Sequence record: PZ239914.1
From: a phage
Length of the DNA stretch: 44,852 bases
Direction: 5' to 3' (one strand)
In this document: in pieces, positions 1 to 44,852 of the stretch
Numbering within the stretch: position 1 is the first letter of the stretch
Layout of the letters: every line of letters starts with the position of its first letter
Notes under the pieces: model-generated
What the model was told of the DNA's origin: nothing
The model's database searches: none
Seen by the model: the letters and a program-made list of their open reading frames with translations, nothing else
Program-made: the position numbers and the translations under genes

Positions 1-98
1 GTGTGCCGCCAGCGCACTCCAGGGCACTACGGCAACCGCATAAGCAACCTTTACCTGGTAGACGTTGCACGCGACCCGAACTTTTATGCGTAAATTGG

Positions 99-127
99 TT
101 GCATAATCATATTGGTTGCATTATATT
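99..127 (+). promoter_or_regulatory. candidate sigma70-type promoter (TTGCAT-17-TATATT) with two TTGGTTGCA motifs
   Basis: -35 TTGCAT at 99-104, 17-nt spacer, -10 TATATT at 122-127; ATTGGTTGCA copies at 94-103 and 111-120; precedes the ORF at 175. Confidence 0.45.
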
Positions 128-174
128 GAGGGTGTCCGGTTTGGACGCCCTTTTTAATACCTGGAGACGACACA

Positions 175-417
175 ATGAGATCATTATTTTTCGACTACGA
201 CGGCGACCTTCGATTTTGGGTGATACTCCTCCTCATGTTTTCCGTTTGTATTTGCGTACCTACCGCGGCTATTTACTACACGGAACGCTACGAATGCAAG
301 ACCGTATATGCCGAGCAAACGGGACGTAATACCCAATGGCGATACGGAGTCTGCTGGGTGGAGATGGACGGCAAATTTATTCCACGCAAAGAGATTCGCA
401 CTACGGAGATTAAATAA
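175..417 (+). CDS. hypothetical small membrane protein (80 aa)
   Basis: ATG ORF with GGAGA about 8 nt upstream; hydrophobic segment WVILLLMFSVCICVPTAAIYY. Confidence 0.5.
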   Translation: MRSLFFDYDGDLRFWVILLLMFSVCICVPTAAIYYTERYECKTVYAEQTGRNTQWRYGVCWVEMDGKFIPRKEIRTTEIK

Positions 418-876
418 ATGAAAATTTTACAAGAAGAGAAAAATTACTGGGCCGCGCAATGCCTCGAAGCCCGCGAACAGGTCGAACGTGTTAGCGCGCT
501 GGCAGACACCTACCTTGCGAGCTATGAAGGCGAGGAGAAGGCGCGCAAGGAATTAGAGGAGCGCTTCGATCTGCTGTATGAGTTGATGGGTATTATGCAG
601 CGCACCGGATACACCACCACCGTCGCGCTAAACCGCATCACTGCCGAAGGTCTGCGCGAGCATTGCAAACGTGCCGAGGAGTACGTGCGCCCCAAAGGTC
701 GCCAGTCTAAGATCGACCGGAAAGACCTGGTGCTTATGGCGTGGCGCGCAAACGGTAGCTACTACTCCGATTGCCGACCGCTTAGCGTCGAGGGCGCAAA
801 GCGCCTGCAACGCGTTCTAAACAGTGGTAAGAAAATTGCCCTGTACGCGATAGATCAAGATCATGCAGAAGAGTGA
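418..876 (+). CDS. hypothetical protein (152 aa)
   Basis: ATG immediately after the upstream stop with GGAG upstream; charged coiled-coil-like N-terminus; no recognised motif. Confidence 0.55.
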   Translation: MKILQEEKNYWAAQCLEAREQVERVSALADTYLASYEGEEKARKELEERFDLLYELMGIMQRTGYTTTVALNRITAEGLREHCKRAEEYVRPKGRQSKIDRKDLVLMAWRANGSYYSDCRPLSVEGAKRLQRVLNSGKKIALYAIDQDHAEE

Positions 877-1348
877 GCAGAAAGATAGCTGGCGCACACC
901 GCCAGCTTTATTTAAACCGCTGCGCCGTAAGTTCCGATTCCGTTACGATATGGCGGCAAGCGACGCCAATCATCTGCTACCGCGTTACTTCACGGCAGAG
1001 CACAGCGCGCTTGATGTGGACTGGGCAGAGTTGAAAGGGTGGAAATGGTGCAATCCGCCGTATTCCGATCCGCTGCCGTGGGTGGAATGCGCAGCGCACG
1101 GACGACGGACTGTCATGCTGCTGAATCAGGACACGTCGACGAAGTGGGCGAAGTTGGCCCGGAAGACTGCAAACCAGATAATTCTTCTGGACTGGCGGAT
1201 TAGATTCATTCACGCCGTCACCGGCGAAGTCGGTCCGAGCAATAACAAGTGCCAGCAATTGATAATCTTTGACGAAGCGCCGCCAACCGGCAGCGCAAAA
1301 ATTGAAATAATGAGCGAAGGAGAACTCCTTGAATATCTTAATCGTTGA
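863..1348 (+). CDS. DNA N6-adenine methyltransferase (phage Dam family)
   Basis: WRTPPALF, FRYDMAASD and the catalytic NPPY motif (WCNPPYSD) in the order typical of phage Dam-family MTases. Confidence 0.8.
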   Translation: MQKSEQKDSWRTPPALFKPLRRKFRFRYDMAASDANHLLPRYFTAEHSALDVDWAELKGWKWCNPPYSDPLPWVECAAHGRRTVMLLNQDTSTKWAKLARKTANQIILLDWRIRFIHAVTGEVGPSNNKCQQLIIFDEAPPTGSAKIEIMSEGELLEYLNR

Positions 1349-1373
1349 CCGCGACCCCGCGGTCGTAGACCAA

Positions 1374-1553
1374 ATGCAAAGAGACTACTGTATTGATCCG
1401 CGACGCAATCGTGTAGTGCGCGCGTCTCGCCCTGAATACATCCTGGGCCTTGACCTCACCGGTTGGCTTGTCATGACTCAGCGTTGCCATTTCGTGTGCA
1501 ACTCCTTTACTGCGCGAAGCGCCCGTTACACCCTTATTGAGAGTTTAAAATGA
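1374..1553 (+). CDS. hypothetical small protein (59 aa), doubtful
   Basis: ORF track 1329..1553 starts at TTG; first ATG at 1374; weak RBS; fills a 200-bp gap between the Dam and HAD genes. Confidence 0.25.
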   Translation: MQRDYCIDPRRNRVVRASRPEYILGLDLTGWLVMTQRCHFVCNSFTARSARYTLIESLK

Positions 1554-2020
1554 AATTACTGATTTGCGATTTGGATGGCGTTATTAACGGCTCAAGTGAT
1601 GCGCGCGCCGACCTGGTGCCGGGTATAAAAACCAAATCCACCTTTTGGGCAAAGTGGCACAAAGCGCACGTACGCGAAGACCTGAACATGGATATGCTGC
1701 CGCTGCTGCGTATGTATGAAGAGCAAGGCTTCAAGATTGCGTATCTGACAAACCGGCAGCGCGAATGTTGGGAAACCACCGCCGAGCAACTGGAAGTATT
1801 CCCGAACGGCCGGTTGTTCATGCGCCATATGCAGGACGACACCCCGCCGCCCGAGTTTAAGGCGTGCGCCGTGTTCAAAATGGTCTGCTATGCGGACGTG
1901 TCCGAACTGGTCATCATTGAAGACTGTCCGAAGAACATAGCGGCAATTCGTCGGGCGTGTAGCGATTTGGTCCCGAAAATTTACGCAATAAATGTTGCGA
2001 AATTTACTTGCAACCAATAG
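1550..2020 (+). CDS. HAD-superfamily hydrolase/phosphatase-like protein
   Basis: N-terminal LICDLDGVI matches HAD motif I (DxDG); GAGAG RBS upstream. Confidence 0.55.
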   Translation: MKLLICDLDGVINGSSDARADLVPGIKTKSTFWAKWHKAHVREDLNMDMLPLLRMYEEQGFKIAYLTNRQRECWETTAEQLEVFPNGRLFMRHMQDDTPPPEFKACAVFKMVCYADVSELVIIEDCPKNIAAIRRACSDLVPKIYAINVAKFTCNQ

Positions 2021-2037
2021 GTTGGTTGCACTATAGT
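2008..2037 (+). promoter_or_regulatory. candidate sigma70-type promoter (TTGCAA-18-TATAGT) overlapping an inverted TTGCAACCAA/TTGGTTGCA pair
   Basis: -35 TTGCAA 2008-2013, -10 TATAGT 2032-2037; inverted 9-mers at 2008-2017 and 2022-2030. Confidence 0.4.
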
Positions 2038-2082
2038 TAACGCGTCGGGGCAATACGGCCCCACGCTAAAAAGGACCACATA

Positions 2083-2637
2083 ATGAAAGCATACGAATAC
2101 TGCAAAAACGCCGCCACCACTATGGAACAGCGCGGGAAAGAAAACGGCTATGACAACGCGAAAGAAGAACGCAGCGCTAAACAAATCGCTGCCGTGTTTA
2201 ACGCGCTTACCGGTCGCGACCTTACCGAGCAGGAAGCCTGGACCTTCCTGATCTGCCTGAAGCTGGTACGCCAGCACCGCAAGCACCAGGAAGACAATAT
2301 TGTTGACCTGGTAGCATATGCCGCACTGCTGGGCGAGTCTCACATGACCGTGCATGACGAGATTCAGATCGATACAACGGCAGAACAGTTTGAAAGTCTC
2401 AAAGGCCTGTCCGTGCGTCTCGACGGTGAGATTAATGCGTATAACAGCGCAATTCGCGTTGCGGAGGACACGATAGCCTCGTTCGGCAAGACTGTTAAGG
2501 CCCGCGATTTTGGGTGTGTAGCCCAGGACGTCCAGCCTATGGTCGTGCTCACCGGTGAAGACGGATCGAAAATCTGCATGACGCAGGAAGATTTCCGCAA
2601 CATGGAAAAAACACTGGTGACTGGCGCACTTAAATAA
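2083..2637 (+). CDS. hypothetical protein (184 aa)
   Basis: ATG with AAAGGA RBS; preceded by a GC hairpin and AGGACCACA leader; no recognised catalytic motif. Confidence 0.6.
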   Translation: MKAYEYCKNAATTMEQRGKENGYDNAKEERSAKQIAAVFNALTGRDLTEQEAWTFLICLKLVRQHRKHQEDNIVDLVAYAALLGESHMTVHDEIQIDTTAEQFESLKGLSVRLDGEINAYNSAIRVAEDTIASFGKTVKARDFGCVAQDVQPMVVLTGEDGSKICMTQEDFRNMEKTLVTGALK

Positions 2638-2679
2638 TTCTAATCGCGGGCTTCGGCCCGCATCAATGAGGACCACACG

Positions 2680-3249
2680 ATGTACGGCGAATATGAAATA
2701 TCTGGTAAACAATTCCACCTGGCGGCAATGATAGCAAGCATCGAGTTTGACCAGTGGCGCTTAAAGTCCGACGCGTGCAAGCAAAGCCGTCTTGTTGGTG
2801 TGCTGGGCGAGATGTTTGCAGGCATGTATCTCGAAGGGCAAGCAGGAGGGCGCAGTTGTATACCGCAAGGCTTGCTTATGCGTACGGGCCTGTTTAGCGC
2901 CAATACCATTGACCGCGGCGATATCATCATGGTCGGCAAGCGCAAGGTAAAGTCCGGCCCCGACTTCCGCGAGCATGTGATCGATGCCGTATGGACCTAC
3001 GAAGTTAAGGCCACCAGCGGCATCCGTCGCGGACTGGTAGAGGCGCGTTGCGCTCGCGAGTATCTTGCCCGTCGAGTTGCAGGTGTTATCCTGGTAAGCG
3101 TAGCGTTCGGGCAGCATAACGCGCACGGCGTGATTGAGGATATCGCAGAGCCATACGTGATTGTTAATGACTGGCCCTTAGTGGAAGTGGATGGAAAGGA
3201 GTATTACGAAAGCCCGCTGGTGCGTCGCAAGATAGAAAACGGGGCATAA
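2680..3249 (+). CDS. hypothetical protein (189 aa)
   Basis: ATG with GAGGA RBS; preceded by the GCGGGC-UUCG-GCCCGC hairpin and AGGACCACA leader. Confidence 0.6.
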   Translation: MYGEYEISGKQFHLAAMIASIEFDQWRLKSDACKQSRLVGVLGEMFAGMYLEGQAGGRSCIPQGLLMRTGLFSANTIDRGDIIMVGKRKVKSGPDFREHVIDAVWTYEVKATSGIRRGLVEARCAREYLARRVAGVILVSVAFGQHNAHGVIEDIAEPYVIVNDWPLVEVDGKEYYESPLVRRKIENGA

Positions 3250-3266
3250 AGCCCCGTTGTTTTTAC
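3238..3266. terminator. bidirectional intrinsic terminator at the convergent junction
   Basis: AACGGGGC-ataaa-GCCCCGTT stem-loop followed by a T-run on plus; lies between the plus gene ending at 3249 and the minus tail fiber ending at 3284. Confidence 0.6.
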
Positions 3267-3283
3267 TACTCAGGAAGTATTCC

Positions 3284-4900
3284 CTACTCCCCGGACTCAG
3301 GCATCTCAACTCGCATATCAATCCATCGCCCCGCCGGTATATCTACGGGGTCCATATCCGCCACGCCTTCCACGATGTTTCTTGCAAATTCCGGAACTCC
3401 TGTGTGTTCCCGGTGGAACGTTTTAACAATTATGTCCCCGGTATCCAGAACCTTAAAGTCCACCCACAACAACGGCAACCCGTTGTTGTTACTCGGAATT
3501 GTAAAACCACCATCAACCCCTCCCCAGGCCGGATCCGAGTTAAACCCTAACACTCCGGATACCTTATACACGCCCGTATCGATCCGCTCGCTCTTCACAC
3601 CTTCTGCCTCCTTGTTAAGCTCCGCGGTTCCGTCGCCACGCAACTTAACGATAGGAGACGCGGGCTTAAGGTTGCCGTTAGTGTCAATGGTGGTGTTGGC
3701 GACTGAGTAGAATTTTCCCGCAGGGCCGACAAGGGTGCCGTTGTTGTACATTACCCATATCCTTCCATATGTCGCATGGTCGACAGCCCCGAATACGAAC
3801 CCGGATGTATCGGGGTTTAAATCCGGACTTGCGAGCGCCCCCCATGAAAAATCAATGGTCCAGTTTGTTGTGGAGGCGCTAACCTGGCTATGTTTCGCCA
3901 CGGAGTCCGGGGCCAATGACACTACCGACTTATACCCGAAATCCGCCACGCCCACGTTAGTTCCGGCGGATAATCGTGTAGTGTATTTATTTTGGGTGCT
4001 CCCAACCTCGACTAGGTCGCCGGCCCCGACTCCAACGTTACGCGTTGCCGCTGAGCCAAGCCCCATATTCGTACGGGCTGCGGCCTTGTTGGCAACGTCT
4101 GCCAGGTTCTGCGACGTCTTCATGAATTGCGCAGGGTTGATCGAGTTTTTGAATCCTTCGGCTTCGTCGCGGTATCCCAACGCGGCATCACGGGCGGTTT
4201 GCGCGTCTGTCTTCGCCGCGTTGGATTCGTCGCGAATAACGCCGGTATCCGTCTTAATCTGGTTGGTCTGGTCCTTGATGGCCTGCGTATCAGATTTAAG
4301 CTGATCGGTTTGCGTCTTGATTGTATTGGTGGCGTCGTGGATCGCCTGCGTATCAGCCTTAATCTGGTTGGTGGCGTCGCGAATACCAGCCGTCTCGGTC
4401 TTGAAGCCTTCTGCCTCATTGCGAAATCCTTGCGCAGCTGCTTCCGATGCGGCGGCTTGCTGTTGCAGGTTGCGCATCTCAACAGGGTCGATCTGCTTCA
4501 TTAGCTGCGACAGATAGCCCCATGACATGCCCTGCATAACCAGCCCGTTAGGTAACGTCACTGTGACTTCTTCAGCGTCGCCGAAGATTGCACGCCAGTT
4601 GTTTTCATCCGCGATCATCAAGCGTAATGCCTTCTGTGCCTGGACGGTTACGCCCATCGTTGCCAGCGACATGGTATCGCGCTTAACGCCATCCCACGCG
4701 AGGCCGGTTGCCGTTGGGCCGTCGAACGGCAGAACCAGAGTAAGCGACGTGTCGCTTTCAATGGACGCGATTGCCACGGTGTAGGGGACTTGTCCTACAA
4801 CCAGCGTTAAGAAGTCGCCAGCGTTAAACGCGGTAAACGTCGTGCCAACCCCTACAACCGCCTTGCTGTTGTTCGTTACGGATAGAGTACCCGCTGCCAT
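3284..4900 (-). CDS. side tail fiber protein with coiled-coil repeat region
   Basis: 538 aa from the ATG at 4900 (GAGGA RBS); repeated D-x-T-N-x-I-K-x-D-T-Q-A-I units; Gly/Thr-rich C-terminal region; adjacent to the J homologue. Confidence 0.7.
   Translation of the reverse strand: MAAGTLSVTNNSKAVVGVGTTFTAFNAGDFLTLVVGQVPYTVAIASIESDTSLTLVLPFDGPTATGLAWDGVKRDTMSLATMGVTVQAQKALRLMIADENNWRAIFGDAEEVTVTLPNGLVMQGMSWGYLSQLMKQIDPVEMRNLQQQAAASEAAAQGFRNEAEGFKTETAGIRDATNQIKADTQAIHDATNTIKTQTDQLKSDTQAIKDQTNQIKTDTGVIRDESNAAKTDAQTARDAALGYRDEAEGFKNSINPAQFMKTSQNLADVANKAAARTNMGLGSAATRNVGVGAGDLVEVGSTQNKYTTRLSAGTNVGVADFGYKSVVSLAPDSVAKHSQVSASTTNWTIDFSWGALASPDLNPDTSGFVFGAVDHATYGRIWVMYNNGTLVGPAGKFYSVANTTIDTNGNLKPASPIVKLRGDGTAELNKEAEGVKSERIDTGVYKVSGVLGFNSDPAWGGVDGGFTIPSNNNGLPLLWVDFKVLDTGDIIVKTFHREHTGVPEFARNIVEGVADMDPVDIPAGRWIDMRVEMPESGE
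4150..4400 (-). repeat. in-frame degenerate tandem repeats inside the tail fiber gene
   Basis: Repeated ctgcgtatcag...ttaa..ctg.t.ggt DNA units encoding IRDATNQIKADTQAIHDATNTIKTQTDQLKSDTQAIKDQTNQIKTDTGVI; approximate boundaries. Confidence 0.5.
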
Positions 4901-4921
4901 AGCTAAATCCTCATAAATTGG

Positions 4922-4950
4922 TTGCATTCTTGATCGAGCGGTGTAATACT
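4922..4950 (+). promoter_or_regulatory. candidate sigma70-type promoter (TTGCAT-17-extended -10 TGtAATACT) for the lipoprotein gene
   Basis: ATTGGTTGCA at 4917-4926 overlaps the -35; an 80-bp divergent region separates the tail fiber start (4900) from the lipoprotein start (4981). Confidence 0.4.
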
Positions 4951-4980
4951 GAAACTCGACCAAATATAGGAGATGATACC

Positions 4981-5202
4981 ATGAAAACTTTAATTATGAT
5001 TTGTGCGGTTCTGTTGGCTGGTTGTGCTGTAGAACGCAACAACGGCGATTGCATTACGGTTGCCTACGGTAGCTGCATGTTGCGCTACGTCGACGGGAAG
5101 AAAGTGCCAGCCGGAGATGTGGATATGCGCTTCACTGGTCTGTCTGCCGATAGTGACGGCAACTTCTCGGGTACGGTATCAGTTAAATCGCGGGAGTGGT
5201 AA
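4981..5202 (+). CDS. small lipoprotein (73 aa), candidate superinfection-exclusion factor
   Basis: MKTLIMICAVLLAGC signal peptide with lipobox L-A-G-C; GGAGA RBS; own promoter; opposite strand to the flanking tail genes. Confidence 0.6.
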   Translation: MKTLIMICAVLLAGCAVERNNGDCITVAYGSCMLRYVDGKKVPAGDVDMRFTGLSADSDGNFSGTVSVKSREW

Positions 5203-5204
5203 TA

Positions 5205-6170
5205 ATGGGCGCTGGAGTACTTATCGACTACAACGACGGGCGACCGGTTATGGAGATAACCGCCGGGCTACGCGCGCCGTCATTCTGTACATCATTCTAT
5301 CAGCGCTGCCAGTCTGATAAGACGCTAACTATTAACACTCCGCTAACGCCGGGGTCGGATCTGGTCGTCGTGCTCACAAGTCCCGTTGAAGTGATGGAAG
5401 TCTTCGACCAGACACTGGTCTTGCCAGATCCGTTTTACATAACGTCAATACAGCGTAACGGGGATAGCGGAATAACCTTGCGCGGTGAGGACGCGTTTAA
5501 CGCATATAGCGGGCTTCCATCATGGGGCGGGGTGATTATGGAAGTGCTGCCGGTGGGGTCGCGCAATGCGGGCTTACTGGTGGCGAACTCGACTGACTTT
5601 ACCGCGATATCGAACGTATCCCGGCTTATGACCTGCCGATATGCGCAGCGCGTGTGGGTGAACGGAAGTATGCCATTACCGGTAAGCGGTGTCCCGTTCG
5701 CGCGCTGGGACGACGGAAACGTGTCTGTCGGCTTCGATGGCGGAAGTATTATCGTCCGTAATGCATCCTATGGCGGGATTGACGACGTAGGCGCGGCTGT
5801 TGAAATGGACTTGGTTATATTCAACAATACGCCGCCCACCCCTGGAAACGGCATCACCATGACAAACAACCAGGGGCAGGTCACGTTCTCTACCGTGAAT
5901 AAGCCGTTTGTTATCAATTCCGTTATTAATATCAGCACTGGTGGTAAGAATATCGGTAACAGCCTCGTACAGCTTTCATATACCGGCGCGCTTATTGAGA
6001 ACAACAGCGGATACAACCACGTGAGAATGAATGGGATACGCATGGCAGGCAACGTGGTTAGCGCGGCACGAAATCGCGTGATTGGTAACTACTCACGGCA
6101 GCAATTCCAGATGCCTAACCGCAACATAACCGTACCCACACCGTTACTCGTCATCCCTAACATGTATTAA
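5205..6170 (+). CDS. hypothetical protein (321 aa) co-transcribed with the lipoprotein
   Basis: ATG 3 nt after the lipoprotein stop; Gly/Asn/Thr-rich; no recognised motif. Confidence 0.5.
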   Translation: MGAGVLIDYNDGRPVMEITAGLRAPSFCTSFYQRCQSDKTLTINTPLTPGSDLVVVLTSPVEVMEVFDQTLVLPDPFYITSIQRNGDSGITLRGEDAFNAYSGLPSWGGVIMEVLPVGSRNAGLLVANSTDFTAISNVSRLMTCRYAQRVWVNGSMPLPVSGVPFARWDDGNVSVGFDGGSIIVRNASYGGIDDVGAAVEMDLVIFNNTPPTPGNGITMTNNQGQVTFSTVNKPFVINSVINISTGGKNIGNSLVQLSYTGALIENNSGYNHVRMNGIRMAGNVVSAARNRVIGNYSRQQFQMPNRNITVPTPLLVIPNMY

Positions 6171-6191
6171 AAAAGGGGCCATATGGCCCCT
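6168..6191 (-). terminator. intrinsic terminator after the J gene
   Basis: On the minus strand GGGGCC-atat-GGCCCC hairpin followed by U6. Confidence 0.6.
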
Positions 6192-6197
6192 TCGCAT

Positions 6198-9100
6198 TTA
6201 CCACGTCCCGACTTTCACCCTGCCCCCGCCAGGTAATGGCACGTTAACGCCCGTTGAGTCGATCGTAACGGACCCGCCGGAGAATCCGAAGTTACCCGTG
6301 GTCGCGAACAGGTTGCCGCGTACCGTTACGTTGTTGAACTCCGCCCCGCCATCCTTCGCGATACGCCAGCCGCTGCTACCCGGATTCCAGTTATTCGATT
6401 GCAGCGTGTCCGTGATCTGTGCGAAGTTGATTGACGCGTTCTTGATACGTGCCGTGTCGATGTACACCTGCCCGCCGTCGACGATAAACGCGGACGAAAG
6501 CGACCCATTCGACGGGTGCATGATGTAGAACTGGTCCGCCTTGAACGCGATGCGTGATTTAACCGCGCCACCTTCCGCCACGACCGAAAGCTGCATACCG
6601 GCATCGTAGTAAGTCCCGTTATACGTCACGCCAGCTTTAAGGCTATATGTAGCGCTACCGCCAACATGGTTAAACGAGGACGTCATCTTCTGCTCGATAG
6701 CTGCGGACTGCTGCCCGAACTGCGCCGCGACCTGGGTCTTATACTCCGCCAGTGCGCCCGCTACGTCTGCCGTTGCCGTTTGTACCTGCTGGATGGCAGC
6801 TTCCTGTTCCCCGAACTTAGCGGCAACAGTTTGTTGGTACTGGGCGAACGCTTGTTCGTGCGTGCTTTGCGCGGTCTGCAACATGTGGATTGACGCTTCC
6901 GCATCGTCAAGGCGCGTGCCGATCAACGTCTCAAGTTGCGCGACCGCCTTGTGGGCGTCCGTAGCCACGTTATACGCCACCGTGATTTCCGCATAAATCC
7001 CTTTATACTCGTCGCGGGCATTGAATAGCTGCTGGGCGTCGGTGAGCATAGACTCATAGATACCTTGCGGGATCGTGTCGATTGCTTCCTGGAAGTGTTT
7101 ACCATCCTCGGAAGTCAAGAACTCGTCGTCCAACCCCTTCATGTACTCGTCAACTTTGTCACTCACCTGGCCTTCAAACGGGGCGGACCAGTCCGACAGG
7201 TTGCCGATTTTATCTGCTACACGGGCGCGCAACTGCTGGTAGATCCCGAACTCCAGCGACGTTTGCGCATAGTCAGACCCCGGATATGGGACGTTGGTCA
7301 AGAACTTCCATTCCATTTCGCCCCGCTTGCGAACTTCAAGCTCGGTGTAAGAGATATCCGTCGCGGCGTTGTTGTGGTTCCACTTCCACAAAATTTGGTG
7401 GAGGCCCGAAATCGCGTTGGTGATGATAGGCGCGTTAAGCCCTCCGAGACGACCTTCCACCGGCGTGATGGCAGACGACACCCACGGGGATGAAATCTCG
7501 CCCATACCGATCGCGCGGACGCGGGCCTGGTAGTTACCAGAAAACACATTTGGGATGTGAGCGCCGTTCGAAGCCGTGCGGGGGATGTTTACCCAGTCGT
7601 TTCCCCACTGGATCGCCATATTCTGCAAGCTGGTACGTCGCCACTGGATTTCATAGACAACGGCATCCTTCACCGGCGGGAATACAATATCCACGTTGGT
7701 GATTAGCTGGCCTTGCGATGAAATCTGCGACGGGGTGATGGTCACGGACTCCGGCCCCTTCATTACTCCGTCAGGCACTTGCGTAAAGATGCCTGGGTCA
7801 AGGCGAGCGCCATTATCGACGGCATCATATTTGCTATCGTTGTACTCGATCCCGCGCACTGAAAAAGTGCTGGTAGAGTCGTCATATTCCAGGTCGGTGA
7901 TGCGGAACTTCTGCAACTGGATATCGTCACCATCAACGCAAAACGGCTGATCAGGAATCGGGTCTGCGTCCAGTGCGGTTTTTAGCGTAACCTTGTTGCC
8001 GTTGACGCTGGCGATCTCGCGAGTCTCCACATTACCGCTATCGGTGCGTACCAGGAATTTATCACCGGGGCGGAACGTGATTTCGCTGTCTGTGTTCAGC
8101 ACAGTCCGCGTGCCTGGATCTGACAACAGGCGACCGCCGCGGGTCTCGAAGCCGCCAGAAATGTTTGTATCGGCGATCGCGACTACGCTACCAGGAATAA
8201 AGAATAGTCCTTCCATGCCAACCTTAAAGCTAACTTGCTGGTCAAGCTGGTTGGAGATTAGCGCCCAGTGCCCGCGGCGTTGCGCTTCCGATTCACGAGT
8301 ACAGCCGATCGCCGTAATATCAAGGCGGTTGATTTTATGGCGGCGCACCAGTTCGACACGCTGGCCCGTTGCGATGGCGTCTTCGTAGTGGTTTTTCGGA
8401 TTGCCGTATGCTACCGCGAATGTGGAATAGCGAGTTTTCTGGCTGCCAGATGCGTAGTCGAATCGACCATCAATAACCGAGGCGTTGGTGATAGTGTGCG
8501 ATACCGCTGCGACCGGCTGGTCGCTTACGATATTCAACATCTGGTTGCCCCACCAGGTCATACCGGCAAAGATGGCGGCTAAGTCCTTAAGAACGGTCCA
8601 GGCGTCGGTCTGCGACTGGATGTACATATCATTCTTAAAGCGGATTTCTTGCCCGCCGTTGCCGTCACTGACCATTTGGTCGCAGCGCTGCGCAATCTGG
8701 TATAGCGCGTACCGATTCAGCATTTGCGGCTTGATCCTACGACCGAGGCCGAAGCGCTCAGTAATACAAATATCGTACCAGTGCCACGCAGGGTTATCCG
8801 TCCATGCGCGTTTGAACGTGCCATCCCAGTCGCCAGAATAGGTATGATTGATCGGGTCGTAGTTGTTCGGGACCAGCACTTTGCGGCCTTTGCACTTAAT
8901 GGATACGCGCGGGATGTTCTGGAACGCTTTGGCGTCGAACTCCACAAACAACAGCGCGGTTAGCGGGTAACGCAGACGGGCGTCGATAATCTCAGTGATT
9001 GATTGTACCCGGATATCATTAACCACTTTCGCCGATGTAGAATCTGCCGTTGTGCGGTGAACTTCCACGCGCCAGCCGGTGTTCACGTTCGGTGGTAATT

Positions 9101-9644
9101 CGATGCGGTGGTCGCGCTCATACAGTGACATTGTTTTACCAACGGCAGCGAAGTTGAACTCGCGCGGGTCGGCGTTATCGGTGTACACAACGATTTTATA
9201 GTCGATGCGTCCGCCCACCAGGTCTCCATTATCTTCGTTGGTGTACAAAGCTGGAATGCCGATTCGAATGCGCACGGCGTCAAGACTGGTGTCATTAATC
9301 TGGCGCACCCACGGCGTGCCGTTTTCCAGTTTTACGCCTACGGACTGCTCGCTTTCTACCGCTGAAAATCCGTGGATCACGTCCTGGTGCTGTGTGCCCG
9401 GTCGGAACTCCACACGCGCGCCGGGGAAGTTTTCCGACAAGTCGGCGTTCTGGATCGGCGTGCCGTCCAGGTATACCCGCTGCCGCAATTCGCTGGCGCT
9501 GGTAATACTTTCGAATTCCCCTTCACCCAGTGCAAGCAAGATGCGTATTTTAGCCAGGGAGTGCAGGCTGTCCGGCGTTTCCTGCGGGGTGTGCTGTTTT
9601 CCGCCGCCGCCTTTATGCCCTGTGACGTCGTAGATAATCGTCAT
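6198..9644 (-). CDS. tail tip / host specificity protein (lambda J-like)
   Basis: 1148 aa; Gly-rich N-terminus (HKGGGGKQHTPQE) and the YSGDWDGTFK block (as recalled from lambda J); position after an I-like gene. Confidence 0.9.
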   Translation of the reverse strand: MTIIYDVTGHKGGGGKQHTPQETPDSLHSLAKIRILLALGEGEFESITSASELRQRVYLDGTPIQNADLSENFPGARVEFRPGTQHQDVIHGFSAVESEQSVGVKLENGTPWVRQINDTSLDAVRIRIGIPALYTNEDNGDLVGGRIDYKIVVYTDNADPREFNFAAVGKTMSLYERDHRIELPPNVNTGWRVEVHRTTADSTSAKVVNDIRVQSITEIIDARLRYPLTALLFVEFDAKAFQNIPRVSIKCKGRKVLVPNNYDPINHTYSGDWDGTFKRAWTDNPAWHWYDICITERFGLGRRIKPQMLNRYALYQIAQRCDQMVSDGNGGQEIRFKNDMYIQSQTDAWTVLKDLAAIFAGMTWWGNQMLNIVSDQPVAAVSHTITNASVIDGRFDYASGSQKTRYSTFAVAYGNPKNHYEDAIATGQRVELVRRHKINRLDITAIGCTRESEAQRRGHWALISNQLDQQVSFKVGMEGLFFIPGSVVAIADTNISGGFETRGGRLLSDPGTRTVLNTDSEITFRPGDKFLVRTDSGNVETREIASVNGNKVTLKTALDADPIPDQPFCVDGDDIQLQKFRITDLEYDDSTSTFSVRGIEYNDSKYDAVDNGARLDPGIFTQVPDGVMKGPESVTITPSQISSQGQLITNVDIVFPPVKDAVVYEIQWRRTSLQNMAIQWGNDWVNIPRTASNGAHIPNVFSGNYQARVRAIGMGEISSPWVSSAITPVEGRLGGLNAPIITNAISGLHQILWKWNHNNAATDISYTELEVRKRGEMEWKFLTNVPYPGSDYAQTSLEFGIYQQLRARVADKIGNLSDWSAPFEGQVSDKVDEYMKGLDDEFLTSEDGKHFQEAIDTIPQGIYESMLTDAQQLFNARDEYKGIYAEITVAYNVATDAHKAVAQLETLIGTRLDDAEASIHMLQTAQSTHEQAFAQYQQTVAAKFGEQEAAIQQVQTATADVAGALAEYKTQVAAQFGQQSAAIEQKMTSSFNHVGGSATYSLKAGVTYNGTYYDAGMQLSVVAEGGAVKSRIAFKADQFYIMHPSNGSLSSAFIVDGGQVYIDTARIKNASINFAQITDTLQSNNWNPGSSGWRIAKDGGAEFNNVTVRGNLFATTGNFGFSGGSVTIDSTGVNVPLPGGGRVKVGTW

Positions 9645-10258
9645 TCGTTCAAATCCTCGGTTACGATTCCGGCTGAAATAATAGCGCCGCCGATCTCACG
9701 CTCGCCCCATAATACACCAAGTGCCGTACCTTGCGCGGTGGTGTTTACTGGTCCGCCGAACGCGTACGACGCCTTATTATCCACGTCCTGCCTTGTCTGC
9801 AATCCTTTCGGTTGCGGTGACAGCAATTGCATAGCACCGCCCAGCGCAAGCGACATACCAAACGAAAACGTCGCCATACCGATAGCGGCAGCGGTTGCCG
9901 CCGAAGCCCCGAAAGCGGCAGTCGCAAGCCCGCCGGTATAGAACGACGCCACCACGATTGCTACACCCGCCAGCAATTGGCCCAGTCCGCTTTTTGCACC
10001 AGTCATAACCGGCGCGATGGTCACTACGCGGTCGCCGTGGAACTCGCCCAACTCGTCGTAGCCGGTCATAGTGTGATTGCCCTTGCGCACTTTGAACATC
10101 ATGTTGTCCAGGTGGGCCGACATTAAAAAGTCCTGTAGGCCTGGTAACTTCACACACAGGCCGGTGATACCCTCGCCCGGCGTGAAGCAGTCCAGCTTAT
10201 GCACTTTGCCGAAACGACGTCCTAAGACGCCGTATAGTTTAAAGGTGGTCATTGCCAT
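9641..10258 (-). CDS. tail assembly protein (lambda I-like)
   Basis: 205 aa with Gly/Ala-rich hydrophobic C-terminus; synteny between the K-like and J-like genes. Confidence 0.75.
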   Translation of the reverse strand: MAMTTFKLYGVLGRRFGKVHKLDCFTPGEGITGLCVKLPGLQDFLMSAHLDNMMFKVRKGNHTMTGYDELGEFHGDRVVTIAPVMTGAKSGLGQLLAGVAIVVASFYTGGLATAAFGASAATAAAIGMATFSFGMSLALGGAMQLLSPQPKGLQTRQDVDNKASYAFGGPVNTTAQGTALGVLWGEREIGGAIISAGIVTEDLNE

Positions 10259-10989
10259 TCTGTGATATCCCCCGGTAGGTCTTTATGACGTACCCATTTA
10301 ACCACATTGTCCCGGAAAAATCCTGCCCGGAAGGGGATGACGCTCGACAGGCTGCCGTATATATGGTGTAGTAGCTGGTTGCCCGGAAGGTAGATTCCGG
10401 CGTGGTTAGGCACTGGCGCGCTAATCTGCATGATGACCATCGCCCCTGGCGTATTCTCCGCACACTCCCGGAAGCCCGCTCCATACCAATTGTCCATATA
10501 CAGGTTTTCGCCTGCCTCCCACCAATTGTACGGTACGCGGAAGTCTGGCAGGTTTACGCCCTGCTTTTTATGCCATGCCATGACGAGGCCGTAACAGTCC
10601 GTAACCCCGAGAACAAATCGGCGTCCTACCAGCGGCGGGTCTTCCGGGTCGATCTCGATAAAGTCGCCATACTCATTGGTAATTGTCCAGACGACGCCGC
10701 TGCCGTTGCATCCGTTAACGTCGCCCAATGACGGGGTTAGCTCGCGCTGACCTGGGTGCGAGTGGACTACGCGCACGACGTCGCCCATATCCTCGGCATC
10801 CATCCAGGCCATATCGCTAATTGTAAACGCGTCTTTGCGCGAGCGCACGCCGGTCGGGTCTTCGAATACGTTCAGGCACGGGACAAAAACTTGTTTGCGG
10901 CCCACCATGACAACCAGGCCGCAGGCTTCTTCCGGCAGACATGCCGCAACATGTGCGGCGATATCGCGTTTAACCTTCTTCGTTAGCAT
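10249..10989 (-). CDS. tail assembly protein with JAMM/MPN and NlpC/P60 motifs (lambda K-like)
   Basis: JAMM motif HSHPGQRELTPSLGD after E-x-x-CG; Cys/His pattern DCYGLV consistent with NlpC/P60. Confidence 0.85.
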   Translation of the reverse strand: MLTKKVKRDIAAHVAACLPEEACGLVVMVGRKQVFVPCLNVFEDPTGVRSRKDAFTISDMAWMDAEDMGDVVRVVHSHPGQRELTPSLGDVNGCNGSGVVWTITNEYGDFIEIDPEDPPLVGRRFVLGVTDCYGLVMAWHKKQGVNLPDFRVPYNWWEAGENLYMDNWYGAGFRECAENTPGAMVIMQISAPVPNHAGIYLPGNQLLHHIYGSLSSVIPFRAGFFRDNVVKWVRHKDLPGDITEWQ

Positions 10990-10991
10990 GA

Positions 10992-11780
10992 CTACCCCTT
11001 AATTAATTTGGACCCTGGAAAACCGCCGAAGTCCAGCACCGCCGCTTTTGGATCCGCAAGACCTTGTCCAAAACGAAGATAGCAGTCCGACAAGCATCCG
11101 CCGCATCGGTCCATATTCATCGAGATGACTTCGTTTCCGCGCTCGTCGTAGTATTTGATGCCCGGCTTCGCAAGGTTCCATGTGCAACCGTCCCCGCTGG
11201 CGTACTTCCCATTTAACGCCCATTCGCACATGTTCATGATCTGGCGGCGTGGAACTACTTGCCCCTCCATATCCGCGGGTGAGGATAATGCGAAGGTGAT
11301 TTGCTTGCCCGGATTGCGCCCGACCTGTGAGTCGATGTAATACTCCTGGACACGTTTTTGCGTCGGGTCCGGGTCCGATCCGTTATCCAGGAACTTAGCG
11401 AACGTGTCAATGATCTCAACCTTCGCGCCAAGTAGCTGGTCGTGATTCAGCGACAGCCTGGTGATTATGCCGCCAATATCAACGATGGTCAGCTGCGGTT
11501 CTGCTGCCGTTGATGTGGAGAAGTTGAGGCCGGACAAATCGAAGGGCCAAAATTCGAACTCCTGCCCGCCGAAGAAGATGGATTTAGGTTTTAGCTTGTC
11601 CTCGTCACCACCCGCCGCGGCAATATCCCCGGCAGTGTGCGGAATAAAGCAGTAGTGAAAATAGTGATGACCCGCGCCGATCGCGCCGTCGCCGGGTTCC
11701 ACGTCCTGCGCGTCAATGTGAATCAGGCGAACGCGGCCAGATGGGTCAAAGCGCGTCGCCTCACGATATAGTTTATTCAT
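10992..11780 (-). CDS. minor tail protein (lambda L-like) with C-terminal cysteine cluster
   Basis: 262 aa; C-terminal Cys cluster (C-x-n-C-x-n-CGGCLSDC) consistent with the Fe-S site described for lambda gpL; synteny. Confidence 0.75.
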   Translation of the reverse strand: MNKLYREATRFDPSGRVRLIHIDAQDVEPGDGAIGAGHHYFHYCFIPHTAGDIAAAGGDEDKLKPKSIFFGGQEFEFWPFDLSGLNFSTSTAAEPQLTIVDIGGIITRLSLNHDQLLGAKVEIIDTFAKFLDNGSDPDPTQKRVQEYYIDSQVGRNPGKQITFALSSPADMEGQVVPRRQIMNMCEWALNGKYASGDGCTWNLAKPGIKYYDERGNEVISMNMDRCGGCLSDCYLRFGQGLADPKAAVLDFGGFPGSKLIKG

Positions 11781-12376
11781 CTTACGAATCCAATAGCAGT
11801 CTTAAGGGTGGCGGATACCGTTGCCGTGTAGTGCCCGTTGTCCGTGTACGACAAGCTCGAACGCTCGACCACGAATAAACCTGTTTCGCCATCCGGCGCG
11901 GTGACGACAAACGGTTTGACGAAGTGCCCGCGAAGGAAGTTGTAAACCAGTTTAGGGTTGCACCACTTGTCAGTAGTCAGTCCGATGAATTGCACGGGGA
12001 ACTGTTTCGTTTCGGCGTTCGGGCCGTCCGCGATGTTCTGACCGTAACCGTTACCAAACTGCAATTCCTCGGACCGGAAAGCCAACTGCACGTCTCCGCC
12101 GCCTTGCAATTGCATGTGCCAGTAATAGGGCCATTCGTTTGATCGCGGGTCGTGCGCTTCGATTAGCTCATAAGCTGCACCGGATTTTGTCGGCCCGGCC
12201 CAGTTATCCGCCAGGGTGATGACGGTGTTAGAGTTGAATGCCGCAATTTTTCCGGTGTAGTCGTTGCCGTCGATGCGGGTAAATACGCGGACCTTCCCGA
12301 TCTCGCTCAAGAACGCGGTTCCCACGCCTGTGATGGTCTTACTTCCCTTAGTTAGTGTGATTGTACCTTGCGCCAT
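11777..12376 (-). CDS. minor tail protein (lambda M-like position)
   Basis: Start reassigned to the ATG at 12376 (MAQGTITLTK); position between the tape measure and L genes. Confidence 0.6.
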   Translation of the reverse strand: MAQGTITLTKGSKTITGVGTAFLSEIGKVRVFTRIDGNDYTGKIAAFNSNTVITLADNWAGPTKSGAAYELIEAHDPRSNEWPYYWHMQLQGGGDVQLAFRSEELQFGNGYGQNIADGPNAETKQFPVQFIGLTTDKWCNPKLVYNFLRGHFVKPFVVTAPDGETGLFVVERSSLSYTDNGHYTATVSATLKTAIGFVR

Positions 12377-12403
12377 AAAAAAGCCCCCACGTTGTAGTGA
12401 GGG
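12377..12403 (-). terminator. hairpin plus U6 immediately upstream of the M start codon (possible attenuator)
   Basis: Minus strand GCCCUCAC-uacaac-GUGGGGGC followed by UUUUUU then ATG; contains the only purine-rich candidate RBS. Confidence 0.35.
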
Positions 12404-12411
12404 CCATTTTA

Positions 12412-15054
12412 TCATCGTTTGTAAAGTACACCACCCGGTTTCGTCGCCTTCACGATCTCGGCCTTGACCGACTCGGTGATTTGCTTTCCGAACGCCTGCG
12501 CGGTGCGCGGGTCTGGACCGCTAACACTGGTATCCGTCTTACCGGTCCCCATGTTAACGTTGGTCGTTACAATCATCCCCCCGCCTACACCGGCAGCGGC
12601 AACGCCCAGTTTCCCGTCTGGCCCGCGCTTCAGTGGCATGATGGCTTCGGGTCCGGCCTCACCCATCAATCCTGCGCCCTTAGCGAACGCCTGGACGCCA
12701 TAACTGAAAAAGGTGGGCTGGCTTACCACTTGCCCCGAATAGGCCGCGAGGTTGCCCCCTGCGTACGCTCCGCCGTCCGCATTCTTAGTGAGGCCGGAAA
12801 AGATAGCGCCGAACAATCCGTTTTTGCCGCCGTCGCCACCGAAAGCGCTAACGATGGATTTGAACGCCTGCGAGGTAGCCAGCTTTATTAATTCGCTCAG
12901 AATGGACTTAACCATATCTTTTGCGTTCAGCTTGCCTGTCTCGAAAAACTCGTTCATCGTGTCCTGCATAGCGCCGAACGTGAATTTTGTGAGTGACGTC
13001 ATCTGCGTATAGCCGTTACCCATTTCATCAACGCTATCCTTAAGCCCGCGGCTGAAGCCATCCCATAGCGAGGCGTTAGCACCGGTCTGTGCTTCCTGCA
13101 CTTCGCGCAGCTTAGACACCGCCAGGTCAATATCGGTATCGCTAGCGCCCACCCGCTTAAGGCGGTCAATCAGCTGCAATTCTTCGCGCAGGTTAGCCGC
13201 TTCGCGAGTGGAAAGCGCATAGCCCGCAGCGGTGGCTTTTAGCTCGGCGTTCTGGTTCTTAACGAAGGCGTCGATCTGCGCGTGCGCCTTGACCTGCTTC
13301 TCTTTCGCGTCCAGCAATTTGGCTTCTTCGACGATCTGCTCGCGTACTTCCTTCACGCGTCCGAATTCGACCATCTGCTGCTTTTCTGCTGCCGTTAGTG
13401 CTCTTTCTTTGCTTGCTGCGATTAACTGCTCATTATCCGCGATCAGCTTGTTTAGGGCCGCCTGCGCGCGTTGCGTGCGGGTCTGCGTCGATGCGTTGGC
13501 TTCGATCTGCTTTCCAGACTCACGAAGCTGGGCTAATTCGCTTCGCGCGACTTCCAGCATTTTCAGCCCGGCATCGACTCGAACAGCGGCGGCCTTCTTC
13601 GGGGCGGGGTCTTTGTAACGCTCGTTTACCTGCTTCACCGCCTCGGCAAGCTCTTTCTCGTCAATCACGCCGCGCTTATTAAGCAAATTGAGGCGGGCGA
13701 TCTCGTCGGCTCGCCTCTTCGCGTTGGTTGCGTACTCCTTCTCGAACGCGGCGCGGTCGCGGGCGGTGCGGTTGGCCTCTTCGTTCGCCTTTGCTGCTTC
13801 GTCCGCGGCACTTGCGTTGTCTCGCTCGGCACGGTTACGCAGGGTGAGCGACGCCACTACTTTTTCCTGGGCTACCAGTTCGCTGTAAAGCATGTTAATA
13901 CGCGCTTTCTGCGCTTCGGTCATCACCCCACCGGCAGCGTTTACCGCTTTCATCTCGGCATAGTAAGCCGTGGTCAGTCGCTGCAATGATTCACGCGCTT
14001 TCATCTCTGACTCATTCGAGGACTGCGCGCGTCCAACATCCAGGATGGCATCCCACATAGATTTAGCTGCCGATGTAACGACGTTCATCGACCGCTCAAG
14101 CGTACCCATGTTGGACTTAATATCGTTGGTCATAGTGGTGAACGACGCCGCGGCGGTTTTGTTAGCCAATGCAACCGCGTCTGTCTCGCGACCCATATCC
14201 ACAAGCGACTGCACCTGCTGGATCTGCGCTTCGTTTACGACGTGATACTTATCCGCCAATGCTCGCAAGCCGCCTACCGGGTCGGTTGACAGCTTCGCCA
14301 CCGCCGCGACCACATCCTCGACCGGCTGGCTGGACACCTTCGCAAAGTCATTCACCACTTTCGCCAGCGTGCCGAAGTCCGCACCCGCTTTCACACCAGC
14401 CGCCGCCAGCGCCTGGATTGTGTCACGCGTCTTGCGGAACGACCCACCCATGCGCTCGGCGTTCTCGGATAGCACCAGGATCTGGTTTGCCGTCAGGCCG
14501 GAAATGTTACCGGAAAGTGCCAGCGTCTTGTTAAGCGCGGCGACCTGGTTCTCTGCGCGGGACGTAATTGCCACGCCCACGCCTAACGTTGCCGTTACGG
14601 CGGCAAGGCCGATCCCTACTGGGCCGAGGAAGCCAGCAACATAACGCAGCGTGTTACCCAGTCCGCCGAATGCCCCAGTTAGCTGCGGTAACTGCTGAAG
14701 CATGACGCGGTGGACCGGCATCCCCATCTCAAGCGTAACTGCGATATCCTGTAACTGGAATGCGGCGTTACGCGAGGCAAAGCCCAGGTTTTTGGTCGAC
14801 ATGCCTAACCGGTTTGCAAGTCGCTCCTGTTTCGTCATACCGTCGGCGGCGCGCTGCGATTCGTTCGCCAGCTTCTCCATTCCGCCCGCGGCGTCACTCG
14901 TCACCTTTTTGGATTTGCCGAGTGTGTCGTTTAATTTCTTAACCTTGTTTTCTGTGTTCTCGGATTTCTGTGCGAATGAATCAAGCACAGTATTCGCCGT
15001 TCTGATTTGTGCAACATCCGCCTTTAGCGTGATGCCTGCTGCTTGATCTGCCAT
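12412..15054 (-). CDS. tail tape measure protein
   Basis: 880 aa, Ala/Gln/Lys-rich helical; Gly-rich hydrophobic segments; position between G-T and M. Confidence 0.85.
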   Translation of the reverse strand: MADQAAGITLKADVAQIRTANTVLDSFAQKSENTENKVKKLNDTLGKSKKVTSDAAGGMEKLANESQRAADGMTKQERLANRLGMSTKNLGFASRNAAFQLQDIAVTLEMGMPVHRVMLQQLPQLTGAFGGLGNTLRYVAGFLGPVGIGLAAVTATLGVGVAITSRAENQVAALNKTLALSGNISGLTANQILVLSENAERMGGSFRKTRDTIQALAAAGVKAGADFGTLAKVVNDFAKVSSQPVEDVVAAVAKLSTDPVGGLRALADKYHVVNEAQIQQVQSLVDMGRETDAVALANKTAAASFTTMTNDIKSNMGTLERSMNVVTSAAKSMWDAILDVGRAQSSNESEMKARESLQRLTTAYYAEMKAVNAAGGVMTEAQKARINMLYSELVAQEKVVASLTLRNRAERDNASAADEAAKANEEANRTARDRAAFEKEYATNAKRRADEIARLNLLNKRGVIDEKELAEAVKQVNERYKDPAPKKAAAVRVDAGLKMLEVARSELAQLRESGKQIEANASTQTRTQRAQAALNKLIADNEQLIAASKERALTAAEKQQMVEFGRVKEVREQIVEEAKLLDAKEKQVKAHAQIDAFVKNQNAELKATAAGYALSTREAANLREELQLIDRLKRVGASDTDIDLAVSKLREVQEAQTGANASLWDGFSRGLKDSVDEMGNGYTQMTSLTKFTFGAMQDTMNEFFETGKLNAKDMVKSILSELIKLATSQAFKSIVSAFGGDGGKNGLFGAIFSGLTKNADGGAYAGGNLAAYSGQVVSQPTFFSYGVQAFAKGAGLMGEAGPEAIMPLKRGPDGKLGVAAAGVGGGMIVTTNVNMGTGKTDTSVSGPDPRTAQAFGKQITESVKAEIVKATKPGGVLYKR

Positions 15055-15117
15055 TATGCAGTCCCCTTTTTTATGCAGTTGCCGGTTGACATTGTATCAG
15101 CGAATTTAAAACAAACC

Positions 15118-15291
15118 TTATGCAGTCTCAGACGAGGGGGGCCGTTGACCCCCGTCTAGTCTGAAAGACTGGGCTTTGTCCCGCTTGTCCCGATCGGCTG
15201 AAAACCGCGGCAGCACTGGCGGGGACGTGGTGCTGTCCCGCTTTGTCCCGCTCCTTGTTTGTCCCGCTTTCTGTCCCGCTCAGTTTATGCA
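15118..15291. repeat. iteron-rich noncoding repeat element, copy A
   Basis: About 174 bp, roughly 85% identical to 32339-32512; starts TTATGCAGTCTCAGACGAGGGGGGCC with nested hairpins, then six direct TGTCCCGCT-type units, ends AGTTTATGCA. Confidence 0.8.
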
Positions 15292-15439
15292 CGAAATACG
15301 AATAGGTATGCACATTTGTGGGGTGGGACAAAACGGGACGTCCCGCTTGTCCCGCTTTTAGATTATGCAATGGTAGTGATTAGATATGCGGTTTTGCAGG
15401 GGCGGGACAAAACGGGACGCCCCGATCAGTCCCGCTTCA
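15292..15439. repeat. additional direct and inverted GTCCCGC/GGGAC iterons extending copy A
   Basis: GGGACAAAACGGGAC at 15325-15339 and 15405-15419 (inverted) plus direct GTCCCGC units at 15340, 15349 and 15430. Confidence 0.7.
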
Positions 15440-15763
15440 TTATGCTGGGTTCTGCTGCGCCATCTCATCAAGCGCGATTCGTTCCATTAGCTTGATATCT
15501 TTAAACGCTCGCTGCTCGTTTTCTACACCGTGCATCTTAAATAACCACTCCAGCACGCCGTAGTCGATGCCGTATGCGCCACCAAATCCTGTGCGCCATT
15601 GCGTGGAGCAATCTGTGAAGACTGCGACTACCTTCGCGTTGTCGGGCCATAGCGCAACAGGCGGACAAACATCTTCGGGGGCCGCGCCCCATAAACTTGC
15701 GGCTAAATCTTCGGAGGGTGGCGGCGGGCCATAAAAGCGTCGCGCCGCCTCAATTAGTTTTTT
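15440..15763 (-). CDS. tail assembly chaperone T-like extension, expressed by -1 frameshift as a G-T fusion
   Basis: 105 sense codons open in the -1 frame from the slip site to the TAA at 15440-15442; no ATG-initiated ORF of 60 aa or more; -1 frame closed by TGA just upstream. Confidence 0.65.
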   Translation of the reverse strand, partial: KKLIEAARRFYGPPPPSEDLAASLWGAAPEDVCPPVALWPDNAKVVAVFTDCSTQWRTGFGGAYGIDYGVLEWLFKMHGVENEQRAFKDIKLMERIALDEMAQQNPA

Positions 15764-16116
15764 TCACGCAACCCCATCAGTTCGAGATAGTACGACGTGT
15801 GGAACACACCGAACGCGCGTGGATAGTTGACCACCAGGCGGCGGACGTTCTCCGCGTTAAATTCGTCCGGCAGATTCCAGCCTTCTGCGACGTGCATGAT
15901 GGCCTCGACCATAACGTTAAAGCCGTCCGGGTCATTGTCGTCATATTCCGATAGCTTTCGTTCAGTTTCCTGCATGGTTTGCGAAAATTCGTCGATCGGG
16001 CGGTGGCGGACGGTAAACGTCATCTTGCCCGGCTCGTTCTCACCAGGGCGCGGAATCTCAATCGGCAGCTTAAAGGTTGGCTTAGGGTCAAGTGTGAAGA
16101 GTGGTGCTTTAGCCAT
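15754..16116 (-). CDS. tail assembly chaperone (lambda G-like)
   Basis: 120 aa from the ATG at 16116 (GGAGA RBS); between the major tail gene and the tape measure; ends in the slippery site. Confidence 0.7.
   Translation of the reverse strand: MAKAPLFTLDPKPTFKLPIEIPRPGENEPGKMTFTVRHRPIDEFSQTMQETERKLSEYDDNDPDGFNVMVEAIMHVAEGWNLPDEFNAENVRRLVVNYPRAFGVFHTSYYLELMGLREKN
15757..15763 (-). other. programmed -1 ribosomal frameshift heptamer A_AAA_AAC
   Basis: Minus-strand GAA AAA AAC TAA at the end of the G-like ORF; textbook X_XXY_YYZ site two codons before the stop. Confidence 0.65.
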
Positions 16117-16131
16117 TGTAGTATTCTCCAA

Positions 16132-16156
16132 TAAAAAAGGGGCCGTGCTGGCCCCA
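16132..16156 (-). terminator. intrinsic terminator/attenuator after the major tail protein gene
   Basis: Minus strand GGGGCC-agcac-GGCCCC followed by U6, directly upstream of the G RBS. Confidence 0.55.
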
Positions 16157-16185
16157 TATTATCACTCGCTATTTAAGCGACCAAA

Positions 16186-16911
16186 TCAAGACAACGCCTC
16201 GACCAGATCCTTACGGTAGATAACCATATCAGACTGCATGGTCAGAGTGGACTGCACCGTTTCCACGTTGTTTACTTCAGCGGAAGGAATCTTCTGGAAA
16301 GATACCTTTGCCGGGTAAATACGGATCTCACCTTTGCCGCTTGCTGCCGCTGGGTTAGTGAACTTAATCACAGTGGTTTTCTGTGTGTCGTCCAGGTCTT
16401 CCAGGATTGGGCGGATCGGGTCTTCTTCGTCGTGGGTGAAAGTGTAAGTCTGTACCAACGGGTTTTTCGTGGTGTTCAGACTGATTGCGGTGTTCACCTG
16501 CAACGGCTGGAAGGTAGTCGTCTGCTGGTCGCCACCAGACACGGCAACGTTAGTAATGAAAGGGAAGTCGATAAAGCTCGACACCTTCACCACTTCGCCC
16601 GGAGTGCCTACGCTGAAAGCGCCGGTCGGGTATTTTGTGACGTCTTCGGTGTCGAAGCGCGCCAGCGTAACGTCGTTGGTGTCCACTTTACCCACGATGA
16701 ATGCGCGGTTAAGCGCTCGGACCCACGGGGTTTTAGTGAACATAACCACGTCGCCAACAACCAGGCCATGCGAAGCCGCACAGGTAATTACGCAACCTTG
16801 CGTAAGGTCGGAGATCGACGCGGCGGCGTTGGTAGCTGCCGTAACAGCGATGCCGCTGCCCAGTACGGACCCAATCTGGACGCTGGACCCGTTAGGAAGT
16901 TGATAACCCAT
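16186..16911 (-). CDS. major tail protein (by position)
   Basis: 241 aa, CAGGAG RBS; upstream of G/G-T and followed by a terminator, as expected for a highly expressed tail tube gene. Confidence 0.6.
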   Translation of the reverse strand: MGYQLPNGSSVQIGSVLGSGIAVTAATNAAASISDLTQGCVITCAASHGLVVGDVVMFTKTPWVRALNRAFIVGKVDTNDVTLARFDTEDVTKYPTGAFSVGTPGEVVKVSSFIDFPFITNVAVSGGDQQTTTFQPLQVNTAISLNTTKNPLVQTYTFTHDEEDPIRPILEDLDDTQKTTVIKFTNPAAASGKGEIRIYPAKVSFQKIPSAEVNNVETVQSTLTMQSDMVIYRKDLVEALS

Positions 16912-16972
16912 AATGAACGCTCCTGTTTAGATATACGGTTTAATGATACAGCACGCGCAGAATTGCGCCAAA

Positions 16973-17395
16973 TCAGGCACAACAGGAATAGGGCACTGTA
17001 ACCACGATGCGGGCGCGGTCAACATCCTCAATCACTGAACTGGTGTATGGCGCGTCCTGAAGCTGGAATGCAGCTCCGGTAAGCCTTACGGCCTGCCACT
17101 TGTCTGACGTCGCAATGGCGTCCGCCAGTTCGCTCGCATACTGTGTGCCCGTGCCCGCAGGAAATACCACAGCAACCTGATAGACACCTGCATAGATCCG
17201 GCCCTTCTGCTGGAATCCCACAAACTGGGTCGGGGCCGGAAGCAGATATGGTTCCAGGTAAACACCGCTGCCGTTTGCGTGGTCGCCGCTCACGTTCTCC
17301 CAGTTAACCTTTATCGGGCGCTGGTTAGTGCTCAGGCTAACCGATAGCTCTTCGACAACGCTGTTAAGCGCCTTGCGGATTAGAGTATTGCTCAT
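16973..17395 (-). CDS. tail terminator-like protein (lambda U position)
   Basis: 140 aa; synteny only. Confidence 0.45.
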   Translation of the reverse strand: MSNTLIRKALNSVVEELSVSLSTNQRPIKVNWENVSGDHANGSGVYLEPYLLPAPTQFVGFQQKGRIYAGVYQVAVVFPAGTGTQYASELADAIATSDKWQAVRLTGAAFQLQDAPYTSSVIEDVDRARIVVTVPYSCCA

Positions 17396-17988
17396 TATTT
17401 CACCTTAGAATTGATTTCTGCCGCTACGACGCGAACAATCCCAGCGGGCGCTTGTTTACTCCAGCCATACTCCAGCCGCTGCGCGTACGGCACATTGTTC
17501 GTAAACCAGATCGACCCGTATTCACCGGAATCGTAATGCGCCAGCACTTCACGCCCTGCGGCTAGTGTTGCCGTTCCAGCCTTGTCCACTCGGTCAATAG
17601 CGCCGACAGCCGGGCGGTCGAACGTCACCTGCCAGTTCCCCCGGAAGCGCCCACCGGTGTAATTCTTCGCAGCCCAGCCACGCTGGCGGAACGTGACGTT
17701 GCCGTTTTTAGTTTTAAATGAGATGAGCACACTGGCGTGCTTCTTCTGCCCGCGCTTCAGTTTGCCGCCATTCTTGCGGCGCTGTGCGGCGTTCACCTTG
17801 TTCGCGTGCTGGCGGGCCATCGCATAAGCCTTGTTAATCTTCCACCGGCGAGGGTCGCCCACCGGGGAGACCTCGATCAGGCGTCCGAGTATTTGCATCC
17901 CGTACGCCCGCACCGCCTTGTCGTTGTTCTCCTTCGTCTTATCCACCCACGTAGCAATAGTGGCGGCGAATGAGTAGACTTCAGCCAC
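17395..17988 (-). CDS. tail completion protein (lambda Z position)
   Basis: 197 aa; synteny only. Confidence 0.45.
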   Translation of the reverse strand: MAEVYSFAATIATWVDKTKENNDKAVRAYGMQILGRLIEVSPVGDPRRWKINKAYAMARQHANKVNAAQRRKNGGKLKRGQKKHASVLISFKTKNGNVTFRQRGWAAKNYTGGRFRGNWQVTFDRPAVGAIDRVDKAGTATLAAGREVLAHYDSGEYGSIWFTNNVPYAQRLEYGWSKQAPAGIVRVVAAEINSKVK

Positions 17989-17989
17989 G

Positions 17990-18343
17990 TTAGCCCCTTA
18001 GCTGTAGTTGAAACAGCATGGTCGTGCCTGCCGGTTGCAGTGGGTTAGGATTGACGACCCGGTAGTCAGCACCGTTCAGGTTAACCAGGTCGCCCACCCG
18101 CAATTGCTCAACCGCCCGACATAAAAACTTCACATCACCGGCAACGATACGCGTTCCGTCGATCTCGCTCGGCTTGTACTCCTCGCGAAGACCGATGACG
18201 TCAAACGAGGTCGGCGGGACGACCACTTCTTCACCGTCTACGCGGTCAACAGACCCAGGACGCGTCACCGTAACGGTCATGCCAAATTTTTTAATCAGCG
18301 GATTCACTTTCCGCTTTAATCCTGCGTAATTAAAGCCCGCCAT
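17990..18343 (-). CDS. head-tail joining protein (lambda FII-like size and position)
   Basis: 117 aa; synteny. Confidence 0.45.
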   Translation of the reverse strand: MAGFNYAGLKRKVNPLIKKFGMTVTVTRPGSVDRVDGEEVVVPPTSFDVIGLREEYKPSEIDGTRIVAGDVKFLCRAVEQLRVGDLVNLNGADYRVVNPNPLQPAGTTMLFQLQLRG

Positions 18344-18446
18344 CTTCTTCGCGCTCCTGTGCCGGTGGTTCGGGTTCTGGCTCCGGTTGTTCTGGTTGCC
18401 GTTTAGTGTTGGCGGCGATAATCGCCGCGAGTAATGCAGGATTCAT
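18330..18446 (-). CDS. possible small Pro/Glu-rich protein (about 38 aa)
   Basis: ATG at 18446 with AGGGGG upstream; MNPALLAAIIAANTKRQPEQPEPEPEPPAQEREEDGGL; stop overlaps the next ATG; below the ORF-track size cutoff. Confidence 0.25.
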   Translation of the reverse strand: MNPALLAAIIAANTKRQPEQPEPEPEPPAQEREEDGGL

Positions 18447-18447
18447 A

Positions 18448-18948
18448 TTACCCCCTGAATACGTCGAAATTGCCTGCGGCGTTGCCGCCGGAATCAACCC
18501 AGTGCCCTAACAAGCCATCCCACCACGGGAACGATACCCCGCTACCAATCGACGCTGGGTCGTATTCCATCGTGATCGGGCCAACCGTTTCGCGGATAGT
18601 CTCTTTACCATCGCCGACCGGAGAAATATCGATCTCGTCCGCCACCAACAACGCCAGCCGGTAAACAGCTTGCTCAACGGCAACGGGGATTGATGCAAAG
18701 TCTACGATTTGCCCGACGGGCACTACCGCCACGACTTCGGTTAGCGTGTCGCGCACCGGCTTCCCGTCCGATGGGTAGTTGATGCGGGGCCATGCGTCTA
18801 TGCCTGTCTGGTCCGCCTGTTCGCCGATCCAGTTGATGCCGTTAAGGAAGTCATTAACGATGGTAAGGTGTCGCGTTGCATCGCCCAGCGTAATTTCTAC
18901 GCCTCGCGCGGCGGCATAATCGACAAAGGTTTGCGGGTCGCCATACAT
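18448..18948 (-). CDS. head-tail connector/adaptor protein (by position)
   Basis: 166 aa from the ATG at 18948 (AGGAG RBS); first gene after the capsid terminator. Confidence 0.45.
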   Translation of the reverse strand: MYGDPQTFVDYAAARGVEITLGDATRHLTIVNDFLNGINWIGEQADQTGIDAWPRINYPSDGKPVRDTLTEVVAVVPVGQIVDFASIPVAVEQAVYRLALLVADEIDISPVGDGKETIRETVGPITMEYDPASIGSGVSFPWWDGLLGHWVDSGGNAAGNFDVFRG

Positions 18949-18962
18949 TGTATTAACTCCTA

Positions 18963-18988
18963 TAAAAAAGGCGGGCATAAGCCCGCCC
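18963..18988 (-). terminator. intrinsic terminator/attenuator after the major capsid gene
   Basis: Minus strand GGCGGGC-uuau-GCCCGCC followed by U6. Confidence 0.6.
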
Positions 18989-19006
18989 ATTTGGGATGTG
19001 CGCCCT

Positions 19007-20107
19007 TTAAGACGCGGTGGTCGCAGTCAGCGTAACCAGTACGCCAGCGGTTTCCTTGATGTGACGGGTAGGCACTGCCTGTGCGGCCTGGGTCTTACGA
19101 CGGCCTTTAGTATCGCCATCACCCACAGCGCCAACGTCCTGCACGGTTGCCGGTGCGTTGTCTACCTGGCCCTGGTCCAGTTCCCAGTTAGCGGAAGTGG
19201 TGATATCGTCCAGCTTGAACGAGCGGACGCCTTCGATCGGGGTACGCGCGGACGCCTTCAGACGGTAGCCTTTAACAGCCACGTTGAAGTCGAACTCGCC
19301 CTGCCACCAGCGCTCGATGTTCTCGTTACCGCCTTTCTCCTGCGCCAGCATATCGAGGCCGTTGGTGGTAACTGCAACCGCGCCAGGGACCAGACCCAGC
19401 ATGTTACCCGCCCCCATAGCATCGGCAGCGGCATCGGAGATAATGAAGCGACGGCCCAGGCCATCACCCATTACCTGGAGATCGCCAATTGCGAATACCT
19501 GTTCAGCGGAAGGGAGTGCCTGGTACGCAATGAAGTTTGCCCAGGTAACGCCGTCCATAAACCACGACTTAATCAAAGACGCCTGATCGCCGAACTTAGA
19601 AGCCGCCAGCGGGAAGTCTGCCAGGGTCGGGAAGGTACGACCGCCAACGCCGTCAACGCGCGCCGGTTGGGTGTATTTTGCCGCTGCGTTGCTTTCGATC
19701 GCCGCTTTACTTGCGCCGATACCCGCTTTTAGGTAATGCAGCATAATCGCTTGCGTGGCCTGTGCCGCAATCTCAGCCGCAACGCTGTTAACGTTGGTTT
19801 CGATCTTAGCCATCATAGCCTTAGTGATTGCCACCGGACCCACTTTCGCGGACAGGTTAACCGAGTTGGTCAGCATACGCGCCAGCACTTTAGCGGTTGC
19901 CGGAGTACCAACAGGGGCATATGCGTTACGGTCGGTAACAAGGTTGGCGATCAAGCCTACGGACATTTTTTCTACAACATCCTTCAGCACTTCACCAGTA
20001 CCGAGAACAACAGCGCCATTGGCGGCGGCGTTGAAAACGTTCAGGTTGTCGGGGATCATTTGCGTAACCGCGGTAACGAGTTTACGCTGGAACACTGTTA
20101 AAGACAT
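19007..20107 (-). CDS. major capsid protein
   Basis: 366 aa directly downstream of the scaffold gene and followed by a strong terminator. Confidence 0.7.
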   Translation of the reverse strand: MSLTVFQRKLVTAVTQMIPDNLNVFNAAANGAVVLGTGEVLKDVVEKMSVGLIANLVTDRNAYAPVGTPATAKVLARMLTNSVNLSAKVGPVAITKAMMAKIETNVNSVAAEIAAQATQAIMLHYLKAGIGASKAAIESNAAAKYTQPARVDGVGGRTFPTLADFPLAASKFGDQASLIKSWFMDGVTWANFIAYQALPSAEQVFAIGDLQVMGDGLGRRFIISDAAADAMGAGNMLGLVPGAVAVTTNGLDMLAQEKGGNENIERWWQGEFDFNVAVKGYRLKASARTPIEGVRSFKLDDITTSANWELDQGQVDNAPATVQDVGAVGDGDTKGRRKTQAAQAVPTRHIKETAGVLVTLTATTAS

Positions 20108-20204
20108 ATCGAAATCCTTTGAGTTGTGAGCATTCGCCCAGTGACGTTAATGTTACCTTAGATTTACGCGCTCGCAAAATTGCCCGCTTTCGCGGGCAAT
20201 CCGC

Positions 20205-20909
20205 TTACTCGTCGTCGCCCATCTTAGCGATGATTTCACCTGCCTGTTTCGTAAGGTCAGTGATACCGAAGCTGTGGCCCATAGTGATTTTCGACTTCAC
20301 ATCTTCGACAACCTGCGTCGGTTTGCTAGGCGCGCCACCGGCAGGCGTACCAGCCAGGACGGATGCAAAATCGGCGTTATTACGGAACTCTTTTTCAAGC
20401 TCTTCCATAGTCAGCGCGGACGGTTTGCCATCCTGCAAGACACGCACTTTCAAGCTGCCGTCTTCGCCGTCTTCCAGCGTCAGGCGGTCCATTACGTGGC
20501 GTTGCATGATGCCCGCATTCTTACCGAACAGCTTCGACGCCAGGTCTTTGGCAGCGCTGCCGATGGTGAGATCGTGGATCTGCTTGCGGTAGGCTTCGAT
20601 TTTCCCCGATGTGTCTGCTTCGTGTTTCGCAAACTTATCTTTCCAGGACTTATCGATCGCTTCGAGGTCGCCATTCTTGCGCGCGGCGGCTTCCTCTTTC
20701 TCTTTCGCAAGGCGCTCGGCTTCGGCGCGGCGTTCAGCTTCTGCTTTCTTCTCGCTCACCAGCTTCGCGTTATTGTCTTTCAGACCCTTAATTTCCGCCT
20801 GTACTTCTTCTGCGGTCATGAACGTGGATTTATACCCATCACCATCGGCAACAAATAAAGCCTTCATGCCTTCTGACAACGCGTCATATTCTGCTTTAGT
20901 AAGTTTCAT
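20205..20909 (-). CDS. scaffolding protein
   Basis: 234 aa from the ATG at 20909 (GGGGGA RBS); highly charged helical repeats (KKAEAERRAEAERLAKEKEEAAARK); upstream of the capsid gene. Confidence 0.65.
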   Translation of the reverse strand: MKLTKAEYDALSEGMKALFVADGDGYKSTFMTAEEVQAEIKGLKDNNAKLVSEKKAEAERRAEAERLAKEKEEAAARKNGDLEAIDKSWKDKFAKHEADTSGKIEAYRKQIHDLTIGSAAKDLASKLFGKNAGIMQRHVMDRLTLEDGEDGSLKVRVLQDGKPSALTMEELEKEFRNNADFASVLAGTPAGGAPSKPTQVVEDVKSKITMGHSFGITDLTKQAGEIIAKMGDDE

Positions 20910-20998
20910 GCTATCCCCCTGGGATTGTGGCAAAGCGGGCCACCCGCTTGACTTCACGCCTTAATATTATCAGCGATAAAAATAATCGCAAAATTCGC

Positions 20999-21028
20999 TT
21001 GCATTGCGGATGTTGGTTGCAGTATATT
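20999..21028 (+). promoter_or_regulatory. candidate sigma70-type promoter (TTGCAT-18-TATATT) with two TTGGTTGCA motifs
   Basis: AT-rich upstream tract at 20961-20998; motifs at 21012-21020 and 21026-21034; drives the plus genes at 21064-22182. Confidence 0.45.
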
Positions 21029-21063
21029 GGTTGCACACCAACAGAGATATGAAGGAAAACAAA

Positions 21064-21378
21064 ATGACTAACATGACCGTAGCAACTCCAGTAGACGCCG
21101 CAATGGCCCGTTTCAATAAAGCTACCGTAGCGAATACCTTTACCTTTCACGCAATGCGTAACGCGGAAGCGCTGAATCTGTGCCAGAGCATGAATGCTTC
21201 TGAAGCGGCAAAAGCGGCGGTCAACTCCGCGACATTCGATAATCCGGCTTGCGGCCTGGTTCCGGCATCTTTCATAAACGCCCTGGTCGAAGCCTTTAAC
21301 GATTTCATGTGCGTCGATGCCGTTGAAGCTGTATGTGCCCGCTTAACTTCCACCGGTGGCAACATCAAATTCAATTAA
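21064..21378 (+). CDS. hypothetical protein (104 aa), embedded island gene 1
   Basis: ATG with GAAGGA RBS; Ala-rich; opposite strand to the surrounding structural genes. Confidence 0.55.
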   Translation: MTNMTVATPVDAAMARFNKATVANTFTFHAMRNAEALNLCQSMNASEAAKAAVNSATFDNPACGLVPASFINALVEAFNDFMCVDAVEAVCARLTSTGGNIKFN

Positions 21379-21417
21379 ACCAATCGGGGCGAAAGCCCCT
21401 AAAATGAGGACATAAAA

Positions 21418-22182
21418 ATGAGACTGACGAAAGACATTAAAAATCAGATTCTGGCTAACATCCTGCGCGACCATGAAATCGCTGTCGAAGCCAAATCCAT
21501 CATGATGGACTCTCGCGACCTTGCGTACGCCATTACGCTGGACTGTATGCCGGAAGGCATTCGCACGTTCGCAGCGCTCCGCGAGCATATCAAGGCAATC
21601 CGCGATGACCAGTCGCTGATGTACGGCGTCAGCGTCTACACCAACAAGGCGACGTATAGCTATAACACAGACCGCCCGAAAGGTATCGGCAGCGTTTACG
21701 ACGCCTCTTTCGAAATAAACGCAGGCGGCAATGTTCGCACCTTGTCATTGAGCGGCGATGGGCGACAAAACCGCGTACGTCGCGGATACTGGGACATCAA
21801 ATACATGAACAAGCTCGCGCCTGACCTCGGCGATATTGTACCCGGATACGAAGAAGAGATGCTCGCGTCAGTGTGTGAATTGGACGAGGACGGGAAAGCG
21901 CTGCCGATATATCTTCCGCGCGGTCGAGTAGACTACCCTGCGGACCATGATTTCTGTAAGCGCCTGGACCGTAACGACAAGGCCCGCCGCGAGTTGCGAG
22001 CTAAGTATGACGCGTTCAAACTAACCGTTACCGGCGTGCTGGATATGCACAATACCGATAAGAAGCTGATCAAGGCGTGGCCTGAAGTGGAACAGTTCAT
22101 TCCGCACCCTGACAAGCCGAAGTCCACGGCGGTGGCGCCGGACGTGAAGACGTTAAACGAGATTTGCGGTATTCCGCGCTAA
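21418..22182 (+). CDS. hypothetical protein (254 aa), embedded island gene 2
   Basis: ATG with GAGGA RBS; followed by a terminator hairpin; no recognised motif. Confidence 0.6.
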   Translation: MRLTKDIKNQILANILRDHEIAVEAKSIMMDSRDLAYAITLDCMPEGIRTFAALREHIKAIRDDQSLMYGVSVYTNKATYSYNTDRPKGIGSVYDASFEINAGGNVRTLSLSGDGRQNRVRRGYWDIKYMNKLAPDLGDIVPGYEEEMLASVCELDEDGKALPIYLPRGRVDYPADHDFCKRLDRNDKARRELRAKYDAFKLTVTGVLDMHNTDKKLIKAWPEVEQFIPHPDKPKSTAVAPDVKTLNEICGIPR

Positions 22183-22184
22183 CG

Positions 22185-22212
22185 AAAAGGGGGCCATTAC
22201 GGCCCCCGAATT
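22185..22212. terminator. bidirectional terminator between the island and the spanin genes
   Basis: GGGGGCC-attac-GGCCCCC hairpin flanked by A-rich and T-rich tracts. Confidence 0.55.
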
Positions 22213-22427
22213 ATTTGCTGCAACTCCAGGACCTGCGCCCTCAGCTTCGCCCCGCATTCCATATTTTTCACGTCAATCATCAAATCCTCGTCGGGGTCTG
22301 CGGACGGGTTATCGAACTTGCACGGCGGTCGCAGTGCCGACTCCGTTAGCGGCATCAACGGCACGTTGCTTGATCCGCACGCGCTCAGCATCAAAACTAC
22401 AATCAGGACGGTTAGGACGCGTAACAT
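22197..22427 (-). CDS. o-spanin (Rz1-like outer membrane lipoprotein)
   Basis: Signal peptide with lipobox L-S-A-C; Pro-rich mature part; overlaps the 3' end of the i-spanin ORF in another frame. Confidence 0.65.
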   Translation of the reverse strand: MLRVLTVLIVVLMLSACGSSNVPLMPLTESALRPPCKFDNPSADPDEDLMIDVKNMECGAKLRAQVLELQQIIRGP

Positions 22428-22638
22428 ATTTTACAACCTCTTTCGTGATAGTCCTGTATTCCACGTCGCGTGCCTGTTCGGCCTGCACAGACCCCTCGAC
22501 GACCTTAGTTTGCTGCCGTTGGGCTTTCGCTTGCGCTTCTTGCGCCGCTCTCGCCTCAACGCCTGCGCGGTAGGAATCACCCTGCCAGAATCCAACCGCC
22601 AGACCTATAACCAGTCCGATCGCCGCGTATTTAATCAC
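22309..22638 (-). CDS. i-spanin (Rz-like)
   Basis: Probable GTG start at 22638 with AGGGGG RBS; N-terminal TM helix KYAAIGLVIGLAVGFW then a charged helical periplasmic domain. Confidence 0.6.
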   Translation of the reverse strand: MIKYAAIGLVIGLAVGFWQGDSYRAGVEARAAQEAQAKAQRQQTKVVEGSVQAEQARDVEYRTITKEVVKYVTRPNRPDCSFDAERVRIKQRAVDAANGVGTATAVQVR

Positions 22639-23734
22639 GCCATAGCCCCCTGTTTTTAAGCTGCGCAATAGTCATTAGTTCGCCCGTATCGGTGAACATC
22701 TTCGGCACTTTCACGCCTCGCATAATCTGGTCTGCGCGCTGCACCCCATATAATTCCTCCAGAATATGGCGCGGCTGGCGCTGCACCCAGGAGAAGAAAT
22801 CAGTCTGCGCGTCGACCTGCTCACTCAGCAATCGGCCCGCGTCAGCCTTCAGTGCCGGACGCTTACCACTGGGCCAATCTTCCATACCTTTGACTTTCCA
22901 CGTCTCCGTCGAACGGCAGCAATAATGCAGCTTGCCCGGACCAGCGCCATATTGTGACCCCGCCACCACTTTTCCGCCGCGCTTCCCTTTTGTATCGGGA
23001 GTAACATCAACCGGATAAAACAGGCGATCGCGTAGCTGGCACATGGGAGAAGTATGCGTGTCCAATGTAGCCAACCATTGGCGACCTTCGAGAATATCGT
23101 CATTAGCTTTTACCATTAATTCGCGGGCGGTTGCCGCATAGTGGTTGACCGCGGACTTAACAACGCTTGAGATTGCTTGCGCACTACGACCGCCTAGCGC
23201 GCGCCTCACGTCCGCAATAATTTCCATAGTCGGCTTGCCCTGAATGAATCCAGCGCGCACCTGATTCCCGATCTGCGTCCGGGTCCACTCCGAAAGTGAA
23301 TCGGGCCACTGCATCATGGTGTTACCCTGGAACGGGTTTTTCATTGCAGTCGCTGCAATCTGCGCGCCGGTCACAACGCCCACTACTTCGACCGCGGGCA
23401 CGGCGACCGCGGGCTGGATCGCCGCCGTTAATGTGTCGGCGAGATAATCAGCCTCGGTGTCGGCGAACTCCTGGAGGCTTTCAGCCAGCACCTTAAACTC
23501 GGTGCGCAGTTCCGTTTTGACGGTCTTGTCGAGTTGCGTTAAAAGTGTGGTAAGTGCCTTGTTGCTCATGGACTTTTTACCATCAAGTAACTCGGTCAAC
23601 TTACCCAGTAAAGCGGGCCGGAACTTCTCCCACATAGCCAGCACCATTCGCGCCTGGTCATTGCTCAGGCGCTGGGTGAAGATGTGACGGCGAATCATTC
23701 GATCCGCCAAATATTGATTAATTGTCTTCGCCAT
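22631..23734 (-). CDS. head morphogenesis / minor capsid protein (Mu F, SPP1 gp7-like position)
   Basis: 367 aa directly downstream of the portal gene. Confidence 0.6.
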   Translation of the reverse strand: MAKTINQYLADRMIRRHIFTQRLSNDQARMVLAMWEKFRPALLGKLTELLDGKKSMSNKALTTLLTQLDKTVKTELRTEFKVLAESLQEFADTEADYLADTLTAAIQPAVAVPAVEVVGVVTGAQIAATAMKNPFQGNTMMQWPDSLSEWTRTQIGNQVRAGFIQGKPTMEIIADVRRALGGRSAQAISSVVKSAVNHYAATARELMVKANDDILEGRQWLATLDTHTSPMCQLRDRLFYPVDVTPDTKGKRGGKVVAGSQYGAGPGKLHYCCRSTETWKVKGMEDWPSGKRPALKADAGRLLSEQVDAQTDFFSWVQRQPRHILEELYGVQRADQIMRGVKVPKMFTDTGELMTIAQLKNRGLWRD

Positions 23735-25238
23735 TGTCCGCTACCTTGTCCGGGTCTTCTTCGGTAGATTCTACCGCATCAGGGGACATTTGAGGCAATG
23801 GATTCTGATTTCGCAATTCGTCTTCCACCTGCTCGACGGTTTGCGAGTCGTCGATGACGCCCTGCGCCATCATCCACTTGATGAAGTCAGCCAGGCGGAC
23901 CGTGCCGGTCTGCACCCCCGACATCATCGCGGTCATAAGCTGCGCATCAACCGTGATTTCGGTGTAGAACTTGTTCAGCGTTACGCGCTGGTCGGCGGTG
24001 TCGCCCGTGAATAGCTGGACGATTTGCAGCGCACGGTTGAAAGCCTTCTCAACGTTACCGGCAATAAGCGACAGAATACTGTTATCAGTCTGCGCATCGT
24101 AGGCCGCCTCGGTTGCCGTCTTAGGTGCGGTCCCCTTCTCGACCAGGGCCGCGCCCAGTTTAGCCATTTGCAATTCGCGACGCTCACACAGTGCAACCGA
24201 CAAGTTGCGCTCCTCCGCCTGGATCAGTTTGGCGTCCATGTTCTGGCCCAGGATAACGCCCTTAGTCGCTCCGAGCGCGATGCCGCCTTTCAGGTTTTTG
24301 TCCGCCCATGATTGAGTCAAGCCAGTTGCCACCAGGGTAGGTTGGCCCACGATGTGCGCAATCTCGGCGACGTCCGCTTCGGCGTTGTAGTGCTTAATGT
24401 TGATGGATGCGATATCAGCCAGCGGGGCGGCGTCAGGCGTCGCGTTGTTATCCACCGCCCCACACCAGCAAAACGGAAGTTGAGTCAGTGCATTACCGGA
24501 GGCATCCACCAGCGGAACAAGGTCGGTGCGGGTGAATCCACGCGGCAAGTCCATTTGCACCTCGGACGTGTCGGCGTTGTAGTACCAGCGGCGGGCGTGT
24601 GCTGCACCGTTAATCATGCGAAGCTCGGTCCAGATTGTTACTTCGTGGTTTGCGAAGTCGTCCGGGTCTTCGGTGCTGATTTCATCCGTCTCCTTCAGCA
24701 CAATTAGCGTATCGACGCCGTGGGTCTGCCGCCAGTTGATGATCTGTTCTGCCGTATACAGGCGGATAAGCGGGCGGTGTGACGCCATCTCGGCGGCTGT
24801 CTGCGGAACTACGTTACCCAGTTCATCAAAATGCGCCTGGCGATCGTAGTCCACCATAAAGCCCGCACGGCCTGATTGCAGCACTTCCGACATAGCACCG
24901 CGAAGGAGTTGCGGCAGCGGCATGCCGCTGCCGTCTACGTCGTCAATCAGGTCAGCCATCGCCCCGGAAAGGTCAAGGCTTACCGGTTTAGCAAAGGCAA
25001 CGCCTAACAGTGCGTTAAGTGTGCGGGCGGTGGCGTTCAGGAATACAGCGCGTTGCTTGTACGCCTTATACCGCGCCCGTGCTTTCGGGTCAGTATTGTC
25101 GCCACTGGCAGGATGCGGCAGGTACAAGGGGCCGCACGCCTTAACGGCGCGCTCCCCTGCTACACAGTCACGGATCATTTTCCACTCTGGCGCGATTCGC
25201 GCATAGAGTGGGTGCTGGTTGTCAACGTTAACGGTCAT
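23718..25238 (-). CDS. portal protein
   Basis: 506 aa directly downstream of the large terminase; acidic C-terminus. Confidence 0.8.
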   Translation of the reverse strand: MTVNVDNQHPLYARIAPEWKMIRDCVAGERAVKACGPLYLPHPASGDNTDPKARARYKAYKQRAVFLNATARTLNALLGVAFAKPVSLDLSGAMADLIDDVDGSGMPLPQLLRGAMSEVLQSGRAGFMVDYDRQAHFDELGNVVPQTAAEMASHRPLIRLYTAEQIINWRQTHGVDTLIVLKETDEISTEDPDDFANHEVTIWTELRMINGAAHARRWYYNADTSEVQMDLPRGFTRTDLVPLVDASGNALTQLPFCWCGAVDNNATPDAAPLADIASINIKHYNAEADVAEIAHIVGQPTLVATGLTQSWADKNLKGGIALGATKGVILGQNMDAKLIQAEERNLSVALCERRELQMAKLGAALVEKGTAPKTATEAAYDAQTDNSILSLIAGNVEKAFNRALQIVQLFTGDTADQRVTLNKFYTEITVDAQLMTAMMSGVQTGTVRLADFIKWMMAQGVIDDSQTVEQVEDELRNQNPLPQMSPDAVESTEEDPDKVADNGEDN

Positions 25239-25248
25239 GGTCGTTTCC

Positions 25249-26634
25249 TTAGTAGAAGTCTACAGTTGGAACAACGGCGATTGGGCGAATCACTGGGAAC
25301 AGGTGCGCAATTGGATAGCCCGCGGCATCGTTCATGTGGTCCACACCGGCGGTTTTATCCGGCTCGCCTTTCTTCAGGTCGTAAACCTGCTGTTCCAGAC
25401 ATTTCGCTAGTGTAGGGCATTTATCCAGGTTGACAAAATACTGGCGCACACCCTTCGAGTTGCACATCATCGTATTCATCGCGATCAATCGGTCTTTCAC
25501 AGGAGGGTTAACGCTGTCGTACTCCACCTCGAAGCCCGCGTCTTCCAGTTGCGCGATATCGGACGACGACGCGTTGACCGTCTTGCGGGATTTGCCACTG
25601 CTATCCGGGTAAACGACGACCCTACCGGCGGCACAATGTTCCGGGTAGCGCTCTTCGATCGCCTCAATCATAGCCGGGGTGTCAAACAGGTCCACAAATT
25701 CATCCACCGCGTGAATCTCGTCTCGGAACTCCTTGTTCTCGGTTACTCGCTGCCGTCTGACGTACACAACCGCCGCCATCTTCGTGACGTTAAAGTCCAT
25801 ACCGATAATCAGCGTGTCTTCCGGCTGCACTTCTTCGGTGCTGGCGTTCTCCTCACGGTTGAACATCTTGTATACTGCGCCCGACGTAAGGTTAACAAAC
25901 ATGCCGTTAAGGTACGCATCAATCAGGTTAGCCGGGTACTGGCTGCGCAGCGTGTCGATGAAGTCTGCCGGTAGGTGGTGGTTGTCGGTGGTCTTCGCCC
26001 GGATCAAACGTTTTTGGCTATCCTTCTCCACTTCGAAAATTTGGTACATCGCCCGGAAGCCTTCAGGCGTGGACACGATGACGAACTGGCGTACAAAGCC
26101 CGCACGCAGACGACCGAGCAATTTGTGATATGCCGCCATTGCGACGTCTTGTTTCGTGGTATCGAACTCGTCGGCGACAATCCACGCGGCGTTGACCCCG
26201 ATTAGGCGGGTATAGTTCTCCATTGATTCACAGATAACGCGGGTCCATTTGCCTTTCACAAGCACGTTATAGATCTTGTCCTGCTTATTGAACTTCCACC
26301 GGAAGCCCGCCTCGTCAAACGCCTTTTCCAATTCCGGATACATGATTTTAACCAGGAGTGGGATGGTCGGCTCGGTCACGATGCCGTCATGGCCCGGGTT
26401 CAGGGTTAAAAGCTGGATGACCTTACGCGCTGCGACCCACGACTTTCCACCACCGAAGCCGGAACACAGGCCGAGGATTTTAGTCTTTGTGTCGCGCAGT
26501 AGTTCGACCTGGTGCGGTAGGCAATCAGGCTGGTAAAGACGCACCGCCTGCGCAACGCGTGTCGGGCGTGGTGGTCGGTTGCGCTTTGCGATCGCGCGTT
26601 CCAGTGCGCGGTGTTCTGCCGCATAGTTACGCAT
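25249..26634 (-). CDS. terminase large subunit
   Basis: P-loop LGLCSGFGGGKSWVAARK, acidic Walker-B-like ADEFD, C-terminal nuclease-like region. Confidence 0.9.
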   Translation of the reverse strand: MRNYAAEHRALERAIAKRNRPPRPTRVAQAVRLYQPDCLPHQVELLRDTKTKILGLCSGFGGGKSWVAARKVIQLLTLNPGHDGIVTEPTIPLLVKIMYPELEKAFDEAGFRWKFNKQDKIYNVLVKGKWTRVICESMENYTRLIGVNAAWIVADEFDTTKQDVAMAAYHKLLGRLRAGFVRQFVIVSTPEGFRAMYQIFEVEKDSQKRLIRAKTTDNHHLPADFIDTLRSQYPANLIDAYLNGMFVNLTSGAVYKMFNREENASTEEVQPEDTLIIGMDFNVTKMAAVVYVRRQRVTENKEFRDEIHAVDEFVDLFDTPAMIEAIEERYPEHCAAGRVVVYPDSSGKSRKTVNASSSDIAQLEDAGFEVEYDSVNPPVKDRLIAMNTMMCNSKGVRQYFVNLDKCPTLAKCLEQQVYDLKKGEPDKTAGVDHMNDAAGYPIAHLFPVIRPIAVVPTVDFY

Positions 26635-27185
26635 TATTCGCCCTGGCCTTTGCCGGTAGGTTCCACAACGACGTCGCCGTTATCATCTTCGTCGTCATCC
26701 AGCGGCACATCGTCCCGGACGCCGTGGTTGGCTTTAAGCAGGAACGTAGCGAAGCCTGCCGCGATGGTCACGCCGCCAGCTTCCATCAGGAAAGTTTTCT
26801 GCAACTCCATAGCGTCCGCCATCGCCTCGGCGAACTCCTCATGCGCACGCGCCCAGCGATACAGGCAAGCTACGCCCACGCCGATTTCCGCGGCAAATCG
26901 ACCGAAGGTTGGCATTTTGTTGCGGGGGATTACTTGCGCAGCGCCTTTATCGGAGTAGTTTACCTGCCAGGCGTCGGCATCGGCAAAATAGCGGCGAAGC
27001 TGGTCGCAGTAAACGGATCGGTAGTCAGTAGGGCGTCCACATTTGCCGCCTTTACGGCGCTTTCCGTACTCGATTTCAGGTCCGAGATTGGTATGCTCGG
27101 TTTGCTCGCCTGGTTTACGGCGCGGGGTAACTGCCACTCGTCCGTCCAGTTTAGCGCGACGGCCCTTAACTTTGATTTCTGCCAT
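26634..27185 (-). CDS. terminase small subunit (alternative start at 27206)
   Basis: HTH-like PTFGRFAAEIGVGVACLYRWARA; acidic C-terminal tail; stop overlaps the TerL start. Confidence 0.6.
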   Translation of the reverse strand: MAEIKVKGRRAKLDGRVAVTPRRKPGEQTEHTNLGPEIEYGKRRKGGKCGRPTDYRSVYCDQLRRYFADADAWQVNYSDKGAAQVIPRNKMPTFGRFAAEIGVGVACLYRWARAHEEFAEAMADAMELQKTFLMEAGGVTIAAGFATFLLKANHGVRDDVPLDDDEDDNGDVVVEPTGKGQGE

Positions 27186-27248
27186 GATATAAGCCCTTTT
27201 GTGCATATGCGCCGACCATCGGCAACATAAGAGACGGCCCTGCCATCT

Positions 27249-27263
27249 AAGGGGATTATAACA
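27249..27263 (-). promoter_or_regulatory. candidate extended -10 promoter (TGtTATAAT) upstream of the terminase genes
   Basis: Minus strand TGTTATAAT immediately downstream of the terminator at 27268-27292. Confidence 0.35.
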
Positions 27264-27267
27264 GGCA

Positions 27268-27292
27268 CAAAAAAGCCCACCAAATCGGCGGG
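27268..27292 (-). terminator. intrinsic terminator upstream of the packaging genes
   Basis: Minus strand GCCCGCC-gauuu-GGUGGGC followed by U6. Confidence 0.5.
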
Positions 27293-27301
27293 CTAGGAGG
27301 G

Positions 27302-27514
27302 TTAAACGTGGCGACCGTAGTATCGGGTTAACATGCTTTCTACTTCGCTTATAGCGCCTTCTGTGTAGCGTATTTGCGATAGTATCTCGATCCGCTCGCT
27401 GATAGACATGCCTATTGCCGCTGCCGTTCGTTCGAATCGGCGCAAGCCTTCGAGTTGTTTGCGTAATTCCTTCAGGCGGTCCGCCTGCGTGCTCATGAAT
27501 ACTTGTCTAATCAT
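27302..27514 (-). CDS. hypothetical protein (70 aa)
   Basis: ORF-track ORF; stop overlaps the upstream gene. Confidence 0.4.
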   Translation of the reverse strand: MIRQVFMSTQADRLKELRKQLEGLRRFERTAAAIGMSISERIEILSQIRYTEGAISEVESMLTRYYGRHV

Positions 27515-28653
27515 CTCAGCATTTCCGGGCTAATGGTTAAGCGCGCTACTTCGCCGTAGTTGGCGCTATAGGTGATTACGTTGGCACTACGACCTGACAT
27601 CCAACCGCCTCGGCTGGCATATGCGTCTTTTGCGGCGAGCGTCCGGTGTTGTTCAACAATCATGTTGCGGGATTCTACAATCTTCTGGTGGTGCAAGTGG
27701 CCTACATGCGCGTAGCTATACTCGCTGGATCCGAACGCTTGTCTGAATTTTGAAATCATGACGGTTTCAATAGCGTCAAAACGTGCCTTATGCCCGTGGT
27801 GGAAGAATAGCGTGGTCTTGCCGTGTTGCACCATTTTGTATACGTCCGGGGACGTATCCACATCGACACGCGGCTCGTTCTCGTACAGGGTATTGAACAT
27901 TTCAGCCAGCCAAATCATGCCAGACTCGTCATGATTCCCCTGGACTATTAGCAGTTTGACTTTGTGGTGTTTTTGCAGCGCCAGTTCCACCACGTTGCGC
28001 ACCATGCGAATCATGTAGCGGACCAGTTTCTGGTAGCGGGTATCCGCGTCCAGTACGTGCCCGCTGGCAGGAGTGACGGCATCGAGGCTATCAAAGTGCG
28101 CCATATCACCGAGGATATTGATTACGGCAGTGCCTGCGTCTGGTGCGCGTGCGAAGGCTTCGACAAACCAGCGATAGAACAGGTCTTCGGCAATCGCCAT
28201 ATCCCAATCCTCGCCAGTCTCCTCACCCCATGCCAGCATGCCCAGGTGGAAGTCGGACACGGTGTACAGGTTGAGTAGGTCAAGTGCCTGGATCGGGACT
28301 GGTGGGGCGCTTACTGGTGCTGCCGGTTTGATTTCGCTGTTCATACCCTCGACAACGGCGCTCATTGCTTCAAGCTGGCGCTCCTTGTCCTGCTCAGTGA
28401 TAACCCACGACATGACCTCTTCGCCATTTCCGCGCACCAGGGCGGATACGCGTTTAACACCGAAGCCATCGGCAACGCGCTTACGAATTACGGCATCATT
28501 ACCGTGACCAATACCTTTCTTCGACAGGCGGGCTTTGCGCATGTAGACATTTCGAAGAGCAATTCCGTACTTCTTCGCAATATCTTTCGCGGTAGTGCCG
28601 GATTGCAACTCGGCGATCAATTGCTCGTCGGTGATTTTAGTTTGCGGGTGCAT
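27511..28653 (-). CDS. HTH domain fused to calcineurin-like metallophosphoesterase
   Basis: Phosphoesterase motifs in order: DFHLG, GDMAHFD, GNHDE, HHGH, GHLHH; N-terminal HTH-like TAKDIAKKYGIALRNVYMRKARL. Confidence 0.7.
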   Translation of the reverse strand: MHPQTKITDEQLIAELQSGTTAKDIAKKYGIALRNVYMRKARLSKKGIGHGNDAVIRKRVADGFGVKRVSALVRGNGEEVMSWVITEQDKERQLEAMSAVVEGMNSEIKPAAPVSAPPVPIQALDLLNLYTVSDFHLGMLAWGEETGEDWDMAIAEDLFYRWFVEAFARAPDAGTAVINILGDMAHFDSLDAVTPASGHVLDADTRYQKLVRYMIRMVRNVVELALQKHHKVKLLIVQGNHDESGMIWLAEMFNTLYENEPRVDVDTSPDVYKMVQHGKTTLFFHHGHKARFDAIETVMISKFRQAFGSSEYSYAHVGHLHHQKIVESRNMIVEQHRTLAAKDAYASRGGWMSGRSANVITYSANYGEVARLTISPEMLR

Positions 28654-28670
28654 ATTAATTCACTTCCAGA

Positions 28671-28796
28671 TTATGGGACCGAGGACAATATACCACGGTC
28701 CCTATTGCGGCGGGTTATAGCAATTCGCAAATAACCATACCGATAAATGCTGCGGTGGACCAGATTGCCAATACCCAAATATCATTACGTGCCATA
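28671..28796 (-). CDS. possible small membrane protein (41 aa)
   Basis: ATG at 28796 with GAGGAG 9 nt upstream; MARNDIWVLAIWSTAAFIGYGYL hydrophobic helix then a basic tail; below the ORF-track cutoff. Confidence 0.3.
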
Positions 28797-28859
28797 GTGT
28801 AATACTCCTCTCGTTGATTGGTCGCAGTATGGCGTCTATGTTGGTTGCAAGTCAAGCAA

Positions 28860-28896
28860 TAAAAAGCCCGGAATTAACCGGGCTTGTTGTTTTATT
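28860..28896. terminator. bidirectional terminator after the Ig-like gene
   Basis: AAGCCCGG-aattaa-CCGGGCTT flanked by A5 and a T-rich run. Confidence 0.55.
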
Positions 28897-29314
28897 CTTC
28901 GGCTCCCGTTACGGTGAAGATGGCGGAAGCCAGCACCCCGCTACCGTCGGAGGCCACCCAAAAAATGTGGGCGCTTCCCGCCTGTGCTGCTGTGATTTCG
29001 CCGGTAGTCTGGTCGATTGTCGCACAGTTCGGGTTCGACGACACCCACTTCCCTGCCTTGTTAGTTGCGTCGGATGGCTGTACCTCAACCGAAGCGGTGG
29101 CCTTCGCACCAACTGCGGCGGATTCCGGTGTGATTGTTACGGTGGCACTTGTCACCGGCTTACTTTCCGGCGCGGGCGGCGGGCTGGGCAACTTCGCGTC
29201 GAATACCCCCGCATGGCTTATCGTACCCGCTACAATAGCGCGTGCGCCTGGGTCTTCGGTTTTAGCCAGCGCGGCGAGCGCGTCCGCATTATGATCAAGA
29301 ATACTTTTCAACAT
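28892..29314 (-). CDS. bacterial Ig-like (Big_2-type) domain protein
   Basis: 140 aa from the ATG at 29314 (GAGGGGG RBS); Ig-like pattern GATIDQTTGEITAAQAGSAHIFWVASDGSGVLASAIFTVT. Confidence 0.55.
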   Translation of the reverse strand: MLKSILDHNADALAALAKTEDPGARAIVAGTISHAGVFDAKLPSPPPAPESKPVTSATVTITPESAAVGAKATASVEVQPSDATNKAGKWVSSNPNCATIDQTTGEITAAQAGSAHIFWVASDGSGVLASAIFTVTGAEE

Positions 29315-29330
29315 ATCGTGCCCCCTCGTA

Positions 29331-29822
29331 TTACGCCGCGTTACGCCCGATTCGCTCGGCAACGTCCCACTGCTTACCATCAAATAACGCCTGTCTGCCG
29401 ATTGCACGGCGCACCAGACCCTTAAGCACTTCCCCTCCTTGCTTGCGGAACAGCGGCAGCGTAGCCCGTACCTTCGCCCAGTCACCCAGGCGGATCGCAT
29501 CGTCAAAATCACCCGCGACGTCGTCCGGCATGATCGGACCTGGACCAGCATTGATAACCAGGTCCACCAGCGCGTCGAATTGCGCCTGATTGATGCTCGG
29601 GTGTGCGTACTTGTTCACCCAGTTTTCGGCATACGCCACATCGCGCTTGAGTAGCTCCAGCGCTTCCGCGCGGGTAATGCTTCGAGGCGGATTAGTTCCA
29701 GTATGACCATAGCCCCAGGTATACAGGCCGCGGGCCTGCTCTTTCTTGGTCGCGAAATACGGCACTGGGCTGAAAGCCTCCCATGCTGCCGTAAATCTTA
29801 GACCGTTGTCACTGAATCGCAT
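29331..29822 (-). CDS. endolysin (phage lysozyme, GH24, P22 gp19-like)
   Basis: N-terminal FSDNGLRFTAAWEAF...GLYTWGYGHTG matches the E...GxxTxGxGHTG lysozyme signature. Confidence 0.8.
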   Translation of the reverse strand: MRFSDNGLRFTAAWEAFSPVPYFATKKEQARGLYTWGYGHTGTNPPRSITRAEALELLKRDVAYAENWVNKYAHPSINQAQFDALVDLVINAGPGPIMPDDVAGDFDDAIRLGDWAKVRATLPLFRKQGGEVLKGLVRRAIGRQALFDGKQWDVAERIGRNAA

Positions 29823-30054
29823 GTTTTACCCCATTCAAAACAGCATTACGCAGTGTGCGCAATGCAAACAGCCATATTAACGCGGTCCAGGTGGTATCAG
29901 ATACGTCTCCGGTTTGCAACAATCCGATAAAACAGACCATTGCCGTTAACAGATACAGCACCCGACCGAAAAAGCCATCCCGGACTGACGGCGCATACAC
30001 GTTAAACAGGGACGAAGCCCCGATGATAACAAACAACAGGACGGAGATAATCAT
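29809..30054 (-). CDS. holin/antiholin-like membrane protein (81 aa)
   Basis: Two to three predicted TM segments; immediately upstream of the endolysin. Confidence 0.5.
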   Translation of the reverse strand: MIISVLLFVIIGASSLFNVYAPSVRDGFFGRVLYLLTAMVCFIGLLQTGDVSDTTWTALIWLFALRTLRNAVLNGVKHAIQ

Positions 30055-30341
30055 TTTGCACCCCCCGGAAGTCGGAACGACGCAATAGTCTCCCTGATCC
30101 GGTCGGCGATTGGCATCCAGAAGATCGCGGTTACGAAGCCTAAACCGGCGACAGTGCGCTCACCCGACAAACCAGCCCACTCAGCGATAGCCGGTGCGCC
30201 AAATATGGCACACAGGAAGCCAACTACAACATACAAAACGAAGTTTAGCGGCCCCTTCGTAGCCTCACCATGAATGCGTGCGCCTACGAAGCCACCCGCC
30301 AGACATGCCAGGGCGAATAGCCACTCGTTTAGCTTATCCAT
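30051..30341 (-). CDS. putative holin (96 aa)
   Basis: Three hydrophobic segments and a charged C-terminus; first gene of the lysis cassette. Confidence 0.5.
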   Translation of the reverse strand: MDKLNEWLFALACLAGGFVGARIHGEATKGPLNFVLYVVVGFLCAIFGAPAIAEWAGLSGERTVAGLGFVTAIFWMPIADRIRETIASFRLPGGAK

Positions 30342-30393
30342 AAAAAAGTCCCAGTAAGTTTTATCTCACTGGGACTATATCACGCTTGCATAT

Positions 30394-30720
30394 TTAATCG
30401 AAAATTGACCACTTGCCGACGCCTTTCCACTCCCACCCTTCAGATCGGACGGCCTCGAACATTCGCCCGCCGATCATATCGCGATACCATAGCCACCACA
30501 TACGCAACATGGTCGGGTGCTCCGTGATGCCACGGCGCTTGTATATCTGAAACGTCATGCGGGTAATGCTGGCGGCTTCCACCGCGGGCCAAATCAGGAA
30601 TACCCATACCAACAGCGCCAGCACCGTAAGCAGGCACAGTCCCCAGATCAAACCAAACCAATAAATCACATCGTGTAGCATCGAATTGCCCATTCCGGTT
30701 TGCCAATATGGCGCGCCCAT
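30394..30720 (-). CDS. hypothetical membrane protein (start uncertain)
   Basis: Trp-rich TM segments VIYWFGLIWGLCLLTVLALLVWVFLIW; weak RBS at all candidate starts. Confidence 0.4.
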   Translation of the reverse strand: MGAPYWQTGMGNSMLHDVIYWFGLIWGLCLLTVLALLVWVFLIWPAVEAASITRMTFQIYKRRGITEHPTMLRMWWLWYRDMIGGRMFEAVRSEGWEWKGVGKWSIFD

Positions 30721-30802
30721 GCTCGCGCCACGAAGTAATTGCGAAACACCCGACCGCCGATCTCAAAGCGGTTGTGCATCAGCATATCACGGATCGTCGC
30801 AC

Positions 30803-31363
30803 TCATTTCAGAATCACCGAGCGCGGGTCGATGGCGTTCATGCTGCCGTCTGGTTCGACACGGATAAACCCGACGCCGTAGCTCTTCGCGTCGTCGTTAG
30901 CCTGGCGAACAGCATACTGCTTGTCAATCAGGTCGCGCATGGCGGCATTCATGCGCGCGTTAACCTGACTGGCATCGTATTTGGTATATGGGTGCTCCGT
31001 ACGGGTAATATCTTTCGCCACGACGCCAGGGCGCTTGAACTGCTTAAGCAAATAGTTCCGACCTACGCGAGTGAAGTTAATTAAGCCTTCGGGCGGTACG
31101 ACGCGCTGTGTATTGCGGCTTTGCAGTATAACGCTGACAGTACTAACGCGCTGGGCTACGAACAGTTCGCCGTCGTTGCTATCACGCAGCACATCCCCGA
31201 CCCGCACGTCGTGATGCACAACCTGCAAATGTTTATGTAGGCCGGATTTCTTGTACCAGAATACGCGGTCGCTCGGCTCATGGTACATGCGCACATAGTT
31301 CGGCAGCACTTCGATCGGGGTAAGGAATCGCCCATTATGCTTATTGCGGAATATCATTTTCAT
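30803..31363 (-). CDS. hypothetical protein (186 aa)
   Basis: ORF-track ORF; start overlaps the stop of a 54-aa ORF (ATGA). Confidence 0.55.
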   Translation of the reverse strand: MKMIFRNKHNGRFLTPIEVLPNYVRMYHEPSDRVFWYKKSGLHKHLQVVHHDVRVGDVLRDSNDGELFVAQRVSTVSVILQSRNTQRVVPPEGLINFTRVGRNYLLKQFKRPGVVAKDITRTEHPYTKYDASQVNARMNAAMRDLIDKQYAVRQANDDAKSYGVGFIRVEPDGSMNAIDPRSVILK

Positions 31364-31524
31364 TCTGTCAATCTCCTGTAGTTACGAACTAATGTGAGGC
31401 GCGAGATAGTGCGGCGAGTACCACACTTAGGGTGTGAAATAGTCACGTTGCCGTTTGCTTCTTCTGTCACGAAGTAAGTCAGTCGCGTGGCCTTACTCCG
31501 CCAGCGTTCAGGTTGCTTGTTCAT
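31360..31524 (-). CDS. possible small protein (54 aa)
   Basis: ATG at 31524; MNKQPERWRSKATRLTYFVTEEANGNVTISHPKCGTRRTISRLTLVRNYRRLTE; below the ORF-track cutoff. Confidence 0.3.
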   Translation of the reverse strand: MNKQPERWRSKATRLTYFVTEEANGNVTISHPKCGTRRTISRLTLVRNYRRLTE

Positions 31525-31790
31525 TTTGCCAGTCTCCAGTGTTTGCCTACCCGCTCAATGGCGGGCTTTCGGCGTAATGTAATACGGATCCCCATTGGTT
31601 GCAAGGAAGTCCGCACCCTGAAATCGTGTTGTGCTGCGAACTGGTGCAAGTAGCGAGTCTGCGTCAACGGCTTCACGTCATCGCGATAGCACCAGAACAC
31701 TGATTCGCCCGCATTCGCATTCCTAGCCCATATTCGTATGCAATGCAGTGGAATATGCCACGAAAGCTGTTTCGCTCGTCTACGGCCCAT
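31521..31790 (-). CDS. hypothetical basic protein (89 aa)
   Basis: AAGGGG RBS; contains a TTGGTTGCA copy at 31594-31603. Confidence 0.35.
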   Translation of the reverse strand: MGRRRAKQLSWHIPLHCIRIWARNANAGESVFWCYRDDVKPLTQTRYLHQFAAQHDFRVRTSLQPMGIRITLRRKPAIERVGKHWRLAK

Positions 31791-31799
31791 TTTGGCCCC

Positions 31800-32126
31800 T
31801 TATTTCGCAAGCTGGGCGAATAGTTCGCGCTGGGCTTTAATCCGGGCGACGTTAGTCACTGCCGTCTCGCCGATCCCGAAGCGATACGCCAGGCGCTCAC
31901 GGGCAAATGCCAGCGCGTAGTCCTGGATAGCGTTCGCCAACGGCTGGATCTCTTCCATAGTGTCTAAGCGGTCCTCCAGCATACAGGCGATGGCCTGCTG
32001 CGTGACGCGAACAACGGACCACGCTGCCGATAGTCTTTCGATCGCTTCCGCTCCCTCACTGGCGAACTCCGCCGCTTCTTGCGCCGCCGCCATAGCCATT
32101 GCGTAATTCCAGATAATCGCTTTCAT
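31800..32126 (-). CDS. hypothetical protein (108 aa)
   Basis: GGAGG RBS; preceded by the candidate promoter at 32155-32183. Confidence 0.5.
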   Translation of the reverse strand: MKAIIWNYAMAMAAAQEAAEFASEGAEAIERLSAAWSVVRVTQQAIACMLEDRLDTMEEIQPLANAIQDYALAFARERLAYRFGIGETAVTNVARIKAQRELFAQLAK

Positions 32127-32154
32127 TGTTCAGTCCTCCGGTTGGTGTGCAACC

Positions 32155-32183
32155 AAAATATCAGGGTGCCAGGCTGAATGCAA
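32155..32183 (-). promoter_or_regulatory. candidate sigma70-type promoter (TTGCAT-17-TATTTT) with two TTGGTTGCA motifs
   Basis: Minus-strand motifs at 32148-32156 and 32179-32188. Confidence 0.4.
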
Positions 32184-32338
32184 CCAATATTAATCACGCG
32201 CATGAAAAAGTTGATCGCTATCTGCTGCAACTGCAAACTGCATTTTCTGCCCACCATTCAGCAACTCGCATTGGTTGCCTAGTTCATCCGCGACCGCACT
32301 TCGCATCATGCTGCCGTGTATTTTGCAATCCCCGGATT

Positions 32339-32512
32339 TTATGCAGTCTCAGACGAGGGGGGCCATTGACCCCCGTCTAGTCTGAAAGACTGGTAGTTGT
32401 CCCGCTTGTCCCGCTCCCCTCCAGGCCGCGTCCTCCGGGGCGGGACGGGGGTGCTGTCCCGTTTTGTCCCGCCTCTTGTTTGTCCCGCTTTTTGTCCCGC
32501 TTAGTTTATGCA
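32339..32512. repeat. iteron-rich noncoding repeat element, copy B
   Basis: Same 5' hairpin module and six TGTCCCGCT-type iterons as copy A, with a divergent central spacer; between the primase end and the 31800-32126 gene. Confidence 0.8.
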
Positions 32513-32586
32513 ATAAAACTGCATAACTATTCACTATATTCACACTACACGGCAACCAATACGACCAGATAAAAACACTCAAAATG

Positions 32587-32669
32587 GCAACCAATGCGCG
32601 CAAAATTTAATCTTTTAGCGATATGGGAATTCCCATATCGGCAACCAATACGCGCAAAATTTAATCTTT
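32587..32669. repeat. 30-bp direct repeats flanking a 20-bp perfect palindrome at the primase 3' end
   Basis: GGCAACCAAT(G/A)CGCGCAAAATTTAATCTTT at 32587-32616 and 32640-32669; palindrome GATATGGGAATTCCCATATC at 32620-32639; second repeat contains the primase stop codon. Confidence 0.7.
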
Positions 32670-34925
32670 CAGGTCGTCATCGGTCGCAGAAAGCGTGATG
32701 GGTATATTCGTTTTTATGACGATATTAGACGACCCATAGATGGCCCCGGTGTGCGGGTCTGTATAAAAACCTAACACTCCGCGCTCCACCATATCGTCAA
32801 TGGCCTTCGTCGATGTGCCACCTTTCGCTAGTCCAGCCTGGCGGACGATTGCCGATTTACTGAATCCGGTATGATCCGGGTTATCTTCCATCAGTTTTTC
32901 CAGTGCCGCATAAAGCACTTTCTCTTTTTCGTTGCGCGGGCCTGCGGCGTTCTCATCCTTAACTGCGGCTTTTCCAGCGGACTTCGCCTGCTCAATGGCG
33001 AACGGTGCCAGGGCGACCGGTACGAGGTAAAGAGTCTCGTCGCGTGGCGTGGATGCAATCGGCTTGACGTCCCAGCCGGCAACCACATCGCCGAAGTCCG
33101 GCCCGGTGCTGGTGGACTGGTGTGCCTCGAACGCTTCGGACTTGCGGAGATCCACCTTAACCTTGCACTTGAGTAGTACGAAGCCGCGCGGCGCTTGCTT
33201 GATGCCGTTACGCGCCTTTTCGTGATACAGGTTCAATTGGCCGGGCTGATTGTCGTCCGGTTGCTCCAGGAAGAACGCAGAATCAACAGCACCATGCAGC
33301 GCGCCGGACCCGCGGGGGGTTCTGCTGCCGTTTGCGCCCTTCGCCGGGTGATGGATGACGCCCGCGCTGCCGCCTGTATTTTCCGCAATGGCCTTCAGCG
33401 CTTTGACCACTTCGCCCATATCGCTGGCGTTGTTCTCGTCGAACGGTTTAGCATCGGCGGACCGCAACGCTACAGTCTGGTTGAGTGAGTCGAACGCCAC
33501 CAGGCCAACCGGTTCGCCGTTAGCGGTGCGGTTGATGAAGCTGATAACTTCACGCAATCCTGACTTGCTGGTGATATCCCAGCCGCGTGATTGCAGATCG
33601 ATAATGTGCAGCTTGTCCAGGTCGTGCTCGTATTTAATCTGCAATGCTTCCTTACGCTGGTTGGAGGCTTCGCCGCCTTCCGCGTCGAAATAGAAGTTAT
33701 GGCACTGGACGACCTTCGCACCGCCAAACGGGATACCGGCAGATACGGACGCCATCTGGCCCAGCACATAGAACGATTTACCGATGTTCGACTCACCGGC
33801 AAGATACCAGGTCGATTTGAAGTTGACCAGGCCTTCTATGATCGGGTCGTGCTTACTGAACAGTGCGACCGGTTCGTTGTCCAGGTCGGCATCGGTACAT
33901 ACGCCGTACTCGTCGCCATCTCCGACCGCATCGACGATATGCTCATAGCACGATTCCACCTCCTCGTCGTCCAGTCCAGGGAGGATGGCGGCGATTTGCT
34001 TACGTGACATGTTGTGCGGTTCGACGTTCAGGTGGTCCGGGATCCCTATAAGACGTAGCGCCAGGTGCTGGTGTCTGTTCAGTTCCGAGCAACACTCGTT
34101 GCCGGTGTGCATACACTTGAAACGGATCTCGCCATCCTTAACCATGATAGCCGTCGACCCTTCGCCGCTGTGCAGGTGTTCGTTAGGGCACGGCACTTCA
34201 TAGCCCCGACCGGACGACAGTGGCTCGAATCCTGCCTGGAAGCACCAATCCAGAATGCCGTCAGCCACACCATCATCGCCCTGGGTTAGTTCGCGGCGTA
34301 CTTCCTCTTTTTCCATTCCCAGCTTATCAGCCAGGCGAAGCAGACGACGGACACGGGCGCGCTTTCCGTAATGGCATTTAATAACAGACTGCTGGTGTGG
34401 CAGGTACATTAGGCGGTTAGTGTCTTTCGTGCAATCGTCGAAGTCCACATCTGACAGGCCCAGTTGGTGTAATAGTGCATACTGGACGCGGCCCAGGTCT
34501 TCAGCCGGTACAGGCTTGTCAGTGAGCACCAGGAAACGAGCGCAACGCGTGCCGCCTTTCAGCGGGTGGCGGTCGCCGGTAGTGGTGTGAAATACATGTT
34601 CCAGTCCCGCGTCGATGAAAGCCTTACGGCAGCGGCGCAGGGTGCGGGTGTCGGTGCGGTCAATATCGAAGAACAGGATCGAGCGGTCCACAGCACTGGT
34701 CTTGCGGCGTAAGCCGTCACTGGTATACGCCACGATGCCATCGGCCTTACGCTTGCGTCGCGCATACTCGGCTTTATCTTCCGTTTTGTTGATATGCACC
34801 GAGGAGATTTCTTTCGCATCATTGATAAATTCGAAAAACTCTTCGGTAGTCATCTGGAAGTTTTCCGCCCGGGCTTTTTCGCCTTTTTTAGCGGGTCGTG
34901 TTACAGCGAATTTAATTAAGCTCAT
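32661..34925 (-). CDS. DNA primase / P-loop helicase fusion protein
   Basis: 754 aa; Walker A GESNIGKS; Cys/His-rich zinc-binding-like segment CPNEHLHSGEGSTAIMVKDGEIRFKCMHTGNECC. Confidence 0.75.
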   Translation of the reverse strand: MSLIKFAVTRPAKKGEKARAENFQMTTEEFFEFINDAKEISSVHINKTEDKAEYARRKRKADGIVAYTSDGLRRKTSAVDRSILFFDIDRTDTRTLRRCRKAFIDAGLEHVFHTTTGDRHPLKGGTRCARFLVLTDKPVPAEDLGRVQYALLHQLGLSDVDFDDCTKDTNRLMYLPHQQSVIKCHYGKRARVRRLLRLADKLGMEKEEVRRELTQGDDGVADGILDWCFQAGFEPLSSGRGYEVPCPNEHLHSGEGSTAIMVKDGEIRFKCMHTGNECCSELNRHQHLALRLIGIPDHLNVEPHNMSRKQIAAILPGLDDEEVESCYEHIVDAVGDGDEYGVCTDADLDNEPVALFSKHDPIIEGLVNFKSTWYLAGESNIGKSFYVLGQMASVSAGIPFGGAKVVQCHNFYFDAEGGEASNQRKEALQIKYEHDLDKLHIIDLQSRGWDITSKSGLREVISFINRTANGEPVGLVAFDSLNQTVALRSADAKPFDENNASDMGEVVKALKAIAENTGGSAGVIHHPAKGANGSRTPRGSGALHGAVDSAFFLEQPDDNQPGQLNLYHEKARNGIKQAPRGFVLLKCKVKVDLRKSEAFEAHQSTSTGPDFGDVVAGWDVKPIASTPRDETLYLVPVALAPFAIEQAKSAGKAAVKDENAAGPRNEKEKVLYAALEKLMEDNPDHTGFSKSAIVRQAGLAKGGTSTKAIDDMVERGVLGFYTDPHTGAIYGSSNIVIKTNIPITLSATDDDLKD

Positions 34926-34935
34926 TGCCGTGGCC

Positions 34936-35265
34936 TTACTTAGAAGTTTTATTATTGCGTACCCAGGAGCGCACTGTGCTCTGATTAATTCCGGTCAACT
35001 CGGCGATCATTGCCCAGGACTTTCCCTCATTGCGCAAACGGATAACCTGCTTTTTGTATTCTTCCATTTCTTCATTGTGTTTTTGCAGCTTGCTCGCTGC
35101 CGTACCGTTGAGCAATTCCAGCCTGGCGCGTAATTCTTTTTCGGCACTGCGCAGACGTTCGATTTCAAATAACACCGCCCCCACGGCATCTGTATAAGCC
35201 CATGACCGGCTTGTCTCACTGCAAACAGTCTTCGTTAACATTTCGATTGCGTCGTTTACATTCAT
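34936..35265 (-). CDS. HTH DNA-binding protein (109 aa)
   Basis: C-terminal HTH-like KSWAMIAELTGINQSTVRSWV; coiled-coil N-terminus; GAGGG RBS; first gene of the leftward arm. Confidence 0.55.
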   Translation of the reverse strand: MNVNDAIEMLTKTVCSETSRSWAYTDAVGAVLFEIERLRSAEKELRARLELLNGTAASKLQKHNEEMEEYKKQVIRLRNEGKSWAMIAELTGINQSTVRSWVRNNKTSK

Positions 35266-35296
35266 TGCTCTGCCCTCAGTTGGTTAATGACCAACG

Positions 35297-35325
35297 AAAC
35301 TACACCCAAAACTGCACGGTGTCAA
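35297..35325 (-). promoter_or_regulatory. candidate leftward promoter (TTGACA-17-TAGTTT)
   Basis: Minus-strand perfect -35 TTGACA with a weak -10; about 25 nt upstream of the HTH gene RBS. Confidence 0.3.
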
Positions 35326-35441
35326 ATCCTTTGGATATTGAAACGGGCGCGCACGCGTGTAATAATAATTCCCGTCTCATTGTCTCTTATTGGTTAGCGC
35401 CGTCGCATTTTGCCTCGGCGCTTTTTTTTTAAAATTAGTTG

Positions 35442-35471
35442 TTGACACCCATCCTGCAACCAATCTATCAT
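35442..35471 (+). promoter_or_regulatory. candidate strong rightward promoter (TTGACA-18-TATCAT) with upstream T/A tract
   Basis: Perfect -35 TTGACA at 35442-35447, -10 TATCAT at 35466-35471, T9A4 tract at 35422-35434; TGCAACCAAT motif in the spacer. Confidence 0.5.
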
Positions 35472-35667
35472 TCACTCCGTCGACAGGATGCAGGACGCAA
35501 ACTGGAGAGGGGCAACGCAGGGGCCGGATCGAAGTGTCAGGATTCCCAACCGTGATTATATAACCCGGTCCACTACCCGAACGGGAGAACGCGCAACCGG
35601 GCAATATGTTAAGGCCACCGACGAAGTTAACTGCCGACACCTAAACTTAACCAATCGGAGATATACC

Positions 35668-36183
35668 ATGTTTGAGCAAATCGTAAACCTGATCACTCGC
35701 GGCGTAGTAGCACTGGAAACCATCGCTAAACATTATGAAACCGTTGGCGCTGCCGTTGGTAAGCAGGAAGACAAGAAGCCGTCTAAGGCCAAAAAAGAAG
35801 TTGTCGAAGATGACGACAATGACGCCGAAGACGAAAAACCGGCTAAATCTAAAAAAGCCCCGGCGAAAGGCAAGGCCAAAAAAGAAGTCGTAGAAGATGA
35901 CGACGATGATGCCGAAGACGAAAAACCGGCTAAATCTAAAAAAGCCCCGGCGAAAGGCAAAGGTAAGAAAGATGCCGATCCGCTGGCGGAGATGCGCGAC
36001 GAAATCAAACAATATGCCGCTATTATTGCCGGTGGCGATGACGACGACGCGAACGACGAATTCGACGACCTGCTGGAATCGTTCGAGATCAAATCAATCG
36101 CCAAGCTGGAAGATGACGACGTCGAAGACTTCCACACAGAGTTGAAAGAGATCGTCGAAACCTATTTCGAACTGGAAGATTAA
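35668..36183 (+). CDS. highly acidic tandem-repeat protein (171 aa), candidate DNA mimic
   Basis: ATG with GGAGA RBS; two 29-aa repeats KKEVVEDDD(N/D)DAEDEKPAKSKKAPAKGK; Asp/Glu-rich C-terminus; first gene after the strong promoter. Confidence 0.6.
   Translation: MFEQIVNLITRGVVALETIAKHYETVGAAVGKQEDKKPSKAKKEVVEDDDNDAEDEKPAKSKKAPAKGKAKKEVVEDDDDDAEDEKPAKSKKAPAKGKGKKDADPLAEMRDEIKQYAAIIAGGDDDDANDEFDDLLESFEIKSIAKLEDDDVEDFHTELKEIVETYFELED
35791..35964 (+). repeat. 2 x 87-bp in-frame tandem direct repeat
   Basis: 35791-35877 and 35878-35964 are near-identical. Confidence 0.8.
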
Positions 36184-36191
36184 TGTATTCC

Positions 36192-36218
36192 GGCCCGCTA
36201 ATCTGCGGGCCTCTTTTT
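36192..36218 (+). terminator. intrinsic terminator after the acidic protein gene
   Basis: GGCCCGC-taatct-GCGGGCC followed by a T-run. Confidence 0.55.
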
Positions 36219-36231
36219 AGAGGACGAGACA

Positions 36232-36483
36232 ATGGCACGCTTCACGCTAATCGAGGCGGTGGACTCCCGCGACCAACGCCCGTATTATTGGCTATTCGAA
36301 CGCATCGGCAATTTTCAGTCACGCGTTGCCGTAATAGACAAACGCCGCAACACCCCCGCGCAAATTAAGCGCACCACCTTTACTAATCCCGACTTTTATA
36401 TTTGGGCGGATTCCAATCTGGAATATGTTCGCTTCGCAGTTGCATCCGAAGCAAGAACAATCGACCGCTGGGAGACAAAATAA
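36232..36483 (+). CDS. hypothetical protein (83 aa)
   Basis: ATG with GGACGAGACA upstream; no recognised motif. Confidence 0.5.
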   Translation: MARFTLIEAVDSRDQRPYYWLFERIGNFQSRVAVIDKRRNTPAQIKRTTFTNPDFYIWADSNLEYVRFAVASEARTIDRWETK

Positions 36484-36671
36484 TGACTGTATTCTTTGTT
36501 TTATTTCGTTGCCGTATCACAGGCGACGAGCTTCCAGAAATAATTAGGCATGAGAACTGGCTTTGCTGTTGGGGGAAAGCCTGCGACCTGGCTTTTACAA
36601 TGAACGAAGACGCGAAGCGGGCCAATGTTGAACACGATTATTACATTGCTCAATTTTCAAGGGTGGAATAA
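36483..36671 (+). CDS. hypothetical Cys-containing small protein (62 aa)
   Basis: ATG overlapping the upstream stop (TAATG); GGGAG RBS. Confidence 0.4.
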   Translation: MTVFFVLFRCRITGDELPEIIRHENWLCCWGKACDLAFTMNEDAKRANVEHDYYIAQFSRVE

Positions 36672-38101
36672 TGGCGATTAAACCGAAGCGCAAAACACAA
36701 TCCGGTAGTAATACGGAACATTCATTACTCGGGCCATCCGGTGCTAAAAAATGGATGGGTTGCCCCGCCGCCCTGGTGGTAGAACAGGGCATCCCGAACG
36801 AATCCGGGCAAGCGGCGATTAACGGTACGAGTATGCACACCGTATCTGAAGTCGTGCTCAACCGCATCATTGCCGGTGAGAAGCTGATAACCGCGAAGAC
36901 GTACAAAGGGTGCTACGTCGAGAACGAAGGTAAGGGACCGGTAAAGGCACACCCAAAAGCGCCGAAAGGCGGCGTACTGGTCAACGACGATATGGTGAAA
37001 CAGTGCGACGCATACATCGACCACTGGCGACCGCTCCTCGAAGTGGCGGAGTTTGTTCAGCTTGAGATGCGCGCCGATCTCACCCGCGTCCTACACTCGG
37101 GCTTCGAGATCGACGGCAACCGGATTAAGACGTTCGGTACTGCAGATATGGTCATGGTCATGAAGAAGACCGACGGCACGTACATGCTGATTGTTGGCGA
37201 CCTGAAGACGGGGCGGCACAAGGTCGAGGCGAAAGAAAACAAACAGCTTATGTTGTATGCGCTGGGCCTGCTGCGCAAGCTGAAAACCATGTACGACATT
37301 ACAACCGTGCGCCTGGTTATCTTCCAACCGTATTGCGGCGGGGCGTCGGAGTGGGATATTTCGGTAGAAGCCCTGGAGATATTCGCGAAGTTTGCGTCCA
37401 AGCGTGCTATCGCCTCCCTGGAAGCGTACGCCCGCGGCAAAAAGGGACTCACCCGTGCCGACTTCCGACCGAGCGTTGATGCGTGTCAGTGGTGCAGATT
37501 TGCGGATCAGTGTAGCGCCCGCGCTAAGGCTGCAATCGACACGATGACCCCACCAACGGCAACAGACGAAGACCTGGGCGACGACGTGAGTATTGCGACA
37601 GAGGAAGAATGCGCCAATCACGACCGCAATATGGCCCGCGAAGCCCGCAAAGCGGCACGACGTGCGAAGCGTGGTAAAAAAGAAGCGGCCCCCGGCGCTA
37701 TGACCGCCGCGGAACTGCGCAAGGCTTATGAGGGTCTAGACGCAATGCGCCAGCACATCAAGGCTATCGAGTACGCGGTATTCAAGGCGGTTATGGCGGG
37801 CGATGGCGAATCGCTGGGCCTCAAGATGGTTGCCGGAAAGGAAGGAATCCGCAAGTGGGCGGACGAAAGCGAAGTGATTGAAATCTTCACGAAGGCCCGG
37901 ATCAAGCGCGATGTGATGTACAAAGAAACATTGCTCAGTCCTACGGATGCCGAGAAGGTACTGAAGGACGAGAAGCCGAAAGTATGGGCGAAGCTGTGTG
38001 ATAAAATCACGCGCGCACCGGCTAAACCGGTATTAGCACCAATCGACGACCCACGCCCTGCGTGGTCTGAAGCTACTGACGAGGACTTAAGCAATGAATA
38101 A
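36671..38101 (+). CDS. PD-(D/E)XK nuclease with Cas4-like cysteine cluster (DUF2800-like exonuclease)
   Basis: GTADMVMV...IVGDLKTG nuclease motif; CQWCRFADQCS Cys cluster; charged C-terminal extension; adjacent to an SSB-like gene. Confidence 0.7.
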   Translation: MAIKPKRKTQSGSNTEHSLLGPSGAKKWMGCPAALVVEQGIPNESGQAAINGTSMHTVSEVVLNRIIAGEKLITAKTYKGCYVENEGKGPVKAHPKAPKGGVLVNDDMVKQCDAYIDHWRPLLEVAEFVQLEMRADLTRVLHSGFEIDGNRIKTFGTADMVMVMKKTDGTYMLIVGDLKTGRHKVEAKENKQLMLYALGLLRKLKTMYDITTVRLVIFQPYCGGASEWDISVEALEIFAKFASKRAIASLEAYARGKKGLTRADFRPSVDACQWCRFADQCSARAKAAIDTMTPPTATDEDLGDDVSIATEEECANHDRNMAREARKAARRAKRGKKEAAPGAMTAAELRKAYEGLDAMRQHIKAIEYAVFKAVMAGDGESLGLKMVAGKEGIRKWADESEVIEIFTKARIKRDVMYKETLLSPTDAEKVLKDEKPKVWAKLCDKITRAPAKPVLAPIDDPRPAWSEATDEDLSNE

Positions 38102-38336
38102 AGTATTTGCAATCTTATTGATGTTTGTTATCGGCGCGCTGGGCTTTATCCTGAATTGTGTGCAAGGCGTGTTAATGGTGGCCTGGATGATTCGCCATCC
38201 AACCCGCTGGCTGGATGACGGCTATAGTGAAGCTGCCGTCGGTTGGTTGGAGAAGAACATCGACCGCCCGCCGTTAAGCTGGATCGAGAACGCTACCAAC
38301 TACGTGACCAGAAATCTTTTTAACGAAAATGCTTGA
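38094..38336 (+). CDS. hypothetical membrane protein (80 aa)
   Basis: Hydrophobic N-terminus AILLMFVIGALGFILNCVQGVLMVAWMI. Confidence 0.45.
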   Translation: MNKVFAILLMFVIGALGFILNCVQGVLMVAWMIRHPTRWLDDGYSEAAVGWLEKNIDRPPLSWIENATNYVTRNLFNENA

Positions 38337-38426
38337 CCGCTCAGGCGCAACCAAGTAAATTGGCAACCAAGCCGAACGGGGTGGCTTCCAATAACCCCGA
38401 TACATGTGAAAATGAGGAATTGGAAA

Positions 38427-39212
38427 ATGGCTAAAGTCAACCTGAAAAATGTGCGCGTATGCTTCCTGAAAATCTGGGAACGTGATACCCCTAAACAGGA
38501 TGGGCAAAAACCGGCATACCGTGCCGTGATTCTTCTTGATAAAGAAGATCCGCAGGTGGACAAAGTGGAAGCGGCAGCGCGCGCAGTGCTTACCGATAAG
38601 CTGAAATCCGAGAAGAATGCCGATAAGTGGATGGACCGCCACTACGCCCAGGATTCGAAGGAATGCGCAGTCCGCGACGGCGACGAGCGCGACGAAGTGA
38701 CCGAAGAATTCGAAGGCATGTTGTATATCAACGCCAAATCGTTCAAACAGCCTATCATTCAAACGTCACTCGGCGAGAAGCAGACTGAACAAGGTCTGAC
38801 CGTAGAAGGTGACGAGATCGAAGGCCAGGAGATCTACTCAGGTTGTTATTGCAACGTGTCCCTTGATATTTGGGCGTGGAACAACACCAACGGCAAGGGA
38901 CTCGGTGCTGGCTTGCTGGGTTTACGCTTCCGTGATGACGGTGAAGCCTTCGGCGGTGGCGGGTCTTCTTGCTCCGATGAAGACCTGGACAACGACGACG
39001 AAGACGAAGCACCGCGCAAGGCTAAGAAGTCAAAACGTCGTGATGACGATGATGAAGATGACAAGCCGCGCAAGTCCGAGAAATCCAAGCGCCGCGATGA
39101 CGACGACGATGAGGAAGATGAAAAACCTCGCAAACGCCGCAAGTCCCGCGATGACGAAGATGAGGACGAAGACGACGAAGACGAAGCACCACGTAAACGT
39201 CGCCGCCGTTAA
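38427..39212 (+). CDS. phage ssDNA-binding protein-like (DUF2815-like) with alternating acidic/basic C-terminal repeats
   Basis: Start at the ATG with GAGGA RBS; family call from recalled N-terminal similarity and position next to the nuclease; C-terminal DDDEDEAPRKAKKSKRR-type repeats. Confidence 0.55.
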   Translation: MAKVNLKNVRVCFLKIWERDTPKQDGQKPAYRAVILLDKEDPQVDKVEAAARAVLTDKLKSEKNADKWMDRHYAQDSKECAVRDGDERDEVTEEFEGMLYINAKSFKQPIIQTSLGEKQTEQGLTVEGDEIEGQEIYSGCYCNVSLDIWAWNNTNGKGLGAGLLGLRFRDDGEAFGGGGSSCSDEDLDNDDEDEAPRKAKKSKRRDDDDEDDKPRKSEKSKRRDDDDDEEDEKPRKRRKSRDDEDEDEDDEDEAPRKRRRR

Positions 39213-39230
39213 GGGCAAAGCCCACTATTC

Positions 39231-39255
39231 AAGCCCGCTTAATGCGGGCTTTTTA
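39231..39255 (+). terminator. intrinsic terminator after the SSB-like gene
   Basis: AAGCCCGC-ttaat-GCGGGCTT followed by a T-run. Confidence 0.55.
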
Positions 39256-39270
39256 ATAGGACAACGAAAA

Positions 39271-39441
39271 ATGCGTATTAAAGCCAGCGAAGTAAAAGTC
39301 GGAATGCAAGTATGGTCCAAGCTACTGGGTGAATATTTTACCGTTGCAGAGATTCGCAACAATGGCGAAGAGATTGCCCTGTCTGACGGCATCTTCTCCA
39401 TGATCGGCAGCGCTGACGCCGTAGTGAGGATAAAGCAATGA
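39271..39441 (+). CDS. hypothetical small protein (56 aa)
   Basis: ATG with AGGA upstream; stop overlaps the polymerase start (ATGA). Confidence 0.4.
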   Translation: MRIKASEVKVGMQVWSKLLGEYFTVAEIRNNGEEIALSDGIFSMIGSADAVVRIKQ

Positions 39442-41729
39442 AAGACTTCGAACGCCTGTTTCTCGACACAGAGACATTTAGCGATGTGGACCTGAAGAAA
39501 GTAGGCGCTTACGCCTACGCGGAGCACCCATCGACCGAGATTATGATTTGCACCTACGCCATCGACGAGGGCCGCGTGCAGACATGGGATTGCACCGAGT
39601 CCCCCACAATGCCGCGTGAACTGCGCAAGGCGCTCCGCCGGGTATCCCGCCAGAAAGCAAAAATCGTGATGGCTAACGGCCTCCTGTTTGACCGCCTGGT
39701 TATTCGCGAGAAGTGGGGTATTGACCTGCCGGTAAGCCAGATCGAAGACACCATGATTATGGCCTTTCGCCACGCGCTGCCCGGAAGCCTCGATATGCAG
39801 TGCCTGGTGCTGGGCGTTGACGCGGAGCACGCGAAGGATAAGACTGGCAAGGCGCTGATCAAACGGTTCTGTAAGCCTACCCCTAAGACCTACAAAATCC
39901 GCCGCTACACTCGCGAGACTCACCCAGAAGAGTGGGCCAAATTTCTGCGCTATGCCGCGCTGGATATTATCGCGATGCGTGAAGTCTACTGGCGCATACC
40001 GGACTGGGGTAATACCCCGAAAGAAGATGAAATCCTGCTCATCGACCAGTTGATTAACGACCGCGGCTTCTACGTAGACGTTGACCTGGCGAACGCCGCG
40101 ATCCGGGCGGTGCAGGCGCATAAGGAAGAACTGAAAGAAGAAGCCTGGGAGCGATTTGGCGGTAAGCTGACCGGCAATGACTTCCTGCCAATCCTGCGTG
40201 ATATCGCCCCGGCGTTCACGATCCACAACGCGCAGAAATCCACGCTTAACGACCTTCTTGAAGACCCTGACTTCCCCGACGAAGGCAAAGCGCTTATCGA
40301 AATGCGCCTCGGAGCGTCATCAACGGCATCGTCTAAGTACAATCCGCTCGTTAACGGCCTATCCGCCGATGGACGCCGCCGTGGGTGTATTCAGTATGGT
40401 GGCGCAAAGCGCACGCTGCGCTGGGCCGGTAAAGGCTTCCAGCCGCAAAACCTGGCACGTGGCGAGTACAGCGACGACCACGAAGGGAAGATTAAACGCC
40501 GCGAGGGTGAAAGCGACGTCTCGTTTTGGGTCCGGTCGCACATGCTCACCAACGGCATCAACTCCCTGTTACGCGGGACCGCACACTGGGCGTACGATAT
40601 ATCGAAGCTGACCGCCTCGACCGTTCGCGGGTGCATTATTCCGGCGAAGGGCAAGAAGTTTGTCGTAGCGGACTACGCCAACGTGGAAGGGCGTGGACTT
40701 GCCTGGATCGCTGGCGAGAAAACAGCGTTAATGGTCTTTAAGGCCGGTCGCGATATCTATTGCGAGACTGCCGGTAAGATGTTCGGCCTGGACCCGGACT
40801 ACATTAAAGCCAACCGCAAGGACTTACGCCAGATCGGTAAGGCGTGCGAATTGGGACTGGGCTATGGTGGCGGCGTGGCAGCGTTCTTGCAGTTCGCTAA
40901 AAACCTGGGCCTCGACCTTTACACTATGGCGGACGTGATGAAAGGCACGTTCCCGGATCACATTTGGGCGGCGGCGAAACGTGGTTATGAGTACGCCCGC
41001 ATTAACGAAGCGAAGCGCCCGCCGAAGCTTGGTAAGAAAGACGAGCGCCCAACCTACATACTGCCTAAAAACGTTTGGCTGACGTGCGACGCGATCAAAC
41101 GCATGTGGCGTGAGGCTCACCCGAAGACGGTCGCCTTTTGGGCCGAGCTTGAGGACGCGGTGTTGTGTGCAATCCGCAATCCGGGCAAAGCATACTGGGC
41201 TGGCGCTAACGTTCGCCCGGACGGCAGGAAAGCGCTTAAGATTGTGCGCACGAAGGCGAAGCACGACCCAACCTTCGACGAGGAGCGCGACGACCCGAAC
41301 GCCGCGGGGTGGTGGTTGAAAATTGAGTTGCCGTCGGGGCGCATCATGAGCTACCCCGGCATCGCGTTGTCTGTCACGACCGAGATCGACGAAGACACCG
41401 GCAAGAAGCGCACCAGCACCCGCATTAAATATCAGGGCGAGAATCAGACGACGCGCCAGTGGGGCTTCCAGTATACCTACGGCGGCAAACTGACGGAGAA
41501 CATCGTACAGGCGTTGTGCCGCGATATTCTCGCATGGTCCATGCCTGGCGTTGAGGCCGCGGGGTATGAAATCGTCCTGTCGGTGCACGATGAATTGATC
41601 ACCGAAGTGCCGGATACTGACGACTACACGACCGAGGAGCTATGCGCGCTGATGTGCGACCTGCCTGTTTGGGCGAAAGGGTTCCCACTCGCCGCAGAAG
41701 GCGACATTATGTACAGGTACAGGAAGTAA
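39438..41729 (+). CDS. family A DNA polymerase with N-terminal 3'-5' exonuclease domain
   Basis: Exo I-like LFLDTETFS; motif A-like VADYANVEGRG; motif B-like RQIGKACELGLGYGGG; motif C-like SVHDEL. Confidence 0.9.
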   Translation: MKDFERLFLDTETFSDVDLKKVGAYAYAEHPSTEIMICTYAIDEGRVQTWDCTESPTMPRELRKALRRVSRQKAKIVMANGLLFDRLVIREKWGIDLPVSQIEDTMIMAFRHALPGSLDMQCLVLGVDAEHAKDKTGKALIKRFCKPTPKTYKIRRYTRETHPEEWAKFLRYAALDIIAMREVYWRIPDWGNTPKEDEILLIDQLINDRGFYVDVDLANAAIRAVQAHKEELKEEAWERFGGKLTGNDFLPILRDIAPAFTIHNAQKSTLNDLLEDPDFPDEGKALIEMRLGASSTASSKYNPLVNGLSADGRRRGCIQYGGAKRTLRWAGKGFQPQNLARGEYSDDHEGKIKRREGESDVSFWVRSHMLTNGINSLLRGTAHWAYDISKLTASTVRGCIIPAKGKKFVVADYANVEGRGLAWIAGEKTALMVFKAGRDIYCETAGKMFGLDPDYIKANRKDLRQIGKACELGLGYGGGVAAFLQFAKNLGLDLYTMADVMKGTFPDHIWAAAKRGYEYARINEAKRPPKLGKKDERPTYILPKNVWLTCDAIKRMWREAHPKTVAFWAELEDAVLCAIRNPGKAYWAGANVRPDGRKALKIVRTKAKHDPTFDEERDDPNAAGWWLKIELPSGRIMSYPGIALSVTTEIDEDTGKKRTSTRIKYQGENQTTRQWGFQYTYGGKLTENIVQALCRDILAWSMPGVEAAGYEIVLSVHDELITEVPDTDDYTTEELCALMCDLPVWAKGFPLAAEGDIMYRYRK

Positions 41730-41733
41730 GATT

Positions 41734-42012
41734 ATGACACCAGAAGGCAAGGTGCAGCGTCACCTGATGAAACGGGTGAAAGAGGTCGGCGGATTCTGCC
41801 GAAAACTGGCATGGGAGGGGCGCGCGGGTGCGCCCGACCTGATTATTATCATCAACGGCAAAATAGTGTTCGTCGAAGTGAAGCGCCACGGAGGAAAACC
41901 GAAGCCGCACCAGGTACGTGAACATGAGCGAATGGTCCGCCGCGGTGCTGACGTTCGCGTCATCGACAACATAGCCGACTGCGATTTATTGGTTGCTGAA
42001 TTGGTCGCGTAG
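41734..42012 (+). CDS. VRR-NUC domain nuclease
   Basis: 92 aa; GAPDLIIIINGKIVFVEVKRHGGKPKPHQ pattern typical of VRR-NUC. Confidence 0.75.
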   Translation: MTPEGKVQRHLMKRVKEVGGFCRKLAWEGRAGAPDLIIIINGKIVFVEVKRHGGKPKPHQVREHERMVRRGADVRVIDNIADCDLLVAELVA

Positions 42013-42052
42013 CGGTATAGTGTGCAGGTTGGCACTATCGAGGATTTTAGAA

Positions 42053-42226
42053 ATGATTGAAGAAAAACGTTGTAGTAATTGCGGCTGCGTCAAGCCGCTG
42101 TCCCAGTTCCACAAATACACCGGTAAGACTGCGCGAAGTCCAGACGGTCATCGGGCCGAGTGCAAGTCGTGCCGCAATAAGAAAGAGCGCGAACGGCAGC
42201 GCCGCTATCGCGCAGAACAAGAATAA
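42053..42226 (+). CDS. zinc-ribbon protein (57 aa)
   Basis: CSNCGC...CKSC Cys pairs with a basic C-terminus; GAGGA RBS. Confidence 0.5.
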   Translation: MIEEKRCSNCGCVKPLSQFHKYTGKTARSPDGHRAECKSCRNKKERERQRRYRAEQE

Positions 42227-42233
42227 TCAATAC

Positions 42234-42256
42234 GGCGGGCCTGTCCCGCCATTTTT
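42234..42256 (+). terminator. intrinsic terminator
   Basis: GGCGGG-cctgt-CCCGCC followed by ATTTTT. Confidence 0.5.
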
Positions 42257-42264
42257 AGCGAGAC

Positions 42265-42489
42265 ATGACGATGAAAGAACATTACCGACTCACCAAGCTG
42301 GGAGAATGCAAACCAGGCGATCGCGTATGGTTTATCGCGGGCATGAACTACCCGCTGCCGTTGACGGTGTGCTGGCAGAAGTTTAATAGCTTCCGGGCTA
42401 CCGGTGTCCACATCGGACACGCCACCAACTACGACGCCACAAAGAGGAACTGGGATAGTGAAACCGAAGTCTGGAAAAAGGCGGAATAA
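42265..42489 (+). CDS. hypothetical protein (74 aa)
   Basis: ORF-track ORF; alternative ATG at 42271. Confidence 0.45.
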   Translation: MTMKEHYRLTKLGECKPGDRVWFIAGMNYPLPLTVCWQKFNSFRATGVHIGHATNYDATKRNWDSETEVWKKAE

Positions 42490-42493
42490 AGAA

Positions 42494-43918
42494 ATGGCAC
42501 GATTCCGACGCCGCGAATATCAGAAGTTGATTACCGCGTTCATCCTCAAGCATAAGCGATGTAATATCTGGGCGACAATGGGTTCCGGTAAAACCGGCGC
42601 GACAATGTGGGCGCTGAATAAAATGTTCCAGACGGGCATCCTATCCCACCAGGCGGACCGCGTACTGGTGCTGGCCCCGCTGCGCGTTGCATCCGGCACC
42701 TGGCCCCCGGAGCAAGAAAAATGGCGGTTCTCCTCCTTGCTGGTAGTAGACGGCACCGGGCCAGAGAAAGACCGCATAGCCGCGCTGGAGAGCGACGCTA
42801 ACGTGGTTTGTGTTAACTATGATGTGGTTGAGTGGCTGGTTGACTATTACGGCGATGCGTGGCCATTTACGGTCGTTGTTGCCGATGAATCCACTAAGCT
42901 GAAAGGCTACCGAAGCAAGCAAGGCAGTAAGCGCGCACGCGCACTGGCCGCGATTGCACATAAACACGTCAAGCGCTGGATTAACCTGACCGGCACACCC
43001 GCGCCAAATGGCTTGAAAGACTTATGGGGTCAGACGTGGTTTGTCGACGGCGGCGAACGCCTCGGCAGTAGCTATAAGGCATTTACCGATCGCTGGTTCA
43101 TTAGCAAGCCTGTTAAGCCTGGCAGCTTCTCTATGCAGCACGCCCCGCTAAAGAACTCCGAGAAAGAGATACAACAACGTCTGTCTGACGTGTCCCTAAC
43201 CGTTGACGCGGCTGAATACTTCGGATGTGACAAGCCAATCTATACGCCGGTTGTTGTGGACCTGCCGAAGAAAGCCCGCAAGATTTACGACCAGTTTGAA
43301 AGTGAGCTATTTGCCGAACTGGAAAGCGGAACAGTGGAGGCGGCGAACGCCGCGGCGAAGACAATTAAGTGCCTTCAGCTAGCTTCCGGCGCTGTGTATA
43401 AGGTAGACGAAGACGGGGAACGGACAGACGAGTGGGTGAAGATTCACGACGCTAAGCTGGACGCGCTGGAAAGTATCGTGGAGGAGTTGAACGGTGCACC
43501 GTTGCTCGTTGCGTACCAATACAAACATGACCTGGCTCGTCTTAAGAAGAAATTTCCACACGGCGTTGCGTTGGGTAAAGGTAAGCAGGGCAATAAGGAT
43601 ATAGAAGCGTGGAACAGAGGCGAGATCCCCATCATGTTTGCACACCCGGCATCGGCAGGCCACGGCCTTAACTTGCAGGACGGAGGACATCACCTGGCAA
43701 TCTTCTCCGATACCTGGAACTTTGAGCACTTTTCGCAGATCGTTGAACGTATCGGGCCGGTTCGCCAGATGCAAGCAGGACACCCCCGTCCGGTATTCGT
43801 CTACATTATCCAGGCGCGCGGGACTTTGGACGAATTGGTTGCCGAGCGCCGCGACAGTAAGCGAGATATCCAGGACGACTTGATGGAATACATGAAAGCT
43901 AAAAAGGCGCGCAAATGA
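42494..43918 (+). CDS. SNF2-family helicase/ATPase
   Basis: Walker A GSGKTG; DExx box VVADEST; C-terminal helicase-like region; start reassigned to the ATG at 42494. Confidence 0.85.
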   Translation: MARFRRREYQKLITAFILKHKRCNIWATMGSGKTGATMWALNKMFQTGILSHQADRVLVLAPLRVASGTWPPEQEKWRFSSLLVVDGTGPEKDRIAALESDANVVCVNYDVVEWLVDYYGDAWPFTVVVADESTKLKGYRSKQGSKRARALAAIAHKHVKRWINLTGTPAPNGLKDLWGQTWFVDGGERLGSSYKAFTDRWFISKPVKPGSFSMQHAPLKNSEKEIQQRLSDVSLTVDAAEYFGCDKPIYTPVVVDLPKKARKIYDQFESELFAELESGTVEAANAAAKTIKCLQLASGAVYKVDEDGERTDEWVKIHDAKLDALESIVEELNGAPLLVAYQYKHDLARLKKKFPHGVALGKGKQGNKDIEAWNRGEIPIMFAHPASAGHGLNLQDGGHHLAIFSDTWNFEHFSQIVERIGPVRQMQAGHPRPVFVYIIQARGTLDELVAERRDSKRDIQDDLMEYMKAKKARK

Positions 43919-44625
43919 CTATTGCTAAAATGACAATCTGGTCACTGTTTGACGGCAGCGGCTTGATGATTGAGCGTGCTGCCGAGATGGGGCATAAGTG
44001 TTACTGCTTCAACTACTCCGAAGCCGATCATGGGTCTTACCTTGACTACCGTATTTATGGTCGCGGAATCCGTTATCGCAATGAGTTTATCGATCTGGAC
44101 TTTGTGGACCGCGCGATGAATGGAGATTTCGGTACGCCAGATATCATCTATGCGTTCCCGCCGTGTACGGATCTGGCGGTGAGCGGTGCGCCAGCTTTCC
44201 CGCGCAAGCGTGCAAAAGACCCAGCCTTTCAGCTTAAGGCGGTGCGCACCGCGAAGATCGCCGCTTACCTGGGTGACTTCTTCGAAGTGCCATATATGAT
44301 TGAGAATCCGCGCAGTGTGCTTTCCACCCAGTGGCGCAAGCCGGATCACTCGTTCGACCCGTGGGAGTATGGGGGCTATCTGCCGGTGGATGACGTACAC
44401 CCGCTCTTCCCGGAATACATCAACGCCCGCGATTCATATCCGAAGCTGACCTGCTTATGGACCGGCAACGGCTTCCGTATGCCAGAGAAGAGACCTGTTT
44501 TCGTTGAAAAAGGGTACTCGAAGCAGTATAGTCGCCTCGGAGGCAAATCAGCCCGCACAAAATTAATCCGGTCGCTCACTCCGCGCGGCTTCGCGATAGC
44601 GGTTAACGAGGAAAATTTAAGATGA
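43915..44625 (+). CDS. putative DNA methyltransferase with C5-cytosine-MTase-like motif order
   Basis: LFDGSGL (motif I-like), FPPCTDLAVSG (PC motif IV-like), MIENPRSV (motif VI-like); motifs are divergent. Confidence 0.45.
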   Translation: MTIAKMTIWSLFDGSGLMIERAAEMGHKCYCFNYSEADHGSYLDYRIYGRGIRYRNEFIDLDFVDRAMNGDFGTPDIIYAFPPCTDLAVSGAPAFPRKRAKDPAFQLKAVRTAKIAAYLGDFFEVPYMIENPRSVLSTQWRKPDHSFDPWEYGGYLPVDDVHPLFPEYINARDSYPKLTCLWTGNGFRMPEKRPVFVEKGYSKQYSRLGGKSARTKLIRSLTPRGFAIAVNEENLR

Positions 44626-44852
44626 ATACGACATTCGAAGCCATCGACTTTTCGGTCGCAATGACTAACCAGCTATTCACCTACGACAGCAAAACCGGAG
44701 TCATCCGTCTGAAGTCCACTGGCCGCAAGATTGGCAACATCAACACTGCCGATGGCGGAACACGTATCGAATGCAACGGCAAGACGCTATCGGGCGCACG
44801 CGTGGCGTGGATTATTGCGACGGGCAATACAATCCCTCCGGGATTCGCCGTT
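44622..44852 (+). CDS. HNH endonuclease-like protein, 5' partial (runs off the window)
   Basis: N-terminal pattern LFTYDSKTGVIRLKSTGRKIGNI...GARVAWIIATG typical of phage HNH homing endonucleases; GAGGA RBS. Confidence 0.5.
   Translation, partial: MNTTFEAIDFSVAMTNQLFTYDSKTGVIRLKSTGRKIGNINTADGGTRIECNGKTLSGARVAWIIATGNTIPPGFAV

Follow-up and report, generated by a model that had tools for sequence, protein, structure and literature searches.

A probable overlapped spanin gene pair set apart from the holin and endolysin genes in a Dhillonvirus-like genome

The window analyzed here, a stretch of 44,852 nucleotides of phage DNA (PZ239914.1), very probably encodes the two-component spanin of a Dhillonvirus, a pair that belongs to the "Jersey" overlapped family and makes up the last genes of the terminase-portal-MuF unit. 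Spanins are phage proteins that disrupt the outer membrane of the host bacterium when infection ends. The feature is an ordinary one for its phage group: the spanin family, the overlapped architecture, and the place in the genome are all known already from the literature and from several GenBank records.

RESULTS

The window resembles a complete Dhillonvirus genome

Tail, head, lysis, and replication genes were all found in the window, which looks like a complete Dhillonvirus (HK578-like) genome. A 1.1-kb query across the spanin locus matched 158 phage records in a nucleotide comparison, with at least 80% query coverage in 143 of these and identities mostly of 90 to 95%. Escherichia phages of the HK578-like siphophage genus Dhillonvirus account for almost all of the matching records, and the closest to the query is BF9, at 96.5% identity.

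Two overlapping genes encode a predicted inner membrane protein and a predicted lipoprotein

A first-pass annotation of the window had placed an i-spanin gene and, overlapping it in another frame, an o-spanin gene at 22197-22638, and we found both open reading frames (ORFs) on the minus strand at these coordinates. The i-spanin gene (22309..22638, minus strand) starts with GTG and encodes 109 amino acids that match phrog_2536, "Rz-like spanin" (E = 3.6e-36). The o-spanin gene (22197..22427, minus strand) starts with ATG and encodes a 76-amino-acid precursor that matches phrog_5672 (E = 1e-26) and phrog_1267 (E = 2e-12), both likewise labeled "Rz-like spanin." The two genes overlap by 119 nt (22309-22427), with the o-spanin frame at +1 relative to that of the i-spanin. 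Given that the o-spanin gene extends 112 nt beyond the i-spanin stop codon, the architecture is overlapped and not embedded.

By a heuristic measure of hydrophobicity averaged over 17 residues at a time, the i-spanin peaks at residues 1-17 (Kyte-Doolittle mean, 1.95), and this hydrophobic N terminus is kept in relatives. The protein is predicted to be a small type II inner membrane protein with a single transmembrane domain, its anchor running from about residue 2 to residue 18. The sole cysteine, Cys80, is on the periplasmic side. AlphaFold models of both spanins were built from single sequences, are of low confidence, and were used for secondary structure alone; that of the i-spanin (pLDDT, 55) has helices at residues 5-72 and 84-97, joined by a linker (73-83) that contains Cys80.

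The i-spanin start codon, which the first-pass annotation had put at the GTG at 22638 and had flagged for checking, does not vary among the 18 distinct sequences compared and is preceded, with a 7-nt spacer, by a Shine-Dalgarno-like AGGGGG (22646..22651, minus strand) within the 3' end of the MuF-like gene. An upstream in-frame TTG is absent in L020, the most distant Dhillonvirus, and the next in-frame start codons lie at least 50 codons downstream, where use of any of them would lose the membrane anchor. The protein shares 95% identity with its EK99P-1 counterpart and 36% with AG11_08 of Jerseyvirus (E = 3e-15). The length of its C-terminal tail differs within the genus Dhillonvirus because stop codons come earlier in some relatives.

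The N terminus of the o-spanin, MLRVLTVLIVVLMLSAC, satisfies a lipobox rule of the PROSITE PS51257 type: the n-region carries Arg3, and the lipobox cysteine is Cys17. The lipobox itself is LSAC, as first read, and lies within VLIVVLMLSAC; Gly, not Asp, follows at +2, so there is no inner membrane retention signal. The mature protein, counted from Cys17, has 60 residues, 7 of them Pro (12%), in keeping with its earlier description as proline rich, and contains two further cysteines, Cys36 and Cys58. Its low-confidence AlphaFold model (pLDDT, 60) has one helix in the signal (residues 3-18) and one at the C terminus (53-73), with the Pro-rich middle disordered. A Shine-Dalgarno-like AAGAGG (22437..22442, minus strand), separated from the o-spanin ATG by a 9-nt spacer, lies inside the i-spanin gene. 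Identity is 97% to the EK99P-1 counterpart and 46% to AG11_09 (E = 1e-19).

A scan of every ORF of at least 40 amino acids in the whole window returned two with a lipobox. The one other than the o-spanin (4981-5202) was rejected as a spanin candidate, being a PF24052 phage lipoprotein that adjoins the tail-fiber gene. Also rejected, as a second or unimolecular spanin, was the ORF after the endolysin gene, which encodes a 140-amino-acid Big_2 Ig-like protein without a signal peptide.

Both reading frames bear the marks of purifying selection

The 76-amino-acid ORF is unannotated in many public records, among them that of BF9, which has no o-spanin, as might be expected if it were a chance open frame and the 109-amino-acid protein alone were real. 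Gene callers are, however, documented to miss overlapped o-spanin genes (PMC6139136), and the ORF has both a Shine-Dalgarno motif and an ATG.

We compared the 442-nt spanin locus across 18 distinct Dhillonvirus sequences, which carry no indels in it. The fraction of sites that vary is 0.64 at third versus 0.17 at second codon positions in the part of the locus that is i-spanin only (P = 3e-8) and 0.58 versus 0.16 in the part that is o-spanin only (P = 7e-4), and pairwise dN/dS values are about 0.02 to 0.24 in both parts alike. As judged from these substitution patterns, purifying selection acts on both spanin frames.

The enrichment of variable sites at third codon positions and the low dN/dS, about 0.03 to 0.24, past the i-spanin stop argue against a chance frame, as does the retention of the lipobox across three genera at 38 to 47% overall identity. 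We give this explanation next to no credence, and for practical purposes it is refuted. The defining spanin features are kept in the 18 Dhillonvirus sequences and also in Jerseyvirus and Kagunavirus: Jerseyvirus AG11 and Kagunavirus Snoke, whose spanins have only 36 to 47% overall identity to the window's pair, retain the lipobox, the lone cysteine of the i-spanin, and, in the o-spanin, the PPC and E/K-C cysteines.

The pair falls in a curated family of overlapped spanins

The "Jersey" overlapped i-/o-spanin family described by Kongari et al. in 2018 (SpaninDB; PMC6139136) includes the Dhillonvirus-type phages HK578, EK99P-1, JL1, SSL-2009a, SO-1, and EP23, along with Jersey, SETP3, SS3e, K1G, K1ind1-3, and vB_SenS_AG11. 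The spanins of Jerseyvirus SeF1 carry phrog_2536 and phrog_5672, the same PHROGs as the window's pair (PMC9409062). Scans of both spanins against Pfam returned no family at E ≤ 0.1, neither Rz (PF03245) nor Rz1 (PF06085), and scans against NCBIfam returned no spanin family, the sole matches being to lipoprotein signal peptides and below threshold. Homology to lambda Rz/Rz1 is thus not detectable at the sequence level, and by analogy the pair would work like those proteins without it. A literature search for experiments on any member of the "Jersey" spanin family found none, and the spanin function of the pair is thus assigned from its architecture and from curated bioinformatic classification.

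We weighed whether the membrane protein and the lipoprotein could serve some other envelope function, such as superinfection exclusion or receptor masking, with a topology that is spanin-like by chance. The position of the pair apart from the lysis cassette would suit such a role, as would the failure to match Pfam Rz or Rz1 and the result of the literature search. Nevertheless, we regard it as highly improbable. The pair has the complete set of spanin hallmarks, namely, overlapped genes, an N-terminal anchor, a periplasmic domain modeled as helical, an outer membrane lipoprotein, and a conserved periplasmic Cys in both partners. Moreover, the ORF scan of the window shows no other spanin candidate, and spanins are encoded by most surveyed phages of Gram-negative hosts, with some spanin-less phages listed (Kongari et al.; PMC6139136). 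The PF24052 lipoprotein beside the tail-fiber gene is a likelier exclusion factor.

The spanin genes lie 6.7 kb from the holin-endolysin cassette

The spanin pair is situated between the head-morphogenesis gene (MuF/SPP1 gp7-like; 22631..23734, minus strand; phrog_241, E = 1.7e-115) and what had been called an embedded island at first pass, the opposite-strand Nmad5 island. The MuF stop codon and the GTG start of the i-spanin gene overlap by 8 nt. The holin-holin-endolysin cassette is at 29331..30341 on the same strand (phrog_2359, phrog_2508, and phrog_7; Pfam Phage_lysozyme, E = 1.8e-20) and consists of a 96-amino-acid holin (30051-30341) and an 81-amino-acid holin (29809-30054), both with PHROG matches, and a 163-amino-acid lysozyme, the endolysin (29331-29822), with PHROG and Pfam Phage_lysozyme matches.

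From the endolysin stop (29331) to the i-spanin start (22638) is 6,693 nt, in agreement with the roughly 7 kb estimated at first. The terminase and portal genes reported to separate the two loci are indeed present there, in company with others; the seven intervening genes are a 140-amino-acid Ig-like ORF, a 380-amino-acid phosphoesterase/exonuclease gene, a 70-amino-acid ORF, the small and large terminase genes, the portal gene, and the MuF-like gene. The pair is not contiguous with the holin and endolysin genes and does not form a canonical lysis cassette with them.

This layout recurs among relatives. Among the fetched Dhillonvirus stretches that include both ends, 11 of 11 loci have the same gene order, with gaps of 5.1 to 6.9 kb. 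The homologs in Jerseyvirus AG11 and Kagunavirus Snoke are likewise flanked by the head-morphogenesis or decoration genes and the scaffold gene. The published gene lists of SeF1 (Gp_009/010 versus Gp_063-065; PMC9409062) and P78 (0031-0033 versus 0040; PMC12677095) hold the same separation. A literature search for any explicit remark that the spanins of Dhillonvirus, Jerseyvirus, or Kagunavirus are unlinked returned gene lists only, in which the separation is implicit. From these sequence comparisons, the unlinked arrangement is the norm for the three genera and not a peculiarity of the window's genome; the placement of the spanins is probably inherited within the phage group.

Conserved terminator-like hairpins suggest separate transcription units

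A terminator scan with folding energies identified four strong minus-strand terminator-like hairpins, all of them kept across relatives; promoter and terminator assignments here are motif matches alone. The first hairpin (30376-30347, minus strand; -19.8 kcal/mol) is directly upstream of the first holin gene. The second (28864..28885, minus strand; -15.0 kcal/mol) follows the lysis cassette and the Ig-like ORF and is present in 11 of 11 aligned sequences, with stems in L016 and L020 that differ in sequence yet pair. Downstream of it is a promoter-like TTGACT-N18-CATACT (28855-28826, minus strand), found in 8 of the 11. The third hairpin (27294-27274, minus strand, or 27255..27294 with its -10-like motif; -15.1 kcal/mol) lies upstream of the small terminase gene, and directly after it comes an extended -10-like TGTTATAAT (27263-27255, minus strand), a putative promoter read by eye. 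Every one of the 12 sequences spanning this site keeps the hairpin, the T-run, and the TGnTATAAT, the stem in L020 again differing yet pairing.

The fourth hairpin (22189..22207; -17.1 kcal/mol) is GC rich, GGGGGCC-GTAAT-GGCCCCC followed by a T-run, and includes the o-spanin stop codon. It is likely to be a bidirectional terminator, common to the spanin genes and the convergent Nmad5 gene. It is kept in 19 sequences, and the stem in several of them, AAGGGGCC...GGCCCCTT, would give extra A-T pairs at the base.

Taken as a whole, the promoter consensus scan gave 7 sites compared to 7.5 expected in shuffled sequence, i.e., chance level, and it placed no promoter-like site within the MuF gene directly upstream of the spanins. 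Given this result, the 8-nt overlap with MuF, and the terminator-like hairpin after the o-spanin gene, the spanins look like the last genes of a terminase-portal-MuF operon, with the promoter-like site at 27263-27255 as its putative start. The pair is probably translationally coupled to MuF. Together, the motifs point to one transcription unit for holin-endolysin and another for terminase-portal-MuF-spanin.

DISCUSSION

Separate units without separate control of envelope disruption

The first-pass annotation had taken the split lysis cassette to imply separate transcriptional control of envelope disruption. As far as separate units go, the conserved hairpins and promoter-like motifs do suggest this. 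That envelope disruption is separately controlled cannot be concluded from it, because lambda spanins are gated by the breakdown of peptidoglycan and not by transcription.

In its strongest form, the earlier proposal holds that the pair has regulated expression of its own and hence that the timing of outer membrane disruption is separately controlled. We think this quite unlikely, although two conserved hairpins with promoter-like motifs do separate the holin-endolysin genes from the spanin operon and the separation is kept in all relatives examined. No promoter-like site stands immediately upstream of the spanins, and the 8 nt shared by the i-spanin start and the MuF stop point to coexpression with the packaging and head genes. 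The spanins are unlinked in T4 too, for which we know of no claim of separate spanin control. In lambda, spanins are said to be made ahead of time and held in check by peptidoglycan, with the holin and not spanin transcription setting the time of lysis, as was reportedly found by Berry in 2012 and Rajaure in 2015. In the lambda model, as summarized in PMC6139136, spanins accumulate early and are restrained by intact peptidoglycan, which blocks their activity until the endolysin acts, so the timing of transcription is not the control point. Given gating after translation, a position in the head/packaging operon need only ensure late expression, and no special regulation is required.

One might instead speculate that the stable position at the end of the operon across three genera is no frozen accident and reflects selection that ties spanin dosage or timing to packaging and head assembly. 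This we consider unlikely; were it true, relocating the spanins to the lysis cassette would come at a fitness cost.

A proposed mechanism on the lambda model

If the pair acts as lambda Rz/Rz1 do, the i-spanin would be anchored in the inner membrane and would cross the periplasm as a helical rod, and the o-spanin would acquire its lipid at Cys17 and be delivered to the outer membrane. The C-terminal parts of the two proteins would bind each other, and disulfide-linked dimers could then bridge the periplasm, threaded through the peptidoglycan mesh. Holin triggering and the loss of peptidoglycan to the lysozyme would then free the spanin complexes to fuse the inner and outer membranes, and with that the last barrier to release would be gone. 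From the gene layout, the spanins would be expressed as the final two genes of the terminase-portal-MuF unit, which is distinct from the holin-endolysin unit.

Comparison with other spanins

Among known systems, the window's pair is closest in form to the other members of the "Jersey" family, which have the same overlapped architecture, cysteines and lipobox at the same places, and the same genomic site, flanked by the head-morphogenesis gene on one side and the scaffold and capsid genes on the other. The overlap in Jersey is reported as 155 nt, compared to 119 nt here, and otherwise there is no substantive difference.

Like lambda Rz/Rz1, the pair combines an inner membrane protein, here modeled as helical with low confidence, with an outer membrane lipoprotein read from the +1 frame; both partners have periplasmic Cys, and the presumed mechanism, membrane fusion after peptidoglycan loss, is common to the two systems. 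In lambda, Rz1 lies entirely inside Rz, whereas the window's o-spanin gene overlaps the i-spanin gene and runs past its stop. The lambda genes also end an S-R-Rz-Rz1 cassette, whereas the spanins of the window are 6.7 kb away from the lysis genes in the head/packaging operon. Finally, lambda Rz1 has no predicted or detected helix (Kongari et al.; PMC6139136), unlike the o-spanin described here, for which a C-terminal helix is predicted with low confidence.

A precedent for spanins encoded away from the holin and endolysin genes is T4 PseT.3/PseT.2 (PMC6139136, Fig. 8 legend), and adjacency to those genes is therefore not a defining spanin trait. The T4 o-spanin has a C-terminal helix, like the one predicted for the o-spanin of the window. 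However, the T4 pair has a separated architecture and belongs to a different sequence family, and the T4 holin and endolysin genes are unlinked from each other as well, whereas those of the window form one cassette. The LysB/LysC genes of P2 sit within the P2 lysis gene cluster and are of a sequence family different from that of the window's pair. They are classed as "Overlapped," as are the genes analyzed here (Kongari et al.; PMC6139136).

Implications for annotation

The main practical value of these results lies in correcting annotation, and they carry little weight for biology. The conserved pairs of terminator-like and promoter-like elements offer a testable transcription map for a genus on which the BASEL collection and phage engineering now draw. 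GenBank records that have an i-spanin and/or an o-spanin at the same position are those of Bas84, TheodorHerzl, Oekolampad, and Opt212, and the record of slur05 and the EK99P-1 RefSeq entry annotate spanins there as well; the BASEL authors used SpaninDB for spanin annotation (PMC8594841). Many Dhillonvirus records label the spanin genes "hypothetical." The phrog_5672 profile, at 47 positions, spans the C-terminal part of the o-spanin alone. In the EK99P-1 RefSeq record, the o-spanin starts 24 codons late, which yields a 52-amino-acid product with the signal peptide missing.

Variability within the overlapping spanin genes

Conservation among the relatives differs along this part of the genome, with the spanins sharing 75-97% compared to 89-100% for the neighboring MuF, portal, and scaffold proteins. 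In four of the Dhillonviruses compared (L017, L018, L019, and L020), the i-spanin stop codon lies 4 to 6 codons earlier than in our phage, at the 3' end equivalent to positions 22309-22330. These earlier stops show that the extreme C-terminal tail of the i-spanin, TATAVQVR in the window, is dispensable and that the length of the overlap is variable. This variable tail agrees with the remark of Kongari et al. (PMC6139136) that i-spanins diverge within their overlap-encoded part.

When the whole genome was scanned for lipoprotein signals, the sole ORF found besides the o-spanin was one of 73 amino acids on the plus strand (4981-5202), whose N-terminus reads MKTLIMICAVLLAGC. Its product matches PF24052, "Phage lipoprotein family" (Pfam, E=2e-21), the ORF adjoins the tail-fiber gene (3284-4963, minus strand), and we rejected it as a spanin candidate. 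It also matches phrog_4281, and the next gene encodes a DUF6453 membrane protein (5196-6170). The 73-amino-acid lipoprotein likely has a function of the superinfection-exclusion or receptor-masking kind.

Apparent insertions around the spanin genes

An opposite-strand island (20958-22196) separates the o-spanin terminator from the scaffold gene. It holds two plus-strand features, an Nmad5-domain gene (21418-22182; PF18757, E=9e-55) and a 109/124-amino-acid ORF (21004-21378; phrog_24635). Among Dhillonviruses, the spacing from o-spanin to scaffold gene ranges from about 0.6 to 1.5 kb, and in four of them (L007, L009, L013, and L019) sequence divergence begins right past the shared terminator. 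The Jerseyvirus AG11 has no island between its spanins and scaffold gene. This interval looks like a variable moron slot. In Escherichia phage Snoke, a Kagunavirus (L004, 3408-5267), the MuF homologue upstream of the spanin region is annotated with an intein, and an inserted opposite-strand sliding-clamp gene separates the decoration gene from the spanins, a further sign that the spanin neighborhood tolerates insertions.

Sequences flanking the holin-endolysin cassette

Upstream of the first holin, on the minus strand, we found a hairpin within the region 30340-30385 (12-bp stem, T6 run, -19.8 kcal/mol) that was kept in all 12 of the sequences compared and ends one base ahead of the holin ATG (30341). 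An extended -10-like motif, TGATATAGT, adjoins or overlaps the 5' arm of this hairpin, and the 3' arm contains GGGA, the sole purine-rich stretch that is a candidate ribosome-binding site. The hairpin may block read-through arriving from upstream, while transcripts begun at the overlapping putative promoter would lack the 5' arm and may leave the ribosome-binding site exposed. Just upstream of the hairpin and holins, a minus-strand gene (30394-30720; phrog_2531, function unknown) encodes a predicted membrane protein of 108 amino acids, which might be an additional lysis-related or lysis-regulating protein.

Directly after the endolysin and ahead of a terminator-like hairpin (28885-28864) is a minus-strand ORF of 140 amino acids (28892-29314) with an Ig-like domain of the Pfam type Big_2 (E=5e-12) and a match to phrog_215, "structural protein with Ig domain". 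Because the annotation at its place in BF9 is a 55-amino-acid ORF only, and the match to phrog_11068 is limited to residues 1-53, relatives may carry a truncated copy of this gene or have it under-called.

Follow-up and report, generated by a model that had tools for sequence, protein, structure and literature searches.

The four small ORFs between positions 30,803 and 32,126 are the first four genes of a six-gene operon specific to the genus Dhillonvirus, and all four are real genes. The window, that is the whole stretch of 44,852 nucleotides analysed (PZ239914.1), is the genome sequence of a Dhillonvirus, a virulent HK578/SSL-2009a-like coliphage of E. coli. The fuller account, to which we give about even credence, is that of a genus-specific operon transcribed from a host RNA polymerase promoter, whose products would bind host components and act in takeover or counter-defence. 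The first-pass annotation of this DNA had described a block of four tightly packed genes. ORFs of 186, 54, 89 and 108 aa are present where it placed them, all on the minus strand, but the unit counts six genes and not four, since a 46-aa ORF and the ORF of a membrane protein come next, before the terminator and the holin gene. The overlapping stop and start codons it reported are found as ATGA at the 89/54, 54/186 and 186/next-ORF junctions, while the 108- and 89-aa genes are separated by a 9-nt spacer. The features of the locus, with genes named by the length of their product, are the following.

32148..32187, minus strand: putative operon promoter with two TTGGTTGCA boxes
31800..32126, minus strand: g108, acidic (pI 5.0), 108 aa, a four-helix bundle in the AlphaFold model of the ORF
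31521..31790, minus strand: g89, very basic (pI 11.6), 89 aa, conserved block member (ORF; phrog_12533)
31360..31524, minus strand: g54 (ORF), very basic (pI 11.2), 54 aa, cassette slot between g89 and g186
30803..31363, minus strand: g186, basic (pI 10.0), 186 aa, a two-barrel protein in the AlphaFold model of the ORF
30666..30806, minus strand: g46, basic, conserved 46-aa ORF (phrog_13628)
30394..30720, minus strand: predicted membrane protein, last operon gene (phrog_2531, no function assigned in PHROGs)
30341..30382, minus strand: predicted terminator and extended -10-like element before the holin gene (terminator scan, fold and conservation)

Along the minus strand the order is g108, g89, g54, g186, g46, the membrane protein of 95 or 108 aa, the terminator and the holin. 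The operon is flanked by the primase-helicase/iteron region, where GCGGGACAA-type repeats lie 3' of the primase-helicase gene and about 250 nt upstream of the operon start, and by the lysis cassette, composed of holin, holin and endolysin. The two genes closing the operon differ in their degree of conservation: g46 shows 87-98% identity in 22 of 22 loci (dN/dS 0.05-0.31) and the membrane protein 62-89%. The latter has 108 aa from the first ATG and is annotated elsewhere with 95 aa from Met14 (the start would be 30681). A scan of 30200-32800 against Rfam gave no family above threshold.

The same genes occur in the same order in about 157 deposited Dhillonvirus genomes, and the synteny of the four ORFs is kept in the 22 genomes compared. 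SECphi4 and mckay have alleles almost identical to those of the window. The comparison of the locus across related phages, proposed in the first-pass annotation, yielded conserved synteny and not the lack of conservation it had allowed for. Three of the four genes (g108, g89 and g186) are found genus-wide, being present in 156-157 phage records, with full-length matches to phrog_9839, phrog_12533 and phrog_10243 (E = 5.7e-49, 3.8e-56 and 2.8e-73). These families, of which the window genes are members, are the hypothetical proteins gp50-gp52 of SO-1/HK578-type phages and have no assigned function; g54 is in no PHROG. For each of the four ORFs dN/dS is below 1 (0.14-0.74), and each is preceded by a Shine-Dalgarno sequence, which in g108 is GGAGGA 7 nt upstream of the ATG and in g54 is GGAGA, situated inside the 3' end of g89.

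The 54- and 89-aa calls had been considered the least certain. The 89-aa gene is in fact the most secure of the block, with 157 phage records, 154 of them full length, mostly 80-95% identity and dN/dS of 0.14-0.39. The 54-aa gene is genuine but sporadic: homologues are found in Dhillonvirus only, in about 25 of about 158 records and with 50-100% identity, and comparison to the 64%-identical McMelon homologue (dS 0.97) gives a dN/dS of 0.23. That some of the ORFs, above all these two, should be chance open frames and not genes is extremely improbable. Both are small, no PHROG family includes g54, and the annotation of JLBYU60 joins the two frames into a single 143-aa CDS; against this stand the purifying selection on both, the full-length g89 of 154 records, the Shine-Dalgarno sequences at both and the g54-type genes kept with intact frames in the same slot at 50-64% identity. 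Two upstream control ORFs (32123-32257 and 32190-32309), annotated as genes in some genomes, fail the tests that g89 and g54 pass; they contain stops and have dN/dS values of mostly 0.4-1.1, and are for these reasons treated as non-coding here.

The motif TTGGTTGCA, reported as a promoter for the block, does exist and shows strong enrichment (12 exact copies for 0.42 expected); further copies are found in other intergenic regions of the genome. Two copies are located just upstream of g108 on the minus strand (32179-32187 and 32148-32156). The first box (32187-32179) contains a -35-like TTGCAT (32183-32178), followed after a 17-nt spacer by a -10-like TATTTT (32160-32155), which overlaps the second box (32156-32148). 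This second box lies within the 16-mer TTGGTTGCACACCAAC, found in 20 of 25 loci, and the two-box arrangement is present at no more than 110 nt from the g108 start in 17 of the 22 loci compared. The generic sigma-70 scan called no promoter at the two boxes, and their promoter role is inferred from conservation; on this basis the operon would probably be transcribed by the host RNA polymerase. A regulator of the boxes was sought in g108 itself, but matches to HTH profiles were sub-threshold only and the model is a four-helix bundle, so that g108 is not supported as an HTH regulator. In the literature searched there is no transcriptome for the genus, and early expression of the operon is therefore an assumption. 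In proteomics of phage EE09 the block proteins are not among the phage proteins from infected-culture samples, which is uninformative on the block because these cultures gave only four phage proteins.

At the other end of the operon an extended -10-like element, TGATATAGT (30382-30374), reaches into the 5' arm of a 12-bp hairpin (30376-30347), and this hairpin is followed by T6 running straight into the holin ATG (terminator 30341-30376). The hairpin has a fold energy of -24.8 kcal/mol (z = -5.7); stem and flanks are kept in 22 of 22 loci, differences being confined to the loop, the length of the T-run and the divergent L014. Judged by its sequence and predicted fold, it is the putative intrinsic terminator closing the operon. 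The TGATATAGT element is a possible start point of late transcription. Downstream of the hairpin all late genes (holins, endolysin, terminase and structural genes) are on the minus strand.

This arrangement is the basis of a different reading, unlikely in our judgement, according to which late transcription is regulated by one or more of the operon genes, with g89 and g186 as the most plausible, either through activation or through Q-like antitermination at the downstream element and hairpin. Late genes of phage lambda are laid out as Q-pR'-tR'-S-R. What is shared with this layout is the succession of small genes, promoter-like element, strong hairpin, lysis genes and then late genes, and only this, there being no similarity to any Q protein and no identified paused-complex or Q-binding element. 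A late-gene regulator would be well placed directly in front of the late and lysis genes; the operon ends 12-20 nt before TGATATAGT and the hairpin abutting the holin ATG in 22 of 22 loci, the late genes follow on the same strand, and g89 is universal, conserved and very basic. However, Pfam and NCBIfam give no sequence match to the Q, Mor/C, Ogr or sigma families, the hairpin may simply terminate the operon, and g186 is hypervariable and truncated in 9 of 156 plaque-forming isolates, which is difficult to reconcile with an essential regulator. A better DNA-binding candidate is the 109-aa protein encoded at 34936-35265, outside the block, which has a sigma region-4-like HTH.

The reading of the products as host-binding proteins draws on the variability of the locus. 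Across loci identity is 47-95% for g108 and 39-98% for g186, compared to 94-100% for holins and endolysin; the primase is mostly at 96-98%. Identity in the two genes falls to 39-60%, whereas the primase, holins and endolysin on either side do not leave the range of 94-100%. In whole-genome comparison with a single genome, that of SM_S22, the g186/g54 region is one of only eight unmatched segments; two more of these fall on the tail-fibre tip and on the cor/tail-tip region. In g108 the first helix and the C-terminal 45 or so residues are conserved and the middle is hypervariable, with dN reaching 0.4 although dS is little higher than in the primase. The g186 gene is a recombining mosaic of module alleles, present in 16 combinations, and 9 of 156 isolates have it in truncated or split form; deletion-fusion variants in metagenomes also bear on dispensability, and g186 is probably dispensable.

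The g54 gene, absent from most genomes, is dispensable. Its slot has at least five alternative contents: nothing, a basic protein of 50-57 aa, an acidic protein of 44-50 aa (84 aa in one locus), a protein of 62-63 aa and, in another phage, a 114-aa partial paralogue of g186. To the eye g54 itself resembles a single barrel of g186, but as a paralogue of these domains it reaches an hhalign probability of at most 2%, and this relationship was rejected.

The statement that the block has no recognisable motifs holds: no Pfam or NCBIfam match was obtained, and the only families are PHROGs of no known function. Searches were performed with single sequences against Pfam, NCBIfam and PHROGs (Pfam also member by member for the alignments of g108 and g89), and further against PDB profiles, databases of 5.8 and 1.8 billion proteins and 185,579 bacterial genomes. 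Remote homology in all of these went nowhere beyond Dhillonvirus ORFans, and the families are restricted to the genus. The block proteins match no enzyme family and have no homology to known anti-defence proteins. Neither g89 nor g186 has a copy in the 185,579 bacterial species genomes, and the g186 family counts only 24 representatives among 1.84 billion proteins.

In the AlphaFold model g186 has two tandem Tudor/SH3/KOW-like barrels, at about residues 1-51 and 52-102. Residues 107-129 are a disordered linker, 131-162 form a long helix, and the C-terminus carries a conserved beta-hairpin motif, GVGFIRVEPDGSMNAIDPRSVILK. Assignment of residues 1-102 to the Tudor/SH3-like (KOW-like) fold is based on superposition of the small five-stranded barrel on solved members. 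A Foldseek search of the model against viral structures returned orthologues only. The C-terminus was also considered as a relative of anti-Tmn, with which it shares 'AIDP', and was discarded at an hhalign probability of 0.5%.

The predicted SH3-like fold, the position immediately upstream of the holin-holin-endolysin cassette and the membrane protein as last operon gene could be taken to mean that the genes are auxiliary parts of lysis, the g186 barrels being cell-wall-binding or endolysin-modulating. There is a precedent in the Drexlerviridae, where T1-like phages have a standalone SH3 protein next to the lysis cassette for which these same roles are proposed (PMC13164509). That protein is likewise SH3-like; its gene comes just before holin and endolysin, and its phage too is a virulent coliphage of siphovirus morphology. 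However, it has no sequence relation to g186, which is larger, multi-domain, hypervariable rather than conserved, and has two ORFs and a terminator between it and the lysis genes; moreover the T1-like role is itself only a proposal. The Pfam scan of g186 and g54 gave no family at E <= 0.1, including DUF7244 and SH3b. By eye there is no N-terminal signal peptide or hydrophobic segment in g186, g89, g54 or g108, so that these proteins should be cytoplasmic, and the terminator between operon and lysis genes is strong. We regard a lysis role as very unlikely.

The N-terminus of g89 weakly resembles the arm-binding domain of lambda integrase (PF09003). The protein starts MGRRR...FWCYRDD and the integrase MGRRR...YYCYRDP, at the same distance from the N-terminus, but in distinction to the integrase g89 has no recombinase domain. 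In one pairwise BLASTP run the two aligned over 37 residues at E = 0.016, one of 16 family members matched PF09003 (E = 0.06), a PDB profile search gave no match, and the hhalign probability of 9% is not significant at profile level. The resemblance is a weak lead only. It has a place in a further explanation, which we hold to be improbable, that the basic g89, g54, g186 and g46 are accessory DNA-binding factors for phage replication or recombination at or near the adjacent iteron-bearing origin region. In agreement with this are the closeness of the operon start to the GCGGGACAA-type repeats, pI values of 10-11.6, the DNA and RNA binders among SH3-like barrels and a standalone relative of the g186 C-terminal module, located on an unrelated phage contig in its replication/early region. 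On the other side, replication factors are normally conserved, whereas g186 and g108 belong to the genes that vary most in this genome and g54 is optional, the Int-like resemblance of g89 falls short of significance, and the replication-affecting escape mutants of HK578 map to the gp45-gp46 operon (10.64898/2026.07.10.737580).

The reading preferred here remains that of host-takeover or counter-defence factors, as opposed to core machinery of replication, assembly or lysis. Such a role had been put forward in the first-pass annotation; the evolutionary pattern of variable and mosaic genes and a swap slot fits host interaction, while nothing direct was found in its favour. Genes that change fast and are swappable suggest, without proving it, that the products bind components of the host or of its defences. 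From this pattern we infer both binding as the mode of action and a host or defence target: the products would be small, non-enzymatic proteins which bind host macromolecules stoichiometrically, the candidate targets being machinery associated with nucleic acids, or else immune sensors. Anti-defence genes typically have a patchy distribution. By generic accessory-gene criteria g54 is patchy and g108 and g186 are variable, yet g108, g89 and g186 are universal, and the genus-wide presence of three of the four genes together with the good conservation of g89 argues against host interaction. The basic charge and the modelled Tudor/KOW-like folds would suit the phage's own DNA or RNA, or RNA polymerase, equally well.

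In the literature searched no inhibition of a defence system or host process is reported for the block genes. In the papers covered, escape mutations of Dhillonviruses to several defence systems are in other genes, namely SSB, DNA polymerase, portal, Ksap1, Nmad5, a PD-(D/E)XK nuclease and primase. The block genes are not implicated in the escaper and trigger literature (Retron-Eco8, Borvo, RAZR, Swarozyc, retron IX, OLD), nor in a phenotype-only study of Zorya, Druantia and ARMADA. As the operon contains two of the most variable genes compared at the locus and a swap slot, it is a sensible place for the next search for defence-sensitivity factors, which could explain why closely related phages differ in their sensitivity to defence. 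Dhillonviruses are routine tools of phage-defence research (SECphi4/6/18, HK578, BASEL Bas14-18) and candidates for phage therapy, and genes for 54-186 aa are compact candidates for phage engineering. Should one of the genes be a late regulator, this would fill a gap in the expression timing of phages without an annotated RNA polymerase. The present result is mainly careful annotation of genes already public as hypothetical proteins.

Among known structures the barrels of g186 can be likened to the C-terminal Tudor domain of UvrD/PcrA, the RNAP-interacting domain of CarD and the KOW domains of NusG/Spt5, and also to the ribosomal proteins eL14, eL27 and bL19. Sequence identity to these Tudor/SH3-like barrels is 6-19% with no Pfam match, and the combination of tandem barrels, helix and GFIRVxxDGSMxxIDPR hairpin has no counterpart among the structural matches. 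It is conceivable, if rather doubtful, that g186 represents a new class of effector, in which the barrels would dock on a nucleic-acid machine of the host, with RNA polymerase as first candidate, and the conserved helix-hairpin tail, which in unrelated phages also occurs as a small protein of its own, would serve for oligomerisation or a second contact; immune sensors recognising the protein would then drive the shuffling of modules, and in the slot, g54 and the acidic alternative of 44-50 aa included, there would be a store of uncharacterised counter-defence proteins.

The closest characterised accessory proteins come from the same phages. Anti-Tmn (SM_S22 ORF35) is a small genus-restricted Dhillonvirus protein acting as an immune inhibitor (PMC11846954), and Ksap1 (SECphi18 gp51) is another, which acts as an immune trigger of Avs2 (PMC11564622). 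Both have homologues on the plus strand of the window, anti-Tmn at 418-876 (85% identity) and Ksap1 at 1329-1550 (86% identity, the sole tblastn match). The block is thus neither of these loci, nor the 'SECphi4 56-aa' locus, all of which map elsewhere or misfit by size. Anti-Tmn and Ksap1 differ from the block proteins in that they are not homologous and are encoded elsewhere on the other strand. They resemble them in being small, genus-restricted and non-enzymatic, and by analogy the encounter of such Dhillonvirus proteins with host immunity may serve as a precedent for the block.

The block (30803-32126) belongs to an operon confined to one genus, whose small proteins match no enzyme family; in it g89 is conserved, g108 and g186 are hypervariable and g54 fills a cassette slot (genes named by amino acid length). 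About 158 phage genomes in the databases share the region at a DNA identity of 80-95%. Almost without exception they are Escherichia phages of the genus Dhillonvirus (HK578/SSL-2009a/SO-1-like virulent siphoviruses), with mckay, rolling and SECphi4 as top matches. The four ORFs of 186, 54, 89 and 108 amino acids placed here by the first-pass annotation were all recovered on the minus strand; the block is however not limited to four genes. A conserved 46-aa ORF (g46), a membrane-protein gene and then a conserved hairpin follow g186, so that the unit comprises six genes with its own terminator. The local order is as follows.

34936-35265, minus strand: 109-aa HTH protein, directly upstream of the primase-helicase
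32661-34925, minus strand: 754-aa primase-helicase
32127-32660, minus strand: non-coding stretch with repeats, between primase-helicase and block
31800-32126, minus strand: g108, 108 aa, Shine-Dalgarno GGAGGA
31521-31790, minus strand: g89, 89 aa
31360-31524, minus strand: g54, 54 aa, Shine-Dalgarno GGAGA
30803-31363, minus strand: g186, 186 aa, Shine-Dalgarno AGGAGA
30666-30806, minus strand: g46, after g186
30394-30720, minus strand: membrane protein, after g46
30341-30376, minus strand: 12-bp hairpin and T-run, after the membrane-protein gene and running into the holin start
30051-30341 and 29809-30054, minus strand: two holins, after the block
29331-29822, minus strand: endolysin, after the holins
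after the endolysin, minus strand: phosphoesterase, terminase and structural genes

Each of the four block starts has a Shine-Dalgarno sequence. The overlapping stop and start codons described earlier are present at three junctions (ATGA), while g108 and g89 are separated by a 9-nt spacer.

Twenty-two Dhillonvirus loci from GenBank and IMG/VR were compared with the window, and dN/dS was calculated according to Nei-Gojobori with the window as reference. All four frames are open wherever present in these loci. Values are 0.14-0.39 for g89, 0.14-0.74 for g108, mostly 0.2-0.5 for g186 (0.63 against the near-identical SECphi4) and 0.23 for g54 against its 64%-identical McMelon homologue (dS 0.97). 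The primase, holins and endolysin are mostly at 0.03-0.10, and two control small ORFs in the upstream non-coding stretch show frequent stops and values mostly of 0.4-1.1. The 89-aa ORF, initially listed among the least certain calls, turned out to be the most secure, being present in 157 phage records (154 full length, mostly 80-95% identical). For g54, about 25 records contain a homologue (50-100% identity); all of these belong to Dhillonvirus and have the gene in one and the same slot. That the ORFs are spurious can be ruled out for practical purposes.

In some GenBank records the interval from the iterons to g108 is annotated with one or two small genes (4162-4490 in locus L001; 4410-4589 in SECphi4). 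Their window counterparts (44 and 39 aa; 32123-32309, minus strand) overlap the promoter boxes and carry no coding signature. In five genomes a separate small gene is inserted immediately upstream of g108.

Across the 22 loci identity is mostly 96-98% for the primase, 94-100% for holins and endolysin, 87-98% for g46 and 71-96% for g89, the divergent locus L014 being lower for most of these, and it falls to 47-95% for g108 and 39-98% for g186. Variation in g108 is found in the middle of the protein, its first helix and final ~45 residues being near-invariant; dN reaches 0.4 at a dS of 0.5-1.3, compared with a primase dS of 0.3-0.5 in most loci, and protein change is therefore accelerated. Between alleles of g186 dS is saturated (1-1.9), indicating old allele classes. 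When three modules were clustered in 116 family members, they fell into 3, 6 and 3 classes in 16 combinations, with all four pairings of the two main N- and C-terminal classes, which shows that alleles are reshuffled by recombination. The window's combination is rare (3/116 members), and an allele at least 80% identical to it occurs in only 5 of 156 records. Since g186 is truncated or split in nine of the 156 records (including JL1, BF9, Teewinot, Bas84 and JLBYU60), it is probably dispensable for plaque formation.

In JLBYU60 the split g186 lies at 2843-3564 of the locus, and the 89- and 54-aa frames are annotated as one 143-aa CDS (3561-3992); a 1-nt length change distinguishes its DNA from the window. 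In the metagenomic proteins P0238 and P0252 a deletion has fused g89, or the N-terminal part of g186, to the membrane-protein gene downstream, read in an alternative frame. Either sequencing errors or natural deletions could account for these joined, split and fused forms.

Three loci, mckay among them, have nothing between g89 and g186. In the others this slot carries a basic 50-57 aa gene of the g54 type, an acidic gene of 44-50 aa (pI 4.1; SECphi4, SECphi18, SM_S22; in one locus lengthened to 84 aa), a gene of 62-63 aa or a 114-aa partial paralogue of g186, with up to three slot genes together in one locus. The acidic gene is located as follows.

L022 (SECphi4), 3659-3811: acidic slot gene
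L003, 40739-40891: acidic slot gene
L025, 3918-4052: acidic slot gene

Its product (C-terminus DYEMDGIATVCDGDTKTVDEIEETEQ, family phrog_15977) is found in many Dhillonviruses instead of g54, and in size and charge it is reminiscent of small DNA-mimic or decoy proteins. In the complete genome of SM_S22, only eight window segments have no match of at least 80%, including the tail-fibre tip, the cor/tail-tip region, the Big_2 protein region and 30881-31524 (g186 and g54). Within one of the eight, directly after the phosphoesterase gene, a 70-aa ORF (27302-27514, minus strand) is a further variable small gene.

The earlier remark that the block proteins have no recognisable motifs was borne out, as none of the four matched a Pfam or NCBIfam family and PHROGs gave only unknown-function families, for three proteins and not for g54. 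A search of 5.8 billion proteins returned nothing beyond Dhillonvirus-type sequences on contigs of ~44-46 kb, a g186 profile gave 24 matches, mostly fragments, in 1.84 billion representatives, PDB profile searches gave none, and g186 and g89 have no relative in 185,579 bacterial species genomes. The g186 model (pLDDT ~90 over residues 1-106) has two small beta-barrels (~1-51, 52-102), from which a disordered linker (107-129) leads to a long helix (131-162) and then a hairpin; the structural scores establish this predicted fold but point to no single partner. Its C-terminal module, the helix with GFIRVxxDGSMxxIDPR, is also found as standalone proteins of 80-97 aa, one of which is encoded on an unrelated phage contig, within its early/replication region. 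The g108 model (pLDDT 94) is a bundle of four long helices with generic structural neighbours only; HTH profile matches on its invariant C-terminus were weak and far below threshold.

Calculated pI is 11.6 for g89, 11.2 for g54, 10.0 for g186 and 5.0 for g108. The strong basic charge would fit accessory DNA binding at the nearby origin, a role that we hold to be unlikely. A co-linear resemblance of g89 to the lambda integrase N-terminus is non-significant and serves as a lead only.

Just downstream of the primase-helicase gene, at least six GCGGGACAA-like repeats (32390-32520, minus strand) are the "repeat element" of the first-pass annotation and resemble origin iterons; upstream of them lies a direct repeat, AAAGATTAAATTTTGCGCGYATTGGTTGCC, in two copies (~32586-32668).

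A promoter of TTGGTTGCA type had been assigned to the block. The motif itself is real, with 12 exact copies of the 9-mer in the window against 0.42 expected; promoter function is putative, and a generic sigma-70 scan returned no promoter here. Of the two copies upstream of g108, one includes a -35-like TTGCAT; a 17-nt spacer separates this from a -10-like TATTTT overlapped by the second copy, which continues into the 16-mer TTGGTTGCACACCAAC. In 17 of the 22 loci this two-box layout is no more than 110 nt from the start of g108; in the remaining five an extra small gene intervenes and TTGGTTGCACACCAAC is further upstream. The 16-mer is common to sites 32156 and 21027, the latter preceding plus-strand ORFs within the late region. 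Sites in the window are the following.

95-120 (95/112): box pair upstream of the anti-Tmn ORF
2009-2030 (2009/2022): box pair
4918-4926: single box
21013-21035: site
28841-28849: site
32148-32187: box pair upstream of g108
35455-35463: box overlapping a predicted promoter
32551-32648 and 38346-38370: one-mismatch copies

Copies are mostly intergenic and often form pairs, spaced 14-31 nt or inverted. As they stand at varied distances from -10-like elements, operators are a possible alternative to promoter elements. The set looks like a phage regulon, in which the box is either an operator or a promoter element. One exact copy antisense within g89 (31595-31603, plus strand) could be either coincidental or an antisense regulatory site. 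The 109-aa protein encoded at 34936-35265 is a bona fide HTH protein (HTH_23, Sigma70_r4_2 and HTH_28 all above Pfam cut-offs), which corresponds to HK578 gp45 and SECphi18 gp04 and has been labelled resolvase, transposase or "gamma" in different annotations. Among candidate binders of the boxes it is the most obvious.

The terminator hairpin (-24.8 kcal/mol, z = -5.7) keeps its stem and flanks in 22/22 compared genomes; only the loop, the length of the T-run and the divergent L014 show differences. An extended -10-like TGATATAGT (element 30341-30382, minus strand), kept in 22 genomes, overlaps its 5' arm, and the T-run abuts the holin ATG with no obvious Shine-Dalgarno outside the stem. Transcripts from TGATATAGT would not carry the full hairpin and read-through transcripts would terminate. 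The element could act as a late-gene switch or in holin-translation control. The Q-like layout upstream of this conserved promoter-like element and hairpin, together with the Tudor/KOW fold of g186, hints at block genes acting in late transcription, to which we assign a low probability. A lysis-auxiliary role is less likely still, indeed improbable. T1-like phages have a standalone SH3 protein beside their lysis genes, for which a lysis role is proposed only, and its sequence is unrelated to g186.

The best-supported reading, with about an even chance of being correct, is that of binding proteins at the phage-host interface, which might serve in host takeover or counter-defence or might be what host sensors have learned to recognise. 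It draws on how the genes vary, on their dispensability, on the folds and on anti-Tmn and Ksap1 as precedents. It is weakened by the presence of three of the genes throughout the genus and by a literature search that turned up no functional data on them. The search also yielded neither a transcriptome nor an informative proteome covering the block. The sequences are already public as hypothetical proteins and PHROG families, and virulent phages with a hypervariable region of accessory genes are familiar. New are the operon limits, the structural assignments, g186 as a module mosaic, the location of g54 in a swap slot and the exclusion of known Dhillonvirus accessory functions for the block.

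Two small genus-specific Dhillonvirus proteins are characterised: anti-Tmn, which inhibits the Tmn defence (PMC11846954), and Ksap1, which is bound by the Klebsiella Avs2 immune sensor and triggers KpAvs2 (PMC11564622). The block is the locus of neither, since homologues of both map elsewhere in the window. The anti-Tmn homologue is a 152-aa ORF (418-876, plus strand), 85% identical to the active SM_S22 ORF35 and overlapping the start of a Dam-type methyltransferase gene (863-1348); as published work found anti-Tmn activity altered by small sequence differences, its activity cannot be taken for granted. The Ksap1 homologue (74 aa; 1329-1550, plus strand), 86% identical to SECphi18 gp51, lies between the methyltransferase gene and the next gene downstream (1550-2020). 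Further determinants mapped in Dhillonvirus comprise the gp45-gp46 operon, a PD-(D/E)XK nuclease, Nmad5, SSB, DNA polymerase and portal.

Follow-up and report, generated by a model that had tools for sequence, protein, structure and literature searches.

A hairpin and seven iterons lie between TTATGCA boxes

What does the repeat-rich stretch of 174 bases downstream of the primase-helicase gene do for the phage that carries it? The locus was examined within the window, which is the whole stretch of 44,852 nucleotides in sequence record PZ239914.1. The source phage is a Dhillonvirus (HK578/SO-1-like coliphage), and Dhillonviruses are common coliphages that feature both in model collections and in work on phage therapy. 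The existence of repeats at this position is already known, as repeat regions are annotated in the GenBank record of Sodalis phage SO-1 (NC_013600.1). The repeat_region features of that record are the orthologous sequences of both copies of the element, with region A (11214-11597) separating gp16 from the tape measure gene and region B (40178-40657) following the helicase-primase gene, and its feature descriptions list direct, inverted, and palindromic repeats that are similar to each other. A literature search for a paper analysing these two regions found none. Searches on the iteron sequence and on Dhillonvirus or HK578 origins returned nothing relevant and no binding, origin-mapping, or deletion data; the matches for HK578 concerned Argonaute defence only.

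The element at 32339-32512 (copy B) consists of a 49-nt hairpin followed by two direct, one inverted, and four direct iterons, all between TTATGCA boxes, and the earlier note had read these letters correctly. The left box occupies 32339-32345 on the plus strand (91-96% conserved over 19 copies), and TTATGCA also closes the element at 32506-32512. The hairpin is an imperfect palindrome at 32344-32392 that could form a hairpin or a cruciform, as judged from folding and conservation, with an outer stem (CAGTCT/AGACTG), a middle stem (CAGAC/GTCTG), an inner stem (GGGGG/CCCCC), and a variable loop. Iterons 1 and 2 (TGTCCCGCT TGTCCCGCT) follow in a 9-bp register at 32398-32415 on the plus strand. 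A G+C-rich spacer with CCGCG at its centre (32416-32454) separates them from iterons 3 to 6 (32455-32501, plus strand), which read TGTCCCGTT, TGTCCCGCC, TGTCCCGCT, and TGTCCCGCT with start-to-start distances of 10, 16, and 12 bp. At the right end (32505-32526), the box TTTATGCA is followed by an inverted TGCATAA, together forming the A+T-rich TTTATGCAATAAAACTGCATAA. From the stop codon of the gene at 32661-34925 (minus strand), it is 149 bp in the 3′ direction to the element.

Six iterons had been claimed, and six direct copies are present. Four of them are exact (starts at 32398, 32407, 32481, and 32493), two carry one mismatch (TGTCCCGTT at 32455 and TGTCCCGCC at 32465), and a seventh, inverted copy inside the spacer (CGTCCCGCC, minus strand, 32438-32446) had been overlooked. 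The GC-rich spacer ascribed to this copy was found as CCCCTCCAGGCCGCGTCCTCCGGGGCGGGACGGGGG at 32416-32451. The iterons are thus mostly co-oriented, six one way and one inverted, and do not form two opposed sets.

The clustering of iterons in copy B is not due to chance. Allowing at most one mismatch, TGTCCCGCT occurs 28 times in the window against 11.2 expected, a count that none of 100 shuffled sequences reached. Of 37 occurrences of the GTCCCG core in the whole window, 19 fall within the two element regions, and region B holds 7 cores in 101 bp, compared to a maximum of 3 in 120 bp among 200 simulated sequences. As single-stranded DNA, the hairpin at 32344-32392 has a predicted folding energy of -14.3 kcal/mol on the plus strand (z -4.1; 0 of 200 shuffles as stable) and -13.3 kcal/mol on the minus strand (z -3.9). 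The region of iterons 3 to 6 folded no better than its shuffles when treated as a single strand (z -0.15 and +0.40).

Two copies of the element are maintained at fixed loci

The element had been described as a second copy, rightly so in that one element genuinely occurs twice. Copy A lies at 15118-15291 on the plus strand, between the genes for the tail assembly chaperone and the tape measure protein, with a hairpin, six iterons, and an A-type spacer. It is located 17.2 kb from copy B in the tail operon and has the same orientation, and the iteron spacing of the two copies is identical (9-48-10-16-12). Their pairwise alignment, a check proposed in the earlier note, gave 89% identity over 205 columns. 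The further search for degenerate copies, using a profile built from 19 copies, found exactly two full copies in the window (E-values of 6e-63 and 5e-62) and partial iteron modules at 15294-15444, with no further degenerate copy in the window. These modules beside copy A comprise two inverted-plus-direct iteron pairs that form palindromes, along with more TATGCA boxes. The word "second" fits less well, since copy B is probably the primary and ancestral, gene-linked site. This ordering is suggested by the presence of an iteron array 3′ of the primase-helicase gene in all relatives examined, among which the tail-operon copy was seen only in Dhillonvirus and Eiauvirus.

Conservation was assessed over 19 element copies from 15 Dhillonvirus genomes. 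Hairpin arms and most iterons were 94-100% conserved, whereas drift has affected the loop and spacer as well as the linkers and outer flanks. Between copies A and B in these genomes, identity was 95-99% for the hairpin arms, 94-98% for iterons 3 to 6, and 91% and 100% for the left and right TTATGCA boxes, but 50% for the hairpin loop, 64% for the spacer, and only 18% for the outer flank. Over all copies the arms were 95-100% conserved versus 41-50% for the loop, iterons 3 to 6 kept their 94-98% both within and between copy types, and the right box TTTATGCA was fully conserved in 19 of 19 copies. Spacer identity was 76% among B copies and 64% between B and A types, each type being stable at its own locus. 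In some genomes iterons 1 and 2 are in an 8-bp register (GCTGTCCCGCTGTCCCG). The hairpin stems are invariant across copies and show no compensatory changes, so a covariation analysis was uninformative. This pattern across 15 genomes of conserved arms, iterons, and boxes with a drifting loop, spacer, and flanks bears out the proposal that selection has acted on iterons and hairpin, rather than the copies being a recent duplication. In phage SM_S22, however, locus B contains an A-type spacer plus a tandem duplication, and the copies therefore recombine and are not fully independent.

The iteron array is linked to the primase-helicase gene in relatives and in unrelated phages

An iteron array was present in the noncoding gap after the orthologous gene in all eight relatives examined (L062, L063, L064, L065, L066, L067, PhiSTP1, and eiAU-183). 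In PhiSTP1, the gene-linked array is the only one, while Eiauvirus eiAU-183 carries related elements with different repeats at both loci. A homologous hairpin was found in L062 and eiAU-183, and in relatives with different iterons the same box, as GAATAGTTATGCAG, separates the helicase gene from the array. Despite differing iterons, the same order recurs: the gene, a TTATGCA box, iterons (n direct, one inverted, n direct), and a G+C hairpin. A tblastn search with the tail chaperone for distant relatives in which a gap precedes the tape measure gene brought up T1-like phages and was uninformative.

The iteron sequence and the recognition helix predicted in the helicase's C-terminal domain vary together. 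The helix GGT[SN]T[KT]AI is found with the iteron GTCCCGC, [ST][GA][NH]Y[KG]K with TTGCGAGT/CTCGCAA, GGDRYKIL with GGGGAGA, GGNRRPA[ML] with GGGATAA, and GGKRRPAI with GGGATCA.

The association extends beyond these relatives. An exact-word scan of IMG/VR for TTGTCCCGCTTGTCCCG found 44 loci, 30 of which have a cluster, defined as at least 4 cores. Among the 29 non-Dhillonvirus clusters, 21 abut the 3′ end of a gene for an AAA_25-like helicase, a gene found at none of the 14 loci lacking a cluster. These 21 unrelated viral contigs carry the same TGTCCCGCT iteron beside the helicase gene, and near the arrays the helicase is the only protein common to the window and these contigs. The iteron logo is the same in the Dhillonvirus and non-Dhillonvirus sets. 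The helicase lineages found beside TGTCCCGCT include that of Rhizobium phage 16-3, and homology between the C-terminal domain of the Dhillonvirus protein and 16-3-like helicases was not detectable (hhalign probability 0.15%). Unrelated C-termini beside the same TGTCCCGCT imply either convergent specificity or recognition of the iteron by a different part of the protein.

The gene at 32661-34925 (minus strand) encodes a protein of 754 amino acids, which was analysed with Pfam, PHROG, and AF2 plus Foldseek. The predicted layout is an AEP-fold N-terminal domain, a Cys/His cluster, an AAA_25 helicase (residues 357-531), and a C-terminal winged helix (about 666-737). Its PHROG label is "replicative helicase-primase", and the annotation of the Shashou ortholog records an HHpred match to RepA (1NLF). 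Pfam detects AAA_25 (RecA-type, RepA-like; E 2.4e-19) as the sole domain. The "primase" label of the earlier note has its basis in the AF2 model of the N-terminal part (pLDDT 80), which matches the AEP domain of S-2L PrimPol (E 1.9e-5) and RepB′ (3h20; probability 0.89, E 0.02), an assignment at the level of fold. The AF2 model of the C-terminal part has an H-H-H-strand-strand topology with a pLDDT of about 80 over some 70 residues, and its top Foldseek matches were all winged-helix DNA binders with weak E-values (best 5e-3). We assign a predicted winged helix to this part of the protein with moderate confidence.

Directly upstream of the primase-helicase gene is a gene at 34936-35265 (minus strand) for a small helix-turn-helix (HTH) protein of 109 amino acids (Pfam HTH_23, Sigma70_r4_2), which is an alternative candidate DNA binder or regulator. 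A small HTH gene is found at the same position in all relatives, although the families differ (HTH_3, HTH_31). The HTH protein therefore also varies between lineages, so the co-variation would be compatible with it as the binder too. A conserved small HTH gene upstream of the helicase was sought in the 16-3-like contigs, and none was found.

The element is a candidate loading site and origin module

Taken together, the sequence comparisons strongly suggest an origin or protein-binding role for the element. The reading that we favor, with a probability of roughly 0.6, is that it acts in cis as the place where the phage's own primase-helicase binds and is loaded, and so as an origin module of the iteron type. 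One polypeptide would unite a primase of the AEP type with a RepA-type hexameric helicase and a winged helix at the C terminus, as assigned at family and fold level. The winged helix may recognize the 9-bp TGTCCCGCT, in six direct copies and one inverted, as its position and co-variation suggest. Bound protomers could then build the helicase ring on DNA without a separate loader, as for SaPI Rep/PriRep and P4 alpha, and the palindrome together with the A+T-rich TTTATGCA...TGCATAA block may provide a melted or extruded single strand. The AEP domain would place the first primer there, by analogy to the ssiA/ssiB hairpins and the RepB′ primase of RSF1010, and the phage DNA polymerase A would extend it. 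Copy A could serve as a second origin or as a distal partner site, like crr to ori in P4. Iteron origins typically have an A+T-rich unwinding element; the spacer here is G+C-rich, which counts against an origin module, as does the mostly one-way orientation of the iterons. A further point against the favored reading is that helicases beside the same TGTCCCGCT differ in their C-terminal domains, with no detectable homology.

Two further signals were considered. The TTATGCA boxes (TTATGCAGT and TTATGCAAT, and in copy A TTATGCACG and GTATGCACA) match the DnaA consensus TTATNCACA at 7-8 of 9 positions, deviate at positions 8-9, and are conserved across lineages. GC and AT skew track the direction of transcription, their cumulative minimum at about 35-36 kb coinciding with the point of divergent transcription, and gave no origin signal.

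A larger proposal, which we put forward only tentatively, is that virulent siphophages (Dhillonvirus, Eiauvirus) replicate from two sites. A single fused protein (AEP primase, RepA helicase, winged helix) would recognize both the gene-linked copy B and the distal copy A, the latter kept permanently in the gap that separates the tail chaperone gene from the tape measure gene, with the two sites either cooperating (e.g., by looping as in P4 ori-crr) or firing as twin origins, with TGTCCCGCT common to distantly related AAA_25 lineages. If so, the shared TGTCCCGCT in lineages with unrelated C-termini would point to a common, unrecognised DNA-reading module or to repeated convergence on one iteron.

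Transcriptional, regulatory, and structural roles fit the locus less well

The alternative that fits best, although we consider it unlikely, is transcriptional control. Here the iterons would be operators for the 109-residue HTH protein or for an autorepressing helicase winged helix, and the hairpin would attenuate or terminate read-through, such that copy B marks a boundary between replication and the downstream small and lysis genes and copy A gates expression of the tape measure gene. Both copies are intergenic, lie upstream of the next gene, and have the same orientation relative to minus-strand transcription. The small HTH gene always precedes the helicase gene in the relatives, and the equivalent small protein of pRN1 represses its replication operon (PMC4234260).

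Motifs around the element bear on this alternative as well. The over-represented TTGGTTGC is intergenic genome-wide, operator- or promoter-like, and dense here. In the intergenic rest toward the gene at 31800-32126 (32127-32338), it occurs at 32149-32156 (-), 32180-32187 (-), and 32271-32278 (+), and between the element and the helicase stop (32527-32670) at 32552-32559, 32587-32594, and 32641-32648, all on the minus strand. The latter region also contains two direct repeats of about 31 bp (32586-32616 and 32640-32670, the second spanning the helicase stop codon), which flank a perfect 20-bp palindrome, GATATGGGAATTCCCATATC, at 32620-32639. The earlier note had proposed TTGGTTGCA-type promoters for the gene at 31800-32126. 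The 8-mer is real (21 occurrences versus 1.85 expected), is often paired or palindromic in an operator-like manner, and has two TTGGTTGCA copies between the element and this gene, but a consensus scan of 31900-32800 matched no sigma-70 promoter. Visual inspection of the stretch separating the element from the gene yields no more than a weak TTGCAT-N17-TATTTT.

Termination is not well supported either, as no T run follows the hairpin on either strand, which is at odds with a Rho-independent terminator, and the terminator-like matches (at most two) are plus-strand stems made by the inverted iteron, antisense to the flanking genes. Furthermore, in unrelated phages the array follows the helicase gene regardless of which gene comes next, which fits a cis-site of the helicase better than an operon-specific promoter, and the 16-3-like contigs have the array without the conserved small HTH gene.

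Less probable still are sites for negative control or pairing, at which the initiator-helicase would be titrated or "handcuffed" (as at P1 incA), or sites of helicase-dependent recombination or late replication, the true origin lying in another place. The occurrence on one genome of two identically spaced arrays, the additional iteron modules beside copy A, the recombination between copies in SM_S22, and a G+C-rich spacer with no obvious unwinding element would all be in keeping with such a role. However, a virulent phage that encodes its own DNA polymerase has little need for copy-number restraint, the window contains no other iteron cluster able to be the real origin, and in relatives such as PhiSTP1 the gene-linked array stands alone.

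Three further roles are very improbable, namely those of a packaging (pac) signal, a structured non-coding RNA, and a miniature mobile element: the hairpin is stable, short direct TTATGCA repeats bound the unit like an insertion with target duplication, and the Kente GenBank assembly breaks inside copy A, but an Rfam 15 scan of the whole window gave no match at gathering score, a tRNA/tmRNA scan found nothing, folding of the iteron part is at the level of shuffles (z about 0), no match was obtained in 5,426 complete E. coli genomes, the element occupies only two fixed loci in the window, with the same loci filled in every Dhillonvirus checked and in eiAU-183, and the terminase genes are far from it. 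A mobile element or host repeat was rejected for the lack of any match in these E. coli genomes and of further copies in the window. Small terminases of the P22 gp3/Sf6 type have pac in or near their own gene, and the small terminase of L062 (a 69% relative) is P22 gp3/Sf6-like, according to weak Pfam hits. GenBank record ends close to the element were considered as genome ends or pac sites and rejected. The Kente record lacks the middle of copy A through assembly collapse of the repeat, and the PTXU06 record ends are contiguous on a circular map and carry no terminal repeat, indicating an arbitrary cut.

As a loading site for the primase-helicase, the element would give Dhillonviruses a precise origin candidate of about 175 bp plus one protein, and would offer a simple rule for finding origins in a large phage group, in which the place to search would be directly 3′ of the gene for the AAA_25 primase-helicase. 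The pairings of recognition helix and iteron are a starting point for specificity studies. Possible uses include orthogonal phage-derived replicons and plasmid-borne origin decoys that block infection. A tail-operon copy kept across two genera, or a shared TGTCCCGCT with unrelated C-termini, could illuminate how helicases are loaded.

The arrangement resembles four known replication systems

In SaPIs (Staphylococcus aureus pathogenicity islands), the C-terminal winged helix of Rep/PriRep binds 6-12 iterons immediately downstream of rep, initiator and helicase are one protein, and PriRep5 is fused to a primase (PMC9371898). Here too the array is directly downstream of the helicase ORF (at 149 bp in the window, and likewise in eight relatives and 21 unrelated contigs), a C-terminal winged helix is predicted in the helicase, the iterons form two groups around a central spacer, and specificity appears lineage-dependent. 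The SaPI helicase, however, is AAA+ (pre-sensor II insert clade, 3′-5′), whereas this one is a RecA-type AAA_25 (RepA/DnaB-like). SaPI iterons are 5-6 bp and opposed with an A+T-rich centre, whereas these are 9 bp and mostly co-oriented with a G+C-rich spacer. An adjacent conserved hairpin is present here, and in place of the single ori of SaPIs there is a second copy 17 kb away.

Two separated clusters of the same repeat on one genome are a feature that the window shares with satellite phage P4, and the layout is kept in eiAU-183. In P4, replication requires both clusters (ori and crr) in cis. P4 alpha is a multifunctional primase-helicase whose winged helix binds the ori repeats, according to the account of Ziegelin & Lanka 1995 and Yeo et al. 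2002 given in PMC4234260, and the 754-residue protein would be similar in having its repeats bound by a C-terminal winged helix, here a predicted one. P4 differs in its Toprim-type primase and SF3 helicase, compared to an AEP primase and SF4-like helicase here, and in its repeat, TGTTCACC.

The archaeal plasmid pRN1 (orf56/orf904) has a gene for a small DNA-binding protein, a large AEP primase-helicase with a winged helix, and a 3′ structured element, an order also seen here. The origin on which the pRN1 primase-helicase acts is an essential stem-loop 3′ of the gene, and the study pointed to comparable layouts in some phages (PMC4234260). In pRN1 the helicase is SF3 and the stem-loop is about 100 nt without iterons, whereas here the hairpin is 49 nt and iterons dominate.

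The oriV of RSF1010 combines direct iterons with a G+C-rich segment and with single-strand initiation sites that form hairpins; RepC binds the 20-bp iterons, and the two ssi hairpins are on opposite strands. The element shares the direct iterons, the G+C-rich segment, and a hairpin, of which each copy has just one, near-palindromic in sequence. No gene resembling RepC turned up in the window. The RepA, RepB′, and RepC proteins of RSF1010/R1162 (Scherzinger 1991 and Miao 1995, as summarized in PMC4234260) find counterparts in the RepA-type (AAA_25) helicase and the RepB′-like AEP fold (PDB 1NLF, 3H20), with the difference that what are three separate proteins there would be one polypeptide with all three domains here.

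Anatomy and genomic setting of the repeat element

The element at 32339-32512 (copy B) is a real feature. It opens with a left TTATGCA box (32339-32345), followed by an imperfect palindrome of 49 nt (32344-32392) and a pair of adjoining TGTCCCGCT units (iterons 1-2). A G+C-rich spacer of 39 bp, within which one iteron is inverted (minus strand, CGTCCCGCC), separates these from four further units, two of them with one mismatch (iterons 3-6), and a right box, TTTATGCA, comes last. The hairpin module and six iterons described in the earlier note match the sequence as read, and its claim that this is a second copy of the iteron element is borne out by pairwise alignment with copy A (15118-15291), which gave 89% identity over 205 columns. 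Iteron spacing (9-48-10-16-12 bp) is identical in the two copies. Clustering of the iterons far exceeds chance, with 28 matches in the window at no more than one mismatch against 11.2 expected, a number reached in none of 100 shuffles. Regions A and B together hold 19 of the window's 37 GTCCCG cores, and region B has 7 in 101 bp, whereas no more than 3 per 120 bp arose in any of 200 simulations. The hairpin folds at -14.3 and -13.3 kcal/mol on the two strands (z about -4 relative to shuffled sequence), while the iteron part of copy B gave no fold signal against shuffles (z about 0). A profile built from 19 copies recovered partial iteron modules at 15294-15444, immediately right of copy A, and A and B as the only two full copies in the window.

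The 44.85-kb window belongs to a Dhillonvirus, an E. coli siphophage of the HK578/SO-1 type. Searched by megablast, the segments 31500-35300 and 14500-16500 matched some 158 phage records in GenBank with identities of 80-96%, and almost all of these are Dhillonviruses of Escherichia or Shigella. Minus-strand genes span about 3.3-35.3 kb. One of them, the primase-helicase gene (32661-34925), ends with its stop codon 149 bp before copy B, which in turn lies upstream of the small gene 31800-32126, where the first reading had placed it. Two direct repeats of about 31 bp, GGCAACCAAT[GA]CGCGCAAAATTTAATCTTT, lie within 32586-32670 on either side of a perfect 20-bp palindrome, GATATGGGAATTCCCATATC (32620-32639), and the second overlaps the primase-helicase stop codon. 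Directly preceding the primase-helicase gene is a gene for a 109-aa protein (34936-35265, minus strand), in which Pfam detects only an HTH_23/Sigma70_r4-type helix-turn-helix. Its GenBank names (transposase, resolvase or 'recombination nuclease inhibitor gamma') look unreliable.

Copy A lies inside a 385-bp noncoding gap (15055-15439) between the genes for the tail assembly chaperone (15754-16131; Phage_TAC_4, with a frameshift extension ending near 15440) and the tape measure protein (12412-15054), which normally abut. The gap also holds extra inverted and direct iteron pairs and several TATGCA boxes; at the same position in eiAU-183 it is even longer.

Conservation within Dhillonvirus

Twenty element copies from 15 Dhillonvirus genomes were aligned, and identities were calculated from 19, leaving out a duplicated SM_S22 copy. 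Hairpin arms are 95-100% identical within and between loci, whereas the loop is 41-50% identical in B-B and A-B comparisons and 93% among A copies, which have one common loop. Iterons 3-6 are 94-98% identical and iterons 1-2 74-78%, the lower value arising because this pair is in an 8-bp register in some genomes. The left TTATGCA box is conserved at 91-96% and the right at 100%. Spacer identity is 93% among A copies, 76% among B copies and 64% between A and B, and the outer left flank falls to 18% between A and B. This pattern is the signature of selection on stems, iterons and boxes around a divergent core, as the earlier note had proposed for the hairpin and iterons. Since the stems never vary among the aligned copies, there are no compensatory changes to count. 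Locus B of SM_S22 combines an A-type spacer with a tandem duplication of the iteron block, which we take as evidence of recombination or gene conversion, and thus of occasional exchange, between the copies.

Some linear records end near these loci. That of EcoIv6a_Kente starts and stops inside copy A, the middle of which is absent, most likely through assembly collapse at the repeat. The PTXU06, Zar3M and 101114B2 records have their ends some 110 bp away from copy B; the PTXU06 end was rejected as a real genome end, being an arbitrary opening of a circular map.

The primase-helicase and its relatives

The 754-aa protein is labeled replicative helicase-primase in PHROGs, and Pfam detects AAA_25 alone (residues 357-531). 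Modeled with AlphaFold2 (mean pLDDT 80), residues 1-345 best match the AEP domain of cyanophage S-2L PrimPol (E 1.9e-5, probability 1.0), followed by polymerase domains of LigD and by RepB', the primase of RSF1010. The last 150 residues are modeled as a helix-helix-helix-strand-strand unit (pLDDT about 80) whose Foldseek matches, with weak E-values, are all winged-helix DNA binders (MarR/MepR-DNA, ScpB, histone H1, ORC WH). Because of these three results, the predicted architecture is an AEP primase, a Cys/His cluster, a RepA-type helicase and a winged helix.

Helicase orthologues were located on their contigs and in GenBank phages and their 3' regions inspected. Linkage is obligatory: each orthologue examined has, 3' of its gene, a noncoding gap in which an iteron array lies, with a different iteron sequence. 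Comparison sequence L062 (helicase 69% identical to that of the window) has GTCCCGC and the same hairpin with another loop; L063 and L064 (48-50%) have TTGCGAGT or CTCGCAA; L065 (46%) has GGGATCA as inverted pairs; and, at 44%, the Cornellvirus PhiSTP1 has GGGGAGA, L066 and L067 have AGGGATAA, and the Eiauvirus eiAU-183 has CGCCCCG. Iteron type co-varies with the C-terminal domain, in that predicted recognition-helix classes (GGT[SN]T[KT]AI, [ST][GA][NH]Y[KG]K, GGDRYKIL, GGNRRPA[ML] and GGKRRPAI) match iteron types. With these different iterons one layout recurs: the gene is followed by a (GAATAG)TTATGCA box, then by several direct iterons, an inverted one and several more direct ones, and last by a G+C hairpin.

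The two-locus layout is kept in eiAU-183, whose long noncoding regions between chaperone and tape measure genes and 3' of the helicase gene have in common a 52-bp block (88%), CGCCCCG repeats, a TTATGCA box and a homologous GACGGGGG...CCCCTCGTC hairpin. PhiSTP1 has the gene-linked array only, with no second array. Because relatives keep the gene-linked array, alone in PhiSTP1 and with its partner in eiAU-183, copy B appears to occupy the ancestral position and copy A to be a derived, long-maintained partner.

The TTATGCA box, in extended form GAATAGTTATGCAG, is kept beside the iterons in lineages with different iterons (window 32339-32345, 32506-32526 and 15054-15369; L049, 17041; L066, 3816-3980). 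This suggests that its reader is something conserved, perhaps the primase or helicase core, or a host factor. Compared with the DnaA box TTATNCACA, the TTATGCA box agrees at no more than 7-8 of the 9 positions.

The same iteron in unrelated viral contigs

Searching IMG/VR for exact occurrences of TTGTCCCGCTTGTCCCG yielded 44 loci. At 30 of them at least four GTCCCG cores are clustered, and inverted copies and small G+C hairpins often accompany these clusters. Of the 29 clusters that are not from Dhillonvirus, 21 lie immediately 3' of a gene for an AAA_25-like helicase; the 14 unclustered loci all lack such a gene. At least 21 unrelated viral contigs (L005-L047, L061) carry TGTCCCGCT arrays of 5-18 copies directly 3' of AAA_25 primase/helicase genes, and near the arrays the helicase is the sole protein common to these contigs and the window. 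The helicases of one subgroup are closely related to p101 of Rhizobium phage 16-3 (L061; array at 56250-56606). The iteron logo, (T)TGTCCCGCT, is the same in 125 Dhillonvirus sites and 231 sites from other contigs. No homology was detected between the C-terminal domains of the contig helicases (WR.EFY...KKAFQR) and the Dhillonvirus winged helix (hhalign probability 0.15%), and no conserved small HTH gene was found beside those helicases.

Proposed function

We favor, at a probability of roughly 0.6, the reading that the element is a cis-acting binding and loading site for the primase-helicase, an iteron-type origin module. The winged helix would read the iterons, and multiple iteron-bound protomers would self-assemble the helicase ring. 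Single-stranded DNA, on which the AEP domain would prime, may come from the palindrome and from the A+T-rich TTTATGCA...TGCATAA flank.

The region is also dense in the 8-mer TTGGTTGC (21 in the window against 1.85 expected), as might be the case if it were instead a transcriptional operator or attenuator, but this is unlikely given that a scan around copy B found neither a consensus promoter nor a terminator on the transcribed strand and that the array lies 3' of the helicase gene whatever gene comes next. Copies of the 8-mer are mostly intergenic, often as direct pairs 14-17 bp apart or palindromes (TGCAACCAAtaggTTGGTTGCA; TTGGTgTGCAACCAA), for example at 95-119, 2010-2029, 4918, 21013-21034, 28841, 32149-32278, 32552-32648, 35456 and 38347-38370. 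Relatives have variants at the same places (TTGGCCGC in L064, TTGGCAGC in L065, GCAACCAAC in eiAU-183), and a conserved regulator probably uses the motif as an operator or promoter element. A variant reading, that the arrays titrate the initiator or serve as pairing sites, is improbable, and a non-coding RNA, mobile element or pac site is disfavored as very improbable.

Comparison with known systems

Iteron origins adjoining initiator genes are of a well-known kind. The Sodalis phage SO-1 record, in the portion available, already annotates both loci as 'region A' and 'region B', with direct, inverted and palindromic repeats, the regions alike, and then 'possible ...'. Other phage records have a small repeat_region at most, or no annotation, at these loci, and a literature search found no paper analyzing these regions or any Dhillonvirus origin. 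New here are the comparative case for the Dhillonvirus group, the correspondence of iterons and recognition helices, the retention of a two-locus layout and the broad association of TGTCCCGCT with AAA_25.

In SaPI Rep/PriRep, a C-terminal winged helix binds 6-12 iterons directly downstream of rep (PMC9371898), but the Dhillonvirus element has neither an A+T-rich center nor opposed iteron sets, and its helicase does not have an AAA+ core. P4 alpha with ori and crr, as cited in PMC4234260, is a functional precedent with an SF3 helicase core and Toprim primase, neither of which is found here. The stem-loop origin of pRN1 is likewise downstream of a primase-helicase gene (PMC4234260), again unlike the Dhillonvirus system in its SF3 core. 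RSF1010 oriV with RepA, RepB' and RepC is another of the closest functional precedents, although the Dhillonvirus system has no separate RepC. Because the element fails defining features of each precedent, by analogy it would work like the SaPI, P4, RSF1010 and pRN1 systems while belonging to no single one of them.

What the first reader, a model, noticed from the sequence alone, without database searches (positions are those of the whole stretch)
32587..32669. Duplicated primase 3' end flanking a perfect 20-bp palindrome containing GAATTC
A 30-bp sequence that includes the primase stop codon is repeated 53 bp downstream, with the perfect palindrome GATATGGGAATTCCCATATC between the copies. Both repeats carry the GGCAACCAAT variant of the over-represented 9-mer. 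It looks like an insertion footprint, a recombination site or a symmetric protein-binding site; on the minus strand the palindrome could also act as a terminator-like hairpin.
Basis: seen in the sequence. Interest (0 to 1): 0.45.

Follow-up and report, generated by a model that had tools for sequence, protein, structure and literature searches.

The report
Variable repeat carrying a borrowed palindrome
Just after the helicase-primase gene of this E. coli phage lies a repeat whose copy number varies between related phages, and the 22-base palindrome inside it is the same element that sits inside KilA-N genes of prophages (some of them BstA-family anti-phage genes) across many bacterial phyla, so it may be a captured protein-binding or decoy site.

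Summary
Two 33-bp copies (31/33 identical, 54 bp apart) flank a perfect 22-bp palindrome, CGATATGGGAATTCCCATATCG. The gene-proximal copy holds the last three codons and the stop of the helicase-primase gene.

The window is a Dhillonvirus (HK578/SO-1-like coliphage). In relatives the same 54-bp unit (R + palindrome P) occurs 0 to 6 times. Alleles without P are scattered among alleles with it, and the R copies share derived changes within a genome. So this is a dispensable tandem repeat that changes by recombination or slippage between R copies. Each R carries a GGCAACCAAT box, a motif concentrated in intergenic DNA and overlapping two promoter-like sites.

P is not local sequence. The exact 22-mer occurs in 63 species-representative genomes from many phyla (about 0.03 expected). 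Most copies encode D-M-G-I-P-I-S inside KilA-N domain genes, and compensatory substitutions preserve the dyad there. The E. coli prophage versions belong to the BstA abortive-infection family, which is known to be neutralised by a short DNA element inside its own locus. Clean free-standing copies occur in unrelated phages.

Best reading (inferred, untested): P is a DNA site for KilA-N proteins, captured and amplified as a decoy. Rivals are an RNA 3' hairpin, a neutral relic, or an origin-associated hairpin. It is not a canonical terminator.

The parts
32586..32618 (+). R1, the distal copy of the 33-bp repeat (GGCAACCAATGCGCGCAAAATTTAATCTTTTAG). It starts with a GGCAACCAAT box.
   Evidence: family D4. 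In other Dhillonviruses R1 is 26-32/33 identical to R2 of the same genome.
32619..32640 (.). P, a perfect 22-bp palindrome CGATATGGGAATTCCCATATCG with an EcoRI site at its centre (32627-32632). It is a free-standing copy of the dyad element found inside KilA-N domain genes.
   Evidence: palindrome; none of 22 bp or more in 200 shuffles. (the same sequence in many unrelated contexts and phyla). (inside KilA-N genes it encodes DMGIPIS and is kept by compensatory changes). (hairpin -13.9 kcal/mol, no U tail).
32640..32672 (+). R2, the gene-proximal copy of the repeat (GGCAACCAATACGCGCAAAATTTAATCTTTCAG). On the minus strand it supplies the last three codons (L-K-D) and the TAA stop of the helicase-primase gene.
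32551..32560 (+). Third GGCAACCAAT box, in the same orientation, 35 bp before R1. It is part of a weaker repeat at 32541-32563.
   Evidence: (family D2). It is conserved in every relative examined, including EP23, which lacks the R box.
32661..34925 (-). Helicase-primase gene (754 aa).
   Evidence: ORF. (AAA_25 domain, residues 357-531). (phrog_3228, replicative helicase-primase, E = 0). Annotations of relatives.
32503..32550 (.). AT-rich spacer between the iteron cluster and the box/repeat array.
   Evidence: Read directly from the sequence.
32397..32500 (+). Cluster of TTGTCCCGC iterons (5 exact direct copies plus inverted partial copies). This is the core of non-coding 'region B'.
   Evidence: (families D1, D3). 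The SO-1 GenBank record annotates the homologous stretch as 'region B; direct, inverted and palindromic repeat sequences; sequence similarity with region A'.
15118..15291 (+). 'Region A', a paralogue of the iteron part of region B (window 32339-32512). It has no R or P units.
   Evidence: alignment; long identical runs over about 175 bp.
34936..35265 (-). 109-aa helix-turn-helix protein gene, the first gene of the leftward operon. It is a candidate binder of the GCAACCAAT boxes (inference only).
   Evidence: HTH_23, HTH_28 and Sigma70_r4_2 hits at residues 65-106. (phrog_9366). Relatives label it 'transposase' or 'resolvase'.

Best explanation
SHOWN.
- The feature is the two-unit allele of a 54-bp tandem repeat. 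It lies in the non-coding region directly 3' of the helicase-primase gene of a Dhillonvirus.
- A unit is R plus P. R is 33 bp and begins with one GGCAACCAAT box. P is a 21-22-bp perfect palindrome.
- The array gains and loses units by recombination or slippage between R copies. Relatives carry 0 to 6 R and 0 to 5 P. R copies are homogenised within a genome. The array is dispensable.
- The box is an operator-like motif. It is concentrated in intergenic DNA and overlaps two promoter-like sites.
- P is not derived from local sequence. It is a clean, free-standing copy of a dyad element that is normally embedded in the part of KilA-N domain genes that encodes D-M-G-I-P-I-S. There, compensatory substitutions and synonymous-codon choice keep it palindromic across bacterial phyla.
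- The E. coli prophage carriers of P are BstA-family abortive-infection proteins.

INFERRED.
- P acts as DNA: a two-fold symmetric or cruciform-forming site bound by KilA-N domain proteins.
- In this virulent phage it would serve as a decoy or immunity site against prophage KilA-N/BstA-type proteins, by analogy with the 'aba' DNA element that neutralises BstA.
- Tandem amplification would raise its dosage.
- I put the anatomy and evolutionary history at 0.9 or higher, and the decoy function at about 0.3-0.4.
For: Identity of the phage: 158-159 Dhillonvirus records match at 88-95% identity.

Copy-number series:
- EP23: no R box.
- HK578 and SO-1: R only.
- Window, CS16, Gluttony, B2: R-P-R.
- PNS1: R-P-R-P-R.
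- Teewinot: 6 R and 5 P.
- In an evenly spaced sample of 60 records, about 31 have two copies and about 25 have one.

Evolution of the array:
- R-only alleles are interspersed with R-P-R alleles when sequences are clustered on the adjacent primase 3' end.
- R1 and R2 share derived substitutions within a genome, for example L162 and L159.

The box:
- 17 hits against 3.6 expected in the window.
- In Ioannina 15 of 20 hits fall in the 7% of the genome that is intergenic.
- It overlaps promoter-like sites at 35442-35471 and 2008-2037.

P elsewhere:
- More than 120 IMG/VR contigs, in at least 29 unrelated flanking contexts.
- 63 species-representative genomes from Cyanobacteria, Bacteroidota, Bacillota, Chloroflexi, Spirochaetes and Proteobacteria, against about 0.03 expected. 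41 of the 63 lie in KilA-N-like coding sequence.
- 969 of 5426 complete E. coli genomes carry it.

Selection on the dyad inside KilA-N genes:
- Homologues fetched independently of P keep the dyad through compensated variants: GATGCG..CGCATC, GATACC..GGTATC, GATGTC..GACATC, GAAACG..CGTTTC and a GATATC centre.
- Observed complementarity is 10.7 of 12 pairs, against 7.9 of 12 under synonymous-codon resampling.
- 7 of 10 pairs show changes on both sides, and 0 of 500 shuffles reach the observed values.

Link to defence:
- The P-bearing E. coli protein matches phrog_6287 'BstA abortive infection system' (E = 2.7e-89), the PADLOC BstA model (E = 3e-21) and BTP1 st313-td.
- BstA is neutralised by a short cognate DNA element inside its own locus, which works as DNA and needs multiple copies when supplied in trans (PMC8585504).

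Clean capture:
- The window shares 24-25 identical bases with the prophage gene, but the flanks are unrelated.
- The window encodes no KilA-N protein.
Against: - Nothing here or in the literature shows that a KilA-N protein binds P.
- The only mapped aba element (BTP1) is unrelated in sequence and position. The BTP1 bstA gene has no P.
- aba-BTP1 itself is found only in bstA-carrying phages, so capture of such an element by another phage has no precedent.
- Within Dhillonviruses P is not more conserved than its flanks: 0.05 against 0.07 differences per site.
- Asymmetric variants and half-palindromes are viable (Teewinot, L135, L149, slur05).
- About 40% of relatives do without P.
- P goes with the KilA-N domain whatever the C-terminal domain is (ANT, T5orf172, BstA-C), so the link to BstA defence specifically is partial.
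- Covariation of the arms would equally fit a nucleic-acid hairpin.
Confidence: 0.4

Rival explanations
1. RNA hairpin at the end of the helicase-primase message. P, transcribed from the minus strand 21 nt after the stop codon, would fold into a stable stem-loop. That stem-loop would block 3' exonucleases or act as a processing or weak termination site. The R duplication would be a by-product.
For: The hairpin is -13.9 kcal/mol with z = -3.8. Free-standing P copies in other phages often lie within about 0-20 nt of a stop codon. One follows a major capsid gene, where it is extended to a 30-bp palindrome. The arms covary, as expected for a stem.
Against: No U tract follows the hairpin on either strand, and no terminator call falls at P. 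No Rfam family matches. A generic stabiliser hairpin would not need the same 22 bases in unrelated phages and phyla. In KilA-N genes the element sits in mid-coding sequence. Compensated changes are almost all Watson-Crick doubles, with only one G-U intermediate. One variant also keeps the centre self-complementary (GATATC), which a loop does not require. P is absent from about 40% of relatives.
Confidence: 0.2
2. Neutral relic. P was picked up once by illegitimate recombination and has no function in this phage. A palindrome flanked by direct repeats is an unstable structure that expands and collapses by slipped mispairing.
For: The array is dispensable, and losses and expansions recur. P evolves at about the same rate as its flanks, and degenerate copies are tolerated. 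That palindromes between direct repeats are classic deletion hot spots is established knowledge, not tested here.
Against: P is still a perfect palindrome in most P-bearing Dhillonviruses: 52 records match the 32-nt probe at 99% or more. A possible remnant in the most divergent members (AACCATATT at the R-R junction of LM40P1 and Ioannina) suggests it is old. Clean P-only copies recur in many unrelated phages and genomes. That is hard to explain without either selection on P or a mechanism that moves P.
Confidence: 0.25
3. Origin-associated hairpin. Region B would be a replication origin (iterons, an AT-rich stretch, then the repeat array next to the helicase-primase gene). P, which gives the same hairpin on both strands once unwound, would be a priming or loading signal, like the ssiA/ssiB hairpins of IncQ oriV.
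For: The layout is iterons at 32397-32500, an AT-rich stretch at 32503-32550, boxes and P, then the helicase-primase gene. Region B has a paralogue, region A. That recalls two-site origins such as P4 ori/crr, which I cite from memory.
Against: P is absent from about 40% of viable relatives, and EP23 also lacks the adjacent box. Region A has no P. P occurs in many contexts unrelated to replication, including inside KilA-N genes. No origin has been mapped in this genus. GC skew only follows transcription direction.
Confidence: 0.1
4. Miniature mobile element. P would insert at gene boundaries and duplicate its target, with R1 and R2 as a 33-bp target-site duplication.
For: There is presence/absence polymorphism with a duplicated flank. 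A few other free-standing copies also have flanking direct repeats: 14 bp in L208 and L194, 9-11 bp in L036 and L037.
Against: Flanking repeats are absent from most copies, and where present their length varies from 9 to 33 bp. No transposase is associated. The element has no interior. Multi-unit arrays (PNS1, Teewinot) are tandem amplification, not repeated insertion. The single-R allele is explained more simply by deletion between R copies.
Confidence: 0.05

Closest known systems
aba (anti-BstA) self-immunity DNA element of prophage BTP1 (Owen et al. 2021, PMC8585504)
   Same: It is a short DNA element physically inside the locus of a KilA-N(-like) BstA abortive-infection gene. It acts as DNA and is cognate to its protein. 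It protects a phage that carries it and needs many copies to work in trans. P likewise lies inside BstA-family and KilA-N genes. P is under nucleotide-level selection and is amplified in some phages.
   Different: aba-BTP1 is a 63-bp non-palindromic sequence with terminal CCCGCC direct repeats that overlaps the gene start. P is a 22-bp palindrome about 170 nt into the gene. The two share no sequence, and BTP1 bstA lacks P. No function has been tested for P. aba-BTP1 has not been found outside bstA phages.
Baculovirus homologous regions (hr); recalled from memory, not tested
   Same: Tandem arrays, variable in copy number, of units that each hold a roughly 30-bp palindrome centred on an EcoRI site and flanked by direct repeats. 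A viral dimeric DNA-binding protein (IE-1) binds them. Baculovirus genomes also carry the related Bro-N/KilA-N-type 'bro' genes.
   Different: Eukaryotic virus. The palindromes are imperfect. Their roles are as enhancers and origins. There is no sequence relationship. This is an analogy only.
REP/BIME extragenic palindromes of enterobacteria
   Same: Short palindromes placed just after stop codons. They vary in copy number between strains and can stabilise upstream mRNA.
   Different: REPs are imperfect, occur hundreds of times per genome and are mobilised by RAYT transposases. P occurs at a single locus in this genome. Its home is a coding sequence.
Iteron origins with single-strand initiation hairpins (IncQ oriV) and two-site phage origins (P4 ori/crr); recalled from memory
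   Same: Iterons, an AT-rich stretch and a palindrome next to a primase/helicase gene, with a second iteron region elsewhere in the genome.
   Different: The palindrome here is dispensable. No origin has been mapped in this genus.
Region A / region B repeat regions annotated in Sodalis phage SO-1 (GQ502199.1)
   Same: This is the homologous non-coding region. The depositors already flagged it as made of direct, inverted and palindromic repeats.
   Different: SO-1 has the single-R allele without P. The annotation does not cover the 54-bp unit, its variability or the link to KilA-N genes.

Membership tests
Variable-number tandem repeat (slippage or unequal-recombination array) | Head-to-tail repetition of one unit, in register | tested here: met
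   The period is 54 bp. The window holds R-P-R, PNS1 holds R-P-R-P-R and Teewinot holds 6 R and 5 P with 53-54-bp units.
Variable-number tandem repeat (slippage or unequal-recombination array) | Copy number differs among close relatives, with repeated independent changes | tested here: met
   Relatives carry 0, 1, 2, 3 or 6 R copies. R-only alleles are scattered among R-P-R alleles when clustered on the adjacent gene (UPGMA on 850 nt, so approximate).
Variable-number tandem repeat (slippage or unequal-recombination array) | Concerted evolution of copies within a genome | tested here: met
   Both copies share derived changes in L162 (TAGTC) and L159 (GGCGACC, AAATTTT). R1 and R2 are 26-32/33 identical within genomes.
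Intrinsic (Rho-independent) terminator | Stable hairpin | tested here: met
   9-bp stem with a 4-nt loop, -13.9 kcal/mol.
Intrinsic (Rho-independent) terminator | U/T tract immediately 3' of the hairpin | tested here: not met
   On the minus strand the hairpin is followed by GCTAAAAG, on the plus strand by GGCAACCA. The scan reports no terminator at P.
aba-type anti-BstA DNA element | Located within the locus of a BstA-family gene | tested here: inconclusive
   This holds for P in E. coli prophage genes. The window's copy is free-standing in a phage without any KilA-N or BstA gene.
aba-type anti-BstA DNA element | Sequence or architecture like the mapped aba (63 bp, terminal CCCGCC direct repeats, overlapping the gene start) | tested here: not met
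   P is unrelated in sequence and position, and BTP1 bstA contains no P-like dyad.
aba-type anti-BstA DNA element | Neutralises its cognate BstA protein when present as DNA on the phage or on a multicopy replicon | not testable with these tools
   This needs plaque and transformation assays of the kind in PMC8585504.
KilA-N-gene dyad element (defined here) | Sequence GAT-NNN-GGAATTCC-NNN-ATC with complementary arms, identical or near-identical to the KilA-N coding element | tested here: met
   The window shares 24 of 24 bases (GCGATATGGGAATTCCCATATCGG) with the E. coli prophage allele. The B2 and Hafnia phage variants (GGGGATCCCC, CATAAC) also exist among gene alleles.
Transposable element with target-site duplication (MITE-like) | Fixed-length target duplication and an associated transposase | tested here: not met
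   Flanking repeats are absent from most copies, and where present they range from 9 to 33 bp. No transposase domain lies nearby; the 'transposase' label on the 109-aa protein reflects only an HTH.
Essential component of a replication origin | Conserved in all replicating relatives | tested here: not met
   P is absent from about 40% of Dhillonvirus records, and the adjacent R box is deleted in EP23.
Sigma-70 promoter | -35 and -10 hexamers with 16-18 bp spacing inside the repeat | tested here: not met
   No promoter-like site is found in 32000-32900 on either strand.

The most novel reading that the evidence does not exclude
KilA-N domain genes carry their own cognate DNA site inside the coding sequence of the DNA-binding domain, so the protein and its site cannot be separated by recombination. 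This would generalise the BstA/aba self-immunity principle across bacterial phyla. Other phages, including this virulent coliphage, would have captured clean copies of that site. They would amplify them in tandem next to their replication genes as DNA decoys that blunt prophage-encoded KilA-N/BstA-type abortive infection. Arrays of different GGAATTCC-core dyads, such as the one in an Alcaligenaceae genome, would be multi-specificity decoys.
Probability: 0.25. Interest if true: 0.85.

Novelty: new variant of a known kind. Interest (0 to 1): 0.62.

Why it matters
If the palindrome is the binding or immunity site of KilA-N/BstA-type proteins, three things follow.
1. This locus would be the first case of a virulent phage capturing a DNA-level anti-defence element from prophages. 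Known anti-defence factors are mostly proteins.
2. It would give a testable handle on what KilA-N domains recognise, which is poorly known for this widespread domain. It would also help with how BstA-like systems tell self from non-self.
3. It would explain a sequence of 20-24 bases conserved from cyanobacteria to enterobacteria.

There is a practical side. Dhillonviruses are used in phage-therapy and biocontrol collections, and copy number at this locus could affect how well they plate on lysogens.

Even if the function is null, the locus is a clean natural example of a hairpin-plus-direct-repeat minisatellite in a phage. It could serve as a typing marker within the genus.

Tried and rejected
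- **Canonical terminator or promoter at R-P-R:** none found.
- **Known RNA family:** no Rfam match at E up to 1 in 31900-32900.
- **Small ORF across R-P-R** (34 aa, 32594..32698 on the plus strand): rejected. Teewinot's 53-bp units break the frame, and relatives delete the region.
- **Resident KilA-N gene as the source of P:** none in the window. The 'putative kilA anti-repressor' of Ioannina is a 57-aa Cys-rich protein, not KilA-N. Its homologue in the window lies at about 42050-42226.
- **A larger captured gene fragment:** the R flanks show no significant similarity to the flanks of P in KilA-N genes.
- **HK022 Roi** (from memory, a phage protein that binds inside its own gene): the paper is not held. 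The Roi ORF did not match the KilA-N profile, and HK022 has no P. This remains an analogy only.
- **aba-BTP1:** different sequence, and found only in bstA phages.
- **Host chromosomal regulatory site:** P is in only 969 of 5426 E. coli genomes, and the contexts examined are prophage regions.
- **Target-site duplication:** flanking repeats are inconsistent.
- **GC skew as an origin marker:** it only mirrors transcription direction.
- **Neighbours of free-standing copies:** no common gene. They include a capsid gene, ORF6N genes, a C5 methylase and unknowns.
- **Literature:** nothing on Dhillonvirus regions A and B, on this palindrome or on a KilA-N palindrome.
- **Error to ignore:** the L133 row is an artefact of my script, because the search returned -1. 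One search gives the correct single site.
Full report
**1. What is there**

The sequence and the repeat finder show the following.
- Two 33-bp direct repeats: R1 at 32586-32618 and R2 at 32640-32672. They are 31/33 identical and 54 bp apart start to start.
- Between them lies a perfect 22-bp palindrome, CGATATGGGAATTCCCATATCG (32619-32640). I call it P.
- The 754-aa ORF at 32661..34925 on the minus strand is a helicase-primase. It has an AAA_25 domain and matches phrog_3228 with E = 0.
- The gene's TAA stop and last three codons lie inside R2. The other 21 bp of the repeat are non-coding.
- No palindrome of 22 bp or more arose in 200 shuffles of the window.
- Each R starts with GGCAACCAAT. A third copy of that box sits at 32551.

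**2. Surroundings**

The window is a Dhillonvirus, an HK578/SO-1-like siphovirus of E. coli. 158-159 GenBank phage records match at 88-95% identity.

Reading the plus strand upward towards the stop of the helicase-primase gene, the non-coding stretch contains:
- a conserved GC-rich hairpin segment (about 32339-32390);
- five TTGTCCCGC iterons (32397-32500);
- an AT-rich stretch (32503-32550);
- the box at 32551, then R1-P-R2.

About 175 bp of this stretch, including the iterons, is duplicated at 15118-15291. The SO-1 GenBank record annotates the two places as repeat 'region A' and 'region B'. I found no paper that analyses them.

**3. The repeat is a length polymorphism**

Homologous regions from relatives give a series:

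| Phage(s) | Arrangement |
|---|---|
| EP23 | R box deleted |
| HK578, SO-1 and others | one R, no P |
| Window, CS16, Gluttony, slur05, B2 | R-P-R |
| PNS1 | R-P-R-P-R |
| Teewinot | six R and five P-like units (53-54 bp) |

- In an evenly spaced sample of 60 of the 159 records, about 31 have the two-copy length and about 25 the one-copy length.
- 75 records hold P with its flanks.
- When sequences are clustered on the adjacent 850 nt of the primase gene, R-only alleles are scattered among R-P-R alleles in at least three places. This is a rough UPGMA, and phage mosaicism is a caveat.
- Within genomes, R1 and R2 share derived substitutions. Examples are L162 and L159. In the window they are nearly identical (31/33), but in CS16 only 26/33.
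- The most divergent members (LM40P1, Ioannina) have R-R with a 32-bp period. Their junction reads AACCATATT, which looks like the right arm of P left behind by a 22-bp deletion. Only five bases support this, so it is suggestive at best.

Together this is a tandem array that expands, collapses and is homogenised by recombination or slippage between R copies. It is dispensable for a viable phage.

**4. The box**

- GCAACCAAT-type sites are over-represented in the window: 17 against 3.6 expected.
- In the divergent phage Ioannina, 15 of 20 sites fall in the 7% of the genome that is intergenic. Their genomic contexts look equivalent to those in the window.
- In the window a box lies in the spacer of a near-consensus promoter-like site (TTGACA-18-TATCAT, 35442-35471). 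Another overlaps the -35 hexamer of a second promoter-like site (2008-2037).
- Elsewhere the box directly follows TATAAT or TATAGT hexamers, or occurs as direct or inverted pairs.

It behaves like an operator for a phage DNA-binding protein. The 109-aa helix-turn-helix protein encoded just upstream of the helicase-primase gene is a candidate. That assignment is inference. Each added repeat unit adds one box.

**5. The palindrome is not local sequence**

- The 20-mer occurs in more than 120 IMG/VR contigs, in at least 29 unrelated flanking contexts.
- It also occurs in non-Dhillonvirus phages and in 969 of 5426 complete E. coli genomes. The E. coli contexts I examined are prophage regions.
- The exact 22-mer occurs in 63 species-representative genomes. 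These span Cyanobacteria, Bacteroidota, Bacillota, Chloroflexi, Spirochaetes and Alpha-, Beta- and Gammaproteobacteria, with flanking GC content of 0.29-0.72. My estimate of the chance expectation in 596 Gb is about 0.03.
- In 41 of those 63 genomes, and in about a quarter of the viral contigs, it lies inside a KilA-N domain gene (PF04383). There it encodes D-M-G-I-P-I-S about 58 codons into the domain.

**6. The dyad is selected at the nucleotide level in those genes**

- I fetched KilA-N homologues by peptide patterns (DMGIPIS and QGTWVHP-type); the second of these does not depend on P.
- These homologues keep the symmetry through compensated variants that change the encoded residues and the synonymous third base of the Pro codon together. 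The variants are GATGCG-GGAATTCC-CGCATC, GATACC-..-GGTATC, GATGTC-..-GACATC and GAAACG-..-CGTTTC. One has a GATATC centre.
- Resampling synonymous codons gives 7.9 of 12 complementary pairs on average, against 10.7 observed.
- On 22 distinct sequences, 7 of 10 pairs show changes on both sides (16 cells). 0 of 500 shuffles reach the observed covariation, and slid controls drop to 32-49% paired.
- Only one G-U-type intermediate is seen, and one variant keeps a self-complementary centre. This leans, weakly, towards DNA symmetry rather than an RNA stem.

**7. Free-standing copies**

- Many copies lie outside any detectable KilA-N gene.
- In lambdoid prophages P sits beside the hok/gef promoter. 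No more than about 30 nt of decayed KilA-N sequence remains on one side, and an unrelated module lies on the other. P itself stays perfect.
- In other phages the copy is clean, with no KilA-N similarity on either side, as in the window. These copies often lie within about 0-20 nt of a stop codon.
- Some loci hold several different GGAATTCC-core dyads side by side (L183, L219, L074, L012).
- The window shares 24-25 identical bases with the E. coli prophage allele and with an unrelated viral contig. It encodes no KilA-N protein.

**8. Link to a known defence system**

- The P-bearing protein of about 250 aa in E. coli prophages is a BstA-family protein. It matches phrog_6287 'BstA abortive infection system, replication inhibitor' (E = 2.7e-89, full length). 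It matches the PADLOC BstA model over its C-terminal domain (E = 3e-21). It also matches BTP1 st313-td by tblastn.
- Owen et al. 2021 (PMC8585504) showed the following for BstA:
  - it has a KilA-N-like N-terminal domain and blocks phage DNA replication;
  - it is neutralised by aba, a short DNA element inside its own locus;
  - aba acts as DNA, is specific to its cognate protein, protects any phage or phagemid that carries it, and needs many copies in trans.
- The mapped aba of BTP1 is a different sequence, located at the gene start. BTP1 bstA has no P.
- aba-BTP1 is not found outside bstA phages.
- P also occurs in KilA-N genes with other C-terminal domains, namely ANT and T5orf172.

P is therefore not a member of the mapped aba family. 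It could work like one.

**9. How it most likely works**

Shown:
- a dispensable 54-bp tandem repeat of variable copy number;
- an operator-like box in each unit;
- a palindrome that belongs to the KilA-N-gene dyad family.

Inferred:
- P is a DNA site, two-fold symmetric or cruciform-forming, for KilA-N domain proteins.
- Carried free-standing and amplified by a virulent coliphage, it would titrate or neutralise prophage KilA-N/BstA-type proteins.

This one idea accounts for several observations: why the element is embedded in the gene for a DNA-binding domain, why it covaries, why clean copies recur in unrelated phages, why it is patchy and variable in copy number here, and why arrays of different variants exist.

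Against it:
- no binding data exist;
- there is no precedent for capture of an aba element;
- P shows no extra conservation within the genus;
- degenerate copies are tolerated.

I rate the function at about 0.3-0.4 and the anatomy and history at 0.9 or higher.

**10. Rivals**

- **RNA 3' hairpin for the primase message.** The stem is stable and many copies follow stop codons. But there is no U tract and no reason for sequence identity across phyla, and in its home genes the element is intragenic.
- **Neutral relic made unstable by its own structure.** This fits the dispensability. It does not fit the recurrence of clean copies elsewhere.
- **Origin-associated priming hairpin.** The layout resembles IncQ oriV, but P is absent from about 40% of relatives and from region A.
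- **Miniature mobile element.** Flanking duplications are inconsistent and no enzyme is associated.

**11. Novelty and verdict**

The repeat region was flagged in a GenBank note for SO-1, which has the allele without P. I found nothing in the searchable literature on three points:
- the 54-bp unit and its variability;
- the identity of its palindrome with an element inside KilA-N/BstA-family genes;
- the nucleotide-level selection on that element across phyla.

I class the feature as a new variant of known kinds (tandem repeat arrays; DNA-level immunity or decoy sites). The function is open and directly testable.

Noticed in passing
window 15118-15291 versus 32339-32512: About 175 bp of non-coding DNA is duplicated within the genome ('region A' and 'region B' in the SO-1 record). 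Both copies hold a conserved GC-rich hairpin segment (CAGACGAGGGGGGCC.TTGACCCCCGTCTAG) and clusters of TTGTCCCGC iterons, in direct and inverted orientation. Region A lies after the tape-measure gene. This could be a two-site origin or another protein-binding array.
   Followed up: partly
window 94-120, 2010-2031, 4917-4925, 21026-21050, 32147-32188, 32270-32278, 35456-35464; L313 (Ioannina) genome-wide: The GCAACCAAT motif is an intergenic, operator-like site conserved across the genus. In Ioannina 15 of 20 hits lie in the 7% of the genome that is intergenic. It often directly follows TATAAT or TATAGT, sits inside a TTGACA-18-TATCAT promoter-like site, or forms direct (15-17 bp) or inverted pairs (TGCAACCAATAGGTTGGTTGCA at 2009-2030).
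   Followed up: partly
L233-L312 and L170-L232 (KilA-N genes in viral contigs and in genomes of many phyla): KilA-N domain genes carry a 20-24-bp dyad in the codons for D-x-G-I-P-x-S. Compensatory substitutions keep it palindromic and change the two x residues together. The exact 22-mer recurs from cyanobacteria to enterobacteria. I found no description of this in the literature.
   Followed up: yes
L183 2520-2710 (Alcaligenaceae MAG); also L219 4456-4503, L074 13857-13920, L012 5709-5734 and 6046-6067: These are arrays or pairs of different perfect or near-perfect palindromes that share a GGAATTCC core. Examples are CGTTGTGGGAATTCTCACAACG, GTGAAACGGGAATTCCCGTTTCAC, P, and CGTTGCAGGAATTCCCGCAACG, about 35-40 bp apart in non-coding DNA. 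Some match arm variants seen inside KilA-N genes.
   Followed up: partly
L131 3001-3023 (PPompW prophage), L013, L014, L015, L054, L026, L118: In lambdoid prophages of E. coli, a perfect P sits about 15 nt upstream of the hok/gef-family promoter. No more than about 30 nt of decayed KilA-N sequence remains on its other side. So P marks a module junction and outlives the gene it came from.
   Followed up: partly
window 24912-24933 and 6173-6192: There are two other long perfect palindromes. CGGCAGCGGCATGCCGCTGCCG (22 bp) lies in the 23718..25238 minus-strand ORF, the portal homologue by gene order with Ioannina. AAGGGGCCATATGGCCCCTT (20 bp) lies exactly between the convergent ORFs that end at 6170 and 6198, and looks like a bidirectional terminator stem.
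   Followed up: no
window 34936-35265 (minus strand): The 109-aa protein labelled 'transposase' or 'putative resolvase' in many Dhillonvirus records has only a C-terminal helix-turn-helix (HTH_23, HTH_28, sigma-70 region 4-like). It has no catalytic domain, so the labels look like over-annotation.
   Followed up: partly
window about 42050-42226 (plus strand); L313 30755-30928: A 57-aa Cys-rich (CxxC...CxxC) basic protein is annotated in Ioannina as 'putative kilA anti-repressor protein'. It is conserved in the window but is not a KilA-N protein.
   Followed up: partly
hit tables: There are oddities among the related records. P-GXEC-L2P5 is 88,607 bp, about twice the genome length, with 5-6 matching places, so it may be a concatemer assembly. 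Near-identical Dhillonvirus genomes are deposited as Acinetobacter phage NJ01, and others under Campylobacter and Salmonella names, so the host labels may be unreliable.
   Followed up: no
L004 (Teewinot) 1764-2054: In the six-unit array, most palindromes are hybrids (CGATATGGGAATTCCCAAAAT) in which the right arm is replaced by the sequence that normally precedes R1. The last unit joins P directly to the middle of the box (GGGAATTCCCAATGCGCGC). Both are signatures of unequal recombination at short homologies.
   Followed up: partly

Follow-up and report, generated by a model that had tools for sequence, protein, structure and literature searches.

The c4 RNA of phages P1 and P7, sar of P22 and OOP of lambda are phage RNAs that act as antisense or trans repressors. 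The T7 gene 10 leader and the ompA 5′ UTR combine a 5′-terminal stabilizer hairpin with a strong ribosome-binding site. Among RNAs bound by CsrA are the flhDC 5′ leader and the sponges CsrB and CsrC, which carry about 9–22 GGA motifs, most of them in hairpin loops. In phage HK022, put enables RNA polymerase to resist terminators, acting through the zinc-binding domain of the β′ subunit. The put RNA is ~70 nt long and has two stem-loops; putL begins with nucleotide 3 of the PL transcript and functions without the help of any phage protein (PMC9378689).

The window analyzed here, that is, the whole 44,852-nt stretch of record PZ239914.1, is a Dhillonvirus genome, and in the region of interest it is 98.6% identical to Sodalis phage SO-1. 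Both Dhillonviruses and T1-like phages are frequently encountered on E. coli, and members of both are used in phage therapy mixtures and in the BASEL collection of reference phages; to our knowledge, their early regulation is essentially unstudied. The region at 35266–35667 is the early on-switch, or control region, of this virulent coliphage. An earlier note had described it as a dense, divergent control region, and outward-facing promoters predicted on both strands support this description, as does the presence of five promoter-like sites in 2 kb compared with 1.8 ± 1.3 in shuffled sequences. Every sequence feature listed in that note was found, in places at slightly shifted coordinates. The most notable feature of the region is the leader RNA domain at the head of the rightward mRNA, which is, on comparative sequence evidence, a previously undescribed RNA family with clear covariation. 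Rfam 15 covariance models gave no gathering-level match anywhere in the window, and the known-RNA search found no tRNA or tmRNA. We tentatively propose a model, to which as a whole we give somewhat less than an even chance, in which outward promoters are combined with an anti-Shine-Dalgarno (anti-SD) small RNA and with a portable 5′ leader RNA that binds a conserved host factor.

Two σ70 promoters placed back-to-back would fire outward. The leftward early promoter (35297–35325, minus strand), read from the sequence, consists of TTGACA at 35325–35320, a 17-nt spacer and TAGTTT at 35302–35297. It was missed by the promoter scan because its weak −10 box matches at just 3/6 positions. The TTGACA promoter proposed earlier is nevertheless present: across Dhillonvirus variants its hexamers and their GGTGTAGTTT context are conserved and the spacer is variable. 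Leftward transcription, with a predicted start near 35288–35291, would drive the 109-aa HTH regulator and the primase/helicase operon. An operator-like palindrome, GTTGGTTAATGACCAAC (35279–35295, assigned to neither strand), covers the leftward transcription start and 5′ UTR. The palindrome is unique in the window (chance expectation 0.07), is nearly invariant in a four-genome alignment, and has a mean identity of 0.97 over 21 variants. On the mRNA it reads UAACCAA just 5′ of the SD sequence of the HTH gene.

Back-to-back with the leftward promoter lies the small-RNA promoter (35338–35366, plus strand; TTGAAA-17-TGtAATAAT), which the promoter scan recovered at the place claimed before with a 10/12 match plus TG extension, and whose column identity is 98–99% in 21 Dhillonvirus variants. 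It would give rise to a candidate small RNA of ~53–57 nt (35374–35430, plus strand), made up of an unstructured 24-nt 5′ part, the seed GUCUCAUUGUCUCUUAUUGGUUA (35374–35396), followed by a terminator hairpin (35396–35422) and a T9 tract (U9 in the RNA; 35422–35430). The seed is 100% invariant in the 21 variants. The hairpin, which like the T9 tract had been noticed before, folds with an energy of −16.7 kcal/mol (z = −4.15; 0/200 shuffles fold as well) and is annotated as a terminator in phage WF5505. In the divergent phage LM40P1, two of its stem pairs are changed on both sides (G-C to U-A and G-C to C-G), and thus the GC-rich stem-loop and U-run of an intrinsic terminator are accompanied by evidence of selection, both in the folding score and in the compensatory pairs. 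The locus was present in 5/5 full genomes checked, four of which lack the leader domain. The suggestion that a short terminated transcript could be made here gains support from the promoter, 24-nt part and terminator, which are kept in every Dhillonvirus examined. Judged from sequence features alone, the locus also has what we looked for in an Hfq-type trans-acting small-RNA module: its own promoter, a single-stranded seed, a GC-rich terminator hairpin, a U-tail of at least 7 and a U-rich stretch 5′ of the hairpin. A 36-aa ORF (35288–35397) that overlaps the small RNA was rejected as coding; an indel breaks its frame in YD-2008.s.

On either side, the first gene has a ribosome-binding region to which the seed is complementary. 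The predicted duplex with the start region of the right gene has an energy of −18.5 kcal/mol (seed-shuffle p = 0.006) and that with the HTH start region −19.9 kcal/mol (p = 0.02; p = 0.0005 for both duplexes jointly), energies that several non-initiation sites match or beat in a scan of the whole window. Among 231 ORF starts, the HTH start region ranks third for seed pairing; the true start region of the right gene, scored separately, would rank within the top five. Of the 4 copies of TTGGTTA in the 44.8 kb, 3 fall inside this 400 bp. On the rightward mRNA, the predicted target (35648–35663) lies in an unstructured linker that runs into the translation start of a 171-aa acidic protein (35640–35670, plus strand), with UAACCAAU at 35648–35655, the SD sequence GGAG at 35657–35660 and the ATG at 35668. 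The HTH leader has the same design, UUAACCAAY-N-GGAG, as do early leaders of Hanrivervirus. The invariant single-stranded sequence UGUCUCU-U-AUUGGUUA is antisense to the design common to both first genes, UAACCAAY-N-GGAGAYA. The small RNA thus probably blocks the start sites of two neighboring genes, acting as a trans anti-SD repressor that would limit or time early translation. If it works as predicted, it is a compact case of one RNA governing two divergent operons via a common ribosome-binding design.

Like c4, sar and OOP, the ~55-nt RNA would be a short promoter-to-terminator transcript with a single-stranded part complementary to nearby regulatory ribosome-binding sites, and like c4 it is encoded near its targets and not opposite them. 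Unlike c4, it belongs to a virulent phage with no immunity context, and Rfam searches of the region matched neither the P1/P7 c4 family nor any other. It further differs from all three in having two targets on opposite strands with one ribosome-binding design; here, both expression and repression are predictions.

The AACCAAY core of the target design also forms part of a genome-wide DNA box, making a protein-binding reading of these bases possible. The short transcript could then be functionless, its hairpin and T-run an insulator and UP element, and TTGGTTA/TAACCAA a pair of DNA half-sites for a regulator such as the 109-aa HTH protein. The core is common to the GCAACCAAT box, which recurs genome-wide at promoter-like sites, palindromes included (35 copies versus 21 ± 4.8), one copy of the motif sits inside the palindrome at the leftward start site, and the product of the neighboring gene is a Sigma70_r4_2/HTH_23 protein. 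However, all 24 nt of the seed are invariant, well beyond a 7–9-nt box, and in both targets the pairing extends over the SD sequence (UGUCUCU with GGAGAUA or GGAGACA). If the transcript were a by-product, there would be no point in conserving an extended −10 promoter for it, and phage HK578 keeps the small-RNA locus despite having a different leftward gene and no palindrome. We therefore consider the DNA-site explanation somewhat unlikely and favor a small RNA that pairs with both start sites.

The main early promoter (35422–35471, plus strand) is the strong rightward promoter previously proposed; its core, TTGACA-18-TATCAT (11/12), has its −35 box at 35442–35447 and its −10 box at 35466–35471, with a predicted start near 35478/35479. 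UP elements have A/T tracts between −38 and −59, with a distal T-run and a proximal A-run. Upstream of the −35 box, the tract T9 plus AAAATTAG (35422–35441) conforms to this consensus: placed relative to TTGACA at 35442–35447, T9 spans −55 to −47 and AAAATTAG spans −46 to −39. The earlier idea that T9 may simply be an UP element therefore holds insofar as the tract is a near-consensus UP element, but it is not only that, being also the tail of the terminator. In the small RNA this tract is the U-tail, so one sequence would serve both the short transcript and, as UP element, the main early promoter. The promoter spacer contains a GCAACCAAT box (35456–35464), and both this box and the UP tract are invariant in the 21 variants.

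The 7-bp inverted repeat reported to bracket the −10 box does exist, with CATCCTG at 35450–35456 and its partner CAGGATG at 35484–35490, one base from the position first given. Its reading as an operator is not supported: the left arm is not conserved, being CCCTTCTG in other Dhillonviruses, and the right arm is the 5′ strand of an RNA helix (P2, below). The conserved element of the spacer is the GCAACCAAT box and not the arm of the repeat.

From its start near 35478/35479 to the ATG at 35668, the leader has the ~190 nt attributed to it before. Most of it (35479–35639, plus strand; a single copy in the window) forms a structured RNA of seven helices recognized by cross-genus conservation and covariation. 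A terminal helix, P1 (35479–35482 with 35635–35638, extendable to 35486/35631), encloses a ~150-nt domain with a three-way-junction core. Within it follow the P2 hairpin with a GGA loop (35485–35503), GGAGAGG (35504–35510), P3 (35513–35525 with 35613–35626), P4 (35526–35539), the near-invariant junction GGAUUCCCAACCGUGA (35540–35555), P5a (35556–35561 with 35604–35609), P5b (35564–35569 with 35596–35601), CACU (35571–35574), P6 (35576–35578 with 35583–35585) and AGAACGC (35586–35592).

RNAalifold run on MAFFT alignments recovered only part of this structure because the variable stems were misaligned, and we therefore built a structure-aware alignment with invariant blocks as anchors and N as padding. 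Over 43 pairs and 30 distinct copies, standard pairs fill 89.4% of cells versus 72.2% in shuffles, and 24 pairs change on both sides, although these counts are inflated because the alignment was hand-fitted to the structure. The covariation score was 0.408 versus 0.139, a height reached by 0/500 shuffles, and slid-alignment controls were 25–45% paired. For P1 and P5 each, cognate strands outpaired non-cognate strands in 20000/20000 permutations. The changes in P3 are exclusively C-to-U opposite G, in keeping with the plus strand being the RNA. The domain is a conserved, base-paired plus-strand RNA. The single-sequence folding energy of the leader is not unusual relative to shuffles (z = +1.06), and the proposed comparative fold lies 16 kcal/mol above the single-sequence minimum, whose fold differs; the evidence for the structure is comparative, not thermodynamic. 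The earlier remark that the leader may be structured was right but far understated what is a cross-genus domain supported by covariation.

The domain is found in Dhillonvirus, Jilinvirus, Sortsnevirus and several Drexlerviridae. Copies were fetched by exact core patterns; further degenerate and gapped scans of IMG/VR yielded only three more true copies, and four candidates (L026, L029, L031 and L042) were discarded as chance matches. The core is nearly identical in Dhillonvirus, Jilinvirus, Sortsnevirus, HeidiAbel, MQ-4, Hanrivervirus, Changchunvirus, Motto and KMI8, so that in the sequences compared the junction core hardly varies among several unclassified phages and a minimum of four named genera. 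Scans of GTDB genomes and JGI metagenomes revealed no copy outside phage-like contigs, and BLAST against 5,426 E. coli genomes gave no match, neither a host-RNA mimic nor a prophage copy. When three divergent copies were searched against Rfam, nothing at E ≤ 10 overlapped the domain, and a literature search by sequence strings and topic found no description of the element. Like ROOL, GOLLD and DUF2693-FD, the domain is a phage-carried, conserved orphan RNA supported by covariation. It is much smaller than ROOL and GOLLD and, unlike the Rfam orphan RNAs, it is confined to Enterobacterales siphophages, always lies at an mRNA 5′ end and matches no model.

Every copy lies directly 3′ of a σ70 promoter, with P1 starting at most 10 nt from the −10 box, and ends 29–58 nt 5′ of a start codon, the genes being unrelated: ten first downstream genes belong to ten different PHROGs, all of unknown function. 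Within Dhillonvirus there is a clean ~150-nt presence/absence difference in which P1 is kept as a small hairpin, the natural junction of the YD-2008.s type corresponding to absence of 35487–35630, and Hanriverviruses without the domain have the same 5′ hairpin (GGGCG..CGCCC) behind the same promoter type. These relatives show that the operon works without the domain. In every case, then, the domain forms the extreme 5′ terminus of a predicted early mRNA; it does not depend on which gene follows, and it is dispensable. It would be a portable RNA module inserted in the loop of a 5′-terminal hairpin that relatives without it keep. Those relatives resemble the T7 gene 10 and ompA leaders, in that a simple hairpin at the 5′ end precedes UUAACCAAU-N-GGAGAUAUACC-AUG, with an SD context identical to the T7 gene 10 ribosome-binding core GGAGAUAUAC. 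In contrast to the T7 and ompA leaders, the hairpin loop here is expanded by a 150-nt multi-helix domain, for which simple end protection is an insufficient explanation. The natural presence/absence variants make isogenic comparisons easy.

Our leading inference is that the domain acts as a portable module at the 5′ end of the RNA and that its partner is a conserved host factor. The transcript of the main promoter would start inside P1, and the domain would fold upon transcription, burying the 5′ end in P1 and presenting the GGA-containing loop and the junction to a conserved component of the Enterobacterales host. This partner could be the ribosome, RNA polymerase or an RNA-binding protein, for example CsrA, and the effect in cis would be to protect or boost the early transcript that the domain heads. 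As in CsrA targets, the P2 loop displays (C/A)A-GGA-U a few nucleotides from the 5′ end, resembling CAGGAUG repeats, and two further GGA motifs follow. Unlike CsrB and CsrC, however, the leader has one loop GGA (P2) and two that are single-stranded, one of them not conserved, which falls short of a sponge, and its near-invariant CCCAACCGUGA, CACU, AGAACGC and CGACGAAG have no counterpart in CsrA targets. One copy (L054) has GAA in place of GGA in the junction. As read from sequence, a GGA loop and two single-stranded GGA motifs are far from proof of CsrA or ribosome binding. No phage protein that co-occurs with the domain was found among the window ORFs when four genomes without the domain were compared with one that has it. 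If the domain does bind a host factor, it could provide a new RNA-based means of raising expression in E. coli or represent a new class of RNA-only counter-defence.

Of the alternatives for the domain, a trans-acting role fares best, although we judge it unlikely. The domain would then be an RNA effector that inhibits a host protein or defence system, or serves as its decoy or sponge; it would be the first product that the infection makes, perhaps cut out of the mRNA at P1, with the hairpin loop as a safe place to carry it. Being closed by its own helix, it would leave the host leader undisturbed. Within a genus some phages have it and others lack it, and it moves from genus to genus as accessory or anti-defence genes do; it does not depend on the gene that follows, no phage protein partner was found for it, and the strongest early promoter, with its UP element, drives it. 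The near-invariant core suggests a conserved macromolecular target, and a homologue of one of the downstream genes bears the annotation of an anti-restriction protein. Against this, there is no free-standing copy and no copy with its own terminator, all of them lying 29–58 nt from a start codon; the domain is unlike CRISPR repeats, retron RNAs, toxin-antitoxin RNAs and any Rfam family, and BLAST gave no sign of host-RNA mimicry. We consider an extended form of this reading slightly less likely still: a self-contained, horizontally exchanged RNA effector, made from the strongest early promoter before any translation and without need of a phage protein, would be the first functional molecule of infection and would capture or neutralize a conserved host factor in anti-defence or host takeover, maybe as a dimer through the GGAUUCC/GAAUUC junction, while the timing of the early genes would fall to a further layer made of RNA alone, the ~55-nt anti-SD RNA.

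The domain and put are alike in that both are phage RNAs at the very start of an early σ70 transcript with no dedicated phage protein (PMC9378689). It is conceivable, though improbable, that the nascent domain likewise binds host RNA polymerase, or blocks Rho, so that transcription resists pausing or termination. Its position is that of HK022 putL, these phages depend on the host polymerase, a strong terminator lies 0.5 kb downstream and, as in putL, a −10-like motif (CAGGAT/AAGGAT) occurs early in the transcript. However, a ~160-nt RNA with seven helices and a three-way junction is unlike the two stem-loops of put, with which, judging from its description, it has no sequence in common. Close relatives that lack the domain retain the same operon and the same terminator, and the unit seems to comprise a single gene, since a promoter-like site of its own, carrying the box, lies past the terminator.

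Still less probable is a riboswitch-like sensor of a metabolite or signaling nucleotide that would gate the expression of early genes. The architecture is that of an aptamer, with a closing P1, a three-way junction, near-invariant junction bases and covarying stems. The switch would be a competition between an extended P1 and the outer part of P2, since nucleotides immediately 3′ of the P1 core are able to join either helix; in phage Motto one change there is compensated in both partners. But no expression platform follows, neither a terminator nor an SD-sequestering helix after P1 in any lineage; the SD sequence lies 20–40 nt away in linkers of unrelated sequence, the ten downstream PHROGs have no common function, and no known class matches. 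A host-factor-binding module remains our preferred reading.

That the leader is not an RNA element at all, but an N-terminal coding extension from ATG 35488 (an open frame into the downstream gene, so annotated in GeorgBuechner) or a DNA origin or single-strand initiation signal (the element adjoins primase genes in Dhillonvirus and Jilinvirus), is barely credible, given that the frame is closed within 11 codons in other lineages, that substitutions are compensatory in stems and do not fall at codon third positions, that the relatives' protein begins at MFEQ without an extension, that G-U pairs fit the plus strand alone, that a dispensable domain cannot be the replication origin and that the iteron-rich 32127–32660 is a better candidate for one.

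Several database records place spurious proteins over these RNAs (36-aa, 39-aa and 232-aa extended ORFs); besides the extension from 35488, the 39-aa ORF annotated in HeidiAbel was rejected as coding. Short matches to boxA/nut, type I-E/I-F CRISPR repeats and THF or glycine riboswitches, noted by eye, had no model support and were set aside.

Directly 3′ of the first rightward gene, a strong intrinsic terminator (36192–36217, plus strand; 7 G-C pairs and a T-run) closes a short early transcription unit; the same terminator is annotated at −17.2 kcal/mol in WF5505, a phage without the leader domain. The box-bearing promoter-like site mentioned above lies beyond this terminator. Elsewhere in the window, the iteron-rich stretch at 32127–32660 is non-coding.

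Across 35100-35800 the sequence shares 95-99% identity with many Escherichia phages in the genus Dhillonvirus, which are virulent siphophages of ~44 kb; the top match is Sodalis phage SO-1 (98.6%). Two gene sets diverge from a 402-bp gap. Leftward lie the gene for a 109-aa HTH protein (35265-34936; Pfam Sigma70_r4_2 and HTH_23) and, after it, that for a 754-aa primase/helicase (AAA_25), and the first rightward gene, starting at 35668, encodes a 171-aa acidic repeat protein (phrog_3127, function unknown). This early, lysine-rich protein contains an 87-bp in-frame tandem repeat (35785-35960, 2.0 copies, 95% identical); its Dhillonvirus homologues span 143-181 aa and differ in repeat length and copy number, and the record of phage welsh annotates the repeat as a repeat_region. 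A strong terminator lies directly 3' of the 171-aa gene (36192-36211) and is retained by relatives without the leader domain described below; after it comes a weak promoter-like site carrying a GCGACCAAC box (36260-36288). The domain therefore heads a short early unit that looks monocistronic, and replication genes downstream may depend on a factor that binds the box.

The control-region picture drawn in the earlier note was largely right. A consensus scan recovered both proposed rightward promoters, TTGAAA-17-AATAAT with a TG extension (35338-35366; 10/12) and the strong TTGACA-18-TATCAT (35442-35471; 11/12), and counted 5 promoter-like sites in 2 kb, compared with 1.8 ± 1.3 in shuffles. The leftward promoter (TTGACA at 35325-35320, 17 nt, TAGTTT at 35302-35297) was missing from the scan because its -10 is too weak; it has conserved hexamers and a variable spacer. 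The hairpin at 35396-35422, followed by T9 (35422-35430), folds at -16.7 kcal/mol (z = -4.15), and none of 200 shuffles was as good. The T9 had also been proposed to be an UP element, and the T9 plus AAAATTAG tract, at -55 to -39 of the strong promoter, does fit the familiar UP-element consensus and is invariant in 21 Dhillonvirus variants. The 7-bp inverted repeat CATCCTG/CAGGATG is present (35450-35456 and 35484-35490), but the idea that it is an operator fails.

The suggestion of a short terminated RNA (~55 nt, 35374-35430, + strand) gains real comparative support. Its locus was found in all five complete genomes tested. Among 21 distinct Dhillonvirus intergenic versions, its promoter (35338-35366) is 98-99% conserved and the 24 nt at 35373-35396 are 100% invariant, while the adjoining leftward spacer and HTH leader vary; in the divergent phage LM40P1, two stem pairs of the terminator are altered on both sides (G-C to U-A and G-C to C-G). 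A 36-aa ORF annotated across this RNA in GeorgBuechner is not coding, as an indel frameshifts it in YD-2008.s. The single-stranded part of the RNA, or seed (UGUCUCU-U-AUUGGUUA, 35381-35396), is predicted to pair with UAACCAAU-C-GGAGAUA at 35648-35663, spanning the Shine-Dalgarno sequence of the 171-aa gene, and with UAACCAAC..GAGGG in the HTH leader; other variants read UAACCAACCGGAGACAG in the HTH leader, where the predicted pairing is even better. Dinucleotide shuffles of the seed reached the observed energies in 0.6% of cases on the right, 2% on the left and 0.05% on both. Scanning the whole window, some non-start sites gave duplexes equal to or better than these. Of the four TTGGTTA copies in 44.8 kb, three lie within this intergenic region.

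There is a real rival to this pairing, namely that the conserved AACCAAY motifs are DNA sites rather than RNA partners, because their core belongs to a GCAACCAAT box that is enriched across the genome and clustered at promoter-like sites, the strong promoter's spacer among them. RACCAAY occurs 35 times versus 21 ± 4.8 in shuffles (0/100 reach 35). Promoter-like, intergenic GCAACCAAY sites lie at 94-117, 2008-2031, 4917, 21012-21032, 28817-28846, 31594, 32182, 32270, 32554-32649, 35456-35464, 36271, 41988-42006 and 43834. The box is probably bound by a phage transcription regulator, and the 109-aa sigma-70 region-4-like HTH protein is one possibility. The site at 2008-2031 is a near-perfect palindrome, TTGCAACCAATAGGTTGGTTGCA.

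When the intergenic region was searched by BLAST, unrelated phages gave short matches of high identity: Jilinvirus Arya, Serratia phage MQ-4, the Hanriverviruses slyngel and swan01, Changchunvirus PHB17, HeidiAbel and Klebsiella phage KMI8. Each of these cross-genus matches lies on the coding strand, in a gap that carries no annotation. Aligning five copies defined a conserved element of ~165 nt (35479-35639 here; the leader domain), with one hairpin altered on both sides across them (CCCGAACGGG, GCCGAAAGGC, GCCACCAGGC, CUCGAAAGAG, CCGGAAACGG). Pattern scans of IMG/VR, GTDB genomes and metagenomes hit phage-like contigs only (22 viral contigs plus metagenome copies), and supplied the divergent copies L054 and L055. 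No Rfam family matched the domain, no copy was present in E. coli genomes, and no paper containing its sequence was found in the literature. The leader thus represents a new family of structured RNA, which makes the locus more interesting than an ordinary phage promoter region.

We derived seven helices by anchoring on invariant blocks; RNAalifold recovered part of the fold only, because MAFFT misaligned the variable stems. P1 (35479-82 with 35635-38) pairs the start of the transcript with a site ~155 nt further along. P2 (35485-35503) is a hairpin with a GGA loop, followed by an invariant single-stranded GGAGAGG (35504-35510). P3 (35513-25 with 35613-26) is a long irregular helix with conserved A-A and C-A/A-G internal loops, and the P4 hairpin (35526-39) leads into J4/5, a near-invariant 16-nt junction (GGAUUCCCAACCGUGA, 35540-55). 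P5a (35556-61 with 35604-09) and P5b (35564-69 with 35596-601) form a two-part helix, and P6 (35576-78 with 35583-85) is flanked by invariant CACU and AGAACGC.

That the long leader may be structured, as had been proposed, is borne out by covariation. In a structure-aware alignment of 30 distinct copies, with segments padded with N so that MAFFT preserved all columns, standard pairs filled 89.4% of 1221 cells compared with 72.2 ± 0.7% for shuffled partners (0/500 as high), 24 of 43 pairs were altered on both sides (17.3 with shuffled partners) and the covariation score was 0.408 versus 0.139; since hand fitting inflates pair counts, these figures support the fold rather than give a formal probability. 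Sliding partners by 1-3 columns dropped pairing to 25-45%. Most double changes fall in P1, P2, P5a, P5b and P6. P4 changes from G-C to A-U in KMI8 and from U-G to U-A in IME279 and MQ-4, and L055 has G-U where most copies have U-A and Dhillonvirus a G-A mismatch. The sole variation in P3 is C/U opposite G, consistent with RNA of the + strand. In an alignment-free check of P1 and P5, cognate strands paired far better than between-variant swaps (0/20000 permutations).

The junction GGAUUCC (35540-35546) is a near-palindrome, made perfect (GAAUUC) by a G-to-A change in L054, hinting that two copies could pair with each other. Bases 3' of the P1 core (35484-35486) have alternative partners, 35631-35633 (extended P1) or 35502-35504 (outer P2), seen in columns 14-16 of the domain alignment (A5) in non-Dhillonvirus copies; phage Motto has a C-to-U beside the P1 core compensated in both possible partners, and the overlap may be a conformational switch.

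All copies start no more than about 10 nt from a good -10 box with a matching -35, several behind a terminator-like T-run, and end 29-58 nt 5' of a start codon; none has its own terminator. The first downstream genes are unrelated: ten of them belong to ten PHROGs, all of unknown function. The domain is absent from YD-2008.s, WF5505, LM40P1 and Envy, as a clean ~150-nt difference, and was not found elsewhere in those genomes; from the spread of BLAST matches we estimate that about one in ten Dhillonvirus records lacks it. Such Dhillonviruses retain the promoter, the P1 strands as a small hairpin (e.g. GUCG-AAA-CGAC) and the same ribosome-binding region. The Hanriverviruses damhaus and PGN590, also lacking it, have the same repeated early promoter type and a 5' hairpin GGGCG..CGCCC, then AAACCAAUCAGGAG. 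The domain therefore behaves like an insert in the loop of a 5'-terminal hairpin that was already there. Across five genomes, none of the window's proteins co-occurs with it. It is a base-paired RNA of the + strand, conserved and located at the 5' end of an early mRNA, portable and dispensable, and independent of phage proteins and of downstream gene identity.

Because the domain is always mRNA-attached and close to a start codon, we rank first, tentatively and at somewhat less than even odds, a role in cis in which it protects or boosts the early transcript. P1 would bury the 5' end, and the GGA hairpin loop would lie a few bases away from it. E. coli CsrA uses a loop of this kind to shield the flhDC leader. 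The near-identical junction core in Escherichia, Salmonella, Klebsiella, Enterobacter and Serratia phages suggests a host partner that is itself conserved. Close behind, in second place, comes a trans-acting decoy or anti-defence RNA, though in itself rather unlikely. A put-like antiterminator, next in rank, is improbable: the domain shares its position with put RNA (PMC9378689) but differs in architecture, and relatives without it keep the terminator. A riboswitch-like sensor rates lower still, as a very slim prospect, because an expression platform is absent. Coding or origin readings of the domain are essentially excluded.

In Hanriverviruses an early promoter cassette, AATAGCACTTTTTGTTAAAAC...GGCATAAT, recurs before successive small genes (L056 600-700; L057 770-830 and 1240-1320; L004 2430-2480), and the domain lies behind only one cassette per genome. 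The start region of the 171-aa gene, UUAACCAAUCGGAGAUAUACCAUG (35647-35670), has a T7 gene 10-type RBS core, GGAGAUAUAC. The same AACCAAUC-N-GGAG design occurs 3' of a 5' hairpin in Hanrivervirus early leaders (L056 690-705; L057 about 1320-1340), and the design is also found in the divergent HTH leader, which suggests a strong translation start design common to all three.

Some database entries call for caution. MG065648.1, MG065657.1, OQ221563.1 and ON843697.1, together with QFQS01000013.1 (one contig labelled 'Cereibacter sphaeroides MAG'), are labelled as Campylobacter, Acinetobacter or Pseudomonas phages or as a MAG, yet their sequence is of coliphage type and nearly identical; for these five, the host labels or binning are doubtful. 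Hypothetical proteins annotated over the small RNA or domain (GeorgBuechner bas16_0048/0049, HeidiAbel Bas97_0052, PT1 QIG65642.1), one of them on the opposite strand, are probably spurious.

Downstream of the primase/helicase gene lies a 534-bp non-coding stretch (32127-32660), with at least six copies of TTGTCCCGC at 32397-32507 and repeated GGCAACCAAT(R)CGCGCAAAATTTAATCTTT units at 32586-32670. It looks iteron-like, and a better replication origin candidate than the 35266-35667 region.
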